DNA of 63,759 bases, the filler included, from Octopus bimaculoides (lineage: Eukaryota): the NCBI RefSeq assembly GCF_001194135.2. It is 8 parts of 8 records of this genome, joined end to end, with 100 filler letters (N's around TTAATTAATTAA, not from the genome) between each part and the next. Parts side by side here need not be neighbours in the genome. Positions count along the whole stretch, not along the records: positions 12,335 to 20,449 come from NC_068991.1; 7 more parts are not named here. The stretch is one strand, 5' to 3'. Shown one piece after another: positions 1-63,759 of this stretch; within the stretch, counting starts at the first letter, position 1; the number at the start of each line of letters is the position of its first letter. Both the position numbers and the translations under genes were made by a program. The notes below the pieces were generated by a model that saw nothing but the letters and a program-made list of their open reading frames with translations, searched no databases and was not told the origin of the DNA.

Positions 1-12726: not shown

Positions 12727-13127
12727 CTTTTATCCTTCTATTTGTTTCAGTCTTTAGACAGAAGAAATTTTAGCCAAATAAATCGACTCTAGTACTTTTC
12801 TTTTTAAGCCAGGTACATTTTTATTTGGTCTCTTTTGCCGAGCTACTAAATTACGAGGACGTAAACACACCAACACCGGTTTTCAAGCGGTGGTGGGATG
12901 AAACACAGACACAAAGAAACACACACTCATATAGCCACACACACACACTCACACACACAAACACAGCGCGCGTGCACATACACACACAATTATATATATA
13001 TATATATATATATATACATAGGACGGTCTTCTTTCAGTTCCCATTTACCAAATCCACTCTGGAGGCTTTGGTCAACCCGAGGCTATAGTCAAAGACACCT
13101 GCCTAAGACGCCACGCAGCGGGACTGA
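12727..13127 (-). mobile_element. Composite SINE (tRNA/CORE-like head + microsatellite + GGTGTGTTTACGTCC tail)
   Basis: Head matches 28446-28590 and tail matches 22990-23200, both on the minus strand, separated by (CA)/(TA)n. Confidence 0.6.
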
Positions 13128-13646
13128 ACATGGAGTGTATTTATACTGTTTCTACAAAATATAGCAGCAACTTACCTTCAAATCACTCTACTGGATTAAA
13201 ACTAAAAGACGTATTAGAGAGATAATTACAGCCAGATTACTTTTGGCTTAGTTCTCTTCTGTCAGACTTCATTAGGATTTAAACAGCAATAAGCTGTAAA
13301 AGAACATTAAGAGCTTCCAGTCAGAGTAGATAGTATTCTCCATTGTCTGTATCAAGTGGCAGCTGCCTGAAAACATCAACGAGAGATTCGACCATGAATG
13401 GTTGGATAGCGTAGTAGAAAAGAGAAATAATAAAGACAGCAAACAATACACAATGGTATTGTGGAAAAGGTTTGCTTTGCTAGACGTAACAAAGCATGAA
13501 GGGCAGTGCATGGTAGACAAGTCAATGTATTTTACACGTCTCAAAACAGCTTATACGACTGACTACACTTGACCAAGAAAACTCCCTTTTAGAGAAAATA
13601 CAATAAACCTAATACATACACACACACGCACACACACACACACATA

Positions 13647-13733
<87 letters not shown>

Positions 13734-13781
13734 GTTCAGGACGAGAATTCCAAAAGTAAACACAACAAAAACACTGGGGTA

Positions 13782-14644
13782 TACGAAGTGGTGTCAAAAA
13801 GTTTAATAAAAAATAACTCATTTACCTAAGTTTTAACATCATCTTCTTCGAAATAGTCACCTTGCACAGCAATACACCGGTCCCAGCATTCCTGGTACTT
13901 TTGGAATCCGGCCTGAAAGTCGTTTTCTCTAAGCGAGTCGAGGACCTTCTGCAATTTGCTCTTAATCTCGACAACAGTGTTAAAGCGGTGACCTTTGAGC
14001 TGCATTTTCATCTTGGGGAAGAGATGGAAGTTCCCAAGTGCTAAATTTGGTGAATAAGGTAGGTGCAGAAGTGATACCATGTTGTTCTTGGCAAGAAGCT
14101 CACGAGTGAAGATAGCTCGGTGACAGGGTGCATCGTCGTCATAAAGAATCCAATTCTTCGCCCTCCACAGATCGGGTCGCTTTCGCCGAATGTCCTCCCT
14201 CAAACACTTCAAAATGTCATCGATTGTCCTCCGACAATCCTCATGCATAAGTTGATGAATATTTTCAACATTTCTGGCGATGATGCTTGTGGTAGGTCTT
14301 CCAGATCGCTCATCGTATTCCGGGGACGTTCTTCCGCTTTTAAAGCGCCCATGCCACTCGAAACATTACTTCGTCGCCGTTAGTTTGTCGAAGCATGCTC
14401 AATATCTCTGAATTAGGCATCCCAAGTTTAACGCAAAATTTCACGTTGGTTCTTTGTTCCAACTTTCCGTCCATGACAAAAATTGAAGAATACAGCATAC
14501 ACGTGATCACAAAAACACAAATTTCACAACTTGCGAATTGAACACAGCGATGTCACTCTTCATGAAGATCACTACTAGCGCTCACTGCTGCCATTTGTTG
14601 ACGCACTACAGAACTAGTCCGAGAACTTTTTGATACCACTTACA
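13782..14644 (-). mobile_element. Internally deleted mariner transposon
   Basis: ORF 13826-14248 carries WILYDDDAPCH, HLPYSPNLALGNFHLFPKMK and WDRCIAVQGDYFE. The N-terminus MDGKLEQRTNVKFCVKLG lies upstream. EDCRRTIDDI is fused directly to LKCLREDIRR, indicating a central deletion. TIRs AAGTGGTGTCAAAAAGTT and AACTTTTTGATACCACTT. Confidence 0.92.
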
Positions 14645-15305
14645 GTTGTGATGATGGTCAGTGCCCCAGCTGATGTAAATATCTCTCAAAGTTGTATACA
14701 AAGCAAATAAAAATAATATGTATGTGTGTGTGTGTGTATACATCATGTCTTGTATGAGTGTGTGTGGAATTGATCGTGGACATTATGCCAAGTATACGGC
14801 CACATTCATGCACGTTTTCCCCCTATTACAGAGCTATGAGGGAAAATATTTATATTGGGGATTGTATAAAGAAGAGTTCCAACTTGTGTCAATCAATCAG
14901 TAGGGCAACAGACACCCGGAAAACCTTTCAGAAGTTTCCTATTTCAGCCCACTGCTGCTACACACACACACGCACGCACGCACGCACACACACACACACA
15001 ATCACTCACATATATATACATGAGAGCAAATCTTCCTCAGATCACACAAACTACCGTTTAGGAAGTGGGAGATTACGTTAAAGAATATAGACTTTCATAT
15101 CATGAAAACAGTTAAGTATATCAACGTATACGCGCGCGCGCGCACATACACACTCACTCATTCACACACATATATACACACATATATACACACATATAAA
15201 CGTATTTATATATATGTAGATATACAAATGTCTATATATTTCTAGCCTTGTGAGTGTATTTGATAGATGGAAACTGAAAGAAGCCCGTTTTATATATATC
15301 TGTGC

Positions 15306-15352
<47 letters not shown>

Positions 15353-15362
15353 NNNNNNNNNN

Positions 15363-15406
<44 letters not shown>

Positions 15407-16339
15407 GTGTCTGTGTGATCTGTAAGATATACCTGTTTTTACAGATAAAATTGAAGACATACGCTTTTATAATAACCATACACCTATCCCCTCGTTTTAA
15501 AAACTAGACAAAATGACTTCAACGTTCGCTGGGCGAAAAACTGTAATCGATCTTAACCAATTTCTTTATTTGTTAGGCACTCATCAGAGAAATAATACCT
15601 ACCATGTAACTACAGAGAGATTACTATTTATGGGTATTTATAATGTATACCACCAAGGACTCAGCCAAAATAAGTAGCATAACGGCATATGAGCTGATGG
15701 GTTCATTGATAATAGTCTATAAACATGTTTGTACCTTCATACTCTATGATATATAGAGTAGTTATAATATAAAGAGTAGTTAATATTGTTAAAGAACTTA
15801 TTCAGTTTCTCGTTATGTGCAATTGTTTCGTCGCTTGAAACCCTGAGTAGCAATGGACTGAATCATCAAGTTAGATACGTGTGTGTGTTTGTGTGTATAT
15901 GTATAGATGTGTGAACGGATGAATAAACGGATAGCGCGAAAGGAGAGAGGAGAAAGAAAGAGTGCAAGAAAAAGGTAGAAAGGGGCGCAGGATGAGTGGG
16001 GAAGCAAATATTGGCAAGACAGCTGCCAAGTTAAATTCTTGTTGATGTCAGGTGGAAGTAGAAATTGGAGGGGAAACTTTGGAAAAATGACCCAAGATAT
16101 GTCTGCCATTATATCCCTTTCCACTTAAAGTATGGCGAGTTTCTAGTAATTTCTCTAAGAACTTGACCTGGCTATCGAATGTCCTTGCTGTATGAGTTTC
16201 TGGTTAGACTCTTGGGAATATTAATTCACATGGAATCAACTGAAGACATGTTGCTTTCTTTCTTTTTTCTTTTCTATTTTTTCTTTTTTATAGTTGTTGA
16301 GGTTTTTTATTTAGTTTTTAAAATAGATTGACTTCTATT

Positions 16340-16770
16340 TCGAAGTATTACTCCACCAAATTTCAGTACCACCATTAACACCGCCAAATCTTTAATACCA
16401 ATTCCTCTAGCACCACAATCACCACCAACAGCACCAACACCACCAACACCACCAACTACCACTACCATTACACCTGCCGCTACTACTACTATTACTACCG
16501 CCATCAATATTACCTCCACCAATATCACAATCACCCTCATTTCCACTGCCAGCACCATTAATGTTGCCACCAGCAATACCACTACCATCACCAATTCTAA
16601 ACCAGTATACCATCATAACCACTACATTATAAAACAACTACACCAATCAATACTGCTGCACAATTATTACTACTATCACCGTTACCACCATCTCCACCAT
16701 TACAACTACAAAATATCCAATACTATTACTTGTCGTCACTATGGCTAACACCACCACGACCACCATACCT
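16340..16770. repeat. Degenerate (ACC/ACT)n trinucleotide low-complexity tract
   Basis: Visible CAC/TAC/CAT periodicity; yields Val/Gly-rich spurious ORFs. Confidence 0.85.
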
Positions 16771-16911
16771 ACGCACGTACTACATACGCATACATACATA
16801 CACATATACATACACATCTGTATGCATACATGTGCATTCTTTCATATGCACATACACACATACGTACATAGAGATAGACCTATGTACATATACATGGCAA
16901 CATATATATAT

Positions 16912-16942
<31 letters not shown>

Positions 16943-18145
16943 NNNNNNNNNNNNNNNNNNNNNNNNNNNNNNNNNNNNNNNNNNNNNNNATATATATACA
17001 TATATATTCGCACACACATATGCATCCCCCGTATTAATATATTTGTTTAGAAAACAAGATTAACGGACAAACTCTCGATAGACCGACCGACAGACAGGCC
17101 GAGTGACAAACGGGTCGTCGGTGAAAACATTGGGATATTTCCGTTGGTCACTCTGCTTTAGCGATCTATAATCGTCGGTCAGTTGTCCAGATTTTATTTA
17201 ATCACCATTATATACTATCGCATTGTTGGCCAGCATTGACAGAATAATGAAAGTGGCGGCGGCGGAGAGAAACTGATGGGTGAAGAGGAGAAAAAGGAGG
17301 ACAGGAAGAGAAGGAAAAGAAAAGAGTGGGGGAGAAAACAGTTAAGAGATCAGGAGATAAAGTAATGATGGTGTCTAGAAGATGATGAATATATTCTTAA
17401 CATACTCCTCTGGTATGAAACGTTTCACACCATCTAAATGTCAACTTCTTTTTACGTTTTATTGGTAGCCATCTTTTCAGCTATAGCATTTTGTGGTCAA
17501 GAATTGAATTGAATTAAAGAGTTACTCTGCACAAAGTTAATCTTTCCAGGTCTTTGATTAGGGGTTACTTGGTAAAAACGAGTCCCATGGGATTCTTAGC
17601 TCACGTGAACAGGATACACACAAAACCAATATGGTCACTTAGAGGTCATCACTTGATGTAAGGTCTTTTAGAACATTCATTGATTTTCTCTCTCTCCCGC
17701 CTTCTCTCTCTTTCCCTCTCTCTCACACACACACACGCACAAATACGCACGCGCGCACATGTGCTCAACTGCAAGCACTCTGCCACTTTCCTTTCCCTGT
17801 GGTTGTTAAAATAAATGATAGTAATGAAAACTGCAACAGCAACATCATCATGGGCATGAATTACAGTTGTTGACACCTAGTGAATATCTTTTGGAAATTC
17901 TAGTGTGAACCAAAGACAAGGAATTGAAGGAGCATCCACAGGGCCACATAGGCAGCAAAGAATATCAACCAAATCTGAAGAAGCTCGTCCGGTGAATTTT
18001 ACCTTTGGTACAGCCTTGTCACCTGCAGTTTCTGCTTCTGAGAATTGCGTTAAGGATACATGCGCTTTGGAATATTCAACCATTTACACATTCGTTCAAT
18101 TTACTTGATGGAACAAGTGAAACCTCATCACCAACCCAGTGGAGA

Positions 18146-18194
<49 letters not shown>

Positions 18195-18908
18195 GTATGT
18201 GTGTGTACAGTCCATAGATTCTCCGTATAGAAAATACCAGCGCTCAAATGATTTGAACTTATACTTAAGTAGTCATCTTCTGAAAGTTTTCAGTGTTTGC
18301 TTTTTTTGTTTTGGTTTGCATGTATGTATATATATATATGCCATGATTAATCGCTGACCAAACATCATTCAATTTTTTTTCTCCGTGTTTTTCTCCTTGT
18401 TTTCTCCGTNNNNNNNNNNNNNNNNNNNNNNNNNNNNNNNNNNNNNNNNNNNNNNNNNNNNNNNNNNNNNNNNNNNNNNNNNNNNNNNNNNNNNNNNNNN
18501 NNNNNNNNNNNNNNNNNNNNNNNNNNNNNNNNNNNNNNNNNNNNNNNNNNNNNNNNNNNNNNNNNNNNNNNNNNNNNNNNNNNNNNNNNNNNNNNNNNNN
18601 NNNNNNNNNNNNNNNNNNNNNNNNNNNNNNNNNNNNNNNNNNNNNNNNNNNNNNNNNNNNNNNNNNNNNNNNNNNNNNNNNNNNNNNNNNNNNNNNNNNN
18701 NNNNNNNNNNNNNNNNNNNNNNNNNNNNNNNNNNNNNNNNNNNNNNNNNNNNNNNNNNNNNNNNNNNNNNNNNNNNNNNNNNNNNNNNNNNNNNNNNNNN
18801 NNNNNNNNNNNNNNNNNNNNNNNNNNNNNNNNNNNNNNNNNNNNNNNNNNNNNNNNNNNNNNNNNNNNNNNNNNNNNNNNNNNNNNNNNNNNNNNNNNNN
18901 NNNNNNNN

Positions 18909-18941
<33 letters not shown>

Positions 18942-19107
18942 AGTAAAGTTTATTTGCCAACATAATGTGACAGTCCTATACAAAGACGATGTTATTGTTT
19001 TTAAACCCCAGGAAAACGTCTTTTCCAGTTGGCTACCGACACACAGTTTGTGCCTATATAGCATATGCAAGGGAGATAATCACTTCCATCTTTAGCCTTA
19101 CGTGATA

Positions 19108-19152
19108 CTCACAGACCTAGGTTTCTGGGTAGTTACCCGTCCTCAGTGTGAG
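19108..19152 (-). ncRNA. Minimal type I hammerhead ribozyme, near-canonical
   Basis: Minus strand reads CTCACA-CTGAGGA-C-GGGTA-AC-TACCC-A-GAA-ACCTAGGT-C-TGTGAG: perfect 6-bp stem I, palindromic stem III, GUC triplet. The only defect is a C.A mismatch at 10.1/11.1. Confidence 0.85.
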
Positions 19153-19535
19153 ACAGTCACTGGCTAGTGATGGGACTCTCTCCACTTGCAAATACTATAT
19201 ATTGTTAAGCGACACACAGCCGCTGATCTCATAAAGAGAAAAACAACTTATTTTAAATCTCTGAGCGTGAGATATGCTCAGAATAGTAAAGTTTATTAGC
19301 CAACTTAAAAAGATGCATTCCTGGGGCTAAAAAGTAGTAACATCGTCCTTATATAGGTCTGCCACATTATGTTGGCAAATAAACTTTAATTTTCGATAGG
19401 GTTGCTAGAAATCTCTCGCTCAGAGAATTAAAACAAGTTGTCTTTCTCTTTACAAGATCAGCGATTGTGTGTCGCTTAAAAATATATATATAATATTTGC
19501 AAGTGGAGTGTGCCCTATCACTAACCGCTGATTGT

Positions 19536-19577
19536 CTCACACTGAGGACGTGCAACTACCGAAAAACCTAGGTCTGT
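19536..19577 (+). ncRNA. Degenerate hammerhead ribozyme copy
   Basis: CTCACA-CTGAGGA-CGTGCAACTACC-GAAAAACCTAGGT-C-TGT: two extra As, and damaged stems I and II. Confidence 0.55.
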
Positions 19578-19802
19578 ATCACGTAAGGCTAGAGATGGGA
19601 ACGATGACCTCCCTTGCATATACTATATGGGCACAAAATGTGTGTCGGTAGCCAACTGGAAAAGATGTTTTCCTGGGGCTAAAAACAGTAAACATCGCCC
19701 TTGTATAGGACTGCCACATTATGTTGGCAAATAAACTTTATTATTCCGTACTGTTACTGCATATCTCTCGCTCAGAGATTTAAAACAAGCTGTTTTTCTC
19801 TT

Positions 19803-19872
<70 letters not shown>

Positions 19873-19959
19873 CATATATGAGCATGTGTGTATGTGTGTA
19901 CATATATACATATATATGTATTACATATATACACATATATAAGTGTACAGGAGCACACT

Positions 19960-20195
19960 TGGCCCTTCCTGAGCCATAAGGACTCATAAGACCGGTTTCC
20001 TAGATTCTGTGATGTATATAGTTTCACAGTGGACTGGACGTCGATCTGTCGCAGGATTAGTCATTTTTGCCAGCTGAGTGGATTGGAGCAACGTGGTGTT
20101 TTGCTCAAGAACGCAACATATTGCTCGGTCCAGAATCGAAGCCACAATCTTATGATCATGAGCGCAACACCTTAACCATTTAGCTACGCGCCATC
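19960..20195 (-). mobile_element. tRNA-derived SINE (CTTGAGCAA domain family)
   Basis: Head GCGTAGCTAAATGG...GGCTTCGATTC on the minus strand. Central GTTCTTGAGCAAAA is shared with other copies. Confidence 0.7.
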
Positions 20196-20380
20196 ACGCA
20201 TGTACACATTCGCATGAACATTTATACGTACGTATGTACACATTGCAGAAGCAAATATCTTTCAAGGTTGTACTCAATATACTTTACATAAGCCAACTGT
20301 AGAGTTAATATGCATTTATTTATATAAATAATCACACAACAACCGTTTGGTTGAAACGGCTATAGCGTGACCGGTTATAT

Positions 20381-20449
<69 letters not shown>

Positions 20450-20809
20450 NNNNNNNNNNNNNNNNNNNNNNNNNNNNNNNNNNNNNNNNNNNNTTAATTA
20501 ATTAANNNNNNNNNNNNNNNNNNNNNNNNNNNNNNNNNNNNNNNNNNNNTTTTTTTTTTTTTTTTTTTTGCAGCTCCCTGGCACATGTGCCCCTGTTGCG
20601 CTTGGTAATGCCCGCCGTATCGTATCGTTAGGACAGGCAGCAGACACGTTAAATAGACCAATTGCGATTGCAGTAACATAGCAAAGCTGTTTATTTGAAT
20701 GCTTCGTAATCTGTTAAAGGCATCGACCTACCTGCTTGCCTATCTACCTAACGAAAGATACCTACCCGCATACCTCTACGCATGCTTTTTACTCTTCTTT
20801 CTGTTTTTT

Positions 20810-20844
<35 letters not shown>

Positions 20845-21225
20845 ATTTCCATTTTTTTCTCATTTATTTATACGATTTTTTTTTTATCTTGGCTGATAGA
20901 TACAAGGGTACATATGAGTACATGGATGAAAAAGAATAAAAACAAAAAAACAAAATGCGGGTACATATTTTGAATACGTGGCATATCTTCTATGATAATC
21001 ATCGCATTGAAGATGCATATGTGATATGCAGAAGATAAGAGTGCATACATGTTTACATTTTTAACACGAAAACTATTAGGTAATTAGCGAAACTACATGC
21101 ATACATAAACACATTATACAGACTTACGTCCATATCTAATCTTAATATAATATACGGCTGGTTGTACGAGTATAAATATGTGTGTGCGTGTGTTTGTGTG
21201 ATATCTATCTACCTACCTATCTAGC

Positions 21226-21258
<33 letters not shown>

Positions 21259-22337
21259 GAATGTGTACTAATATATGTGCATAGATGAATATATATGGGT
21301 GTGTACGAATATACATGCTTAGATGAATGTGTGTCTGCATATGTGTGGGGTGTGTGTGTTTTGTGTGTGTGTATGGATGAATAGATAAAATAATTAGGCA
21401 TACATCTGCTTGCAAATTCTTACTTACAATCACTTTCCGAGCACAGCAACCCCGCCCCCTAATAATAAATCTACATAAATTAAAATTCGGCAAATATACA
21501 CGGTTTGATAGATTACATATCATACATGAACGAACACGCGGCCTCACGCTTTCATACAAATTCGTCTCCCCCTTCTCTCTCTCTCTCTCTCTTTGTCTCT
21601 GTCTCTCTCTCTCTCACGCACACCCACACTCAGTTTCGAACTCATACACATGCAAAATAGACTCTACAGAATTTTAAAAGAAGGATGATGAACACGTTAA
21701 ATAGGGGACAATTATGAATATCAGGATATACGATATAAACTTGATCAGGATTCTAAGCAACACGTCCTTAATTTCGGGGAGATGTTAACGAAACGATAGC
21801 CCTATCTATTTATCATAAATATTCAAGCACTTTTACACAACACAAACAGAAAGTAACATCTCACACACATATGATCATAGAAATCTCCCGTGAACGTTTT
21901 TATACATATGGATGTGTGTGTGCTTGTGTGTGTGTCGTCTGCCTATCTAATCAAACTTCTAAGCTATTTATCTGGCAAGCTTGTAGCATAAATAGCTACG
22001 AACCAGATTGTTATGCACACCTTCCACGTATATAAGCATATAATTTCATGTATGTAATCATATTTATTGATTCATACGTGTACTACACTCTCTCACATGC
22101 ACAAATGCAGGCTACAGTATACGAACTGCTCTTCTTTCGTCGACTCCACATCGTAATTCTCATCTTTCTCCTTATCTTCCCAAAATGTTCGCCTATTATC
22201 TATAATTCAATATTAAATTATATGTTACTTCATGTTAAATACGATTATCTTATATATAACTACCTTAAACTGATTGGTCAATATTTTATTTTGTTACAAG
22301 TATGATTGTAACTTAATATATTGTTATACAATTGAAT

Positions 22338-22440
22338 AGGGCAGCGAGTTTGGCAGAATCGTTAGCACGCTGGGCAAAATGCTTAGCGGTATTTCGTCCG
22401 TCTTTACGTTCTGAGTTCAACTCCCGCCGAGGTCCACTTT
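22338..22440 (+). mobile_element. SINE head fragment (GGCAGAATCGTTAGC family)
   Basis: GGCAGAATCGTTAGCACGCTGGGCAAAATGCTTAGCGGTATTTCG...GAGTTCAAC. Confidence 0.75.
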
Positions 22441-22479
22441 GCGGTTCTCTGTCTCCACATCTTATACAACTCATAGAGA

Positions 22480-22514
<35 letters not shown>

Positions 22515-22929
22515 CAAGAATTTATAATTTCGAGAGAATGTGAAATAATTCTGTTTTGGAATGACGTATGCCGAAGCAGATAAAGCTACATATATGTAAA
22601 TATTAAGTAAACAAAAAAAAAAGAACCTTTTGATAAAAAAAGTCGAAGACTACCCTTGTATTCATAGCNNNNNNNNNNNNNNNNNNNNNNNNNNNNNNNN
22701 NNNNNNNNNNNNNNNNNNNNNNNNNNNNNNNNNNNNNNNNNNNNNNNNNNNNNNNNNNNNNNNNNNNNNNNNNNNNNNNNNNNNNNNNNNNNNNNNNNNN
22801 NNNNNNNNNNNNNNNNNNNNNNNNNNNNNNNNNNNNNNNNNNNNNNNNNNNNNNNNNNNNNNNNNNNNNNNNNNNNNNNNNNNNNNNNNNNNNNNNNNNN
22901 NNNNNNNNNNNNNNNNNNNNNNNNNNNNN

Positions 22930-22976
<47 letters not shown>

Positions 22977-22989
22977 ATATGTTTGTGTG

Positions 22990-23200
22990 TATGTGTTTGT
23001 CTCCCCAACATTTCTTGACAACCGATGCTGGTGTGTTTACGTCCCCGTCACTTAGCGGTTCGGCAAAAATGACCGATAGAATAAGTACTAGGCTTACAAA
23101 GAATAAGTCCTGGGGTCGATTTGCTCGACTAAAGGCGGTGCTCCAGCATTGCCGCAGTCAAACGACTGAAACAAGTAAAAGAGTAAAAAGAGTGAGTAAG
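22990..23200 (+). mobile_element. SINE 3' tail module (GACAACCGATGCTGGTGTGTTTACGTCCCCG family)
   Basis: Near-identical to 25350-25550. Ends in AAGTAAAAGAG repeats. Confidence 0.8.
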
Positions 23201-23364
23201 TAAATGAGCACACGCACATCAACAGATGCACAAACAGATTGATAAGATAGTATATATAACATATCAAATAACACAAGCTTTCAGTATTAATGATCCACTA
23301 GTTAAACCGATAACAAATTTCATTACTAAAATTGTTTGGTTATGCTTGCTCGACACACCGATGC

Positions 23365-23754
23365 GTGGAGGCGCAATGGCCCAGTGGTTAGGGCAGCGGA
23401 CTCGCGGTCATAGGATCGCGGTTTCGATTCCCAGACCGGGCGTTGTGAGTGTTTTTTGAGCGAAAACACCTAAAGCTCCAAGAGGCTCCGACAGGGGATG
23501 GTGGCGAACCCTGCTGTACTCTTCCACCACAACTTTCTCTCACCCTTACTTCCTGTTTCTGTTGTGCCTGTAATTCAAAGGGTCAGCCTTGTCACACTGT
23601 GTCACGCTGAATATACCCGAGAACTACGTTAAGGGTACACGTGTCTGTGGAGTGTTCAGCCACTTTGCACGTTAATTTCACGAGCAGGCTGTTCCGTCGA
23701 TCGGATCAACTGGAACCCTCGTCGTCGTCGTAAGCGACGGAGTGCCAACAACAA
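23365..23754 (+). mobile_element. Young full-length tRNA-derived SINE with 14-bp target-site duplication
   Basis: A box TGGCCCAGTGG, B box GGTTTCGATTCCC, (CAA)n tail. Perfect TSD CGACACACCGATGC at 23351-23364 and 23755-23768. Confidence 0.92.
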
Positions 23755-24447
23755 CGACACACCGATGCTGCCATACAAACGAAGCAGCTAACAAAAGTGT
23801 CGAAACCGCCATAAATGAATTTTAATTAGGCAATGAGTGAAAGTTTTATATTTTCGAAAGAATTTCCGCCGCCAAATTATGGCATTTTGGCATGGAACTG
23901 ATGTTAGTGTTATACAATGGAACATATTTTACATTTTCATGATATTTTAATATATCTACCTCTCAACAGATAACGGTTTTATGGGAGATTTTTTTTATAA
24001 GAATTTAAACCTTTTGTTTTGTTTTGTTTTTTGTTTGCCAGAGTTTCATTGTGATAATTGGTCTTACAATAAATATATTTATATGCAGAAGTTAGTAACA
24101 ATGCATCTATATATCTATGTATGCATATCTACGTAAATATCTTACAAGCATATTTGTATGTGCTGACTTTGGAAGTGAGCTTGTGTGCACATACACACAC
24201 ATACACACACATACGCACAAAAGCTGTAATTTCCTGTTTGTTTCTCTCTCTCACACACACAAAAACACACACTTGCAAATACACACACTAATGAGCGTGA
24301 CGTGTTCCAGAATATAGCAATATGGCTATAAAACGTTTTGGGGGTGATTTTACGAAACCTACTATCGGGTATCCGAAGGGTAGTGAGCGAAGAAAGCGGT
24401 AATGATGTAAAGTCATGAAAATGTCAATGAACATATAGTTGTATCGT

Positions 24448-24493
<46 letters not shown>

Positions 24494-25290
24494 CATGAAT
24501 GATCTTGATAAATAGTTAATATTAGACTTTCAGTCATGTTGTGATATATTGTTTCAGTGTTGCAGCACATATTTACTAATGTGTCGACACTTGCTGAACA
24601 TTTCAGTTCATGAGATTTGTCTTGGTAACAGTGAACAATGATAATTCTGCAAAGCTTTGTACGCAAAGGCTTCCATTGCACCTTTTCTCGAGGAAGAGTG
24701 GAAATTAGAATTATTGAATTCAATTAATAAACACACTTGAAACATCGTTAGATTAAAATACCGACGTGCATATAACATTTTGTATAGAAAAAAATGTGAA
24801 AATTTTCAGAGGGATGTGAATTAAAGAAAGACGAAGAGCTTTGTCCAGAGTAGTTAGATCCTCATATGATGTAGTGTGGAGGAGATCAGACAAGCACAAT
24901 AGACCCCCACCCCTATATATGGAATTACTTTAAGGCAGGGATTCGCAACCATTTTTTTTATCTGTGGATCAATTTAGTTGTTATTTCATTCCTATTTTGT
25001 TGAACTATGTAAAATGTAAGCGAAAGAAGCACAGCTGTTTCTTTCAATATCTACAGTAATCCCTTGACATATTGCGGTTCGCCTATCGCGGTTTATTATT
25101 TAAGCTTACGCCGATTTCTCTAGGGTATTGTTTTGCATTTATAATAAGATAAATATATACAAATTATATATATATATATATATATNNNNNNNNNNNNNNN
25201 NNNNNNNNNNNNNNNNNNNNNNNNNNNNNTTAATTAATTAANNNNNNNNNNNNNNNNNNNNNNNNNNNNNNNNNNNNNNNNNNNNATATG

Positions 25291-25345
<55 letters not shown>

Positions 25346-25349
25346 GCGT

Positions 25350-25790
25350 CTGTGTTTGTCCTCGCCAACATCGCTTGACAACCGATGCTGGTGTGTTTAC
25401 GTCCCCGTCACTTAGCGGTTCGGCAAAAGGAGTCCGATATTATAAGTACTAGGCTTACAAAGAATAAGTCCTGGGGTCGATTTGCTCGACTAAAGGCGGT
25501 GCTCCAGCATGGCCGCAGTCAAATGACTCAGACAAGTAAAAGAGTAAAGAGTATATCACAGAAGTGGTTTTGATCAGGCTTTAAAAAAATTCTGGGTTCC
25601 ATAGAGTCATCTAAAAATTCTTCACGGTGGTGCCCCAACTTGGCCGGCCGCAGTCTAATAACTGCAACAAGTAAAAATGAAAAAAAAATTCTCGTATCGA
25701 TACGTTCAACAAAAAATTCTTCAAAGCGCTACTACAGCATGGCCACAATCTAATGACTGAAACAAGTAAAAGGCGAAAAAAAACCAAGAA
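25350..25790 (+). mobile_element. SINE 3' tail module with two further degenerate copies of its extreme 3' end
   Basis: GGCCGCAGTC...ACAAGTAAAA recurs at about 25510, 25645 and 25740. Confidence 0.7.
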
Positions 25791-26530
25791 AGGAAACCGA
25801 AAAATATATCCGTGGGTCTTTTATCCACTTTCACATTATAACTATGGGGCTTTTGTCGAAGAGCTTTGTCCTAGGGGTCTTTTGTCCGGATCCCAATTTC
25901 AATATAATGACCAAGTGAAGTGAGACAAGTACTTAAATCGTCTACAATAACAAGTGCCGTAATACTGCTTCTGTTGGTATCATTGTTGATGGTCTGAGTA
26001 ATGCTAAGTGGATAAATTAAAGACGTTTCTCTTATTTATAACACAACAAACAAATCAGCAACTAATTTAGGCTGGAAGAGTTGGCGTCCGTGTATTAGAA
26101 AGCGTTCAAAAATGTATTTTAAAACGGTCCGCTGTCTACACGCCAATGGTTGACGGTGCTATGCTGTATGCATGTATGTATGCATGTATGTATGCATGTA
26201 TGTATGCATGTATGTCGTGGTTCAGTTTTATTTCAAGATTTCTTGCCTATAGAGAAAGAGCCGGTGTCTCACCTAGATTCAAGGATTCTTCATTGGAATT
26301 TCAACATGAACGAAGAGATATTTCTGTTAGTATATATGTATATATGTATATGTGCAGATTTGTATGTATGTATGTATGTATGTATGTATGTATGTGTGTA
26401 TGTGTGTATGTATGTGTGTATGTGTGTATGTATGCATGTATGTATGTATGTATGCATGTATGAATGAAAGCATGTACGTATGTATATATGTGTGTACGCT
26501 CATATGCATAGATACATGTTTGTATGTATC

Positions 26531-26569
<39 letters not shown>

Positions 26570-27348
26570 CACATGCATATTTACAAATGTATATATATAC
26601 GCATTATATGCCTTTATATATACGTACATATATCTATNNNNNNNNNNNNNNNNNNNNNNNNNNNNNNNNNNNNNNNNNNNNNNNNNNNNNNNNNNNNNNN
26701 NNNNNNNNNNNNNNNNNNNNNNNNNNNNNNNNNNNNNNNNNNNNNNNNNNNNNNNNNNNNNNNNNNNNNNNNNNNNNNNNNNNNNNNNNNNNNNNNNNNN
26801 NNNNNNNNNNNNNNNNNNNNNNNNNNNNNNNNNNNNNNNNNNNNNNNNNNNNNNNNNNNNNNNNNNNNNNNNNNNNNNNNNNNNNNNNNNNNNNNNNNNN
26901 NNNNNNNNNNNNNNNNNNNNNNNNNNNNNNNNNNNNNNNNNNNNNNNNNNNNNNNNNNNNNNNNNNNNNNNNNNNNNNNNNNNNNNNNNNNNNNNNNNNN
27001 NNNNNNNNNNNNNNNNNNNNNNNNNNNNNNNNNNNNNNNNNNNNNNNNNNNNNNNNNNNNNNNNNNNNNNNNNNNNNNNNNNNNNNNNNNNNNNNNNNNN
27101 NNNNNNNNNNNNNNNNNNNNNNNNNNNNNNNNNNNNNNNNNNNNNNNNNNNNNNNNNNNNNNNNNNNNNNNNNNNNNNNNNNNNNNNNNNNNNNNNNNNN
27201 NNNNNNNNNNNNNNNNNNNNNNNNNNNNNNNNNNNNNNNNNNNNNNNNNNNNNNNNNNNNNNNNNNNNNNNNNNNNNNNNNNNNNNNNNNNNNNNNNNNN
27301 NNNNNNNNNNNNNNNNNNNNNNNNNNNNNNNNNNNNNNNNNNNNNNNA

Positions 27349-27616
27349 CCCTCCGAGACACAAGTCCAGGCAGGTGTTTTTGTGGAAGGCCAGCAGTCGC
27401 CCATGCATACCAGCCTCCCCTCTCCACACCACTGATGTTATCCAAGGGAAACACAAAGGCCGATACAACTTGGCACCGGTGATGTCGCAACTCATTTCTA
27501 CAGCTGAGTTAACTGGAGCAACGTGAAATAAAGAGTCTTGCTCAAGAACACAACACGCAATCGAACTCACAACCTCACGATCGTAAGGTCGACGCTCTAA
27601 CCAGATTCCAGCGGTT
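27349..27616 (-). mobile_element. SINE (CTTGAGCAA domain family), partial, between gaps
   Basis: Closely similar to 63490-63735. Confidence 0.8.
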
Positions 27617-28394
27617 CNNNNNNNNNNNNNNNNNNNNNNNNNNNNNNNNNNNNNNNNNNNNNNNNNNNNNNNNNNNNNNNNNNNNNNNNNNNNNNNNNNN
27701 NNNNNNNNNNNNNNNNNNNNNNNNNNNNNNNNNNNNNNNNNNNNNNNNNNNNNNNNNNNNNNNNNNNNNNNNNNNNNNNNNNNNNNNNNNNNNNNNNNNN
27801 NNNNNNNNNNNNNNNNNNNNNNNNNNNNNNNNNNNNNNNNNNNNNNNNNNNNNNNNNNNNNNNNNNNNNNNNNNNNNNNNNNNNNNNNNNNNNNNNNNNN
27901 NNNNNNNNNNNNNNNNNNNNNNNNNNNNNNNNNNNNNNNNNNNNNNNNNNNNNNNNNNNNNNNNNNNNNNNNNNNNNNNNNNNNNNNNNNNNNNNNNNNN
28001 NNNNNNNNNNNNNNNNNNNNNNNNNNNNNNNNNNNNNNNNNNNNNNNNNNNNNNNNNNNNNNNNNNNNNNNNNNNNNNNNNNNNNNNNNNNNNNNNNNNN
28101 NNNNNNNNNNNNNNNNNNNNNNNNNNNNNNNNNNNNNNNNNNNNNNNNNNNNNNNNNNNNNNNNNNNNNNNNNNNNNNNNNNNNNNNNNNNNNNNNNNNN
28201 NNNNNNNNNNNNNNNNNNNNNNNNNNNNNNNNNNNNNNNNNNNNNNNNNNNNNNNNNNNNNNNNNNNNNNNNNNNNNNNNNNNNNTATATATATATACAT
28301 ACATACATACATACATACATACTTGTACATGTTTGTATATTCATACATAGTCAGACAGATAGGCATATATGTGTATATGTGTGTGTTATATATA

Positions 28395-28443
<49 letters not shown>

Positions 28444-28445
28444 CA

Positions 28446-29590
28446 GGCGCAGGCGTAGTTGCGTGGTAAGAAATTTACTTCTCAACCACATGGTTCCGGG
28501 TTCAGTTACACTGCGTGGTACCTTGGGCAAGTGTCTTCTACTATAGCCACGGGCTGACCAAAGACTTCTGCTAGTATTTGATAGACGGAAAGTAGGATCT
28601 TTTCTGTTTGGCTGCACGTGTGGAAATTTCAAAGCTTACTGAAAATTTTAAAATTTGGTGTATTGATGTTATTTGTCACGCTAGATCTTGATGGGTATTT
28701 AGCTTTTTCCAGAAAAATATCTTTTAAAAGTTACAGAGCTTTAAACTTGATCATTTTTACCGTCAGAAAAAAAAATTGGGAACTGTCACTTTCTGCGTAA
28801 CAGCACTTGTTGTCTACTGTAGACAAATGAAATACTGGCGAAATTCTGCTTTACGCATGCCATATAAACCTCTCATGACTTTTTTTTTTTTTTTGAATTT
28901 TCAGGAATTTTTTTGTGGATTTATATACTACATACAGGAATTCATGTGATTATGCAATAACAAAAAATAAATTTCGGTGCGTAATTTTAGGCCTATTTAG
29001 CTATTATTTTAGCACATCTCACAACTTTATTTCATAAGCGAAAATGACCCCTTGAGTAAGCAGCACGGTATCAGCTTGTCTTGTTACTATAGAAATAGGC
29101 ATGAATGTGTTTGTGGCTTACGATTGGCTAAAATTACCCAAAATTTGCGAACTTTAAAAAGTTATTAACTCTTTATTCATTGATTTATAGCGAAAATGAA
29201 TTTCGTGCCAATGATTACTTTACAAAACTACATCATTACACTAAATATGAAATCATCTGACACAAAAATTGAAGGAACTGAAAAGTAGCAGCCAAACAGA
29301 AAAGATCCTGAAACTAAAAGAAGCCTGTCGTATGTGTCAGTGAGAGAGTGTGTGCGTCTATGCGTCTGTGCGTCTGTGTGTCTTTGTGCATGCGTTTGTC
29401 CCCTACTACTGCTTCACATGTTATGTATACGTACCCGTAATCTTGCGGTTCGGCAAAAGAGACCGATAGAATAAGTACCAGGCCTTACGGAAAATATAAG
29501 TACTGGGGTCGATAAATTCGACTAAAATTCAAAGTGGTGCCCCAGCTGACTGCAGGATAATGACTGAAGTGGGTGAAAGAAAGATAAAAA
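28446..29590 (+). mobile_element. Composite SINE interrupted by a TIR element
   Basis: Head GCGCAGGCGTAGTTGCGTGG...GGTTCAG...CCTTGGGCAAGTGTC runs to ...GACGGAAA. It resumes at 29310 (GAAACTAAAAGAAGCCTGTCG) and continues into the tail module. Confidence 0.75.
28594..29309. mobile_element. 716-bp non-autonomous TIR element (MITE-like)
   Basis: Perfect 22-bp TIR AGGATCTTTTCTGTTTGGCTGC (28594-28615) and GCAGCCAAACAGAAAAGATCCT (29288-29309). Flanks GAAAGT and GAAACT. A related internal fragment lies at about 32880-33060. Confidence 0.88.
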
Positions 29591-29741
29591 TGAGTGTGTT
29601 TGTGCGTGTGTGTGTGTGTGTGCACGCACGTGTGTACACAGATATATTTCGTGTGTGTTATGTATGTGTATATATACGCATTTTGTGTCTGTTCGTGTTT
29701 ATGTGTTTGTAGCGTACGCCTTAAGGGAAACTTCTCTCTCT

Positions 29742-29793
<52 letters not shown>

Positions 29794-29815
29794 GTTATAT
29801 ATACATGAATACGGA

Positions 29816-30641
29816 CGTAGTAGATAACAGCTAACCTTCGGCCGCACCTTTGGACCCTGTTGTGACCACCACTCTGATTGGTTGGTATTGGCGCAATTTG
29901 TCTCTTGCTCTATTGCGTGCCAAGATGCAACCCAACCAATCGCAGCCTTCAGATAAGGTCACGTGAGAAAGTCTTTTCTAAACTTCCGGTGAGCCGACAC
30001 CACGATATAAAATGCTAGCTTACGCCATCTAGAACGTCTTCTGGCTCCAGACCTTCTGAGGTCTAGCCACTGACCACAGAGCACACGGCCAGTTCCAGCG
30101 ACGACACAACAGCAGCCACATGGAAACTCATCAACACTTCGTCCAGCAGCATTCAGGACCTCCATCTTCGTCGCCCCCAGCTTCTTAGCGTCAACGTCAT
30201 CTCTCTACGTACACACCAACCAGCAACTTTCGCACAGGTTCTATCTCCACACTGTTTGTGAATTACTTCACCATGGTTAACAGCAAATACAACCTGCGAC
30301 AACCTCCTGCAACAAGTAACCAGCAGCAGCACTGAAGCCACAACTTCTTACACGACATGTACCTCTTCCCGGCTCTGCATTGCCACCACAACTTCTTGAT
30401 ACAGCACTTCAACTACTTGTACCTTGACTACGAACTGATATTTATCATCCTAGTGTCTGAACATTCTTCTAACGTCATTATTGACATCTTTCTATGCTCT
30501 GTACTTATTGCACACGCATACATCTATGTTTTACACATACACTTTGTATACATGACGGCCTGTCTATTATTATGTATATAAGTCGCACACACAGACACAC
30601 ATGTTAACATATAAATAAAATCTTCTCTTAAACATTCTACC
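29816..30641 (+). mobile_element. Candidate solo LTR
   Basis: GC-elevated, non-coding island. Ends CGTAG...CTACC are near TGTAG...CTACA. Has a CCAAT-containing inverted repeat, TATAAAA at about 30006 and AATAAA at about 30613. No clean TSD. Confidence 0.5.
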
Positions 30642-31674
30642 GGTTGTGTCTCTCTTTTCCTTCTGGCACCTATACTCATTTAACCTTTTTCCTTCCATGA
30701 ACTATGTATGGAATTGTGAAACACCCAGCAAGTGCCAATCACACATTTTCCTACATGTTTATACGCGCACACAACCACACACAACAGAAATCTCGGCAAA
30801 CTTATACTAATAATTATGGATGCTATATTTATATTCAAACACTATTTTAAAAAGTCAGCACTTAAACAACGTTAAAAAGACCATCGCTACTTGTTAAAAA
30901 GAAAAAAGAACTGGAGCTAAGGATCAAAAGTTCAATTCCAGCGGTTGTCACCATAAACAAACACAGATCCGATTACCTTTACCAAATATAAAATGTCAGT
31001 AATATATGCCAGCATCAGCCATTTCATCTTAAAATAAGCTATGTTAAAAATAAACGTTGATTGACCTGGAAAAGTTAGTGTTTCAAACAAACTATAACAT
31101 TCTCAGAAACTGCTACGAAAACCGCCAATGAGAAATGAAAAGTAGAGAATAGTAATGTTCTGAATTTAACATAGTTAAAATTAAGTGTTCTTTCTGTTTC
31201 TCTTTCACTCTCAATATATCATTCCATGCATGTGTGTGTGCGCGCGCGTGTGTGTGCAGGCATTATGAATGTGTGCGTGTGAGTACATATACCTGTGTGT
31301 GTATANNNNNNNNNNNNNNNNNNNNNNNNNNNNNNNNNNNNNNNNNNNNNNNNNNNNNNNNNNNNNNNNNATATTATTTTGTTTAAAAGAGTTCCAACAC
31401 TGTCTGTTTTTTATGTTTTATTTATATTCCTGCAGAACTAATGTGGGGTATAGAATATGGAATATACAATATATAATATAATATACAATATACAATATAA
31501 AATAAAATAAAAATGGATGGCACCATAAAAGAAAGTATTGAATGTAGATGAAATATTGAGTGTTCAATATAAAGGATCAAATATATAAATATATAAATAT
31601 AAATATATAAAGGCGACTCGAGTTTCAGGGCTATTTCCCTTCGTCATGGCCGGTATGACAGACTATACATATAT

Positions 31675-31790
31675 ATACGACGGGCTTCTTTCAGTTTCCG
31701 TCTTGCTCAAGATGCCACCCAGTGGGACTGACCCCGGAACCATGTGGTTGATAAGCAAGCTACTTACCACACAGCCACTCCTACGCTTAT
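31675..31790 (-). mobile_element. SINE head (GTGGCTGTGTGGTAAG family)
   Basis: Matches 28446-28590 and 58765-58925 on the minus strand. Confidence 0.7.
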
Positions 31791-33102
31791 ATATACATAT
31801 ATATGTATGCATGTACATATATGCATGTATATATGCATGTATGCATGTACATATATGCATGTATATATGCATGTATATTATTGATATATATATATATAGG
31901 ATATTTGTGGTTATCGTTACTGCATATCGAAATCTTTAAAAAGATTTTTTAATGTATCATATAGATGTAATTTTTGACGTTGAATCCGAATTTGTTATTC
32001 GTTTAATCCAGAAAAATTTTGCAAAATGTTACAGGTGTTCAAAGTTTGATAATTTTCATAATTTTCAACCAATCAGAAAACAGCGCGTTCGCTGCCTCTT
32101 CCATCATCTGTCACAGCGACAAAGCGGGGTGGCCACCGGCATGTCAAAACATTAAACGAGTGAATATAAATATAGCATCCATAATTATTAGTATAAGTTT
32201 ACAGAGATTTCTGTTGTGTGTGGTTGTGTGTGCGTATAAACACATAAACACGAACAGACATAAAATACGTATATATATATATACACATACATAACACAAA
32301 CGAAATATATCTATGTATACACACGCACAAACACACACACTAATCTTTTTTTATCTTTCTTTTACTCGCTTCAGGCATTAGTCTGCAGCCAGCCGGAGCA
32401 CCACCTTGAATTAAACAGTGAAAAATATTCAAAGATTCGCGAACAAATTGAATATTTAAAAGCCACGAGCAAACCAACAGGAGTTGCTAGAAATAACAGT
32501 CAGAGCATTGCTTAAAACAGACATTTATTAGTTAAAAAACACGAGAACGAAAGTTTGCAATACACTCTAGGACTATATAAAATAAATTATCTTTCTCATA
32601 TCTCCTCCATATAAATTCACAAAGATAAGGGTCAAACATGGAACAGTGTGTCCCACACTGACGTTTGTTTCGACGCTTCAAAGATGCCCAGGTACTTTCA
32701 GTTTAAATATAGAACCGTATTACTTTCAGTTCGTTGATTACACTCAATTTGGTGATTGCACTCCTTGTGCGCATGCGCAGCATCTTTCGTTACTATGGAA
32801 ACAGAGTTCTTTTCAATCAGCTATGGAATACGTGGTGCTTCTTTGTTTAACATACTAACAGAACTTCATGGTGATGTGTAAAATACTAGCTTCTGATTGG
32901 CTAAAATGCCCAAATTTTGCAAATTTTAAAGGCTAATAACATTTTAATTATGAATTTATGGGGGAAATGAATTTCATCTTCATAATTAGTATACAAAACT
33001 TAATCCATATACCAAATTTGAAAACAATTGGAACAAAATTGTTGACAGTGACGATAACCACAAAAACCCTATATGTATGTATGTATGTATGTATGTAATA
33101 AT

Positions 33103-33303
33103 CCTTTCTACTCTAGGTACAATACCTGAAATTCTGTAAGGTATGACGCGGTGCTGGTCAAATACATTGATCCCAGTACTCAACTGGCTCTTATTTCATC
33201 GACCCCGGAAGAATGAAAAGTGAAGTTGAACTCAGAACATAGAGACGGACGACACACTGCTAAGCATTTTTTCTGGTGAGCAAATGACACTGCTAACTCT
33301 TCG
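33103..33303 (-). mobile_element. SINE (GGCAGAATCGTTAGC family), degenerate
   Basis: ATCGACCCCGGAAGAATGAAAAG...GAACTCAGAAC...GCTAAGCATTT. Confidence 0.65.
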
Positions 33304-34149
33304 TCTTCTGTTTTGAGGAATAATATAACAAACTATAATGATATAGTGCAGCTAAAACCAAGAAGCACTCGAAAAAATCTCAGGTTACATATTGCAATAT
33401 ATTTTTTTCCATAGCTTTTCTGGATACGATCATGTTTCTGGCATGGTCATAGAGCTATACAGATATCTATACATTCATCACGTACATATGCGATACTGAA
33501 GCGAATTGTAGAAACATTTTACTGTTTATATATATTCACCGTTGTGTAGAAACCGATGAAATGGAAGTATCGGAACATCAGTAAACACTCGGTTTATTTT
33601 GTTAAAAAAAAATTTAGAAGTGTGTTCGAGTGAACTAAATTAATGTTGAAAATAAAGTTCAAAATCATCTTACCGAATTACTAGAAGCCGAAGTTTCTTC
33701 TTTTGTAGCTCTGAGTTTCACGTCAGTGATTATTCAAAATGCGTGACAATATCGTAACAAAAATATTCGGAAACACATCGAAATACCAAGATTTGATTAG
33801 TAACCGTAAACCATTAAAAAATGTGTCATACACTCATCTTGTTCTTTATCATACGTAGATACATCATCTATTCATTTTAAGAAATTGATTTTATTTCCAT
33901 ATTTTCAGTATCACGTGTGTAGCAGATCCATTATGTGGTAAATAAACTGTTTTAGTCACTTGATAGTTGGGAATCCCTCAATAAACATCGAGAGAAGGAT
34001 CTACAAGAATGCACCATTTCCGATCTTTTGTTTAAAGTTACAAGATTCGGTAATAGCATGTTATATTTCTTTGAGAGAGAAAAACACAGCTTCTAGAGTT
34101 GTTAATGTAGAGGGATACCTGTTCTATTGATTCTAATTTTTTTTTTGTA

Positions 34150-34325
34150 CTTTAGGCACAAGGCCCGAAATTTTTTGGCCAGTCGATTACATCGATCCCA
34201 GCACCCAACTGGTACTTAATTTATCGACCCCGAAAGGATGAAAGGCAAAGTCGACCTCGGTGGAATTTGAACTCAAAACGTAAAGACAAACGAAATACCG
34301 CTAAGCATTTCGCCCGGCGTGGTAA
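34150..34325 (-). mobile_element. SINE (GGCAGAATCGTTAGC family)
   Basis: Near-identical in part to 41930-42050. Confidence 0.8.
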
Positions 34326-35073
34326 ATTCTCGATATATTTAGATAGTGACGTCGTAAGATAAATTTCTGCGTGTCTGGATGCATAAATTTGGCACAATCT
34401 TTTAAAAGTGATTTTCTATAAGTCCTAGATTGTTTGTTTTTTTTTTGTTTGTTTTTTTTCACTGATATTAGCAAGAAAAATGTTACGTAGATTTTCCAAT
34501 CCATTGGAAAAACACATATAATTGAGAAAGTAGATTAGGATTCCTGAAATTACATAAAGTGTTAACAGTTTTGCGTGTTCGCAATGGAAGGTTTTTTTTG
34601 TTTTTTGTTTTTTTTAGATTGGCTATGTAAGCAGTTACCATTTTGATGTTTCTGCAACTCATCTTAACGCTATTTTTTTTAAAGATACTATGAGATGTAT
34701 GATACTAATGCGAAAATGCTTATTTTAAAGTTTTTTTCTGTTATGGTAATCGAATAGATTGCGTGATATACTTTCCAGCCGATTCTTATTTCGATAAGCA
34801 ATCAAATTTTGCCCACAAGACATATTGCGATGTGTTTCTGATTTTTTTTTTCCTTTTTTTTTTTTTTTTGCTTACTTCCCAACTTCAATCTTTTGAATAA
34901 TCTGTACCGTGAAACTTAGATTTAGGAACCAAGAATCTCCAAATGCTAATAAAATATACACTATTTCATGCATTGAGTACTTCGTTTGTAAACACAAACG
35001 TTCGCTAAACTTTCTCTCACATAATCTCTCTCTCACTCTCTCCCTCTCACTCTTACTCTCGCTCCCACTTACT

Positions 35074-35124
<51 letters not shown>

Positions 35125-36809
35125 NNNNNNNNNNNNNNNNNNNNNNNNNNNNNNNNNNNNNNNNNNNNNNNNNNNNNNNNNNNNNNNNNNNNNNNNNNNN
35201 NNNNNNNNNNNNNNNNNNNNNNNNNNNNNNNNNNNNNNNNNNNNNNNNNNNNNNNNNNNNNNNNNNNNNNNNNNNNNNNNNNNNNNNNNNNNNNNNNNNN
35301 NNNNNNNNNNNNNNNNNNNNNNNNNNNNNNNNNNNNNNNNNNNNNNNNNNNNNNNNNNNNNNNNNNNNNNNNNNNNNNNNNNNNNNNNNNNNNNNNNNNN
35401 NNNNNNNNNNNNNNNNNNNNNNNNNNNNNNNNNNNNNNNNNNNNNNNNNNNNNNNNNNNNNNNNNNNNNNNNNNNNNNNNNNNNNNNNNNNNNNNNNNNN
35501 NNNNNNNNNNNNNNNNNNNNNNNNNNNNNNNNNNNNNNNNNNNNNNNNNNNNNNNNNNNNNNNNNNNNNNNNNNNNNNNNNNNNNNNNNNNNNNNNNNNN
35601 NNNNNNNNNNNNNNNNNNNNNNNNNNNNNNNNNNNNNNNNNNNNNNNNNNNNNNNNNNNNNNNNNNNNNNNNNNNNNNNNNNNNNNNNNNNNNNNNNNNN
35701 NNNNNNNNNNNNNNNNNNNNNNNNNNNNNNNNNNNNNNNNNNNNNNNNNNNNNNNNNNNNNNNNNNNNNNNNNNNNNNNNNNNNNNNNNNNNNNNNNNNN
35801 NNNNNNNNNNNNNNNNNNNNNNNNNNNNNNNNNNNNNNNNNNNNNNNNNNNNNNNNNNNNNNNNNNNNNNNNNNNNNNNNNNNNNNNNNNNNNNNNNNNN
35901 NNNNNNNNNNNNNNNNNNNNNNNNNNNNNNNNNNNNNNNNNNNNNNNNNNNNNNNNGAACTGAAAACAACAACAACAAAAACTGAAGCGACTCATTTTCC
36001 AAGATGTCGCGTGTTGGTTCAGTACGTAAAAATACCGAGTAATAAATTGTTTAAATTGAGTGCTTCTATGTGAGGAGACATGTACAGGTCGTAAACCTAA
36101 GAATGTACTGCGCTGTCTGTCAAAACATTCGTTGTCGATATTGTTGCTCTTATTGTTTAGCTGTAGGTCAACTATTATCCAGTAGACCTCAGTGATCTTA
36201 AAGCATTCTAGCTATAGCCATTCCACTATTTCTATTTCTTTTTTTTCTTTTTTCTTATAGACACAATATTCGAATGTCTACATTTTTCCTTTTTAAGACA
36301 GTACCCTGTTATTTAAGAGATATTTTGGTTGCTATTTCTAGTTTGTCAAACGATCAGATTATTTCTCCCTCGCTGACGCTTCAAAACCTTTGTGTTTCAT
36401 TACGCATGCCCTACAGTCTGGCCAAATCCAATAAAGATCTTTGTTCATACAACAGTGTAAAGTAATTACACCAAGTTTGTTGTAGCTGGTATTATTGTCG
36501 TCGTCGTCATTATTGTTGTTGTTGTTGTTGTTGTTAGTGGTGGTGGTGGTGGTGGTGGCGGTGGTGGTGGTGGTTTTAGCATAGAAGTTGAAGTGGTAGG
36601 GCTCGGGGAGGTGGTGGTACTGAATATGAACGATGTTGTTCTTGTTCTTATTAGTGCTCGTCTTTTAAAGTAATTATCAGCCAAAATTGGGCGTATTCAA
36701 AATCTCAGGTAATTGCTGTAATTTAGATATTTATAAGAAATACGTAAATGTATCTTGGTTATGTTGAACGCACAAAATATACCTTTGTTATTCTGGTTAA
36801 TTTCCAAAG

Positions 36810-37170
36810 CCTTCAGGACAATTGGTATGGTCCTGATGCTGAAAGAAAAAAGCACTATACCAGACTCAGCAAAGTTCAGAGTATGTCAGACATTCCACAG
36901 CGTAAACCAAATATGTATGGATGAACTAAATAATGTCCGCAAAAAATTCTCAATGAATAGAAATTTTCCTTTTAATTGTAGAAATAAAACAAAATCTTTT
37001 ATCATCCATAGTTGGTGAATCACAAAGAAAAAGAGAAATAATTTCAAACAATTAAGAACTATTTCTGCTTACAAAATCGGATTAACTCTTAAGCGTGAAT
37101 TTTTTTTTAATACTTAATTTATTGAAATTATCTCCCCCTAACGAATGCAGGTAGGTTTTCGCCCCAGTCC

Positions 37171-37209
<39 letters not shown>

Positions 37210-37256
37210 TACACGCACTCTATTTCACGCTTTTTCTTTCACTCTCTCTCTCACTT

Positions 37257-37293
<37 letters not shown>

Positions 37294-37386
37294 AGCTATC
37301 TATCTCTATCTATTTATCTCTGTCTCTCTTTCTCTTTCGTGAGCCCTCTTTCTCTCTCCTCTCCTTTTCGTGTGCGTTCTTTCTCT

Positions 37387-37460
<74 letters not shown>

Positions 37461-37935
37461 CGCTCACTCTCTCTCTCTCTCTCGTGCGCGCTCTCTCTCT
37501 TTCTCTAGCTAAAAGGAAAAATTCAATTCATTAAGAATTTTTTGCATCAGTACACGCAAACATACGCGTTTTATCACAACCCATGTCCCTGGGTTATTTG
37601 AATTATTTCCCTTAGCTCAAATTGCTTTTTGGGATTTAAAATTTTTTTTTTTATGTAAACCATTTGTTCTAAAGTACTTTACAGCTGCTACAATGTCATT
37701 TATATCCGGCTGCAAAATTACTTCATCTTCAAATATAGTCCACATATAGACAACCACCAATCTACCTCCTACACACATGCGCATGCTCAAAACTTCAGAA
37801 TTATTTTTGCGGACATTATTTAGCACGTCCACACATATTTGGTTTACACTATGGAATCTCAGATATACTCTGAATTTAGCTGAATATAATACAGTGCATT
37901 TTTTTCAGGATCAGAACCATACCAATTATCCCGTC
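36810..37935. repeat. Inverted repeat with ~140-bp arms around a (CT)n-rich core
   Basis: 36815-36950 (ATTGGTATGGTCCTGATGCTGAAA...TAAATAATGTCCGCAAAAA) matches the reverse complement of about 37800-37933. Confidence 0.7.
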
Positions 37936-38950
37936 TGAATCAAACTATAAATGTCTAATTCAAATTAAACTGGTACAGAACTCTTATATATACACGAAGG
38001 CATATTTTTAAAAATCAAGTGTATGGTGACCTATATAAAAGATAAAAAGCAAGCCTCGACCACAACCCACACACAAACGAACACTCCTGAGGATCTATTA
38101 TTCAAATGCGATATGATCTCCAATGAATTTTTAATTATCTTAGCAGAGAATATCAATAAGCTATATCAATCACCGATCCCATATAGAACTTTTTTCATTC
38201 TGACCTAAATAAAAATCCAAATCATTAGTAAAAGCTCCAGCCATAAACAAACATACAACACCAACTGTTCGATAAACAAGGCAAAAACAAGCCCAGACAA
38301 CAACGCATGCGCGCACTCACATGCGCGATTAAACACGTAAAACATATAATTCAAAACACATATACCACACCTTAACAAACAAAGGTGTTTAATTGATTTA
38401 ACCAGCCATTTCAACACGCTATACCAAAATACCATTCATTCCCGACTAAAACAAAATTCTAAATAAATATACTCAGAAAGGTCACTAAACCATGACATAC
38501 CACTGAAAATATCAGAAATTCCAACATAATTTTTAAGAAGTCCTTAGTGAATTTTACAATTACATTTTTTCGCAAACAAACTAATCAATCAAATCGATCA
38601 AGCCCATAACTTTGATCAAAACAAAATTCTTATCTAGAAAACCATCCAAACAATATTTGTAAATATGATATGATACGCACCAAAACAAAATTTAACAAAC
38701 AGCATATCGAAACAAACTTGATTTAAAAACATTAAAAAACATCATTAATTAGATTCTGCAATAGCAAAATTTAAAAACACAAACTTATCAACACCTACAA
38801 GGAATGTAAACACCGTGCCACACAAAAAGATAACCAATAGCGGAACAGAAAAATAACGGTCAACCAGCAAAAACAGAAAGCTAATGAATTGATACAAGCA
38901 AGACACTCCCACAGCGAATTTAGATGTATCGTCAAACTTAGTTGTTACAG

Positions 38951-38995
38951 TTCTCACCTGACGATCCAAGTGGCGTGAAACTCGAGACGCCAGAA
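38951..38995 (+). ncRNA. Degenerate hammerhead-like motif
   Basis: TTCTCAC-CTGACGA-TCCAAGTGGCGT-GAA-ACTCGAGA-C-GCCAGAA: palindromic CTCGAG, partial stem I, U16.1 mutated. Confidence 0.35.
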
Positions 38996-39066
38996 AAACA
39001 CTCCGTTTCAGGAAACTATATGTGTGCATGTGTGCGCGAATGTACACACATACACGCTCACACTAA

Positions 39067-39125
<59 letters not shown>

Positions 39126-39305
39126 ACACACACATACACACACAGATNNNNNNNNNNNNNNNNNNNNNNNTATATATATATATATATATATGTATGTATA
39201 CACGATTGGCAGCTAATGCAAGAAGTTCTCATTTTATATTGATTGTTCGAGGAGTCAGTGAGTTAGTTGGAAATTTTTTATATAAGGATGGTAGTGTGTT
39301 ATAAC

Positions 39306-39487
39306 TCTTATATTATGAAAGTAAAGCTGAATTCTGTCCTTCTGTCCGCCACAGCATATATGTAGAAAGAGGGAAGAAGGGGAGAGAAAAAGTTGTTGTT
39401 AAGAGAGAAATATACTGTGAGAGAGAGGGAAAGACAGGCAAGTAGGCAGACACCCAACCAGACAGACAGACTTACTGACAGACAAAC

Positions 39488-39541
<54 letters not shown>

Positions 39542-39800
39542 GAAGTGTTGTCACCATAGTAACTTACAAGTTTTGATTAAAAGCCCAGGAATTTTAAGTG
39601 CAAATCTGTCAACATAACGCAACACGATTTTCACTATATAACACTCTGAAACTTTCACTATTATGACAGGTTGTTGTTGGTGGGGGGAGAAATACAGTGA
39701 GCGAAACAGTATGTGAAAAATAGAATTAAATTCCCTCCTTCTACATATATGTTGTGACGGACAGACAAACGGAGATCAGTTTGACTTTTATAATATAAGA
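39306..39800. mobile_element. ~495-bp element with ~68-bp terminal inverted repeats and an internal (GATA)n
   Basis: 39306-39373 TCTTATATTATGAAAG...CTGTCCGCCACAGCATATATGTAGAAAGAGGG matches the reverse complement of 39733-39800. Confidence 0.8.
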
Positions 39801-40071
39801 TTGCTCAAGAGTATTCAAACTGTTTTTAATCGTCACCAAGAAAGTTAAAGTAAGTGCATATTAAACAAATATTTCTGCCGGCAAATATAAGCACCAAATT
39901 TTTTGGTATTATTTATTTCGTGTTATACATGTTGCACTACTTATAGGAGTTACAAAGATATACATGTAGTATAAAAAATGTAAGTTATCTCCTAATAGTG
40001 ATTCATCAGATAGAGAATTAAAATAATACAAATTTGCATTGGATTTGAGCTACAATATATATAGTATTTGT

Positions 40072-40343
40072 TGTAATGAGAGTCACGACGCCCCCTTGCA
40101 AGAAATAGATTGGACCGAGCGATTATAAATAGTAGCGGTCGGAGTGGAGTTTGTGTTTTAGTTCGCAGTGAAGTTGGAAGGTGTTGTTTGGTTAATTCAT
40201 TTGGAATATTGATTGTTGGTTCGTGAAGAGATTGTTGGATCGTTGCGTTGTTATTATGACTGCATCGTTATCTTGTTTACTGTTACTATACTGGTACAGT
40301 GTATGTAAACCATCCGTCATAATATCGTGACGGTACCATGACA
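40072..40343 (+). mobile_element. Candidate short solo LTR (272 bp)
   Basis: TGT...ACA termini, TATAAATAG box, G/T-rich downstream tract. Flanks TTTGT and TTTGG give a 4/5 TSD match. Confidence 0.55.
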
Positions 40344-41224
40344 TTTGGAGACGGAGGATAAAACAATAGGAGTCCTATAGATAGAAAAGTATATAGAGAA
40401 GAGACAGAAGTAATATTAATAAAGTGTGTCAGAGATAGCTAGAAATACGTAGCTCTACACACACACGACCACACACGTACACACACGCACACACAGATAT
40501 ACATACATATATGTATGTACATAAATTATATATGCGTACAGGTACATACTGCTACACATACTTACAGACTTAAGCGAACACGTTTACATTTGATGTTGAA
40601 AGGTCAAAGATATTTTCATTTCTCTATGACAGAAACGGAAAAATATAGTTGTTAGGCAAGACACGTGTTGAGAGTTTATATTATATATATATATATATTT
40701 AAGTTCGTGTACTTTAAGTTCGTTTAGAGTTGCCTCTCTTAGATACATCTCATTGACAAGAGTCAAAGAACTCGAAACATCGATATCTGAGATCCCCGAG
40801 AGATGGCGACACTGAACGAATTGGGTGTTTTCACACCTTTTTACCAATTAAAAAAAAATTTATTAATTTTTAGAATAAGGTTTTTATAGTATCTTTCTAG
40901 ATGGTGTGAATAACTTTTTTCATTATTGAATTGTTTAATAGAAGATTTTTCTCTAAATTATATACATGCATACATACATACAATATATATATATATATAN
41001 NNNNNNNNNNNNNNNNNNNNNNNNNNNNNNNNNNNNNNNNNNNNNNNNNNNNNNNNNNNNNNNNNNNNNNNNNNNNNNNNNNNNNNNNNNNNNNNNNNNN
41101 NNNNNNNNNNNNNNNNNNNNNNNNNNNNNNNNNNNNNNNNNNNNNNNNNNNNNNNNNNNATATATATATATATATATAATCAAATGTTTATGTAGATAGA
41201 ATCTCACTCCCTCCATCAAATCAA

Positions 41225-41395
41225 CATTACCTGTACAGGTGCAACTGGGTGCCTCATGTCAGATGTCGAAATGATCGCTGGGCAACGCGTGAAATGAAGT
41301 GCTTTGCTCAAGAACACAACGCAACGCCCGGTCTGGGAATCGAACCCACGCAATCGTGAGTACAACATCTTAACCACTAAGCCATGCGCCTTCAC
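41225..41395 (-). mobile_element. SINE (CTTGAGCAA domain family)
   Basis: GCGCATGGCTTAGTGGTTAAG...GGTTCGATTCCCAGACCGGG...GTTCTTGAGCAAAGCAC on the minus strand. Confidence 0.8.
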
Positions 41396-41654
41396 ATATG
41401 TGTGTGTGTGTGTGCGTGTGTGTGTGTGAAGTGTCTTTTGTCTTTTACTCACTTCAGTCATTAGACACACACAATGTACACACGCACAAATGTACGAAAA
41501 AGACAGGGAGTATTTAATACTTGTTTTAAAGTGTATGATTGCTGAGTTTGAAGCCATTGCAATCTTGTTGTCTTCGCAATGGCGTGAAAATCCAGTTGCG
41601 AAAAGCAATGCATATGTGCGGACATACATGTTAGCATGTGCCAGTGTGTGTGTG

Positions 41655-41691
<37 letters not shown>

Positions 41692-41841
41692 AGAGCAAGT
41701 CTCCGCGTGTTTGGTAGAATTAATCGTCACTCAGTTTAACCTCGCCACATTTCCCTTGGTTGTTTTTAGATGTGTCCATTCTGTTGCAAGTATTTGAACC
41801 AGATCTGTGAGAATAACGACGAAATAGCTCCACTATGCTAA

Positions 41842-42076
41842 TTTCTTATTTTTTTATTGCCCACAAGGGGCTAAACATAGAGGGGACAAACAAGGACAGA
41901 CAAAGGAATTAAGTCGATTGCATCGACCCCAGTGTGTAACTGGTAATTAATTTATCGATTCCGAAAGGATGAAAGGCAAAGTCGACCTCGGCGGAATTTG
42001 AACTCAGAACGTAACGGCAAACGAAATACCGCTAAGCATTTCGCCCGATGTGCTAACGATTCTGCCAGCTCGCCGC
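41842..42076 (-). mobile_element. Full-length SINE (GGCAGAATCGTTAGC family)
   Basis: GCGGCGAGCTGGCAGAATCGTTAGC...GAGTTCAAATTCC...AATAAAAAAATAAGAAA. Confidence 0.88.
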
Positions 42077-42623
42077 ATTTCTATGCTACTTTCTATGCTA
42101 CTCAATGCTACTTTCTACTAGATAAATCCTTCATTTGTTATTCGAGTTTTCCTGTCCATTCCTAGTCAGAGAAGCACCCCAAACGTTGATGGGCATCACC
42201 ATTTCCCATCTGACTTAAGCCATTAAAAATATCTCTAATTATCCAATCAGATGGCTAGAATATTTATACTTCTTCCAACACAAGGGAGTAATTACTAATT
42301 AATTATTTCTACATAATTTAGGAAAATATATGTTTACTCAACCGAAAAATGATTTTGTTGTTCGTTGCTATTTCTAATATCGCAATTTTAAGATTTATAC
42401 AATGTGTGTACACGCGTGTGTGCACGTGCACATGTATAAGTGTGCGTAGGTGTATGTGTGTGCATGTGCGTATGTGTTGTGTGTATATAGTTGTGCAGTG
42501 TATGTATTCGTGTGTGTCAGGGCGCTATAAAGTGTCACTCAGGCGTGACAACATCGGCGTGAAGCTTTAGCTTTTGGCAGGTGTTTAAAAATAAACACTA
42601 ACATGTACCTCTCTTTCGTTTAG

Positions 42624-42633
42624 GCACACCAAG
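42624..42633 (+). other. Candidate 10-nt microexon
   Basis: Branch-point ACTAAC (42597-42602), pyrimidine tract, TTTAG|GCACACCAAG|GTAAGC. Confidence 0.4.
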
Positions 42634-42817
42634 GTAAGCGTATACACACGCGCACGCGCATATACATACATATATACATACATACATACATACATACANN
42701 NNNNNNNNNNNNNNNNNNNNNNNNNNNNNNNNNNNNNNNNNNTTAATTAATTAANNNNNNNNNNNNNNNNNNNNNNNNNNNNNNNNNNNNNNNNNNNNGG
42801 GTACTGAAAAAAAAAAG

Positions 42818-43387
42818 TTGGCTGTGGTGCTGGTGGTGGTGGTGGTGGTTGTGATGGTGGTGATGGCAGTGGTGATGGTAGTGGTGATAGTCGTGGTGGA
42901 GGTGGCGATGGCAGTAGTGGCAATGGTGGTGGTGGTGGTGATAGTGGTGGTTGTGAATGGTGGGAGGAGAGAAAAATATCTACAACTACCACTATCACTA
43001 CTTCTATAACCATCACCTCCATCACCACCACCACCACCGCCAATACAACCACCACCATTGCCAGCACCACAACCACTACCATCATCAACACCACTATAAT
43101 CAGCAATACTACAACCACCACCATCATTATCATCAACATCATCAAGAACACCACTGCTACCACATACACCATCATCATCAGCACTTGTTGCACCACCACT
43201 GCCACCACTACCACAATCTACACCACCATCACCATCACCACTATCACCACCACTACCATCACCACCATCACCATTACTACCACCACCATCCCAACACAAC
43301 CATCACCATCACCACCACTACCACAATCTGCACCACCATCACCAAGACCACTATCACCACCACTACCATCGCTACCACCATCACCAT
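42818..43387. repeat. Degenerate (GGT)n/(CAC)n trinucleotide tract with an orientation switch near 42980
   Basis: GGT-rich 42818-42965, then CAC/CAT-rich to the gap. The His/Thr/Val-rich ORFs here are by-products. Confidence 0.85.
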
Positions 43388-45171
43388 NNNNNNNNNNNNN
43401 NNNNNNNNNNNNNNNNNNNNNNNNNNNNNNNNNNNNNNNNNNNNNNNNNNNNNNNNNNNNNNNNNNNNNNNNNNNNNNNNNNNNNNNNNNNNNNNNNNNN
43501 NNNNNNNNNNNNNNNNNNNNNNNNNNNNNNNNNNNNNNNNNNNNNNNNNNNNNNNNNNNNNNNNNNNNNNNNNNNNNNNNNNNNNNNNNNNNNNNNNNNN
43601 NNNNNNNNNNNNNNNNNNNNNNNNNNNNNNNNNNNNNNNNNNNNNNNNNNNNNNNNNNNNNNNNNNNNNNNNNNNNNNNNNNNNNNNNNNNNNNNNNNNN
43701 NNNNNNNNNNNNNNNNNNNNNNNNNNNNNNNNNNNNNNNNNNNNNNNNNNNNNNNNNNNNNNNNNNNNNNNNNNNNNNNNNNNNNNNNNNNNNNNNNNNN
43801 NNNNNNNNNNNNNNNNNNNNNNNNNNNNNNNNNNNNNNNNNNNNNNNNNNNNNNNNNNNNNNNNNNNNNNNNNNNNNNNNNNNNNNNNNNNNNNNNNNNN
43901 NNNNNNNNNNNNNNNNNNNNNNNNNNNNNNNNNNNNNNNNNNNNNNNNNNNNNNNNNNNNNNNNNNNNNNNNNNNNNNNNNNNNNNNNNNNNNNNNNNNN
44001 NNNNNNNNNNNNNNNNNNNNNNNNNNNNNNNNNNNNNNNNNNNNNNNNNNNNNNNNNNNNNNNNNNNNNNNNNNNNNNNNNNNNNNNNNNNNNNNNNNNN
44101 NNNNNNNNNNNNNNNNNNNNNNNNNNNNNNNNNNNNNNNNNNNNNNNNNNNNNNNNNNNNNNNNNNNNNNNNNNNNNNNNNNNNNNNNNNNNNNNNNNNN
44201 ACACACACACACGCGCAGACGGTGGTGGAGGGTGGCAGGGTTTGGAAACCAGAATGTGATTAAGATTTGAGTTTAAGGATCAGAGATCAGTCAGATTAAA
44301 GGGGTCAGTTTGGAAAGCTCAGAGAATGACTTTGTAGGTATTTAGGGAGTGTGTATGACTGTTTGAATGTGTGCATGTGTGTGTGTGATTTGTTTGTTTG
44401 TATGTATGTATGTATGTATGTATGTATGTATGTATGTATGTAGTTGCATATATACAACCAGATATGTTTATGAGGTATGGATATTTGTATATTTGTTGGA
44501 ATATTTGGCTGTATGTCAACACAGACAGACAGACAGACAGTGGATAGATGGAGAGGGGAATAGATAGATAGATAGATAGATAGATAGGTAGGTAGGTAGA
44601 TAGATAGATAGATAGATAGATAGATTAAGAGGCAGACTGATAGATAGATAGATATATAGATAGACAGATAGATAGATACATTTCTTTTATTAGCCACACA
44701 GGGCTCAACGAAGATGGGACAAATACAATGTAGAGCTTTTCTTTTTGGGAGGGGGAAAAAAAAAAAGAAAAGAAAAGAAAAAAAAAGTGGTGGTGTCGAT
44801 CAAAAGGGATCGTAGGAAGGGAAAAAGGGGGAGTTCGATCAAAAGGGATCGAAAAAAAAAAAAAGGAAAGGCCGATCAATAGGGATCGTGTATCACACAG
44901 TAATGTTCTCGTGTAAAAGAGGGGAGGACAGTTTAGGTTTAGCCGTGGAAGGAAAAGCCTACGGAAAAGACCACGGTAACCTTGGTCAATATTCTCATTG
45001 AAGAAACTATAACAGTAAGTGTCTCTCTTTTGCCTTTTTGTTTTATTTTTATTTCTTGTTCATAGGGTTATGCTCAAGATGGCTCCGTCGTTCACACGTG
45101 CCATCCTTGCTACATAGATAGATAGATAGAGAGATAGAGAGATGGATGGATAGATATAGATAGATAGAGAT

Positions 45172-45202
<31 letters not shown>

Positions 45203-45363
45203 TGGATAGACAGATAGATGACCAGATAGATAGAGGCAGACAGAGAGAGATTAATGGATAGAGACAGAGTGAGAGAGAGAGATAGATAGAGATAGACAGA
45301 GATAGATAGACAGATGGAAGAGTAGATAGATAAACAGACAGACCACTGAACAGAAAAACAGAT

Positions 45364-45942
45364 ACATTATTTACATTATTTACATTTGAGGGATATTTGC
45401 CTTCATCTTGTTTGTTGTTAGCACGTTTTGGATGATATACCCTCCAGCCTTCATCAGGTGTCTTGGGGGAAATTTCGAACCTGGGTTCTCATTCCTAAGG
45501 TATTTTTCTATATTATTATAATTAGTCAAAATTAAAAGAAGAGTGCCATTGTTATCTAATGAATAATATTTCGACGTCTTGTGTGTCTTCAACTGGTTCA
45601 AAAAATAAATTTGTCAATCTACTTCATTTTGGTTAATATAGAAAGGATTGAGATAACTCCTCCTGAAGATATAGAGTCAAATAGACTATTTTTATAATAG
45701 ACTCTATAGAGTCTATAGAGTCAAATAGGCTCTATTATTATAATTATTATTATTATTATTCAGGTCACTGCCTGGAATTGAACTCGGAATCTTGGGGTTA
45801 GTAGCCCGCGCTCTTAACCACTATGCCATATGCCCGTGGAGGGAATATCAGCCGTAACGTTGTGTTAACAACATACAAGATGAGGACAAAATCCGTCAAA
45901 ATGTAAATAATGTAAATAATTCCTCATCTCTTAAATATAGAA
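45364..45942. mobile_element. Fold-back composite repeat: tRNA-like head plus two inverted HHR-bearing tail copies
   Basis: Tail on minus 45364-45510 (GACAC-CTGATGA-AGGCTG...CATCC-AAAACGT) and tail on plus 45839-45942 (CAGCCGTAACGTTGTGTT). Head on minus 45736-45838 with A box TGGCATAGTGG and B box GAGTTCAATTCC. Confidence 0.75.
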
Positions 45943-46127
45943 CAAAAAAACTGATAGGTCTTGTGAATCAAACAGGATAACGAAACACAAAGCATGAGTA
46001 TATTGTCAATATTCATCACACCAAAGCCTGAAACTCTTGGTTGTAATTTCTGCAGACTAATAACAGTAAAAAAGACAGGTAGATAAGTAGATAAACATCT
46101 GCATTAAGGTTCATTTTATGTTGTTAA

Positions 46128-46335
46128 GGCACATGGCTCGCAATCATGAGGTAGTGAGTGCGATTTTATGATTGGCTGTTTCGTGTTCTTGAGCAAGACA
46201 CTTTATTTCACGTTACTCTAGTTTACTCAGCTGTAGAAATGAGTTGTGACGTCACAGGTGCCAAGCTGTATCAGCCCCTTTGCCTTTCCCTTGGATAACA
46301 TCAGTGGCATAGAGAGGTGAAGCTGGTATGCATCA
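46128..46335 (+). mobile_element. SINE (CTTGAGCAA domain family), degenerate
   Basis: GTGTTCTTGAGCAAGACACTTTATTTCACG...GTAGAAATGAGTTG...CTTTCCCTTGGATAAC. Confidence 0.75.
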
Positions 46336-46364
46336 ACAGGTGCTTGCATATTATACTTAAAATT

Positions 46365-46700
46365 AGATGACCCAAACACATAAGCAATATGGAGCTATGA
46401 CAAAGAACGAATCAAATTTCGATTAGGGAGCAAATATTTAAGAAAAAGTGGAAGTGGATTGGTAGCACAATTAGAAAAGACACACCAAATGTAGCGAAAA
46501 GTGCTTTACAGTGGAATCTGGATGGATATAGAAACAAAGGTAGGCCTAAGAACTCGTGGCGTAGATCAACACAAAAGGAACTAGAGAAAGGGGGACATTC
46601 ATGGCAGAGTATAAGTACAGAAGCGAAAAATTATGCGACATGGAATTCAATTATAAGTGGCCTATACTCTGCGTTGGAGGGTTAAAGGCAAGAAAAAAAA
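46365..46700 (+). mobile_element. RTE-like LINE 3' coding end (pseudogenised)
   Basis: Translates to IR*PKHISNMEL*QRTNQISIREQIFKKKWKWIGSTIRKDTPNVAKSALQWNLDGYRNKGRPKNSWRRS...ATWNSIISGLYS, the typical RTE C-terminus, then an A-rich tail. Confidence 0.85.
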
Positions 46701-46964
46701 ACATATGACATAATATATATGACATCTCGCATTTCTGGATAACTTTATAACTTCTAAAATTGCAGAAGAATTCGCCAGTCGGCAGTTTAGCTTAAGGAGT
46801 AGAGCACTCCAACCGGATAGTGGAAGGGTTCAATCTTCATGGCTGGTTGCTGGCAAATTTTTCGGCTCTTAAAAGGATTTTATCCTTCATATATACTGTT
46901 CAGTATTTACGTGTGGAAAAAATATATCTGTGTGTATACATATGTGTGTGTATGTGTGTTTGTG

Positions 46965-47170
46965 TCCATTCCCCATCACTGCCTGACAACTGGTGTTCGT
47001 GTGTTTGTGTTCCCATAACTTAGCAGTTCAACAAAAGGGACTGATAGAATAAGTACCAGGTTTGGAACAAAAATGAACTAAGGGCTGGAGTCAATTCGTT
47101 TGACTAAAATTTCTTCCAGGTGATGCCCCACCATGGCCACAGTCTAATGGCTGAAACCAGGTAAAAAGTA
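46965..47170 (+). mobile_element. SINE 3' tail module, degenerate
   Basis: GACAACTGGTGTTCGTGTGTTTG...TAACTTAGCAGTTC...GATAGAATAAGTACCAGG. Confidence 0.65.
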
Positions 47171-47264
47171 TATTCACACACGTACAGTCATGTACAGACA
47201 CATGAACACACACGGACACTTTGATACAGACGCACACACACTGATAGACAGATGTACATTTGCA

Positions 47265-47709
47265 GGTGGTGAGCTGGCAGAATCGTTAGCATGCCAGGTG
47301 AAATGCTTAACGGTATTTTGTCTGCTGTTACGTTCTGAGTTCAAATTCTGCAAAGGTCGACATTGTCTTTCATCCTTTCAGGGTTGATAAATTAAGTACC
47401 CGTTACACACTGGGGTCGATGAAATAGACTTAATCCCTTTGTCTGTCCTTGTTTGTCCCCTCTATGTTTAGCCCCTTGTGGGCAATAAAGAAATAAGAAA
47501 CGTTAGCACACTGTGCGAAATGCTAAGCAGTATTTTGTCTGCCGTTATGTTCTAAGTTCAAATTCCGCCGAGGCCGACTTTTTATCCTTTCAGGGTTGAT
47601 AAATTAAGTACCAGTTATGCACTGGGGTCGATGTAATCGAATTGATCCCTTTGTCTGTCCTTGTTTGTCCCCTCTGTCTTTAGCTCTTTGTGAGCAATAA
47701 AGAAATAAG
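47265..47709 (+). mobile_element. Head-to-tail SINE dimer (GGCAGAATCGTTAGC family)
   Basis: The second copy starts at CGTTAGC (about 47501) immediately after the AAGAAATAAGAAA tail of the first. Confidence 0.85.
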
Positions 47710-48118
47710 ATGTACATTTGCACACACTCAGACAAAAGCACACACAAAGCTACACACATACATACATATAGTCACATATCCATGCACTCGCAAACACACA
47801 CACAACCATATACATGCATCTTAATATACGTAGTCATATACACACTACAGCCAGAGTCACACACACACACACACACACACACAATACAGTCTGACTCACA
47901 CATGTATAGTCACATTTGCACATATAGTTGCATACATACACACATATACACACACAAACTCACTTATACCCTACAGTTGCATTTACACATACAGTCATGC
48001 ACACATGCACACACATTCAGACATAGTTACATTCATACGCATATAATCAGACATACACACACATTCATGTGACATGCACAAACATATTCACGCACTCACA
48101 TTTACATTCATACAGAGT

Positions 48119-48161
<43 letters not shown>

Positions 48162-48663
48162 ATTCACAAATTCACACACACATTTACAATTCTACACAGT
48201 CACACACATGCATATATTCACATAACCACAGACATATAAACACACACTCACTGACAAACAGTTACATTCATACACACACACAGACGCATTCACATACAGT
48301 GACATTTATACACACACAGACATACACAGTTACATTCATACAAACACACAAAAACATATATAAGTTACATTCATACACACACATATTCACACACACGAAA
48401 TTACATTCATACACATACAATTACATTCATACACATGCACACACACACACACACACAATTACATTCATACACACAAACACAGACACACACAAGTTCCTAC
48501 ACAGCCTCACACACACAAGCATCTACACATTCCTACACACAGTTCTATATACACACACACACACAAACACATAGACACACACAAGTTCCTACACAGCCTC
48601 ACACACACAAGCATCTACACATTCCTACACACAGTTCTACATACACACACACACACAAACACA
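47710..48663. repeat. Cryptic (CA)-rich tract ending in a ~92-bp tandem duplication
   Basis: CAAGTTCCTACACAGCC recurs at 48490 and 48582. Confidence 0.8.
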
Positions 48664-49319
48664 NNNNNNNNNNNNNNNNNNNNNNNNNNNNNNNNNNNNN
48701 NNNNNNNTTAATTAATTAANNNNNNNNNNNNNNNNNNNNNNNNNNNNNNNNNNNNNNNNNNNNCTGTGGAACACAAATGATTTGCAATTTTTTCACTGTT
48801 CAAGTTGTTTTCACAAACATTTTTATATGAACCATTGTGATACACTAGAATTGTGTTGTTTATGTATGTAACTAGAAAAACAAACAGAAAAAATACAATA
48901 CAAGACAGAAAACAAAATTTAATTTTAATTTAATTCATCTATAACCAATATCAGCTTATGCACATACCATTACGATCACCACCAATGTTTATCACTACTA
49001 TACTTATATGTGTGCTGGCATGTGTATGTGTGTATGTATGTGTATAAAACTGCAAACATGTGTGTGTATAAATAGGATACAGCCTTTCATCTATGCACAC
49101 TTTGCTGAACATATCAATGCAAAATTGTTAACAATTTTAATGTTAAGATATTTGTATTCCCAAACAGCAGAGTGGACTTAATGCTTTTTATGTGGCACAA
49201 GCACAGGTGAGGTGAGTAGTGCATTTTACAAGGCACAAGCATACATATATACTTTACAAACACCGGACACACACATGTATATCTATATTTACATATAGAA
49301 AGGAATTTTTTCTACGTAC

Positions 49320-49430
49320 AGCAATGGAATTCATCAGAGCCATCGTCACAGTCTTTTTTGCCATCACAGCGAAGTCCTTGTTTGATGCATTTCAGATTTT
49401 TGCATTGCCAATGTCCAGTTGCACATGAAG
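49320..49430 (-). CDS. Exon encoding a complete LDL-receptor class A repeat (MAM/LDLa-domain protein)
   Basis: 111-bp phase 1-1 exon, TTTCAG|...|GTACGT. Encodes SCATGHWQCKNLKCIKQGLRCDGKKDCDDGSDEFHC, with six Cys and the DC.DGSDE motif. Confidence 0.95.
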
Positions 49431-49959
49431 CTGAAAGTAGAAAATTGGGAAAAAGAAATCAACCATGGAATCTTTTGTAATCTGGAAAGCTTTCTACTTT
49501 GCTGCTGTTGTTTAGCTCAGGGTCAGTCTTTATCTTGTAGACCTATGACTGCTCTAAGTTATACATCCTGTCTGTTTTCAGATATAGTGCATTTAGAAGT
49601 ATATTGTTCAATGCATTCTTCACTTTTTCAGGTGTTTTCTAGCAGGTTCTGTAACTATACAGAAGCTTTCTCATTTGCTCCACTGTAGATGTACTAAATA
49701 TCCCTGTCATGTACTATGGAAGAAATAATTGACTGTACTGCCAACTAAATTTGGAGCCTGCTATGTGAGAAATACTTTTTTTTTTTTTAATCAATCCAAT
49801 TAAAACCTTAACTGATTCATTTTCTTCGTTGAAGCCATTCTGTTTCTATTGATTCACTCCTCACTTGAGGCTTGCTATGTTCCCCATTTAGTGATTAGAA
49901 AAATGGCTGAATTACTTAATAAAAGCTTTTTATGTCTCCTATATAATAATTAATAATCT

Positions 49960-52260
49960 GGCTGATTTACTTCCATGTTGAAGCTATTTTGTTTCCTATG
50001 AAATGGTTGGAAACCCAAAGGCTTCAAAGCCTAAATGAAAATGTTTTGTTTTTTAAATACCTGATAGAAACTGAGAGATTTAAATTCTCAGCTTTGTTAA
50101 TTTGGTTTTCATGTAAGCATTGACAACCAAGCTCATTCAGATACCAGTTACTGTTAATAGTTGGCAAACCAGTTGTTTCAATTTTTATTTGAAGCTTTTT
50201 TATTCTCAAGATGTTGTTGACATCCTAGTTATCTCTATTTCCATTTCAAAGTATTTTCTTTCCTATTTAGTTATTGTTAGCAATCCAGCTGCTTCCACTC
50301 CTATTTGAAGCGTTTTAAAGTACCATGCAGGACTTGTCAACTTGACTATTTCAGTTCCAATTCAAAGCTACTTTATTTTGCCATGCAAGACTTGTTAACC
50401 CAGCTGTTTCAATTCCAAGATGTACAATAAGCAATGCAACACTTTCAGCTTTTATTCAAAACAGTTTATATTCCCAGGAAATAGTTAGTAAATGTTGTGG
50501 AGGACACCCCCAAGTGAGAGAAGTGGGCTGTTCCAATACAAATAAATAGTGGACAGCTACAAGGAGTGTAGTCAGTCACCGAGGTATTTTCGGTGCTTTT
50601 TTAATCATTTTCGATCCCTGTGAGTTAAATTGTGAGTTAAAATGTTATATACCTGTTGAAGGTCTCCCGTAAGGGTGAAACTATTTGTTGAATATCATTG
50701 TTAAACTGTTGAATAGTTGTTGCTGTTTTTGTCTGTGAAATAACAATTGTTTTCTTCCCCATTCATGGGTGAAGTAGGCAAGAAGCAGAGGATGGAGTGT
50801 GAACCATTTCCAGCCAGCAGCTATGCTTCAGCCACTGGGAGAAGTTTGACAGCTGACATGTTGCAGGTACCAGAGATAAAGATGGAGTAGAGGAAGTTTA
50901 AGGGGTTCAACAGACTCATAGAGAAAGATGGAACCAGTTTGAGGTTGACACTGCCAGAAAATTTAACAGTGACCATGATGAAGTGGACAGTGGTGGATAG
51001 AACGCTGTCCACAACATCGAAAAAAATAAAAATAGCCACAGTAGAGGCTATAGAAGAATGCTTAAAGGAGGTAAAAAGCCTTACAGCATTTTACACGAGA
51101 GGGAAGAAATACGGCACAGTGGAGGTAAGGTTGGCTTACCAACTGTTTGAATGTGTTTGTAATTCTGTTTTTCATGTTGCAACTCTTGACAGCCCAGCTA
51201 TTTAAGTTAATAGCTATTGCTAGCTACTTTCCTCCAATTAGCTGTTGGCAGCCTACTCACTTCAATTTTCTATCAAAATTGTTTTTCTTCTCACTCAGCA
51301 GTTGATAATACAGCTGATGTTTCAGCTTTTAGTTAATCGAATGTGTTACCAATTCAATTATTGATGACCCAGCTGTTTCAGTTTCCTTTTGAATCCATTT
51401 TATTTGTTATGTAATTGTTGGCTACTGAGCTCATTTAATTCCAAGTTGAAGCTATTTCATTTCTACATATTTGGAAGGCCAACTGTTTCTCCTCACATTT
51501 AGTGGTATTTTCTGTCCCATGCAGTTGCTGGCAGCCAGATGATTCAATATCCAGTGTACTTCTTTTGTTAGCCTTGTAACAAATGCCAAACCAATTGTTT
51601 CAATAAAGACTTGAGTTTATTTGTTTCCTATGTAATATTGAGAAAATCTAGTAGTTTCAATTAGCTGTTGAAGGCAATTTGTTTGTCATGTAATAGCTTA
51701 CTGCCTAGTTGTTTCAATTCAACAGTTTTATTTTTCTGCATGCCACAGTCAGGAAATTGGCAAAGTGGTCTTTCAATTCCCATTTGGAGATATTTCATTT
51801 ACTATATCATTGACAACCTGTTTCAGTTCCCATACATTTCTTGGTAACTCTGCTACTTAGATTCCCAAAAGAAGTTACTTTATCTCTTATACATCGGTTA
51901 GGAAACCAGCTGTTTCAATTCTAAATTGAAGCTATTTTCTGTCCTATGCATAATTAGCACCCAGTTCTTTAACTTCTCAACTGATACTATTTTCTTTTCC
52001 ATGCAATGTTTGGCACCCAGATACATTTTACACTTGAATGTATTATTTTCCATGCAATAGTTGTTGCCAAAATTCAGTGTTTATTTCCAAGGTAAAGCAA
52101 TACCTTTTTTTTTTTTTGACCAATATGAACGATACTAATCCGGCTATATATATTCCTTGTTGAAGATTCTTTTGTTTCTCATGCAACAGTTTGTGACCCT
52201 GTTGTTCAATTGAAGCAATTGTGTTTCATATGCAACATTTTAATTCCCTATTTCATCTCT
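49960..52260. repeat. Old degenerate minisatellite, ~56-bp period
   Basis: A CCCAGCTGTTTCAATTCC-like core recurs at about 51371, 51481, 51537, 51593, 51650 and 51707, with further copies near 50285, 50400 and 51905-52200. Interrupted by 50470-51135. Confidence 0.7.
50470..51135 (+). mobile_element. Probable LINE 5' fragment (5'UTR plus ORF1 N-terminus, with one in-frame stop)
   Basis: MECEPFPASSYASATG...ME*RKFKG...IEECLKEVKSLTAFYTRGKKYGTVEVR. A purine-rich island that ends abruptly inside the minisatellite. The ORF1 assignment rests on motif resemblance only. Confidence 0.45.
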
Positions 52261-52656
52261 TCTTTGTGAATATTTGAAAATTTACACATTTCTTAAATTT
52301 TAGAGTTTCTCAAGTTTCCATTTTCAAGTCAATATTAAAACTACTTAAGAGGGTTGATAGAATTCATTTTTTGTATTGATATAGACCTGGCGGGAATGAA
52401 AATGTAAAATTTAGATGGACTTTGTTTTGCTATTTACTACAGTGAAGATTTTATTATTTGACAAAGTCATTTTGTTTTAAAATGTTTTGGTTTGCAAATT
52501 GGATTACTGCCTGAGGTTTGTTCTCTACATCTCATCAAATAAACTACTTATGGATTCTTTAATAGGCCCGAGCGACCATATCTGGTCTAGACAGTAAATT
52601 TATTAAAACAAAATCATCTGATACTCTAATAAAAAGCAAGATGTCTATCTTCTTAC

Positions 52657-52693
52657 CACAATTCTTTTCATCGGTGCCATCTTCACAGTCAAT
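52657..52693 (-). CDS. Partial exon: C-terminal part of an LDLa repeat (5' part lost in the gap)
   Basis: IDCEDGTDEKNC followed by G|GTAAGA, a phase-1 donor. Confidence 0.9.
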
Positions 52694-53041
52694 NNNNNNN
52701 NNNNNNNNNNNNNNNNNNNNNNNNNNNNNNNNNNNNNNNNNNNNNNNNNNNNNNNNNNNNNNNNNNNNNNNNNNNNNNNNNNNNNNNNNNNNNCTTTTAT
52801 CTTTTACTTGTTTCAGTCATTAGACCATGGCCATGCTGGGGCACTGCCTTCAGGAATTTTAATCGAACTGATTAACACCAGTACTTATTTTTTTTTAAGC
52901 TTAGTACTTATTCTATCGATATCTTTTCCTGAATTGCTAAGTTACAGTGGTTGTCATGTAGTAGCGAGGGACAAACACACACACATGCATATATATATAT
53001 ATATATAAAATCAAAATAAGCAACAAAGATATCCAAAGTTA

Positions 53042-53131
53042 ATGCAGTACGATCGTTTCATACAACTCCATTTATTTAAGCAATGTGAACATTACATTAA
53101 ATGTAAAATGCAGAGCAATCCTCAGCTGCAC
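53042..53131 (-). ncRNA. Type I hammerhead ribozyme with long stem II
   Basis: Minus strand GTGCAG-CTGAGGA-TTGCTCTGCATTT...AAATGGAGTTGTAT-GAA-ACGATCGT-A-CTGCAT: 5-bp stem I TGCAG/CTGCA, intact core, perfect palindromic stem III, GUA triplet. Stem II is imperfect. Confidence 0.75.
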
Positions 53132-53686
53132 AAAGATATAGAAATTTACTGAAATTTCATTTCAACAGACGGACATATTTTTGTAACTACATTTAAACTC
53201 TCCAAGTAAAAAGGAGGTATACAAAAAACCATTTTGACTTAGCCAGACCATACAAGCTAGTAATTAATTTTAAGCAGATTTTTAACTGTCACTGATTATA
53301 TTTGTTTCTTTGTTTCATCTTATCAGACCTAGTGATTCAAAGCTTAAGAAGGCACCAGCCTTTTCCTTATAGGGAAAGGGGTAAACAATATACATGGATG
53401 ATATGGTTATAAAGATTTTTGGGGTTTAGTAACAAACTACTATAGGTTGTGGGGTTTTCTCTACTAGCAGACCAGTTTATAATGGAGCAGGGGAAGTTTA
53501 AATAAGGCAGCTAGGTCAAAAGTATGTAAAATAAAGTTGCTATATGTGTATAGGTATCCTTGTTGCTTGTTTTGATTTTAATCACCTTATTTTGGAATTG
53601 CATGAATAATACCATACTTTATTCTGGTGCCTAAACTTAAGTACCATATTCACCTTGAATCTAAATTTATATATATATATATATAA

Positions 53687-54451
53687 AAGAGCAAAATTTG
53701 GTTAATTGTTCCTTATGGAGTTCAAGTTAAAACAAACATTATTAAAGAGATTTTAAATATAATTGAGGTATTCATTAGAGATAATAAAAAATATATTAAC
53801 ATTCTTTCTAGTAATAATTTTGGAGTTGGTTATTCTACTAATAATAATGTTGGTAACATTATTTCTTCTTTTAATAAATCTAAGCTGAATAAGTTTTACA
53901 AACAGAAATCAAATAATTATTCCGATAATAATAATGTAGATCAGAATATAATTAATTGTACATGTAGAGATAACACTAAATGTAAATTTAATAATAACTG
54001 TAATTTGGAGGATGTAGTATATAAATGTGTAATGACTTTGATTGATGATAATAATAGGAATGCTTATAATTTAAATACTATTTACATAGGATCGACTTCT
54101 AATAAAATTAAATTACGGGTGGTTTTACGTATGAATTCTTTTAAGAATAGAAATTTAATTAATTCTACTGGACTTAGTAAATATAGATGGAAACTAAAAT
54201 CTAAAAATATTAAGTATAATTTAAATTGGGAGATAGTTTGTAAGGCAAAATCTTATCGAATAGGTAGTAATTTTTGTTTAATATGTACTAATGAATTTAA
54301 GGAGATATTATTAACTGATAATAAAAAATTGATTATTTCCCTAGATGAACGAAAAATTAAATGCAGACATAAGTTAAATTACTTATATATAAGTTTAGCT
54401 AATTTGTGTGTGTGTGTATATATATATATAAACCCTATTTTATATTACTAA
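53687..54451 (+). mobile_element. 5'-truncated Penelope-like element; uninterrupted ~254-codon frame (linker + Cys motif + GIY-YIG endonuclease)
   Basis: Open frame from KSKIWLIVPYGVQVKTNIIKEIL through GYSTNNNVGNIISSFNKSKL, NCTCRDNTKCKFNNNCNLEDVVY, IYIGST, STGLSKYRWKLK and CLICTNE to KCRH. Starts right after a (TA)n. Confidence 0.9.
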
Positions 54452-54452
54452 T

Positions 54453-54608
54453 TGTTGTAGTTATAATTTGTAGTAATAAAATGTGTATAAATTAGCACGA
54501 GATTATATAGGATATATTACATATTTAGAATGTTGTAGTTATAATTTGTAGTAGTAAAATGTATATAAATTAGCACGAGATTATATAGGATATATTACAC
54601 ATTTAGAA
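54453..54608. repeat. 78-bp tandem duplication in the PLE 3' region
   Basis: TGTTGTAGTTATAATTTG...ATTTAGAA at 54453-54530 and 54531-54608, with three differences. Confidence 0.9.
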
Positions 54609-55064
54609 TAAGATTAAACTAATATGTTTATAAAATAAATAAATATATTAATGAAAATAGATTAAATTATAGAAATTTAGCTTAATTTATGTATTCTATG
54701 TATTTTTGTTTTAAATTATTTCGACTTTAAAATTTTCCAGTAAATGCTATACTACAGTTAATTCTTTCTTATTCTCACAGCTAAAATACATTTTGTCATT
54801 TTAACAGCTTAAATACACATGTCTATCTATTTATTCTATAAGTTTTTATTTACACCATATTTTCACACGATATATTTCTCATAAACGCTAAGTTTTACGT
54901 TGAAAGTTCTAGCTTAACAGAAATTCTTCGATAAGATAAGTTTTGGTTTCATTTTAAGTAATATTGTTAAATGTCTTTCGATTATTTATTTTTTTATTGT
55001 TAAAACAAGTATTTTTTATATATATTTATTTGATATTTATTATAAGTTAAGATACATATTTTGA

Positions 55065-55150
<86 letters not shown>

Positions 55151-55674
55151 TTAGACCCGAAGAGTGACTATNNNNNNNNNNNNNNNNNNNNNNNNNNNNN
55201 NNNNNNNNNNNNNNNNNNNNNNNNNNNNNNNNNNNNNNNNNNNNNNNNNNNNNNNNNNNNNNNNNNNNNNNNNNNNNNNNNNNNNNNNNNNNNNNNNNNN
55301 NNNNNNNNNNNNNNNNNNNNNNNNNNNNNNNNNNNNNNNNNNNNNNNNNNNNNNNNNNNNNNNNNNNNNNNNNNNNNNNNNNNNNNNNNNNNNNNNNNNN
55401 NNNNNNNNNNNNNNNNNNNNNNNNNNNNNNNNNNNNNNNNNNNNNNNNNNNNNNNNNNNNNNNNNNNNNNNNNNNNNNNNNNNNNNNNNNNNNNNNNNNN
55501 NNNNNNNNNNNNNNNNNNNNNNNNNNNNNNNNNNNNNNNNNNNNNNNNNNNNNNNNNNNNNNNNNNNNNNNNNNNNNNNNNNNNNNNNNNNNNNNNNNNN
55601 NNNNNNNNNNNNNNNNNNNNNNNNNNNNNNNNNNNNNNNNNNNNNNNNNNNNNNNNNNNNNNNNNNNNNNNNNN

Positions 55675-55749
<75 letters not shown>

Positions 55750-55754
55750 CATAT

Positions 55755-55905
55755 TCAACAGGCTTTCAGTTTCTGTGTACCAAATTCACTCACAAGGCTT
55801 TTGTCTGCCTGAGACTATAGGAGAAGACACTTGCTCAAGGTAGGACTGAACCCAGAACCATGTAGTTGGGAAGCAAACATCTTACTACACAGCCACACCT
55901 GCACC
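55755..55905 (-). mobile_element. SINE head (GTGGCTGTGTGGTAAG family)
   Basis: GGCTTTCAGTTTCTG...GAAGACACTTGCTCAAGG...ACCATGTAGTTGGGAAGC...CACAGCCAC. Confidence 0.7.
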
Positions 55906-56963
55906 TATATTCATTAAGTTTAACACAATTTAAATGCCCTAATATTTGCATTACATTACATCCAGCTATGTCAACATATTTGAATTTTGAAATATGAGTA
56001 TGGCATCTGTTCTGATTAAACATATAAAACTAGTTATTGTTACAAAATTGTGGCCTACAAAATTGTGGCCTCCCTTCTGTACCAACATGGCTCCAACAGC
56101 GAATGGTAGCAGTAGGGAAACTGCAGATCAGCCCAGCAAGCCAACTTACCCAGAGAATTTATGCACTGCTGGGTGTCTTCAAAACACACATCTTGTGGAA
56201 TGTAGTTCTTTGTTAATTAGTTTCAGACTGACTGACTTCTATTTACCACTCCCCTACACATGGAGACTAGCTCTTCTTATATACTTGTGCATTCATCTAG
56301 AATCTTCTAAAGAGTCATGTTACATTGTAACTTTTAGAACTTTATTCTGAACCAATTAGCTTCCTAGTTGCTCAGTAAGTCATACTCCCTATACACCTGA
56401 CCTATGAGACATGTCATTTATCATGGAACTTTCTCTGATACTCTAACATGATGCAATATTATAGAGTGATTAGACAGGAAACTAAACAATATTACATAAT
56501 TATTACTCAGAAAACTAAACACCTTCACCAATTTACCAGAGAAAGTCATAGTTAATACAAACAGAACTTATTCTCTCCTTCATAACAATATGGTCACACT
56601 ACAACAAATAGAAAGTCATCAAAACAAACATTGCATATTTTGAAACTGCTCACTACTGTCTGGTGCATTTCCCACTCTACGTGTATTTTGGTACGTAAAC
56701 ATTTAGTAGAAACACATGGTACTTGTGTAACTACCTAGGAATTAAAAGCATAGATTTTCAAATTTGTTGTTGTTTTTGCTTAACTTCAGTTCTGATTGAG
56801 CAAATCTATGATGAAAGCTGTTCTGAATGTGATCATTGATCAAGATTATGTAAATAAAAATCNNNNNNNNNNNNNNNNNNNNNNNNNNNNNNNNNNNNNN
56901 NNNNNNNNNNNNNNNNNNNNNNNNNNNNNNNNNNNNNNNNNNNNNNNNNNNNNNNNNNNNNNN

Positions 56964-57126
56964 AGATGATATGAAATATTTCCATTTGAGTCCCACTGAT
57001 TTAAAATAACTGAGAAATTCCCAGTTAGTGCAGGAGATGTAGTAAACTTGATATTCACACATGAATCTGCCAATGTTTCCACGGGTGTTAGCATTTTCCC
57101 CTTTGTTCTTATAATCTGCATACTAC
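56964..57126 (-). CDS. Exon encoding the central part of a MAM-like domain (3' end in the gap)
   Basis: Acceptor TTCTTTGATTTACAG|GT AGT ATG, phase 1, in register with the upstream exon. Encodes GSMQIIRTKGKMLTPVETLADSCVNIKFTTSPALTGNFSVILNQWDSNG, resembling the MAM L.SP...C..F...G.L.V pattern. Confidence 0.75.
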
Positions 57127-57860
57127 CTGTAAATCAAAGAATATTAACAGAAATATTAGCAGAATTACTGAATTGCAAAACAAACAATTGAATGGGTGAA
57201 AAGTTAGAGTTTCTATCTTTTCTTCAAAAATAAGTCAGTATTTGTTGAAACATTAGCAATTAAATTTACTGTTTCTTCCAACAAATAAAAATTTCCAAAT
57301 TCCAAACAGAAAGTTGAAGATATAAGAAACACATGTTTTCCTTCCATCAAATGGACCGTTTCTTATGTTAGCTTTTTCTGACAATGCATAGATGAGAGAC
57401 GAATGTTTCTCTAGATAGGATGCTGTCAGTTACAAGTAAACTTTCCCTTATGATAAGCTGAGCCATACAGTCCAGCAAATTAGTTATACAAATCATTTTT
57501 CCAAAGCAGCCATTAACAGGCTATATTCTTCTGCAACACATCCATATATCGTATTTGCCAGCATATAAGATGTACTCCTTCTAAATGAGTATATAGTTTG
57601 GAAAAAACAAATTTAACATGTTTCATCATGCACTTATATACCATCTGTTACCAAAAGCCAAGACACAGTGTGCCCCATAGTGGGAGTGAACTTGGAGTCT
57701 TATAACTGAGAATCCAACTTCTGATACAGTTGGCCATGTATCCATAAAATCCAGATGGGGACAGCAGAAAATACTGCAGGCATTAAACATCATCTAGGAT
57801 GCAAGATGATGCAAGGAATACTTAAGTGAAAGAGAGAATGAGGAAAAAGATCATAAAATG

Positions 57861-57894
<34 letters not shown>

Positions 57895-57951
57895 GAGAGA
57901 GAGAGAAAGAGAGAGAGAGAAAGAGAGAGAGAGAAAGAGAGAGAGAGAGAA

Positions 57952-57996
<45 letters not shown>

Positions 57997-58056
57997 TAGA
58001 AAGGAGAATGTAAAAGACAATGTTTATGCTGAAAGTTAAGTGACTACTATACTTAC

Positions 58057-58164
58057 CAGGAGCATTAATTAAACTAGTATCATTATCTAATGCCAGTCGC
58101 CATCCATTAATTATTTTATAACCACAGTAGTATTTTGATGAGAAATCACAGTCAATTGAGTTAC
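58057..58164 (-). CDS. Exon encoding the N-terminal part of a MAM domain
   Basis: 108-bp phase 1-1 exon, TTTTTTGCCTTACTAG|...|GTAAGT. Encodes GNSIDCDFSSKYYCGYKIINGWRLALDNDTSLINAP (CDF...CG...W motif). Confidence 0.85.
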
Positions 58165-58559
58165 CTAGTAAGGCAAAAAATATTATAAATTGAAGCAATA
58201 AATCAATTGATCGATAATGATGACGATAAGGATGTTAGTAGTTTAAATGACCTTCCTAATCCCAGTGATTATATAATTTGAACAGAATCCCACACCATTC
58301 TCCTTCTAAGAAGAGCATGAATACAGCATGGGATGACAGTTATGTTGCATTTTCATCATGAATGAAAATACAATGACGGGATTCAGACAAAATATTTTGC
58401 AGTATATAGTTACATCCATTTACATCCTGAATTCAAAATTCTGTGGTGGGAATCAGTTTGATCTCTCATTCTAACTTACTTGAAAAAATAAAGTACCAGA
58501 CAAGATTTAATCAACTGTTCTTTATCCCCAAAATTTAGTGGGGCCATCCAATGCTATTC

Positions 58560-58925
58560 ATCATCATCGTCATCATCGTCATTTAATGTCCACTTTCCAT
58601 GCTGGCATGGGTTCAACATAAGATAAAATATAATGGTGGCAAATGGGATGGGCACAAGGCAAATTGTATTGTAAATATCGGTCTCTTTTGCTGAATTGCT
58701 ATGTTTCAGGGACGTGAACACACAAACATCTGTTGTCAAGCAATGGTAGGGTGACAAACACAGGACAGGCTTCTTTCAGTTTCTGTCTAACCTAATCCAC
58801 TTACAAGGCTATGTTCAACCTGAAGCTATAGTAGAAGACACTGGCCCATGGTATTAAGCAGTGGGACTGAACCTGGAACCATGTGGTTTGAAATCAAGCA
58901 TCTTACCACACAGCCATGCCTGCAC
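58560..58925 (-). mobile_element. Composite SINE (head plus tail modules), degenerate
   Basis: Head 58765-58925, tail 58620-58760, (TGA)n end. Confidence 0.65.
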
Positions 58926-58938
58926 CTATATATACATA

Positions 58939-59064
<126 letters not shown>

Positions 59065-59095
59065 ATCAAAATAAGCAACAGGATATCCAGTGGTG

Positions 59096-59183
59096 ATGCA
59101 GTATGACCGTTTCAAGTGGCTCCATTTAATTGAACAATGCAATCATTACATCAATTTAAATGCAGGGTTATCCTCTCCTGCAT
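59096..59183 (-). ncRNA. Degenerate paralogue of the 53042-53131 hammerhead
   Basis: ATGCAG-GAGAGGA...CTGCATTT...AAATGGAG...GAAACGGTCATA-CTGCAT. The core is mutated. Flanking sequence is shared with about 53005-53200. Confidence 0.55.
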
Positions 59184-59333
59184 AAATAAATAAATAGAAT
59201 TTATTTAATCAGTTGGACACATTTGTATAATTTTACTCAAATCCTCTAAGAAGACAGACAGATATATATATATGTCTATCTATCTATCTATCTATCTATA
59301 TATATTATATATGTATTATATATACATATTATA

Positions 59334-59374
<41 letters not shown>

Positions 59375-60479
59375 CAAGTAAAAATAAATACAAAAAAAGG
59401 GGTTTTGTATGATTGTGTATAGAGGAATATATTATTTTGTTTAAAAGAGTTCCAACACTGTCTGTTTTTTATGTTTTATTTATATTCCTGCAAAACCAAT
59501 GTGGGATATAGAATATGGAATATACAATATATAATATAATATACAATATATAATATAAAATAAAAATGGATGGTACAATTTAATCCTTTATATTGAACAC
59601 TCAATATTTCATCTATTNNNNNNNNNNNNNNNNNNNNNNNNNNNNNNNNNNNNNNNNNNNNTTAATTAATTAANNNNNNNNNNNNNNNNNNNNNNNNNNN
59701 NNNNNNNNNNNNNNNNNATATATATATATATATGCCTATATATATATACGGGTGTGTATGTGTGTTACTGTGTGCGCGCATGTTTGTATATCTCGATTAA
59801 ATGCTAACAATTGTACATATATAGAAATGCACACACGCATACTCGCACGCGCACACACATACACACATAGACACACACACACACGCACACACACACGCTG
59901 ACAACAATGAATTGCGAACACATGAAAAGTAACGCATAACATACACAATCAAGCACACATCCACACAAAATCGTTATGGAAAGATTACGCAAGCTCCTTT
60001 CCACCAAAAGCAGTGCTAGTTAGCTTCAAAGCTTTTGGTTGTTGTGTTAAATGGTGTCACTTATATAATGGAAATGCGAAATAACCGTCAAATCCGTTAA
60101 GATAAAACGTGCCTTATTTCCTTTTCTTTTGGTTTTTTCGTATTTACACATATCCGCAATTTTTCCCAGCCACTTGTTGTTTCGCTATTGCTTACGGTAT
60201 GGTAAAATGTCAAGGCAACCCATATACGTATGTAATAGTACAAGACTGGATTTAGTTTACGTGACTATCCTTACACATGGTCGTGAATTTTGGGTGATGA
60301 CCAAAAGACTATGGTCACGAATTCATGCAGCATTACTGGCGTTCTTCCTAACGATGTTTAGCGTAAAGCTTCTCGAAAGAGTGCAGACTCGGGGACTAGG
60401 GAGTCTCTTTATGTTGAGTACTTAATTCTACGCATTGAGTCGCTACTTCTACGCTCTAGTATTTTGGAATGTCGCAGGA

Positions 60480-61305
60480 AAGAATCGCAAGACAGATTTT
60501 TAAGGCAATCCAAATGGTAGGACCTTGCGGTAGACCTTGCGGTAGACCTTGCGGTAGACCAAGGGTGTGCGTGAATTTCTGAGTGCACATATGGGCACAC
60601 CTTATCGCACACGCATTACCGCACATCCACCGGCACACATATTACTGCAAATACATTACCGCACATCCGCGGGAACCGCAGTGCGCGCGCACAGAAATGC
60701 GCATACATAGAATAGCGCACATACAGAAATGAGCGCACAGAATAATGCATGGACGCAGAATAATGCGCGTACACAGAATTGTGCGCACACAGAAATGCGC
60801 GCACATAGAAATGCGCGCACGTAGAATTGTGCGCAAACAGTAATGTGCGCATAGAGAAACGCAGGCGCAAGGAAATGTGCGTACACAAATTGGGCGCACA
60901 CAAAATGCGCGTACAAAGAAATGTGCACACATAGAATTGCACGCAGAGGGAAATGTGTGCACAGAGAAATGCGCACACACAGGATTGCGCGCACAGAGAA
61001 ATAGTTTCATTCTAAAACCTGCGCACAGGGAAATGACAGCGCATACATATCCAATAACGCAGATCCTCGGATAGATATATTTGTTCTCAAACAGGCCCAC
61101 GCATACACTCATCTGAGCACACACACCCGAAGCACAAATATATTTGCGCACAAAACATCTGCGCACACACAGAATTGAGCGTGCACACAGAAATCTGTGC
61201 ACACAGAATTGCGCGCTCATAGATTTGGTATAGAAAGTTGCACAAACAGCAGAACGGGGCACCACTGCATAGCGCCAACGATCTCTCTCCACATCGCCGT
61301 CAAAA
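60480..61305. repeat. GC-rich tract with a 12-bp repeat (GGTAGACCTTGC, about 3.5 copies) and a ~16-bp minisatellite (GCGCACACAGAAAT-like)
   Basis: Directly visible periodicity at 60516-60560 and about 60680-61250. Confidence 0.85.
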
Positions 61306-61406
61306 NNNNNNNNNNNNNNNNNNNNNNNNNNNNNNNNNNNNNNNNNNNNTTAATTAATTAANNNNNNNNNNNNNNNNNNNNNNNNNNNNNNNNNNNNNNN
61401 NNNNNT

Positions 61407-62130
61407 CACTTTTATTTCATCATTTTTTACTGGTAGAGAAAGAGCTGGTTTCTAACCTAAATCCAAGTCTTCTTCATCGAAATTTAAACAATATCAACAG
61501 GGTATTTTTGTATGTATGCATGTGAAAATGTGAAAATTTGTGTTTTATTTTATATATGTATTTTCATGCATGTAGTTGCATGTCTAGACATGTTCATATC
61601 TACTTAAATGATAAACTTGTGGAAAGTTTTACAGATTGTCACAGTTCCAAGGATCTGTAGTCTTGGAATCAGCTTTCTCCTTTCTGATTTTGAGAAGCGT
61701 AATTTCTGAGGATTGGTATTTAGGTAGTGTGTTACATAGCCCAGTACCCCAATAACCCAGTAATTACAGGTATAAACCTGATCTTGTAATCTGGATAGAG
61801 TAGCTGTAGATTCCTCGTACGTATTTTCTTTTTCGCTGGTCTTTAGCTTTATGTTAACATTCCTTGATTTCCACAATTGTACAGTTTCTCTTCTCTATTC
61901 CAAATTACTATGTCAGATCTTATATGTTTCATTTTATTAAGGTTTTCACTGGGACATTCCACCAATACTTTTTATTATGAGTGGCTAGGGCTTCTACCAT
62001 ACTGTAGGTTCTTATTTCTTTGGTTTCGGGGTTATCCTTCCGACGGATCTCATCATACAGTGTCCTAGCTACATGTCTCATCGGTAGATAATACTGTGAT
62101 GACAGTTTAGGTGTTCCGAGGACTGGTGTT
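61407..62130 (-). mobile_element. 3' end of an RLE-endonuclease non-LTR retrotransposon (R4/NeSL-type)
   Basis: Minus strand PKLSSQYYLPMRHVARTLYDEIRRKDNP...KYWWNVPVKTL..HIRSDIVIWNREEKL...KTSEKENTY...IGVLGYV...LQILGTVTICKTF: remnant of the PD-(D/E)xK domain, followed by a 3'UTR. Confidence 0.85.
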
Positions 62131-62870
62131 GGAGTTTGCGTTTCTTCGAGGAGGTGATTATGGATCCCAAACTAGGTGTGGGGGAGTAGGAGATTTTCAC
62201 GAGTAATTTGTTAAAGATGGGATAGAATTTATGCTGTGGTGGAAAATTAGATTTTAGGATTTTAAAGAAGAGTTTAAGTAGAGATTTAACTTGAAGAGAG
62301 AAAGGTGGTGCGAACCATAATATTTCCCGCTTCCTGGCCTTAGAATGTTTAGAGTGTGTGGTTGTAGTGGGTTGATCAGGATGGGGGACATGTAGTTGTA
62401 ATAGGCTCGCGGTGACCAGTGGGATGGCCGAGTGTGATGTGTAGAGCTTTTTTTTTTGAAAGTTGTTGGATTGGTGTAGAGTGGAAGTAGTATCCGTAGA
62501 TTCAGGGTTAGTATTGAGAAAGAGATGTACTATTTTAGCTTTAAGCTAGTATTGGGGATGTTATAGATTTTTTGGCGGAAGCCGCTTATTTGGAGAGCCT
62601 GATTATAATAAGGGCGTGAGTGTTAAACATTATTTCGTTAGCAGATAAGTTAAAGATTCTGATAGATATGCCTGTGACTACGCTATTAAGGGTAAGTTTA
62701 GGGTGATTAGAGTGGACATTTATAAATTGTAAAGATTGATTGGGTTTATGGAAAGGGTGATATAGATTCGTGTTTAAGTCGAGATTAACGTCTAAGAAAT
62801 TGGCTACCTTAGTGTCAAATTCGAATGAAATACTCAGGTTATACAAACTAACATAATGGTTACCATTCAC
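62128..62870 (-). mobile_element. Penelope-like RT thumb and linker fragment
   Basis: ANFLDVNLDLNTNLYHPFHKPNQSLQFINVHSNHP, later RKREILWFAPPFS and FYPIFNKLLVKISYS...GSIITSSKKRKL, with frameshifts. Confidence 0.9.
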
Positions 62871-63310
62871 ATACTACCTAAACCATCCTTCTCTCTTCCT
62901 TCCACCTTCCACTTCTACTACTATCACTAGCCTCATTAATAACCCCTAACCCTGTAATTTTTTCTCCTCCCACTGCTCTCTATCTAACAACTTCCCAACT
63001 CCTCCTAATACACTTAGTTCTCCACAAAATCATTCTGTCTATAATCTCCTTCCTATCAACACCTCAAATGAAAAATTCTTCCCTGAAGACGGAGGCTGGT
63101 GTTATCCGATGATGGAATCAACTACTGCTATCTCTGCTTGCAATATATATCGGGTGCAGACTGCATCGACTATTAACTGGAGGTTTCTTCGGAACAGCCT
63201 GCAGTCTGAAGGACAAATACTCGATAAAAATCACGAGTAGTGGTTGAGATGACCAAAACTTTCTAAATTTAATTAACCACAGTGATGAATCTTTGATTAT
63301 ATTAATTATT
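62871..63310 (+). mobile_element. Probable inverted pLTR-like segment attached to the PLE 5' truncation
   Basis: Strand skew flips at about 62870 (C-rich on plus). Contains decayed CTGAAGA-CGGA...TCCG and TACTCG/CGAGTA hairpins. Confidence 0.4.
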
Positions 63311-63415
63311 TTTTTAAAAATCATGTGTACTTATGTATGTGTGGTGTGTGTATGTGTGCACAAATATGAACATGTACATATATAGATGTCTTTGAGTGTG
63401 TGCTTTTATATTGCT

Positions 63416-63735
63416 GAGACCCACTTTGGTCATGACTGACCAAGGGATTGCAGCTACAAAGTTACCATCCCAGGCACAAGTTCGGGAAAGGTTGTTTATG
63501 GAAGACCAGCATACCGGCCTCCCCTCTCCAGGCCACCAGTGTTATCCAAGGGAAAGGCAAAGGCCGATACAGCTTGACACCTGTGACGTCGCAACTCATT
63601 TCTACAACTGAGGGAACTCCAGCATGAAATAAAGTGTCCTGCTCAAGAACACAACACGCAGCCCGGTCCGAGATTCGAACTCACAATCTCACGATCGTAA
63701 GCTCGACGCTCTAACCACTGAGCCATGCGCCTTCA
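63416..63735 (-). mobile_element. Near full-length tRNA-derived SINE (CTTGAGCA domain family)
   Basis: Head GCGCATGGCTCAGTGGTTAGAGCG...GAGTTCGAATCTC with A and B boxes. Body shared with 27349-27616. Confidence 0.88.
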
Positions 63736-63759
63736 CTGTTTATATATATGTGTGTATAT

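What the first reader, a model, noticed from the sequence alone, without database searches (positions are those of the whole stretch)
18941..19803. Retrozyme-like ~350-bp unit with a near-perfect minimal hammerhead, in tandem and inverted arrangement
Seen: a 343/352-bp unit, about 1 copy on minus then about 1.4 copies on plus, with no ORF and flanked by (TA)n and (TG)n. The minus copy carries CTCACA-CTGAGGA-stem II-GAA-ACCTAGGT-C-TGTGAG. Known: minimal type I HHRs with a palindromic stem III cleave as dimers. They mark both PLE pLTRs and small non-coding tandem 'non-LTR retrozymes' of a few hundred nt in metazoans, which yield circular RNAs. Inference: this is a cephalopod retrozyme-like family mobilised in trans by PLE machinery, whose multimeric transcripts self-process into ~350-nt monomers or circles.
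Basis: partly seen in the sequence, partly recalled or inferred. Interest (0 to 1): 0.88.

Follow-up and report, generated by a model that had tools for sequence, protein, structure and literature searches.

The report
Decayed hammerhead-ribozyme retroelement (retrozyme-like) insertion
A short non-coding repeat of about 350 bases that carries a self-cutting hammerhead RNA motif sits as one inverted plus 1.4 tandem copies inside a microsatellite of an octopus-like genome; it looks like an old, worn copy of an already known class of small mobile elements (animal "retrozymes"), so it is real but not a new kind of thing.

Summary
Bases 18941-19804 hold a 343/352-bp non-coding unit. There are 1.04 copies on the minus strand (19296 to 18941) and, head-to-head with them, 1.44 copies on the plus strand (19297 to 19804). 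The copies are about 86% identical and lie between (TA)n and (TG)n.

The minus copy carries a complete type I hammerhead at 19108-19152. It has an intact core, a 6-bp helix I and a 4-bp helix II. Helix III is a 2-bp stem with a tetraloop, which together form the 8-nt palindrome ACCUAGGU. Chance is excluded.

Rfam does not recognise the motif. A covariance model built only from four published, self-cleaving retrozyme hammerheads finds it at 26.6 bits (E about 2e-6). The background in the piece is at most 10 bits.

The plus copy's ribozyme is dead, so this locus cannot release a unit-length RNA or a circle.

A short tandem plus an inverted copy in a microsatellite is the insertion signature of Penelope-like-element machinery. 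No RT or endonuclease ORF is attached.

The best reading is a decayed insertion of a non-LTR-retrozyme-type element. I could not test copy number, conservation across the family, a link to Penelope terminal repeats, or expression, because no cephalopod genome was searchable. This is a new member of a known kind, of modest interest.

The parts
18909..18940 (.). (TA)n microsatellite on the left flank. It is directly preceded by a 499-N assembly gap (18410-18908).
18941..19296 (-). Full unit copy in the ribozyme sense, 356 nt (1.04 units of 343). Its 3' end lies at 18941 next to (TA)n. Its 5' end lies at 19296, head-to-head with the plus array.
   Evidence: (I1, I2, I3, I11)
19108..19152 (-). Intact type I hammerhead: CUCACA / CUGAGGA / C-GGGU-AACU-ACCC-A / GAA / A-C-CUAG-G-U / C | UGUGAG. 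The predicted cut lies between 19114 and 19113. A possible distal helix I (GUGA/UCAC) beyond a CUGU/UA internal loop extends the motif to 19102-19160.
   Evidence: 26.6 bits, E about 2e-6 with model R1
19297..19648 (+). First plus-strand unit, 352 nt. It has a 9-nt and a 4-nt insertion relative to the minus copy.
   Evidence: (D10)
19539..19577 (+). Decayed hammerhead of the plus unit. CUGAGGA and the palindrome CCUAGG are kept. In the homologous register G12 has become A, helix II is broken, and 4 nt are deleted from the 3' strand of helix I.
   Evidence: 7.5 bits, E = 1.2
19649..19804 (+). Second, partial plus-strand unit (156 nt). It stops before its hammerhead and ends at ...CTCTTTATA next to (TG)n.
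   Evidence: D10, 84% without gaps; 86.5%
19805..19869 (.). (TG)n microsatellite on the right flank.

Best explanation
This is an old insertion of a short (about 345-350 nt), non-coding retroelement that carries a hammerhead ribozyme. It belongs to the type called non-LTR retrozymes in animals, which current work regards as non-autonomous derivatives of Penelope-like elements (PLEs).

Shown here:
- The unit, its 1.04 inverted plus 1.44 tandem copies, and its position between (TA)n and (TG)n.
- One complete type I hammerhead whose architecture matches experimentally active retrozyme ribozymes.
- A strongly self-paired predicted monomer RNA for the copy that keeps the ribozyme.
- No coding capacity.

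Inferred mechanism for the family:
1. Read-through transcripts of tandem copies are cut 3' of C17 by the hammerhead.
2. Cutting most likely works best when two units pair their ACCUAGGU segments into a double hammerhead. The computed double-hammerhead fold of two 59-nt segments is -38.6 kcal/mol, against -33.6 for two separate monomer folds. A 2-bp/tetraloop helix III like this one also cleaves slowly as a monomer in the mussel element.
3. Unit-length RNAs are ligated into circles by a host ligase.
4. The circles or multimers are copied by the RT/GIY-YIG endonuclease of an autonomous Penelope element by target-primed reverse transcription at a nicked microsatellite. This gives a partial tandem plus a head-to-head inverted copy.

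This particular locus is dead. The copies differ by about 14%, which would mean roughly 20 My if they were identical at insertion. Only one ribozyme is intact, and no two ribozymes lie in the same orientation, so the locus cannot release a unit-length RNA.
For: - Repeat anatomy and flanks.
- Hammerhead core and helices, with chance excluded.
- Model R1 was built only from the coral, mussel and two axolotl retrozyme ribozymes printed in the supplement of PMC7229834. It finds 19108-19152(-) full-length at 26.6 bits, E about 2e-6. The next best hit in the piece scores 10.1 bits, and the maximum in 40 kb of Octopus sinensis control DNA is 10.2 bits.
- Those published ribozymes share the same plan: a 6-bp helix I, a 4-bp helix II, and GAAA followed by a 4-8 nt palindrome and UC or UA. 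One has CUGAGGA. One has a mismatch at the base of helix II (PMC7229834).
- Double-hammerhead energy.
- Circular monomer fold of the minus copy: -106.5 kcal/mol against -77.5 +/- 5.2 for shuffles, z = -5.5.
- GC is 39-40% and there is no ORF. Unit size lies within the 150-450 bp range, and mussel units are 350-390 bp (PMC7229834).
- PLE insertions typically form partial tandems with an adjacent inverted 5'-truncated copy, and they prefer microsatellites (PMC8557442). Paired hammerheads 100-700 bp apart on opposite strands are reported for PLE-related copies (PMC4209133).
- Retrozymes are related to PLE terminal repeats (bioRxiv 10.64898/2026.07.22.740005).
- Penelope families are present and recently active in Octopus vulgaris (PMC13282606).
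- No RT or GIY-YIG domain was found in the 1.4 kb left of the gap, and no long ORF occurs anywhere nearby.
Against: - Only one locus with three decayed copies was available, so family status, copy number and conservation or covariation of the ribozyme are untested.
- The second ribozyme copy is broken.
- Between the two copies, 21 of 109 scorable (113 predicted) pairs of the monomer fold are broken and only one change is compensatory. This gives no evidence of selection on the fold.
- The plus copy folds no better than shuffles (z = -1.6).
- Rfam's Hammerhead_1 model gives no hit even at E <= 10 on 91 bases.
- The C10.1/A11.1 mismatch may weaken or abolish cleavage.
- The tandem is only 1.44 units.
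- The 499-N gap hides what lies left of the (TA)n.
- No related copy was found in the rest of the piece or in 40 kb of Octopus sinensis.
Confidence: 0.68

Rival explanations
1. It is not a separate non-coding family. It is the terminal repeat (pLTR) region of an autonomous Penelope-like element: a heavily 5'-truncated insertion plus its usual inverted partner.
For: PLE pLTRs carry hammerheads. PLE insertions show inverted 5'-truncated copies and target microsatellites (PMC8557442). Most PLE hammerheads occur as isolated remnants, sometimes as pairs on opposite strands 100-700 bp apart (PMC4209133). The 499-N gap could hide more sequence.
Against: The tandem period is 352 bp with no ORF between the repeats, whereas a full PLE would give a period of several kb. 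The ribozyme has the canonical retrozyme plan (helix I 6 bp, helix II 4 bp, helix III 2 bp plus tetraloop). It does not have the PLE min-HHR plan of a long helix II, a short helix I and no helix III (PMC4209133; model R1). No RT or GIY-YIG signal was found in the flanks. The element ends in (TA)n before the gap.
Confidence: 0.15
2. It is a satellite-like tandem repeat amplified and rearranged at the DNA level by unequal exchange or inversion. The hammerhead is a relic with no role in its spread.
For: Hammerhead-bearing repeats were first described as satellite DNA in newts (PMC7229834). The locus lies in a region very rich in microsatellites.
Against: Only 2.5 units are present, bounded sharply by two different microsatellites. 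The head-to-head layout with both 3' ends pointing outward fits two priming events of reverse transcription better than unequal crossing-over. Such 'satellites' are now themselves classed as retrozymes (PMC7229834).
Confidence: 0.08
3. The inverted/tandem arrangement is an assembly artefact of a short-read scaffold. The real locus is a simple array or a single copy.
For: Three N gaps lie in the piece, and one of 499 N is directly adjacent. PLE-type structures are known to confuse short-read assemblies (PMC8557442).
Against: The three copies differ from each other by about 14% and by indels, so they are distinct sequences and not one collapsed or duplicated read set. The junctions lie within contiguous sequence.
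Confidence: 0.05
4. The hammerhead-like string is a chance match in an ordinary repeat.
For: Rfam finds no hammerhead. The minimum-free-energy fold of the isolated segment is not the hammerhead fold.
Against: No comparable match occurred in 20 Mb of random sequence. The motif scores 26.6 bits against a background of at most 10 bits with a model built from independent active ribozymes. The homologous position in the second copy keeps CUGAGGA and the palindrome.
Confidence: 0.02

Closest known systems
Metazoan non-LTR retrozymes (Cervera and de la Pena 2020, PMC7229834), for example the Mytilus galloprovincialis 350-390 bp element and the axolotl Rtz330/Rtz353 elements
   Same: The unit is non-coding, about 350 bp, in tandem, with GC below 45%. 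The type I hammerhead has a 6-bp helix I, a 4-bp helix II and GAAA followed by a short palindrome and UC. The mussel palindrome ACGCGCGU and the palindrome here, ACCUAGGU, are both 8 nt. The monomer is predicted to be strongly self-paired.
   Different: There is no detectable sequence similarity outside the ribozyme core. Only 1.44 tandem units are present, plus an inverted copy. Only one ribozyme is intact, and it has a C/A mismatch at the base of helix II. The loop nucleotides for the loop 1-loop 2 contact were not verified. Expression and circularity are unknown.
Penelope-like elements and their pLTR min-HHRs (Cervera and de la Pena 2014, PMC4209133; Craig et al. 2021, PMC8557442)
   Same: The insertion architecture is shared: a partial tandem, an adjacent head-to-head inverted copy and a microsatellite target. 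Hammerheads lie on opposite strands a few hundred bp apart. The palindromic helix III suggests action as a dimer.
   Different: There is no RT/GIY-YIG ORF, and the period is 352 bp rather than kilobases. The ribozyme has canonical helix sizes and does not follow the min-HHR plan.
Newt satellite 2 and Schistosoma Sm-alpha hammerhead repeats
   Same: These are also tandem repeats of about 330 bp with a type I hammerhead and a weak, palindromic helix III. The double-hammerhead model comes from them.
   Different: They come from a different phylum, have unrelated sequences, and form long arrays rather than a 2.5-unit insertion. Rfam's Hammerhead_1, which I recall from memory (not checked here) as covering repeats of this kind, does not recognise the motif here.
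Plant LTR retrozymes (Cervera et al. 2016, PMC4918200)
   Same: They are non-autonomous retroelements bounded by hammerheads that yield circular RNAs.
   Different: Plant elements have type III hammerheads, LTRs, a primer-binding site and polypurine tract, GC above 55%, a size of about 700 nt, and are mobilised by Gypsy elements.

Membership tests
Hammerhead ribozyme, type I | Conserved catalytic core: C3-U4-G5-A6-N7-G8-A9, G12-A13-A14, the A15.1-U16.1 pair, and H17 at the cut site | tested here: met
   The minus strand at 19108-19152 reads CUGAGGA ... GAA-A ... U-C. The plus copy has lost G12 in the homologous register.
Hammerhead ribozyme, type I | Three helices around the core, with helix I open | tested here: met
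   Helix I is 6 bp (CUCACA/UGUGAG). Helix II is 4 bp (GGGU/ACCC) with a C10.1/A11.1 mismatch at its base. Helix III is A-U and C-G plus a CUAG loop, which together form the 8-nt palindrome. The hammerhead fold is not the minimum-energy fold of the monomer (-11.6 against -16.8). The double-hammerhead fold is near the dimer minimum (-38.6 against -40.2).
Hammerhead ribozyme, type I | Match to the curated Rfam model Hammerhead_1 (RF00163) | tested here: not met
   No hammerhead family was reported at E <= 10 on the piece, on 863 bases or on 91 bases.
Hammerhead ribozyme, type I | Match to experimentally self-cleaving retrozyme hammerheads | tested here: met
   Model R1, built from four published ribozymes only, gives 26.6 bits, E about 2e-6, over the full model length. 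Background is at most 10.2 bits.
Hammerhead ribozyme, type I | Self-cleavage at the predicted site | not testable with these tools
   This needs in vitro transcription of monomer and dimer constructs.
Hammerhead ribozyme, type I | Conservation or covariation of the helices across related copies | tested here: inconclusive
   Only two copies cover the motif, and the second is decayed.
Metazoan non-LTR retrozyme | Short tandem repeats of 150-450 bp, each with a type I hammerhead | tested here: inconclusive
   The unit is 343/352 bp. Only 1.44 units lie in tandem, plus 1.04 inverted. One of the two ribozyme positions is intact.
Metazoan non-LTR retrozyme | Non-coding, low GC (below 45-50%), no LTR, PBS or PPT | tested here: met
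   GC is 0.39-0.40 and the longest open frame is 62 aa. No terminal direct repeats occur other than the tandem itself. PBS and PPT were not specifically searched.
Metazoan non-LTR retrozyme | Monomer RNA highly self-paired | tested here: inconclusive
   The minus-copy circular fold gives z = -5.5 with 66% of bases paired. The plus copy gives z = -1.6. There is no covariation support.
Metazoan non-LTR retrozyme | Multi-copy family dispersed in the genome | not testable with these tools
   No cephalopod genome collection was available. No copy was found in the rest of the piece or in 40 kb of O. sinensis. Pattern scans of metagenome, prokaryote and viral collections gave nothing or random hits. 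The six-frame protein search gave nothing.
Metazoan non-LTR retrozyme | Expressed as unit-length linear and circular RNA | not testable with these tools
   This needs Northern blots, divergent-primer RT-PCR or RNase R treatment. This locus itself lacks two same-sense ribozymes.
Penelope-like element (autonomous) / ordinary pLTR | RT plus GIY-YIG ORF between the terminal repeats | tested here: not met
   No ORF occurs in or next to the array. No Pfam domain was found in six frames of 16990-18409. The inside of the 499-N gap is unknown.
Penelope-like element (autonomous) / ordinary pLTR | min-HHR plan: helix II 6-8 bp, helix I 4-5 bp, no helix III nucleotides | tested here: not met
   Helix II is 4 bp, helix I is 6 bp, and a 6-nt palindrome lies between A15.1 and U16.1 (definition from PMC4209133).
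PLE-type integration (machinery used, not family membership) | Partial tandem plus adjacent inverted 5'-truncated copy, inserted in a microsatellite | tested here: met
   The head-to-head junction is at 19296/19297, and the 3' ends lie at (TA)n and (TG)n. The description comes from PMC8557442.

The most novel reading that the evidence does not exclude
Octopods carry a still-active non-LTR retrozyme family, which I did not find reported for cephalopods in the literature I could search. Its circular RNAs of about 345 nt are abundantly expressed. Its characteristic inverted insertions, like this one with a predicted hairpin of about 320 bp, also feed long double-stranded RNA into the ADAR-editing or small-RNA pathways of cephalopods.
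Probability: 0.12. Interest if true: 0.55.

Novelty: new member of a known kind. Interest (0 to 1): 0.33.

Why it matters
If the family is confirmed genome-wide, it would extend hammerhead-bearing retrozymes to cephalopods. It would also give a clean example in which a retrozyme-type ribozyme sits in an insertion with the structural signature of Penelope-type integration: an inverted copy plus a partial tandem in a microsatellite. That supports the recent proposal that animal retrozymes are non-autonomous partners of PLEs. For genome annotation, it flags a repeat that standard Rfam scanning misses. It does not open a new question by itself, because the class, its ribozyme, its circular RNAs and its link to PLEs are already described.

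Tried and rejected
1. Rfam at permissive thresholds on the piece, on the 863-bp finding and on 91 bases gave no hammerhead. The only hits were microsatellite-driven miRNA look-alikes.
2. Looking for other copies:
   - An exact 22-mer from the best-conserved block gave nothing in the metagenome, prokaryote-genome and viral collections.
   - A core-plus-palindrome pattern gave 6 + 6 prokaryotic hits without helices or similarity, consistent with chance, and 0 viral hits.
3. A concatenated six-frame translation of the array, searched against 5.8 billion proteins to catch ORFs called on other copies, produced 4439 word candidates but none with E <= 1.
4. Exact look-up of two window ORFs found nothing on record.
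5. The mariner remnant was used to reach related genomic DNA.
   - Two Octopus sinensis loci (40 kb) share three repeat families with the piece but not the unit.
   - JGI, ENA and Logan contigs share only the mariner.
6. I ran no further search on a from-memory PLE consensus. The chance of reaching octopus PLEs specifically was low.
7. I looked for covariation between the two copies in the monomer fold. It was not informative.
8. Similarity to the mussel retrozyme was no better than chance.
9. I considered and rejected a MITE or foldback reading. The right arm continues 64 nt past the inverted repeat as a tandem repeat of 19389-19452 (D10).

Full report
**What is in the sequence**

The usable piece runs from 12335 to 20449 and contains three assembly gaps: 15353-15362, 16943-16989 and 18410-18908. 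Right after the last gap come 31 bases of (TA)n (18909-18939).

Repeat finding and alignment give this anatomy:
- **Minus copy.** One copy lies on the minus strand, read 19296 to 18941. It is 356 nt, or 1.04 units of 343, and both ends read ATAAACTTTACT.
- **Plus array.** Head-to-head with the minus copy is a plus-strand array from 19297 to 19804. It has a 352-nt unit plus a 156-nt partial unit (direct repeat 19297-19452 against 19649-19804).
- **Flanks.** The two 3' ends point outward, to (TA)n on the left and to (TG)31 (19807-19869) on the right.
- **Divergence.** Copies are 86.3% and 86.5% identical, with a few indels and a 38:22 transition:transversion ratio.
- **Composition.** GC is 39-40%. 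No frame stays open for more than 62 codons.

One caveat is that the sequence left of the (TA)n is unknown.

**The hammerhead**

On the minus strand, 19108-19152 reads:

CUCACA-CUGAGGA-C-GGGU-AACU-ACCC-A-GAA-A-C-CUAG-G-U-C|UGUGAG

- All eleven invariant core positions are present.
- Helix I has 6 bp.
- Helix II has 4 bp, with a C/A mismatch at its base (positions 10.1/11.1).
- Helix III is A-U and C-G closed by CUAG. Together these make the 8-nt palindrome ACCUAGGU.
- Beyond a CUGU/UA internal loop, four more pairs (GUGA/UCAC) could extend helix I to 19102-19160.

Chance is not a credible explanation. In 20 Mb of random sequence with the piece's dinucleotide make-up, the core alone matched 266 times. 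None of those matches had even a 4-bp helix I together with a 3-bp helix II.

As an isolated 59-mer, the hammerhead fold (-11.6 kcal/mol) is not the minimum-energy fold (-16.8). The nested double hammerhead formed by two such segments is -38.6 kcal/mol. That is close to the dimer minimum (-40.2) and better than two separate monomers (-33.6). This fits the classical dimer model.

**Is it a hammerhead of the known retrozyme kind?**

Rfam gives no hammerhead hit, even at E <= 10 on a 91-base slice. I record that as a failed test.

The supplement of Cervera and de la Pena 2020 (PMC7229834) prints four genomic retrozyme constructs whose ribozymes were shown to cleave: coral Amil224, mussel Mg353, and axolotl Ax353 and Ax330. 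All four share the plan seen here:
- a 6-bp helix I;
- a 4-bp helix II with a 5-6 nt loop;
- GAAA, then a 4-8 nt palindrome, then UC or UA.

The mussel palindrome is ACGCGCGU. Ax330 has CUGAGGA. Ax353 has a U/U mismatch at the base of helix II.

I built a covariance model from those four sequences only and searched the whole piece without filters:
- The motif at 19108-19152(-) is the top hit at 26.6 bits, E about 2e-6, over the full model length.
- Every other hit scores 10.1 bits or less.
- The homologous site in the plus copy (19539-19577) scores 7.5 bits.
- Forty kb of Octopus sinensis DNA used as a control peaks at 10.2 bits.

So the ribozyme belongs, by architecture, with the canonical type I hammerheads of retrozymes. 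It does not belong with the 'minimal' hammerheads of PLE terminal repeats, which have a long helix II, a short helix I and no helix III nucleotides (PMC4209133).

**State of this locus**

The plus-strand ribozyme is dead. In the homologous register G12 is A, helix II no longer pairs, and four bases of the 3' strand of helix I are deleted. The second plus unit ends before its ribozyme. The minus strand has a single ribozyme.

No transcript of this locus therefore contains two working, same-sense ribozymes, so the locus cannot release a unit-length RNA or a circle.

A read-through RNA of either strand is predicted to fold into an imperfect hairpin of about 320 bp (-505 and -524 kcal/mol). That hairpin would also sequester the ribozyme.

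If the three copies were identical when inserted, 14% pairwise divergence (Jukes-Cantor about 0.15, or 0.075 per copy) corresponds to roughly 20 million years. This uses the scale given for octopus repeats, 0.09 for about 25 My (PMC13282606). It is an inference, not a measurement.

**The unit as an RNA**

Circularly permuted at the cut site, the 343-nt minus-copy monomer folds to -106.5 kcal/mol. Dinucleotide shuffles give -77.5 +/- 5.2 (z = -5.5), and 66% of bases are paired. Retrozyme circles are described as highly self-paired (PMC7229834).

The evidence is one-sided, however:
- The plus copy gives z = -1.6.
- Between the two copies, 21 of 109 scorable (113 predicted) pairs are broken and only one change is compensatory.

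**How it got there**

The layout is a partial tandem with an adjacent inverted copy meeting it 5' end to 5' end. It is bounded by microsatellites and has no recognisable target duplication. This is what Craig et al. 2021 describe for PLE insertions, including the preference for (TA)n and (CA)n targets (PMC8557442). Cervera and de la Pena 2014 also noted pairs of hammerheads 100-700 bp apart on opposite strands. Here the two sites are about 430 bp apart.

The piece contains several compound (CA/TG)n(TA)n microsatellites. A plausible target was one such tract, split by the insertion.

No RT or GIY-YIG coding sequence is attached:
- There is no ORF in or next to the array.
- There is no Pfam domain in six frames of the 1.4 kb left of the gap.
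- A SINE-like element lies on the right.

Penelope elements are present and recently active in Octopus vulgaris (30 families, PMC13282606). [quoted passage not shown] Mobilisation in trans by a PLE is therefore the most economical mechanism, but here it rests on architecture and literature only.

**Which organism**

The piece's mariner remnant, a repeat at 12769-13129 and the SINE-like element at 19961-20227 all match two Octopus sinensis chromosome loci at 70-80% identity. Metagenome and Logan contigs that encode related mariner transposases share nothing else with the piece. An octopod, or at least cephalopod, source is plausible but not proven.

**What could not be done**

No cephalopod genome collection was searchable. 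These attempts all failed to find another copy:
- pattern scans;
- a six-frame protein search;
- exact protein look-ups;
- 40 kb of octopus DNA.

As a result, copy number, family consensus, conservation of the ribozyme, relation to octopus PLE termini, and expression remain open.

**Comparison with what is known, and verdict**

The class has been described since 2020 for cnidarians, molluscs (mussel units of 350-390 bp), amphibians and 'many other invertebrate genomes'. Its defining features are non-coding tandem units of 150-450 bp, low GC, a type I hammerhead, circular RNA products, and co-occurrence with PLEs.

Rfam-based annotation of the giant squid genome lists 235 Hammerhead_1 loci (PMC6962438), so hammerheads in cephalopods are not new either. 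I found no paper that describes a cephalopod retrozyme, but my search was limited.

The unit has no sequence similarity to the mussel element, as expected for these species-specific families.

I file the finding as a real feature and a new member of a known kind, represented here by a decayed, non-functional insertion.
- Confidence that a genuine hammerhead-bearing repeat is present is high, about 0.95.
- Confidence that it is a retrozyme-type, PLE-mobilised non-autonomous element is about 0.68.

Noticed in passing
window 19961-20227, minus strand: A SINE-like element with a tRNA-like head carrying A-box-like (TAGCTAAATGG) and B-box-like (GCTTCGATTCT) motifs. It matches Octopus sinensis locus L001 1730-2006 at 73%. 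ARAGORN calls no tRNA here.
   Followed up: partly
window 13826-14248 (minus), with a likely upstream part at 14340-14510: A mariner/Tc1-type transposase remnant (140-aa open frame, DDE_3/Transposase_1 relatives). The best DNA match is an Octopus sinensis copy at 79%. The best protein matches (65%) come from JGI metagenome contigs annotated as SETMAR.
   Followed up: partly
window 12769-13129: An unclassified interspersed repeat present at least four times in the 20-kb Octopus sinensis locus L002, at 70-78% identity.
   Followed up: no
window 15353-15362, 16943-16989, 18410-18908: Three runs of N (10, 47 and 499 bases), each next to a microsatellite. The piece is a gapped scaffold, and the largest gap touches the finding's left flank.
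   Followed up: yes
window 12660-13030, 13610-13730, 15110-15345, 16780-17020, 19830-19960: Many sub-threshold Rfam 'miRNA' matches (mir-297, mir-3149, mir-466 and others) fall on (TG)n/(TA)n compound microsatellites. They are low-complexity artefacts, not genes.
   Followed up: yes
window 16350-16780: A strongly C-rich, skewed low-complexity tract (CACCACCAA-type 9-mer and 24-mer repeats; GC skew -0.77). Its nature is unknown.
   Followed up: no
window 18941-19804, both strands: A read-through transcript of the inverted/tandem array is predicted to form an imperfect double-stranded hairpin of about 320 bp. Such a hairpin is a potential substrate for RNA editing or small-RNA pathways.
   Followed up: partly
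window 15549-15587, minus strand: A hammerhead core-only string (CTGATGA...GAAA...TC) with no supporting helices. It scores 10.1 bits with model R1 and serves as an example of the chance background.
   Followed up: yes
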